Shown piece after piece: positions 1 to 20,000 of a stretch of 20,000 nucleotides of DNA. The DNA lies in assembly GCF_004010195.1 (NCBI RefSeq), contig NC_057757.1:8191384-8211383 (forward strand), written 5' to 3'. Both the position numbers and the translations under genes were made by a program. The stretch is from Chiloscyllium plagiosum. Taxonomy: Eukaryota. How positions within the stretch are numbered: the stretch's first letter is position 1; every line of letters starts with the position of its first letter. Under the pieces are notes generated by a model. That model saw only the letters and a list, made by a program, of their open reading frames with translations. It ran no database searches and had not been told where the DNA came from.

Positions 1-1824
1 GGAGAAGGAAACCAGGAGGGTCAAAAGACAGCAGGAGATAGGCTGGGCTGAGATGATTAGGATGAATTGAAAGAGGTACTTCAAGTGTATTAAATGGGAA
101 AGACTAACTCGAGAGAGAATAGGGCCCCTCAAGGACCAAAGTGGTCATGTCTGTGTAGAACTGCAGGAGATGGGTGAGGTCCTCAATGAACATTTCTCCT
201 CTGTGTTGACCATGGAGAAAGACATGAAGACTTGGGAATTTGAAGAAGTTAGTGGTGATACCTTGCGGACAGTCCAGATCTCAGTAGAGGAGGAGTTAGA
301 TGTATTAGAAAGTGTAAAAATGGATAAATCTCCTGGTCCTGACCATAAATCTATATATATGTTAAAAAAAACACTAAGAGGTGATAGAAGAAATTGCAGG
401 GGCCCTGGCTGATATTTTTGCATCATCGTTAACCACGGGCGAGGTCCTTGAAAACTGGAGGGTAGCGAATATTGTGCCATTATTCAAGAAGGGCTACAGA
501 AATAAACGTGTAAACTATCGGCCAGTAAACCTAACATCTGGGGTGGGTAAGTTACTTGAGAAGATTCTGAGGGATAAGAAATACATGCGTTTGGAAAATC
601 AGAGTTTGATTTGGAGTAGTCAGCATGGCTTTGTGAATGGGAGACCGTGCCTCACAGATTTGTTGGTGTTCTTTGATGAAGTGACCAGGAAAGTTGACAA
701 GGGCAGGGCAGAAGACATAGTCCATATGGATTTCAGGAAAGCCTTTGGAATCGAGAGGGAGCTGGATAGACAATTAGCTTGATGGCAGGAAGCAGAGGAT
801 GCTTGTCAGACTGGAGTGCCTCAGGGATTGGTGCTGCACCCATTGCTGTTTGTTATTGATATCAATGTTTTGGATGAGAACGTACAAGGGCATAATTAGC
901 AAGCTTGCAGATGACATTAAGATAGTCTATCATGGACTGTGAGGAAGGTTTTCAGAAATTGCAGCAGGACCTTGATCATCTGGGGAGTGGGCTGAGAAAT
1001 GGCAAATAGAGTTTAATATAGATAACTGTGAGATCTTGCACTTTGGAAAGTCAAATCAAGAGAGGAGTTTCATGGTGAATGGCAGGGCCTTAAGGAGTGT
1101 AGTAGCACAGAGGTACTTTGGAGTTCAGGTACACTGTTCTGAGAAAGTGGACTCACAGGTAGACAGGGCAGTGAAGAAAACTTTGGACACACTGGCCTTC
1201 ATCAGTCAGGAAACTGGGTATAGAAGTTGGGGAGTTACGTTGCAGTTATAAAGGACGTTGGTGAGGCTGCAATTGGAGTATTGTGTTCAGTTTTGATCAC
1301 CTTGCTGTAAGAAGGATGTTATTCAGCTGGAAAGACTGTAGAAGAATTTTACAAGGATGTTGTCTGGACACAACGGTCTGAGTTATAGGGAGAGGTTGGA
1401 CAAGCTCAAACTTTATTCTTTAACGCGTAGCAGACTGAGGAGTTGGGGGGTGAGTTGTAGACATGTATAAGATCATGACAGGCATGGATTGGGTCAATAC
1501 CCACCGTCTTGTTTTGGGAGGGTTGGGAATTGTGGACAAGAGGACATCACTTTAAGGTTAATGGGGAAAGAATAAAAGGGAAACAGAGGGTTAACGTTTT
1601 TACACAGAGGGTGGTACGCATATGGAATTAGCTGTCAGCGGCAGTGTTTGAAGCGGGTACATTAACAACATTTAAAAGCAATTTGGACAAATACATGGAG
1701 AGGGAAGGATTAGAAGGATGTGAGCCAAGTGCAGGGCAATGGGGTTAGCGGGGATGGACACTTTATTGGCACGGACCAGTTTGGGCCAAAGGCCCTGTCT
1801 CTGTGCTGTTGGACTCCATGATTC
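1..1824 (+). mobile_element. CR1 LINE, decayed 3' part of ORF2 (reverse transcriptase) plus 3' UTR; starts before the window
   Basis: ORF fragments give typical CR1 ORF2 motifs: DKSPGPD, WRVANIVPLFKKG, NYRPVNLTS, SQHGFVNGRPCLTDL, KLADDIK at ~901-921 and MHFGKSNQER. The 3' end ctgtgctgttggactccatgattc resembles the CR1 tail. Many stops and frameshifts. Confidence 0.95.
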
Positions 1825-2489
1825 AACAGATCGAATTTAAGAAAAAGAACCAGTTAATTGGAACACATTAAGGCCAGCAGCATGAACCATTTGTCACAGC
1901 TGCTGCACATGAGCTGGAGGTTGGCATATAGACACTGCCTTGGCTCGGGGGGAAGAGTCGTTGGATAATTTGCACCAAGAGGCCGTCGCAACTTGGAGGG
2001 TTAGATTGTCTGATTTTGGTCAGTGCTCAGAGACAGGAGAGTGTGATTACAAGTGAGGTATGGACAGGGATACAGACAGTAGGAGAGACTTGACTGTGAC
2101 ACCAGAGGAACAGAAAGCCAAACAAGTGGGAGAAACTAAGAGCAATGGAATTGTAGTCAGGGGCTCACAGGGATAGACACCCTTTTCTGCAGCACAGGAC
2201 GTGAGACAAGGAGGATGTGTTCCCCTCCCATGCTGGGGTTCAGGGCCTATGGTCAGGGCTAAAGACAAGTCTGCAATGGGATGGGCAGGATGCATGTAGG
2301 TACAAGCAACATATACCAGGCAAGAAACAAGGTTCAACCTGGTCACTCTCAGGAGCTCAGTGTCGAATGAAGAAGCTGAAACCTCAGATATCTGGATTAA
2401 TATCGATGCCAAGTGTTAATTGGCACAGAGCCAATCAGATTAGAGAGAGACATTGATGGCTCAAAGACTGGTGTGGGAGAATTGGGTTT

Positions 2490-2527
2490 TGGTTCTCTCA
2501 TCACAGATGCTGCCAGACCTACTGAGG
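2490..2527 (+). repeat. Short remnant of a Penelope-type terminal repeat
   Basis: tctctcatcacagatgctgccagacctactgag matches the cagatgctgccagac motif also seen at ~13587-13601. Family assignment is from recall of shark repeats. Confidence 0.45.
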
Positions 2528-3949
2528 TTATTATCATCCTCACTACCTCTGCCAAATCGAAGTTTCATTTCAAAGAAAATGGTGACACTTTTTCTCGGAA
2601 TTGAATGTCAATCGCAATCGTATATACTAAATAAAACAAGAATAAAATACTGAGCCTTGCAATAAAAACAACATGACTTCCTCTCTGCTGTCGGCCAGTT
2701 GCAGTGATGTATGATCACAGCACGTTTCTGTCTGAATACGTTCTTTCTCCATAGTGACCTTCTGCCATTTATTACAATAGTTTCAGTTTTTATCCTGACT
2801 CTCAGGTAATAATTTGTGAAACACTTTGGAAACCGTCCCTTCTTCAATCTTTTCTTTCATCAGGCACAGTCACATTTGGTTAGTTTGAAATCCACTCTCC
2901 TTAAACAGACCCACCCTTCCCACTTGGATTTGTGTTGATCTGCTCCAGGTTATTCCAAGTGTACACAGCCCTGGTGTTAACCTGACCTGCCTGTAGTCTC
3001 TGGAATGTACGCCTGTACTATTGAGAAAGGTGTCCCAATCTCCAGTTTGTATGGTGGGGCAGGGGGACTGGGTTGAGCTGCAGTTTGTGGTTTTATGAAG
3101 CAGAAAATAAAACGTGCTGCAGAGTGAGGCACAGAGACGCTGATGACCTCATCAGCTTGAAACTGTTTTCTTGTTCCTCTTCCTTTAATCAGTGTAGTTT
3201 TCAGGGTCTGATTCAGAATTCCTGGAGCTCTGTAACTTGCCTGGAACTGTGTGTTGAAAGGACTATTGTAATCCACAAGAGGAGTCTTTCCCACTGCACT
3301 GCTTCCACGGGCTGGAATGCTGCAGACTGAGCAGAAAATCTCTAATGCAATCCCAAAACCCACTGGGCCACACTGCTCCTTCTCACTGAATGAAGACACC
3401 CACCAGAAGCAAGTTATGTCTCATGTTCAAGACTTGAAACCCTGACTATCACTGAATAAATGCGATACTCAGAGAGAGAAATGAAATAAACTTTCTAACT
3501 GCTTTATCGCTGTTAAAGATCCGTGTGTCCGAGTTCAAGTCATTTGACTGGGGAATGAGGGTAGCAGGACACCAGTGAAATGGAGGGAATGGTGGGGGAC
3601 CTCACTGAGGGGCATCTCTGAAAGTTGGAATCAGAAAGATGCTATTCCGTATTGCAAAAGTTTAAGGTGAATTCATAGATACATGGAGATGGCAAACAGA
3701 AATTATTTCAAGAATGTCTTGTTTAGAATTTGGAGCCATAAAATGAAGAAGTAGTGTCCAAAGGCTTATCTCGTTGTAACCCGAGTACGATTGTAAATGG
3801 CTGCTCCTCCAGCATATCTGACCCTCTAGGGCACATGTTAAGAAGAACCTCGTGGTTCAGACAAATTAGCTCCTTACATTTGAAGATTGTTACAGAGTGT
3901 CAAACAGACAAGAAATGAAAGACTCTCTGCTGATGCATTTTCAACCTGT

Positions 3950-4704
3950 NNNNNNNNNNNNNNNNNNNNNNNNNNNNNNNNNNNNNNNNNNNNNNNNNNN
4001 NNNNNNNNNNNNNNNNNNNNNNNNNNNNNNNNNNNNNNNNNNNNNNNNNNNNNNNNNNNNNNNNNNNNNNNNNNNNNNNNNNNNNNNNNNNNNNNNNNNN
4101 NNNNNNNNNNNNNNNNNNNNNNNNNNNNNNNNNNNNNNNNNNNNNNNNNNNNNNNNNNNNNNNNNNNNNNNNNNNNNNNNNNNNNNNNNNNNNNNNNNNN
4201 NNNNNNNNNNNNNNNNNNNNNNNNNNNNNNNNNNNNNNNNNNNNNNNNNNNNNNNNNNNNNNNNNNNNNNNNNNNNNNNNNNNNNNNNNNNNNNNNNNNN
4301 NNNNNNNNNNNNNNNNNNNNNNNNNNNNNNNNNNNNNNNNNNNNNNNNNNNNNNNNNNNNNNNNNNNNNNNNNNNNNNNNNNNNNNNNNNNNNNNNNNNN
4401 NNNNNNNNNNNNNNNNNNNNNNNNNNNNNNNNNNNNNNNNNNNNNNNNNNNNNNNNNNNNNNNNNNNNNNNNNNNNNNNNNNNNNNNNNNNNNNNNNNNN
4501 NNNNNNNNNNNNNNNNNNNNNNNNNNNNNNNNNNNNNNNNNNNNNNNNNNNNNNNNNNNNNNNNNNNNNNNNNNNNNNNNNNNNNNNNNNNNNNNNNNNN
4601 NNNNNNNNNNNNNNNNNNNNNNNNNNNNNNNNNNNNNNNNNNNNNNNNNNNNNNNNNNNNNNNNNNNNNNNNNNNNNNNNNNNNNNNNNNNNNNNNNNNN
4701 NNNN
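3950..4704. other. Assembly gap (755 N)
   Basis: Run of N. Confidence 1.
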
Positions 4705-4852
4705 NTGAGGCCTGTGTTTAACTTCCTGCTCAATCTTGTATTTTCTGATGACAGTCGGAGTCCAGTGGTAGATTCGAGCATAACTTTATTTTTGTACAAC
4801 TTCACACTGTTTAGCAGGCACAGCAATAAGGGACAGATTATCTTAAGTTGGC

Positions 4853-5182
4853 ATTTAGAATGTAAGTGCACATACCCTCAACCCCTGCCCCTGCCCCAAC
4901 CCCGGGATTACTATTAGTCAGAAGAGCTGAGTTATCGCTTTGAAATTGGCTCTGTAATTGGCGAAACAACACTGATGTACAGGCTTGTGGTCCATCCCTG
5001 GGGCTTCATGATGTTTTCCAGAATCTAATCTCCTTTCTTGAGACTTTTCACAATGGATACTGCATTCAAGTAACATGTGCCAACTGTACCATGTTAACTG
5101 CCAATTAATTAGGTATTTGCCTATTACTTCTGGAACCTATTAAATTCCTCATTACAGAAAATGTAAAAGAGTGTTGATTTTT
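4853..5182 (+). repeat. Inverted duplication block A (pairs with 19632-20000)
   Basis: aaacaacactgatgtacaggcttgtggtccatccc and ttttcacaatggatactgcattcaagtaacatgtgccaactgt are the reverse complement of sequence at ~19725-19850. The right copy has an extra ~30 bp. Confidence 0.95.
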
Positions 5183-5183
5183 T

Positions 5184-6511
5184 GAGTCATCGAGTCATAG
5201 AGATATACAGCATGGAAAAAAAGCATTCGGTCCAACTCGTCCATGCTGACCAAATATCCTAACCTAATCTAGTCCCATTTGCCAGCATTTGGCCCATATC
5301 GCTCTAAACCCTTCCTTTTCATGTAACCATCCAGATGCCTTTTAAATGCTGTATTTGTGCCAGCCTCCACCACTTCCTCTGACAGCTCATTTCACACACG
5401 CACCACTCTCTGTGTGAAAAAGTTGCCCCTTAGGTCTCTTTTATATTTTACCCCTCTCACCCTAAACTCATGCCCTCTAGTTCTGGATTCCCCTGCACCA
5501 GGGAAAAGACCTTGTATATTTACCTTATCAATGCCCCTCATGACTTTATAAACATCTATAAGGTCACCTCTCAGCCTCCGACACTTCAGCGAAAACAGTC
5601 CCAGTTTATTCGGCCTCTCCCTATAGCTCAAGCCCTCGAACCCTGGTAACAAGCTTGTAAATCTTTTCTGAACCCTTTCACGGACACCCCCACCGATAGG
5701 AAGGAGAACAGAATTGCACTCAAATTAACTGATATAATCTCCTGTGCAGCCGCAACATGACCTCTTAATTCCTAGATTCAATACTCTGACCAATAAAGGA
5801 AAGCATACCAAACACCTTCTTCTATATCCTATCTACCTGCTAAGGAACTATGAACTTGCACTCCAAGGTCTCTTTGTTCAGCAACACTCCATAGGACCTT
5901 ACCATAAAGTGTATAAGTCCTGCTCTGATTTGCTTTTCCAAAATGCAGCACCTCTAAATAATACTCCATCTATCACTTTTCAGCCCATTGGCCCACCTGA
6001 ACAAAATCCCGTTGAAATCTGAGGTAACCTTCTTCATTACCCAGTCTACCTCCAATTTTGGTGTCATCTGCAAACTTGCTAACTAATACCCCCTAATACA
6101 TCCAAATCATTTATATAAATGACGAAAAGCAGTGGACCCAGCACTGATTCTTGCGGCACACCACTGGTCATAGGTCTCCAGTCTGAAAAGCAACCCTCCA
6201 CCACCACCCTCTGTCTTCTACCTTCGAGCCAGTTCTGTATCCAAGCCTAATGCTCCCTGTATTCGATGAGACCTAACCTTGTTAACCAGTCTGCCATGGG
6301 GAACCTTGTCGAATGCCTTACTGATGTACATATAGATCACATCTACTGCTCTGCCCTCGTAAATCCTCTTAGTTACTTCTTCAAAAAACTCAATTAAGTT
6401 TGTGAGACATGATTTCCCACGCACAAAGCCATGTTGACAATCCCTAATCAGTCCTTGCCTTTCCAAATACATGTACATCCTGTCCCTCAAGATTCCCTCC
6501 AACAACTTGCC
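5184..6511 (-). mobile_element. CR1 LINE 3' portion (RT C-terminus, 3' UTR and tail)
   Basis: Minus-strand translations give QHGFVRGKSCLTNLIEFFEEVT, SKAFDKVPHGRL, SKFADDTKI (~6056-6083) and RRLRGDLIDVYK...SRTRGH...FFTQRVV. The tail gagtcatcgagtcatagag is at 5184. Confidence 0.95.
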
Positions 6512-6512
6512 C

Positions 6513-6600
6513 CTAGGCCCAACATTCCTCAGCTCCTTCATCAATGATCTTTCCTCTCTCATAAGGTCAGAAGTGGGAATGTTCGTCGATAATTGTATAG
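6513..6600 (+). mobile_element. Short RT fragment of a different LINE family, opposite orientation, abutting the CR1
   Basis: Translates LGPTFLSSFINDLSSLIRSEVGMFVDNC, matching the non-LTR RT LGPxLF..INDL...FADD region with FADD decayed to FVDN. Confidence 0.8.
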
Positions 6601-6767
6601 TGTTCCCCTCTCCTTTTCCGAGGTGTCTGAATGTCAGCATTTTGATACCTTCCACTCCAGCTCACTATCACTGTTTTAAAGTTAATTTCTCGAGGGATCA
6701 TGTGTTAGTGTCTTATCATTTAAACTATGTTTTTATGCTCTTCCAAGCCCCACTCATCTGTTTGTCA
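6601..6767 (+). repeat. Inverted duplication block B (pairs with 17598-17765)
   Basis: cactccagctcactatcactgttttaa...gtgtcttatc.tttaaa...gctcttccaagcc...atctgtttgtca is the reverse complement of 17598-17765. The ORF track shows it too: PAHYHCF..V...VSY.LNYV..LFQA.LICLS on opposite strands. Confidence 0.93.
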
Positions 6768-7056
6768 CAGTCTGTCATTTTCCCTGGAGCAAATGGATCA
6801 TAGCTGCCTTCTCCTGACCAGGGGGATGTCTCCTCCAGGATTCAGGCAGTAGCCGCAGCAGCAGTGGGTGATGTTTGGCGGGAAGAATCGATAAAGAGAC
6901 TTAAATTTAAATAGCGAGATGTGTCAGAACTGTTTGAGCTTCTGTGTGTAAAATTTACAGACTCCCAGAGGGGGATGATGCTGTGACTGTCTGTGTGTAT
7001 GTGACTGTATTTAGCACTTACTCTCCCCAGCAGAGGGGGATATTGCTGTGATTGCT

Positions 7057-7190
7057 TGTGTGTCTGCGTATGTGTGTCTGTCTGTGTGTGTGTGTGTGTG
7101 TCTGTGTGTCTCTGTATGTGTGTGTGTCTCTATGTGCCTGTGTGTGTGTGTGTCTGTGTTTGTGTGTGCACGTGTGTTTGTTTGTCTGTC
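7057..7190. repeat. Compound (TG)n/(TGTC)n microsatellite
   Basis: Directly visible. Confidence 0.95.
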
Positions 7191-7466
7191 TTTAACATTG
7201 ACAGTCCCCAGCTGTGACTGTCTGTCTGTGAGGGAGTGATTTCACAGAGTCCAGCAGAAGAATATTCCTGTTGGTGCTGTGTGTGCAGAAACTGACACTG
7301 TCCAATTTATAAACTTCACCAACACAATTTGTGCCAAGCAGCAATTTACTAACATTGGCTGTGTAAACCGTTGGTGAAAATGTGGAACCGCATTGTCATG
7401 TTTCTTGTTGCTGGGAACAAAGTATATTTGTTTCATAATCTTATGTTCAATTCTGTCATAAACCCA

Positions 7467-7689
7467 GAGTCACAGAGATATAAAGCACAGAACCGGACCC
7501 TTCAATCCAACCTGGCCATGCCAACCAGATATCCGAAATAAATCTAGTCCCATTTGCCACCATTTTGCTCATAGGCCTCCAAACCCTTTCTGTTCATATA
7601 CCTACCCAGATGCTTTTTAAATGTTATACCAAATTCCACCACCTTCTCTGGCAGCTCATTCCATTCACGCACCACCCTCTGCGTGAAAT
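7467..7689 (-). mobile_element. CR1 3' terminal fragment (5'-truncated)
   Basis: Aligns by eye to 5192-5420 (gagtcacagagata...atctagtcccatttgcca...cagctcatt..caccaccctctg). Confidence 0.9.
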
Positions 7690-8146
7690 CTGCTAACTGT
7701 TTTCAGCCTTTATTAAACTGATGTGCGGTCTCAGGGGAAATAACTCAAATGGTCTCTCTTTTTAGCTGCCATGGATTCTTTGACTACCTTACCTCAAGGC
7801 AGCTTCAGCTGAGGAGGTGAAGGACTAGGAAAGGAAGAAAAGGTTGTTCTCCCCCCTCGATTAGTTAGTCACCCCCAGAAGAGATTTAACACTGACACAT
7901 CTTTCCACTGTTTGTTTTAAGTTTGGTCAATGCTGATTACAATGGATTATTGTTAACCTTTTCCTGATTTCTTATGTCTGATGACCAATATGGAAATGTG
8001 CAGCTTTTTTGCACCAGAGAGAGAGCAGAATGAATAACTCTGGTATTATCCACAGTGTTCTCCAAAGAGCTGTGTTAAATATCACAGATTGGCATCATGT
8101 CTGTGTTGCTGCTGTTATTTGTGACAGATACTCCCCTCCCTCTTAT

Positions 8147-8457
8147 CGAATCATAAATTCCCCACAGTGTGGAAAAAGGCCCTTCGGCCCAACATGTCCA
8201 CACCAACCCTCCAAAGAGGAACCCACCAAGACCCATTCCCCCCATCTAATACACCTGACCTACGCATCCCAAAGTACTATGGGCAATTTACCATGGCAAA
8301 TCCATCTAACATGTTCATCTTTGGATTGTGGGAGGAGACTGGAGAAAACCCAGGGGAGGATATGCAAATTCCACACAGTCACCTGAGGCTGGAATCGAAC
8401 CTGGGACCCTGGTGTTGTGAGGCAGCAGTGGTAACCACTGAGCCACCATGGCACCCC
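8147..8457 (-). mobile_element. tRNA-derived SINE (HE1-like shark SINE) with CR1-like tail
   Basis: Minus strand reads gg(t)ggctcagtggtta (A box) and ggttcgattcc (B box), then tgtgtggaatttgca... and the tail ttccacactgtggggaatttatgat. Homologous to 12434-12781. Confidence 0.9.
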
Positions 8458-8487
8458 ATCTTGATTCCGTCCCAGCCCGTCTGCCTG

Positions 8488-8520
8488 TGCAGTCACATTG
8501 ATCCACCAGCAGAGGGTGGC
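8488..8520 (+). promoter_or_regulatory. Candidate CTCF site (upstream TGCAG module, 13-nt spacer, core)
   Basis: TGCAG-N13-CCAGCAGAGGGTGG against consensus CCASYAGRKGGCRS (one mismatch). Retained in the inverted paralog at 11481-11513. Confidence 0.55.
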
Positions 8521-8842
8521 ATCGCATCACATTCATCACAAGAGACAGAAACAGGGACAGGGACTTTGACCCTGTTTTAGTTCATCCCCACCTTCCCAGA
8601 TAAAATATTCCCAATTATAGGGGGGAGCTGCTTCCGAAACTTATTTATATAACCCGGTGTTTGTGTGTTTGGGACTGTATCGAATTTGTAAGATGATTTT
8701 TGCCTGAGCATTTAGGTTTGCGAGTGACAGAATGTGTGTGATTTTGTGTGAGTGTTTTTGTTTCAGTGTCTGCCACAGTGTCCGAGGGTTTACTTGTGTT
8801 GGTGTGTGTACGTGTGTGTGATAGATGGAGTTTGAGGCCCTA

Positions 8843-9441
8843 AACCTACGCCCTCTAATTTTGGACTCTTCCACCACAACGGAACAGATCTTGTCTAATT
8901 ATCCTATCCATACCTTTAATGATTTTATAAAACTCTTTGAGGTCACTCCAGGGAAAATAGTCCCAATCTATTCAGCCTCTCTCTATAGCTTAAAACTCCA
9001 ACCCCAGCAACATAATTTAAAATCTTTTCTAAACCCTTTCAAGTTTCATACCATTTTGCCTATAGCAGGGAGACCAGAATTACACACAGTATTCCAGTAA
9101 TGGCCGAACCAATGTCCTGTGCAGCTGCAATATAACCTCCCAACTCCTATGCTCAGTGCTCTGCCCACTAAAGGGAAGCATACCAAATGCTTTCTTCACA
9201 ACCCTATCTACCTGTGATTCCACTTTCAAGGAACCATGAACCTGTACTTTGTTCAGCAACACTCCTCAGAACCTTACCATTAAGTGTATAAGTCCTGCTC
9301 TGATTTGCTTTTCAAAAATGCAACACCTCACATTCATCTAAATTAAATCCTATTTGCCAATCCTTGGCCCATTGGCCAATCTGATCATGATCCCGTTGTA
9401 CTCTGAGGTAACCATCTGTGCTGTCCATGACACCTCCAATT
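8843..9441 (-). mobile_element. Internal CR1 ORF2 fragment
   Basis: Minus ORF VQVHGSLKVESQVDRVVKKAFGML...LVRPLLEYCV. Homologous to ~5465-6060. Confidence 0.93.
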
Positions 9442-9444
9442 CAA

Positions 9445-9720
9445 TTTCTGTTCAATTCTGCAATAATCTTCCCTTCATTTGTATAAATCTTGTGTGAAAT
9501 TGTAAATCCAGCCTTGTTAATTGTATAATGCATTATCATCATTTGTATAAATCCCAGGATCATTAAGCTTGCTGACTAAATATTTACCTTAGTTTTATTA
9601 AATTTGTGCAGAAATCTTGTGTTCATTTGTGCAGTACTCTTGTATACATTAGTACAAACATCTTGTGTTCTTTGGTGGCATAAACTGGCACTAATTTGTC
9701 CAAAGATCTTGTGTTAATTT
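9445..9720. repeat. Degenerate AT-rich ~21-23 bp minisatellite
   Basis: Five consecutive 23-mers from 9601, e.g. aatttgtgcagaaatcttgtgtt / catttgtgcagtactcttgtata / cattagtacaaacatcttgtgtt / aatttgtccaaagatcttgtgtt. Looser units lie upstream. Confidence 0.75.
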
Positions 9721-9724
9721 GAGC

Positions 9725-9928
9725 TGGAACTGTATGTTCTGGCTGCTCCTGCTTTGTGCCTGTGTGTATTCCAAGTCTGGGTGCAATGGGGGTGGGTGGA
9801 CAGACAGGGTTAGACCTGGGCTAAACCACTGGAACTGTATGTTCTGGCTGCTCCTGCTTTGTGTCTGTGTGTATTCCAAGTCTGGGTGCAATGGGTGGAC
9901 AGACAGGGTTAGACCTGGGCTAAACCAC
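9725..9928. repeat. Near-perfect tandem duplication (105 bp + 99 bp)
   Basis: 9725-9829 and 9830-9928 differ by one substitution and a 6-bp indel. Confidence 0.97.
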
Positions 9929-10030
9929 TGACCTGTTCCTTTTTCCCACACATCCCTCTAATTTCACAAAGATGAGTGTTGGTATGTTCTATACCTGGGG
10001 GAGGTGAGCTGGGACAACGCCACCTCCCAA

Positions 10031-10124
10031 CATTTCTTATGAAGAAATTATGCTCAAAAAGTCGACTCTCCTGCTCCTCGGATGCTGCCTGACCAGCTGT
10101 GATTTTCCAGCACCACACATTTTG
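10031..10124 (+). mobile_element. Penelope-type terminal repeat remnant
   Basis: ...atgaag..ttatgctcaaaa.gtcgactctcctgctcctcggatgctgcctgacc.gctgtg.ttttccagcaccacac resembles an abundant shark Penelope-associated terminus (from recall). Confidence 0.65.
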
Positions 10125-10269
10125 AGAGGGAGCTGAGGGCTGACTACATGAACTGGGATTTGGAATGAGATAGATTTTGAGTGAGGGAGCCTTGGGGTAT
10201 TTAAGTCGAACATTAGCCTTTTACCATGCGGACTGGCCAGATGTGATTATCTTAGACTGTGAGACCTAG

Positions 10270-10612
10270 TACTGGACTTCTCCAACATGAGAACATTCTT
10301 CCCACATCCACCCTGTCCAGTCCCATCAAGATTTGATGGTTCTATGAGATGCCCCCTCATTCTTGTAAATTCCAGTGAGTACAAAACCAGTCGATCCAGT
10401 CTTTCCTCATATGTCAATCCTCCCATCTTGGGAATCAGTCTGGTGAACCTTCGCTAGACTCTCTCAATAACAAGACTGTCCTTCCTCAGACTAGGAGACT
10501 AAAACTGCGCATAATACCCAAGGAGTGTGGTCTCACCAAGGCTCTGTCTAACTGCAGCAAGATATGCCTACTCCTATATTCAAACCCTCTATGAAAGCCA
10601 GCTTGCCTTATT
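10270..10612 (-). mobile_element. CR1 ORF2 C-terminal fragment, a second subfamily
   Basis: Minus strand encodes decayed LLQL.RALVRPH..Y..QF..P.LRKD...RRFTRLIP.M.GLTYEERLDRL.LYSLEF..MRG.LIE. Confidence 0.85.
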
Positions 10613-10615
10613 CAA

Positions 10616-11160
10616 ACATATGTGTAGGTGTGTGTGCATACGTATAGGTATGTGTGGGTTGGTCAGACTGTATTTTTTATTGTGTGTGTCTCTTTGCATA
10701 TGTCTCTGAGAGACCCCATACACTCTCACATACTCTCCCACTCACACACCCGTACTTCATACATGCACTCACTCTGTTGACACACTCGAACATCTTCAAA
10801 GCCCTCACTCTCACCTATTTACACAAATACTCTCACAATCATACATTCTTACAAGTTCACTCCCTAATGCAGTTTTGTGCACACATCAAACCACACTGTC
10901 AGGCAACCTCTCTCTCTCTCTCTCTCTCACTGGCAGAGAAACAGACATGCAGCCACAATCACACTCATACATACACTCGCACTCTCGCATGCCATTACAC
11001 ATGTACACACTCAACCTCACAAACACACTCACAACCTCACACACATGCACACTTCCAATCTTGCACTCACAACCTCACATTCACATTTGCAACCACACAC
11101 ACACTTGCACATACACACACATGTTCGCATATACGCACATACACATGTGCACACACACAT
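10616..11160. repeat. Low-complexity TG- then CA/CT-rich tract, including (TC)n at ~10908-10928
   Basis: Directly visible; it produces the spurious His/Thr-rich ORFs. Confidence 0.9.
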
Positions 11161-11686
11161 AGGGCCTCACACTGCATCTACCACAATCACGGACACTCTC
11201 CAACACATTTAAACCCTCACACACTCCGGCAGACGCTGAAACAAACAAACTCACATCAGCTCACACATGTTTTCTCACTCAAATACCTGAACGCTCAGAC
11301 ACAAAAATCTTTACAAACTCACATACAGTCCCTTACACACAAACACAGAGTCACGTATACATGTTTAAGGAGCAGCTGTCCCCTGTAATGGGGGGTATTT
11401 TGAATGGAGAGGTGGGGATGAACTAAAACCCTTCAAAATCCTTCTCCATATTCTGAGTCTTCTGATGAATGTGATATGATGCTACCCTCTGCTGGTGGAT
11501 CAATGCGACTGCGCAGGCAGAAATTCTGGGGTTGAATCATCAATGAGTCAGTAAGAGAGAGGGCAGCATCACAAAGCATCGATCAAACATAACAGCATCA
11601 GCAGCGGTAGCACAGACACGATGCTAATGTGTGATGTTTAACACAGCTCTTTAAGATAAAATACTGTGGATAATGCCAGAGCTATT
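11160..11686 (-). repeat. Inverted duplication block C' (no SINE)
   Basis: Reverse complement of 8033-8842 without the SINE. Confidence 0.93.
11481..11513 (-). promoter_or_regulatory. Candidate CTCF site, convergent with 8488-8520
   Basis: Minus strand reads CGCAG-N13-CCAGCAGAGGGTAGC. Confidence 0.5.
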
Positions 11687-12433
11687 AATAATACCAGGAA
11701 AACCTCACCCATATAGGACTGTTCCAGTTCTAATCGGAAAGAGTACATCCTTGTGGGATGGGCTATTGGGGAACCAGGCGGGCAGCCTCAGTATGCATTG
11801 ACAAGCTGGACAGACACTGTCGGGAGATGCAAGCAGCAGTCCATGCCCTGTAAGCCTGCAACACTGAGCAATGTACATTGGGCACGAGTAGGAAGTGTTC
11901 AACATGCCAAGACCAAATACAATCCCGAGGGAACCTGGCCTCTGACCACAATGGGATAATGTGCACCTTCGGGGTCCTTTCACCCCAAAGAGACCCCACA
12001 TTGACACATCTACAGCCGCCCACAGTTGGGGAGCCCCCAGCCTTTCTCCCAAGGGAGCACACCTTTAGCACACACCCCTGACTCACAGCTGATAGAAGAT
12101 CCCATGAATCCTGTGGTTACCCAGTGTCAAACAGCGAATGGTCATACACTGTACACAGCCCCCATTGCAGCCACCCAGCTGGTGGGCAACACCAAAAAGG
12201 GGATTCTCTTTGATTCCACCTCAGACCCAGACCCTTTTTGGATGAGATCTCCGGACAGTCTGTCATACACGGACTGGACGCTGAAGAACAAACCAAATTA
12301 ATCTCAAGGGTGCTTTAGTTCAGGGGGCCATTCAGATATCCCCAAGGACCCAACAGCTCGGGGGAGAGAGACCCTTGATGAAATGAAGCCAGTGGTCTTC
12401 ACTGCAGTAGGGCAGCATAAGACAGACTCCATT

Positions 12434-12781
12434 GAGGCACAGTGGCTCAATGGTTAGCTCTGCAACCGCACAGTGCCAGGGACCAGAGTTTGATTCTAGT
12501 CTGGGGCAACTGTCTATGTGGAGTTTGCACATTCTCCCCATGTCTGCATGTGTTTCCTCCGGGTGCTCTGGTTTCCTCCCACAGTCCAAAAGTGTGCAGG
12601 TCAGGTGAAATGGCCAAGCTAAGTTGCCCCTAGTGTTCAGGGATGTGTAGCTTAGCTGCATTAGTCAGGGGAAGTGTTGGGTTATAAGGTAAGGGATGAG
12701 TCTGGGCGGGATACTCTTTGGAGGGTCGGTATGGACTTGTTGGGCCAACTGGCCTGTTTCCACACTATCGGGGTTCTATGA
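12434..12781 (+). mobile_element. tRNA-derived SINE (HE1-like), near full length
   Basis: ggcacagtggctcaatggttagc (A box), decayed B box gagtttgattctag, body tgtggagtttgcacattctcccc...cctccgggtgctctggtttcctcccacagtccaaa, and tail ggcctgtttccacact...ttctatga. Confidence 0.92.
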
Positions 12782-12792
12782 AATAATTTTTC

Positions 12793-12872
12793 AAAAATCA
12801 CACAACACCAGGTTCTAGTCCAACAGGTTGAACTAGTCCACCCCGATTCAATACCAGCACCTTCACATCATG
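12793..12872. mobile_element. Internally deleted remnant of a Penelope-type repeat
   Basis: aaaaatcacacaacaccaggtt.tagtccaacaggtt resembles a common shark repeat terminus (from recall). Confidence 0.55.
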
Positions 12873-13098
12873 AAATAGGGTGTGATCTCGGGATGGGGCT
12901 CATGGTGTTTGAGTGGACAGCGTTATTGCTAGTAGATTCCAGATTCTGTCTTTGTTAGTTTATTATCATGTAACCCCCCTCTGTAATCAGGATTACACTT
13001 GTTATTGTAATGGGTTTGTTCATTTCCAGAAATGTGAAAAACAGCAGCAAAGCCGAGCAATGCTGTCACCTCGATCTCCCCAAGGAGCTTCCACACAG

Positions 13099-13104
13099 TA
13101 TAAG
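13099..13104 (+). promoter_or_regulatory. TATA-like box of the GPCR gene
   Basis: TATAAG lies ~90 bp upstream of the ATG and ~25-30 bp upstream of Inr-like tcag motifs at 13125-13133. Confidence 0.55.
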
Positions 13105-13191
13105 GCAGCGTCTCTGGGAATGCATCAGCTCAGAGTTTCAAACAAGGAGCTTGTCAGCTGCCTGAAGGGACAGATCCCCTCACACAGAAAA

Positions 13192-13258
13192 ATGCTTCAA
13201 CCAATTGATCACGTGAAGAAGGTGTTCTACTCAATCCTTGCTTTTATTGGCATTCCAG
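13192..13258 (+). CDS. gpr139-like: GPR139-like class A GPCR, coding exon 1 (N-terminus and first half of TM1)
   Basis: AAAATG start, MLQPIDHVKKVFYSILAFIGIP plus 1 nt, then donor CAG|gtatgg. The phase 1 intron joins exon 2 in frame (G|TT = Val). The position matches, as I recall it, the TM1 intron of vertebrate GPR139 (YYSLLLCLGLP|ANIL). Confidence 0.9.
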
Positions 13259-13534
13259 GTATGGCATTGTGACAATTGAAGTTGTTTTAATCTGCTGCTG
13301 ATCTGCTCTTTGGTTTTACCATTTGAACAATAACATCTCCAGCTCATTGACTGGTCAGCCTTATCCAGACCCCGGGACAGTGACAGCAGTTCACTGAGCA
13401 GCATTTTCGGTACAATTCTCCACTGACATAGACTCCCAACTTCACTGCTGCTGCAGCATTTTCTGGTCTCAGCGTTCTGTGATCTGTTCCAGTTTCATGT
13501 GGTTTGAAGGCGTGAGGAGAGATCAGGCAGGTTA

Positions 13535-13626
13535 GTTCTGAAGAAGGGTCACTGCACCCGAGACATTAACTCTGTGGTCTCTCCCCCAGATGCTGCCAGA
13601 CGTAATGAGCAATTTCTAGTTTTGTT
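13535..13626 (+). mobile_element. Intronic Penelope-type terminal repeat with a decayed hammerhead core
   Basis: ctgaagaagggtcactgcacccgagacattaactctg...cagatgctgccagac...agcaatttct.gttttgtt. Confidence 0.7.
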
Positions 13627-13764
13627 ATGCAAGTGAGGCATATTATCAGCAGAGGTTTGAAGGTTAAGACGTGATCTGTGCGATTTTCTACAAGATATTG
13701 CTCAGAAACAACAGGACAGATAAAGATAAACAGTTTCCATTCACACCTAGTTCCACGAGAATTT

Positions 13765-14045
13765 TAAAGCTTTAAGAGGCGATTTCAGCAAAATCATGCA
13801 AGATATTGAAAGGAAAAGGCAGGCTAGGATTAACAATTGCCTTTGGTTGGGCATTCTAGCACGAGGGAGCATAGTCTGACAATGAGGTCCTGTGTGCTTA
13901 TGAGAGATGTTCGGAAGCACTTCTACACACAATGGGTGGGAGAGCTTTGGAAATATCTTCCACAAATGGCAATGGGTACTGGAGCAGTTGGTCAGTTTGA
14001 ATGAGGTAAGTCTTTTTTATGAAGAAAAGGAATTGAGTGGTATGG
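13765..14045 (+). mobile_element. Old intronic CR1 3' fragment
   Basis: Decayed LRGD...SSTR(G)HSL...RDVRKHFYTQWVGELWK.LP, equivalent to the CR1 ORF2 C-terminal RGH...FFTQRVV..WN.LP. Confidence 0.75.
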
Positions 14046-14819
14046 ACCTGTTTTGAATTTTAAAAGCTTCATGTAACTATCATCCCTTCTGGAAATTCTT
14101 TGCTCATCACCATCTCTGGTCAGGATGTTCAAATCAAGACAGATTGCCCACCTGATCCCTGCAGGTTGAGATATTTGTCATGTACATATTAACAATGTAA
14201 CTATCACAGCAGTCCTAACATCCACATGTTATCACTAAGGGAGCAATGCATACTCTTTTATGCTACGCTTGTGTAGGACAGAAGGAGTAGTCTTGTTTGA
14301 AATCTACTGCAGGTTCTAATGATCTGTTTCCTAGTCATGTTGTGGCTCCTATCAGGTTTTGGTCTAATGCTAAGAGCAGGGGATGCTCTCCTTCCTGGAA
14401 AAGGGGAGAATTTGGTTTATCAACAGTGCAAGCGCCAGTCCTATATCTGGGTTGGGAGTGAGGTTTACTCATGGGGATCTGCACCTGCCAAAGTTGGAGC
14501 TGAGAACATTAAGAATCGATGACAGACGTTCAAATAGTCACCTTGCAACCAACCAAAACTACACAATCTCTTCTGCTCTCTTAAGAGGGACTGTGGGGTA
14601 AGTCTCTTCCAAAATCCATAAACTCTGGAGTGATTAGGCTGGAGGACAGTCTGAGGTGGTTGTGAGAGTCTTAAAATTTAAACTCACTTGATGCAAAACA
14701 ATTCAACTTACACGGTGTGCCAGTTCTGATGGTAAAAATGTATTGTTGCTCTCTGGAATAGATAATGGGAATTTCCAATCAATAATTCACTGTTTTTTTT
14801 TCTCATATGTCTCCCACAG

Positions 14820-15721
14820 TTAATTTGCTGGCGATTACAATCCTTGCCTGGGGAAAGTGTGGTGTTTCGTCTTGCACGACTCGCTACCTGGTGGTTATGG
14901 CAGCTGCTGATCTAATGGTTATTATCACTGAGATTATACTGTGGAGATTTCCCTTGTATTATTACAGGTGGTCTTTCTTGGATATCACTCCTGTGTGCAG
15001 TGTTATTGGGGTCCTGTTACGTACTGCCATAGATTGCTCTGTCTGGTTCACCGTCACTTTTTCCTTTGACCGACTTGTGACCATTTGTTGTCAGAAGTTG
15101 AGAATAAAATATTGTACTGAGAAAACTGCGTCTGTGGTTCTGGCAACAACCTGCACGCTGTTCTGGCTGAAAAACATCCCCTTCTATTTTTCAAATGAAC
15201 CTCTGAGGATAATCAAAAATGTGCCATATGACTGTATTACAAAATCAAGCTACTTTACTGAGACTTGGTGGGTGGTATTAGATTGGCTTGATACAGTTTT
15301 GACCCCTTTACTGCCATTCGCTTTAATTCTGTTTATCAATGCTATGACAGTCAGACACATTTTAGTGACCAGTCGAGTCCGGAAGAGGCTGAAAGGTGAG
15401 AGCAAAGGAGAGAAGCATAGAGACCCAGAGATGGAGAGCAGAAGGAAGTCTGTGATTTTGCTCTTCACCATCTCTGGGAGCCTCATCCTCCTGTGGTTAA
15501 TCATTGTTGTAGATTTCTTATATTATGCCATTCAAGGAATCAATCCTGACGATTACTCACCTTTTCTATATCACTTCAGTGCGGTTGGTTTCATGCTGCA
15601 GAACCTAAGCTGTTGCACAAACACATTTATTTATGCAGCAACATTGCCCCGGTTCAGAGCGAAGATCAGTAATGCAGTAAAATACCTGATTGCACAAATT
15701 CCTTGCGTTTTGAATAAATAA
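14820..15721 (+). CDS. gpr139-like: GPR139-like class A GPCR, coding exon 2 (TM1 end to stop); spliced protein 322 aa
   Basis: Polypyrimidine tract and cccacag| acceptor, then an uninterrupted 7TM ORF: N1.50 (VNLL), YLVVMAAADL (TM2), CSVWFTVTFSFDRLVTICC (TM3, DRY-like), NIPFYF (TM4), TPLLPFALIL (TM5), RRKSVILL...LLW (TM6), CCTNTFIY (TM7) and helix 8 FR. Confidence 0.95.
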
Positions 15722-15722
15722 A
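15713..15722 (+). promoter_or_regulatory. Two overlapping AATAAA hexamers over the last codons and stop (possible polyA signal)
   Basis: AATAAATAAA, with a T/GT-rich tract at ~15769-15784. Confidence 0.35.
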
Positions 15723-15771
15723 ACTCCTCCGTGAAGTACAGGAGGGTCCTATTGTTTCCAGACCATGAATG

Positions 15772-15892
15772 TTTTCTTTTTATTCACTCGTGGGATGTGC
15801 GAATCACTGGCTGGGTCCTGTGTTTATTACCCCATCCCTAATTGCCCCTTGAGAACGTGTGCTCAGCTGCCTTTTTGAACCACTGCAGTCCA
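15772..15892. mobile_element. Fragment of a common shark interspersed (LINE-associated) repeat
   Basis: ttttattcactcgtgggatgtg...tttattaccccatccctaattgccccttgagaa...agctgcc.t.ttgaacc.ctgcagtcca, recognised from recall only. Confidence 0.6.
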
Positions 15893-17597
15893 AGTTCCAA
15901 TTCAAAACCCCGAACCTTACTCCCTTATCTTTTGCCCACAACAACGTTTTACCCCTCAAACTCTTTCCCATGCCCTGTGTAATTGCCCCCATGCAGTGTC
16001 CTTTCTGCCTCGACCCTCCATTACCCCTGACATAAAAGCCCCTCTTTATCGCCCTCCAAGTCCTATATAAACCCCTTGCTGAGGACCAATCCCTCAGCCC
16101 TAAGTAAATGAGTCTGTGTGGACTGACCGGCCTGTGTTTTCCTGCCATAATGCACAGCAGGATCCCAGTCCCACAATCGCTGAACCTACATGGCCCAAGA
16201 GGGGGATATTTGGTCCTTCATGATCTACCGCATCGTGAAATGGTCCAGGACCTGTCTGGGTCCTCAAGATTCGCGCCCGAATGGCCCTAATTGAATCCCC
16301 TTCCTGTGGAGACAATTCCTCCTTGATAGCACACCCTACTGCACTCAGTGAGCATGTGCAGAGCTCACTGGCCTTTTGACTGACTGTGGTGATGCACAAG
16401 ATTCAACACCCTTCACTGAAAAAGGGGCTTTGTCTAACAGCCCTCCTCCAGTTTTCCCACCCCAGGTTTTGCCCACACCCCTTGCACCAGAAGTTGCTCT
16501 GTCCCCAATCTTACAACCCCCCAGGCCCCTGTCCAATTGTCCCTTCTCAGTGTAGCTGTATTCCCATCCACAAATGCCCCAAAATATACTCCCCATCTGA
16601 CTAGATTTGTTCCTCCCCAGGTTTTATGTCCCCCATTTTACTGTGCTACTACTTTGCGTTTGCAATATAGCCACCCCACCCAAATTGTTCCCGCATTCTG
16701 CTTGCAGTGGAATCGACGGATGCTTTCTTTTCTCCAGATACTGAAGGCCTTCACTAATGACTTTGAATTTCTGAACCTGTCTGCAGCCTTTGAAACATCA
16801 CAACTCAGTGATGGATGAGGCATCCTCAACCCATCAAACCATTCATTAACAACACAGCTCAGCATCGGAGAAATTCTGTTAAAAGATTAAATATATTTGG
16901 CATCCGGAATTTCAATGCATAAAAAACTGTCCGTAACTTTGAGGGAGTAAATGGAATTTTGAATTCGGACAAATTTACACAGAGATATATCGAGTGTCTA
17001 GAATGAGTTATCAAGGACCTTTAACAGAAAAATGTGGGTCACCTGAGAGAAAGAATAAACAAAGTATGTTTTGCCCGAATCAAACAGAAATGTCTGACTT
17101 CTGTTTTAAAGTATTAATCAATGATGTTCCACGGACTACAAATATCTCCAGAGCTCTGGAATGAGAAAGGTGGCAATAGTTAAATTGCAAAATTGGATGG
17201 GATGAAGGAATTAGGGATGGTGAGTTCTGACAGAAGAAAAAACAGTTAGAATAATGGGTTTAAATGGCACTTGAAGTGACCGTGCATTTTCGTGAAAGGG
17301 AAGTTTAGTTGAGTCTATTAAACCGATAGCTTTCTCTTGGTGATGTTTGTGTACTTGTCTTTCTTTTCAAGAAAATTGAATTTGATAATCATGCCACTAC
17401 CGCAGCATCGGAAAGATAAGTACAATCTCATCAATCTTTTGATAAGATTATACATGAAGCAAGAAGGTTTGACATGGTCTTGGGATGCTGATGTAAGTGT
17501 GCTAAAGTGATTGCTACCTCAGAAGTACCAAACATGAGGGAATGCATGAGAAAAAGAAAATGCAATGGAGAATGGGTCTCAGACATGTACACCAACT

Positions 17598-17765
17598 TGA
17601 CAAACAGATTAGTTTGGCTTGGAAGAGCTCCAAAACATAATTTAAACGATAAGACACTGATAAATGATCAATCGAGTAACTAACATTAAAACAGTGATAG
17701 TGAGCTGGAGTGAAAGTGCCCAAAATGCTGACATACACACACCACAGAAAAAGAGAGGGGAAGCA
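17598..17765 (-). repeat. Inverted duplication block B'
   Basis: Reverse complement of 6601-6767. Confidence 0.93.
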
Positions 17766-17955
17766 TTATCTAAAGGGAAAGCCCGATGAACGCTCTGTTA
17801 GAACGATATTGTTTGAGGCCATGGACATTGCAGCTCTGAGGGGCTCCTTGTATATGGGGGTAGTTACCACTTAATGTTACAATCACACATAACATTAACA
17901 AAGAAAGAAAAATATTGAAGGAATATCCTCAAGATTGATGCAGCTAAGGGGACTG

Positions 17956-18277
17956 NNNNNNNNNNNNNNNNNNNNNNNNNNNNNNNNNNNNNNNNNNNNN
18001 NNNNNNNNNNNNNNNNNNNNNNNNNNNNNNNNNNNNNNNNNNNNNNNNNNNNNNNNNNNNNNNNNNNNNNNNNNNNNNNNNNNNNNNNNNNNNNNNNNNN
18101 NNNNNNNNNNNNNNNNNNNNNNNNNNNNNNNNNNNNNNNNNNNNNNNNNNNNNNNNNNNNNNNNNNNNNNNNNNNNNNNNNNNNNNNNNNNNNNNNNNNN
18201 NNNNNNNNNNNNNNNNNNNNNNNNNNNNNNNNNNNNNNNNNNNNNNNNNNNNNNNNNNNNNNNNNNNNNNNNNNNNN
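17956..18277. other. Assembly gap (322 N)
   Basis: Run of N. Confidence 1.
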
Positions 18278-19050
18278 AGCCAATCATAAAGCTTTTGTGT
18301 TCAGATTAGTTTCCTTGGTTGGGAGTCCTGATCAGCAAAGACTCTGACCAAGGGATATACTTCCCAGGTGCTGTCTGCCAGGAAGTATGCAGGTTGCTCA
18401 ACATTAAGTGGACCCTCCACTGCCCTCATCACCCCTAGGCATCAGGGCAATTGGAATGAACCAATCGACGGTAAAACAAAGGTTTGCTAAGGAACCAACA
18501 AGAGGGATTGTCCTGGCAACAAGCCCTCTCAATAGAACTATGTAACATCCAAGCAACACCCAATCGGACAACAGGCTCAAACCCTTTGAAAGTCATCACC
18601 GGAAGGCCTATGTCAACGCCAGGAAAATTGATTTACGGAAAACTGATTCCCAACTAATTGGTGCCGCACTATTGAAGTATTGTCAAGACTGAACCAATTC
18701 TGACAAGCAAACCCTTTGAAAGTCATCACCGGAAGGCCTATGTCAACGCCAGGAACAATTGATTTACGGAAAACTGATTCCCAACTAATTGGTGCCGCAC
18801 TATTGAAGTATTGTCAAGACTGAACCAATTCTGACAAGACTGCATCCCAAAAGGTATCGGCTGCTCAGAGTGACCCCCGAAGGAGGACATGATATCATCT
18901 CAGGAACGTGGATCCATGTGAAGAAAATCCATAAAGAACTGCTAGGAGCCAAATGGGAAGCAAATTCCGAAGTGCTGCTGCTCCCTAGAACAGCAGTGAT
19001 CCAAAGTTTAATGGAAGAAAACCTAGATCTACATATCACATGAAGCAGCC
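18278..19050 (+). mobile_element. Decayed endogenous retrovirus (class I, gamma/epsilon-like) integrase core and C-terminus
   Basis: Manual translation across stops and frameshifts: GVLISKDSDQGIYFPGAVCQEVCRLLNIKWTLHCPHHP*ASGQLE*TNR / EGLSWQQALSIELCNIQATPNRTTGSNPLKVITGRPM / GHDIISGTWIHVKK...LGAKWEG/VLLLPRTAV. This matches SDQG.HF, HPQSSG.VER.N, TGLSPFE...GRP and PGDWV.VK...PRWEGP..VLL...TAV. Confidence 0.88.
18578..18838. repeat. Near-perfect tandem duplication (130 bp + 131 bp) within the integrase
   Basis: 18578-18707 and 18708-18838 differ only by a 1-nt indel (aggaaaatt vs aggaacaatt). Confidence 0.97.
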
Positions 19051-19631
19051 AGACAGGCAACCCTTCTTGCAAATATTGGTGTGATTTATGATTCGCTTAA
19101 GAGGAAATCAAAGGGATTGTTAGAGATGCCCATGACTGAGCAACACAAAATGGCCGACAGCTGCTCATGAGTAATGCAGCAGAATATGGCAGGCAGTAAC
19201 ATTTACTCAAGTTGCTGAATGTGCATCAGACATAGATAATAAATGCAACAGTTATTAATATAGTTTTCTCAAGTAGAACAATAGCAGCTCTGTAAAGACA
19301 TAGATAATAATATTGCACATTTGGGAACAATATCAGCTCAAGCTTGCACCTGACACATTAGATAGCAATAAGAACATCTCACACTGATTAGTTGCTTAAT
19401 CCATCATTACAAATATAGATTCTGTACTAATTATATGCATAGAAATCATGAATAGAAAATGTTCAAAGCAGTTTCAGACAGGAAACACAACCGCTTAAAC
19501 TCTACAAGGAGGAATGAATACAGAGACGAGCAGAGACTGGAATGCAGATTGAATGAACACATTAAAACACAACATGTTGACTCAATGATTCTTACATTAG
19601 CTGTAACCAGATAACTTTGTTGTAACTGAAT

Positions 19632-20000
19632 AAAGATGAACATTCCTTTACATCTCCTATAATGTGGAATTTAATAGATTCCTGAAGTAATAGACAATAC
19701 CTAATTAATTGGCAGTTAATATGGGACAGTTGGCACATGTTACTTGAATGCAGTATCCATTGTGAAAAGCCTCAAGAAAGAAGATTAGATTTTGGAAAAC
19801 ATCATGAAGCCCCGGGGATGGACCACAAGCCTGTACATCAGTGTTGTTTTGCTGAGGCAAGGATCAATTGTATAAAATGCTATTCCACAGAGCCAATTAC
19901 AAAGGGATAATTAAGCTCTGCTGACTAATAATAATCCCGGGGTTGGGGATTGGGTGGGGGGTGGGCTAAGGTGGGAGAATGTGCGTTTAAATTTTAAACT
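19632..20000 (-). repeat. Inverted duplication block A' (runs to the window end)
   Basis: Reverse complement of 4853-5182. Confidence 0.95.

Follow-up and report, generated by a model that had tools for sequence, protein, structure and literature searches.

A shark receptor family of more than a thousand copies, separate from GPR139 and GPR142 and tentatively read as a chemosensory repertoire

The window analyzed here is a stretch of 20,000 nucleotides from Chiloscyllium plagiosum (G000:C48:8191384-8211383 of the 3.56-Gb genome); positions given without a contig refer to this stretch. On the forward strand, 13192..15721 is an intact two-exon gene that encodes 322 aa with no internal stops, and its product is a G-protein coupled receptor of class A (GPCR; Pfam 7tm_1, E=5e-19). 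The gene belongs to a family of class A GPCRs whose copies in this genome, counted by shared sequence motifs, number well above a thousand. The family is separate from GPR139, after which its members are mislabelled in databases, and from GPR142, and we tentatively regard it as a chemosensory repertoire tuned copy by copy, a reading to which we give slightly less than an even chance.

The window gene and its surroundings

A sequence-only reading of this DNA had proposed an intact 322-aa, two-exon 7TM gene, and the exon-intron structure together with the Pfam match bears this out. The features are:

13060..13191, + strand: open in-frame upstream extension with ATGs at 13060 and 13120; it spans the TATA-like element and contains no sequon
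13099..13104, + strand: TATA-like element about 90 nt 5' of the ATG, with the same spacing in four close paralogues; putative promoter element
13192..13258, + strand: coding exon 1 (67 nt; 22 codons plus 1 nt), an N-terminus of about 10 residues and the first half of TM1
13259..14819, + strand: phase-1 GT-AG intron (1,561 nt; GT donor at 13259), positioned as in GPR139
14820..15721, + strand: coding exon 2 (902 nt), from the remainder of TM1 to the C-terminus and TAA; it contains the sites of the pocket and loops that are under positive selection
14188..17955, + strand: duplicated block with a 95% identical copy 12 kb downstream (G000:C48:8217146-8220886), in which the gene copy is frameshifted

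We infer the start codon to be the ATG at 13192, because the TATA-like element is common to the paralogues and the RefSeq models of close relatives have 322 aa; the extension upstream is probably promoter or 5' UTR rather than coding sequence. Of 29 close paralogues searched in 1.5-kb flanks, 12 have a counterpart of exon 1, and the acceptor context of the intron is kept in all 30 subfamily loci. The intron lies directly before N1.50, and its position and phase are identical in the true GPR139 of this genome, as had been proposed from the sequence; this common intron marks old kinship rather than orthology. The absence of extracellular glycosylation sequons was also called correctly: the sole N-X-S/T of the protein, at residue 284, is within TM7.

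The window protein has the class A hallmarks N1.50, D2.50, D-R3.50, the cysteine pair between C3.25 and ECL2, P5.50, W6.48 and Y7.53 (numbering counted from anchor positions). Among 44 aligned family members, C3.25, C45.50 and W6.48 are present in all and Y7.53 in 43, while P6.50 of the CWxP motif and P7.50 of the NPxxY motif are present in none (0/44 each); because these two prolines are absent, the signalling competence of the family is only assumed. The fold predicted for exon 2 has seven helices, at moderate confidence (pLDDT 64, pTM 0.52), and a hairpin ECL2. The model fits class A structures, and in a Foldseek comparison GPR139 ranks second and fourth, indistinguishable from other class A receptors. 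Searching the PDB with the window protein as a single sequence returned AT2R as the sole match; with a profile, the best match is GPR139 (E=1e-14; PDB 7vug and 9m42 for GPR139/GPR142), and peptide receptors come next.

The segmentally duplicated setting noted earlier is confirmed by the 95% block downstream and by a paralogue in inverted orientation whose tail is shortened, plus a spare exon 1, upstream of the window. Broken reading frames at 71-1251 (+) and 5392-6661 (-) are, from their appearance, presumably fragments of LINE reverse transcriptase. The window also contains assembly gaps (N runs) at about 3950-4710 and 17950-18280, and tandem repeats of 105 nt (9724-9930) and 131 nt (18578-18838).

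Relationship to GPR139 and GPR142

Both GPR139 and GPR142 are present elsewhere in the genome as single genes. A motif derived from GPR139 structures has one genome match (G000:C21:58.73 Mb), encoding a protein with 85% identity to human GPR139; the single GPR142 gene (G000:C24:44.31 Mb) is 91% identical to that of the white shark. The window protein is 22-25% identical to GPR139, within a range of 17-25% for GPR139 and GPR142 together. The earlier judgement that it is too divergent to be the conserved ortholog therefore stands.

The main tree was built from 40 rows under LG+G4 and contains long branches. In it, family members from sharks, rays and skates form one clade (support 97/93), to which a conserved salamander gene, the nearest outside relative, is sister (100/99). 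The family, the salamander gene and proteins from coelacanth, teleosts and frogs together form a vertebrate clade (100/98), which amphioxus proteins adjoin, and GPR139 and GPR142 group apart from the family (100/99). A quick tree of 87 rows, the only one to which a site-mixture model was applied, agrees with the 40-row tree. AU tests reject the grouping of the family with GPR139 (p=9e-6, or 9e-21 when the salamander gene is included), with GPR142 (p=1e-5) and with both (p=6e-4). Orthology of the window gene to either receptor is thus rejected by identity, by the single orthologues elsewhere and by the AU tests (p<0.001). The same tests overturn the idea of an expansion made of GPR139 duplicates and indicate a separate, old lineage instead; that origin is rejected despite the location of several young family members (C21:59.2-60.3 Mb) about 0.5 Mb from the true GPR139, a nearness that, given the tree, is probably coincidence. 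A Callorhinchus protein is nested inside the family, so the lineage predates the split between chimaeras and sharks. Members were found in sharks, rays, skates and one chimaera, and subfamilies are common to shark orders and rays.

The Trp/Phe site of GPR139 comprises E3x32, F3x33, H5x43, W6x48, R6x51 and N7x38 (PMC7318219, accessible part). One of these six residues, W6.48, is kept in the window protein; the replacements are E3.32 to L, F3.33 to R, H5x43 to D, R6.51 to I and N7x38 to F. With five of the six pocket residues differing, the suggestion that the ligands are amino acids such as Trp or Phe is a weak lead.

RefSeq and UniRef call family members ‘probable G-protein coupled receptor 139’, ‘neuropeptides capa receptor-like’ or ‘vasopressin V2 receptor-like’. 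The window protein has 1,946 database matches and a second search gave 2,292, the best 120 of each being all from sharks; for the window protein, these 120 are 57-80% identical and 118 carry the GPR139 name, the nearest named proteins being from whale, zebra and bamboo sharks. One family member, XP_072405952.1, clusters with a ‘RING-type domain-containing protein’ and is possibly a fused gene model.

Family size, selection and expression

Codon patterns for TM3 and TM7 have 1,649 and 1,536 genome matches (controls: 0 and 1, respectively), and a motif in exon 1 has 1,033 (control: 0). The motif DPEMESRRKS, with 188 exact matches, marks only part of the family. The earlier statement that ties many ‘probable GPR139’ genes of sharks to this motif was too broad in that respect. 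The TM7 motif was also found in 11 of 20 sampled TM3 loci, and the TM3 motif in 14 of 20 sampled TM7 loci; by extrapolation, about 2,100-2,300 loci would carry one or both. The family total should be larger than this, because just 11 of the 20 loci drawn with the third motif (DPEME) had either of these two. Copies are spread over many contigs and are dense on C8 and C37-C49.

Intact copies can be counted more directly. When the genome was searched with the window protein (best 131 of 8,254 candidates scored), 97 of the 135 matches listed were full-length and stop-free, and the weakest full-length match was still 56% identical. With a query from a second subfamily (best 131 of 8,521 candidates scored), 109 of the 131 matches listed were full-length and stop-free, and all were at least 80% identical. 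These counts were made by hand; the two lists do not overlap and together give a direct count of at least 206 distinct intact main exons. Among the matches to the TM3, TM7 and DPEME patterns, 60 entries representing 58 distinct loci were sampled systematically, not randomly, from the first 100 matches listed per pattern (C1-C8 for TM3 and TM7, C4-C47 for DPEME). Exon 2 was intact, with its acceptor, in 6/20, 8/20 and 12/20 sampled loci, or 25 of the 58 distinct loci, with exon 1 confirmed for only a minority; the other 33 are broken or interrupted by gaps, several of the ‘broken’ ones by assembly gaps. Extrapolated to the genome, roughly 600-1,400 family genes would be intact. Allelic or haplotig inflation is ruled out as the main source of the counts, as far as two subfamilies show, since pairs with a nucleotide identity of 97% or more are rare (0 of 406 and 3 of 435). 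The sequence-only reading had described an expanded multigene family with birth-and-death turnover; the family proved larger than guessed, and such turnover is confirmed.

The numbers of intact genes may be overestimates, because seven of eight intact second-subfamily copies of exon 2 have no exon 1 within 30-40 kb upstream. This mismatch between the exons could reflect long introns, scrambled assembly or surplus alternative first exons. In the first 14.3 Mb of G000:C8, there are 77 matches to the exon-1 motif versus 21 to the TM3 motif. First exons of the second subfamily (L149, L176-L183) encode a longer, visibly variable N-terminus of about 50-70 aa, and several of these copies, unlike the window gene, have N-X-S/T sequons. 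The second-subfamily copies also have upstream DNA in common over several kb.

Selection on codons was assessed with the site models M1a and M2a, implemented in home-made code, for the 30 loci closest to the window gene and for 29 loci of the second subfamily. Both sets consist of best-scoring copies and are hence biased toward intact genes; gene conversion between paralogues, which can inflate site-model tests, was controlled only crudely. Most sites are under purifying selection, and sites in the pocket and outer loops are under positive selection. In the window subfamily, M2a improves on M1a by 2dlnL=83, with omega 3.0 on 6.9% of sites and 62% of sites at 0.14; in the second subfamily 2dlnL is 519, with omega 8.9 on 5.8% of sites and 73% at 0.16. 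The top sites of the window subfamily are 2.61, one in ECL1, 3.32, 3.36, two in ECL2 including 45.51, 5.37, 6.51, 7.36 and one in the tail (residues 64, 73, 89, 93, 151, 162, 175, 251, 277 and 315 of the full window protein), and those of the second subfamily are in ECL1, ECL2 and the tops of TM6-ECL3-TM7.

Relative to a generic class A set of pocket and extracellular-loop positions, selected sites number 8/79 inside versus 2/220 outside in the window subfamily (Fisher p=5e-4) and 14/80 versus 1/220 in the second (p=4e-8). The signal holds in both halves, each with its own tree. By region, omega in the window subfamily is 0.87 in the pocket, 0.64 in the outer loops, 0.41 on the inner face and 0.36 at other helix positions; the corresponding values for the second subfamily are 1.21, 1.77, 0.17 and 0.45. 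Four-fold sites have diverged to nearly the same degree within the variable regions as elsewhere (0.195 vs 0.194; 0.098 vs 0.080), which rules out mutation hot-spots as the cause of the loop variability. Positive selection on pocket and ECL residues, proposed earlier as a check, is therefore present in both subfamilies.

A look-up of RNA data sets gave none for exon 2 of the window gene. Expression was sought in a single-cell run that has no tissue label. None of 97 reads aligned to the window gene reached 95% identity in the 2% of the run that was read. At a second-subfamily locus, 245 reads aligned, 52 of them at 95% identity or higher. The sense-strand reads pile up over the 3' UTR, and some reads are antisense. 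The family thus has at least one transcribed member, from the second subfamily. In run X5, oligo-dT-primed reads lie antisense across the 5' part of one exon 2 from the second subfamily (L172:7868-8323), and an X7 contig has the acceptor of that exon joined to non-canonical sequence from upstream (L172, 8071).

Interpretation and comparison with known systems

The chemosensory reading was chosen because the family behaves in the genome like odorant, vomeronasal and bitter receptors, and because the known olfactory repertoires are so small. The layout resembles that of known chemoreceptor families: a compact gene, a short N-terminus, clusters and numerous pseudogenes. In cartilaginous fishes, large as their olfactory organs are, only 20-62 olfactory receptor genes are known (PMC10869828, PMC10116579; accessible parts of both), as in the catshark, with 34 V2R genes and 4-9 in each other family (PMC10116579, accessible part). 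In the mechanism we propose, the conserved inner face would couple all members to a common G protein, and substitutions at 2.61, 3.32, 3.36, 45.51, 6.51, 7.36 and in the extracellular loops would retune ligand specificity after each duplication. The expressing cells might be sensory, in the olfactory epithelium or taste buds or as solitary chemosensory cells, and the ligands, which need not be amino acids, might be small molecules or peptides carried by the water. Against a role in smell, a comparable expansion in a snail has been interpreted as neuropeptide signalling (PMC11589774, accessible part).

The main rival, possible but unlikely in our estimate, is immune or barrier sensing: the family would be a sentinel repertoire of leukocyte, mast-like or epithelial receptors for microbial or parasite peptides and metabolites, for which mammalian MRGPRs and formyl-peptide receptors are models. 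An omega near 9, together with a burst of copying that is very young and widely scattered, is more typical of a host-pathogen arms race than of odorant receptors. The very strong loop-focused selection in the second subfamily (omega 8.9) and the rapid lineage-specific turnover both suit such a role, and second-subfamily transcripts come from a library whose tissue is not labelled. Cartilaginous fishes are described as having no MAS1-related receptors (PMC8455134, accessible part), which may leave this niche open. On the other hand, the accessible supplements of a shark immune single-cell atlas (PMC11372145) contain no GPR139-type name, with the caveat that gene naming may differ there.

A considerably more doubtful explanation is that the receptors respond to signals from the animal itself or its own species (peptides, pheromones, gamete or self-recognition cues) and have been diversified by sexual or social selection. 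Peptide receptors do occur in the wider clade, both as the profile matches that follow GPR139 in the PDB and as FMRFamide-receptor-like clusters, and the C3.25-ECL2 cysteine pair (44/44) and the modelled hairpin ECL2 are as in peptide receptors; receptors in the hundreds, with a heavy turnover of pseudogenes, are nevertheless difficult to square with endogenous ligands. Finally, most copies could be passengers of segmental duplication in repeat-rich chromosomes, with few working genes and no repertoire function. The 33 of 58 sampled loci that are broken or gap-interrupted, the several kb of common upstream DNA and the missing exon 1 near seven of eight second-subfamily copies speak for this. 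We nevertheless consider it very improbable: 62-73% of codons are held at omega 0.14-0.16 and the surplus of change is limited to the outer face (in sets biased toward intact copies), and the subfamilies are common to shark orders and rays.

If the preferred chemosensory reading is true, the idea that the sense of smell in sharks depends on a few dozen V2R-type receptors would fall; its 2,000 and more loci, with working genes likely in the hundreds, and strong pocket-directed selection make the family a candidate answer to the paradox of a small repertoire and a large olfactory organ in sharks. If the family is immune, the oldest lineage of jawed vertebrates to have adaptive immunity would possess an equally unrecognized recognition system encoded in the germline. 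A full-text literature search, with most subscription journals outside its reach, found no paper on the family, and it is not mentioned in the accessible main text of PMC10620051, PMC11979771, PMC8455134, PMC7677710 or bioRxiv 2024.09.09.611499. For GPR139-type names, the accessible supplements of PMC8455134, PMC13188829 and PMC11806052 held nothing useful and those of PMC13200729 only 1:1 orthologues; a paucity of GPCRs has been stated for cartilaginous fishes (PMC8455134, accessible part). The family is large and diversifying, comes from a GPCR lineage that is new, and is apparently undescribed as a receptor repertoire. The ‘probable GPR139’ models of RefSeq and UniRef in sharks, rays, skates and Callorhinchus are this same family under automatic names given to single models, and thousands of such database entries are mislabelled.

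Among its relatives, the window protein resembles GPR139 in its phase-1 TM1 intron, in W6.48 and in the absence of the NPxxY proline, whereas GPR139 is single-copy, lacks the C3.25 and ECL2 cysteines and has P6.50, the family being the opposite in each. GPR142, too, is single-copy and conserved in the genome where the family is multi-copy. The salamander ‘probable GPR139’ (XP_069092602.1 and orthologues) has ICL2 and ICL3-TM6 motifs in common with the shark family; its sequences from three genera share a single cluster at 90% identity, so that it is conserved with no sign of expansion, in contrast to the hugely expanded shark family. This receptor, labelled GPR139, seems to be an ancient gene of gnathostomes that has no name of its own. 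Coelacanth, teleost and frog relatives (XP_005988539.1, KAM4562537.1) belong to the same vertebrate clade. Additional GPR139/142-like subtypes have been named in fish and coelacanth, in a survey that included no shark (PMC6504862, accessible part), and the salamander, coelacanth, teleost and frog relatives are possibly the GPR210A/B of that study (Rinne et al. 2019).

Farther afield, the family and the FMRFamide-receptor-like genes of the mollusc Lymnaea (about 450 genes; PMC11589774, accessible part) are in the same corner of class A by language-model features, and both are arranged as tandem clusters among repeats, but the expansions are independent. Nematode Srw receptors are in the same broad corner by the same features. 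The closest parallels in behaviour are the vertebrate chemoreceptors OR, TAAR, V1R/ORA, V2R/OlfC, T1R and T2R, which the family resembles in its clusters, pseudogenes, variable pocket and constant cytoplasmic face; by sequence it belongs to none of them, with only 7tm_1 and a sub-threshold Srx match in Pfam (E<=0.1) and with GPR139-like receptors as its nearest kin. Set against the 20-62 olfactory receptor genes of cartilaginous fishes (PMC10869828, PMC10116579; accessible parts), the intact main exons of the family number at least 206. It may be a seventh family of vertebrate chemoreceptors, arisen independently from a lineage related to GPR139 and 10-30 times as large as the whole known olfactory repertoire of these fishes, a proposal that we hold as plausible while judging it rather more apt to be wrong than right.
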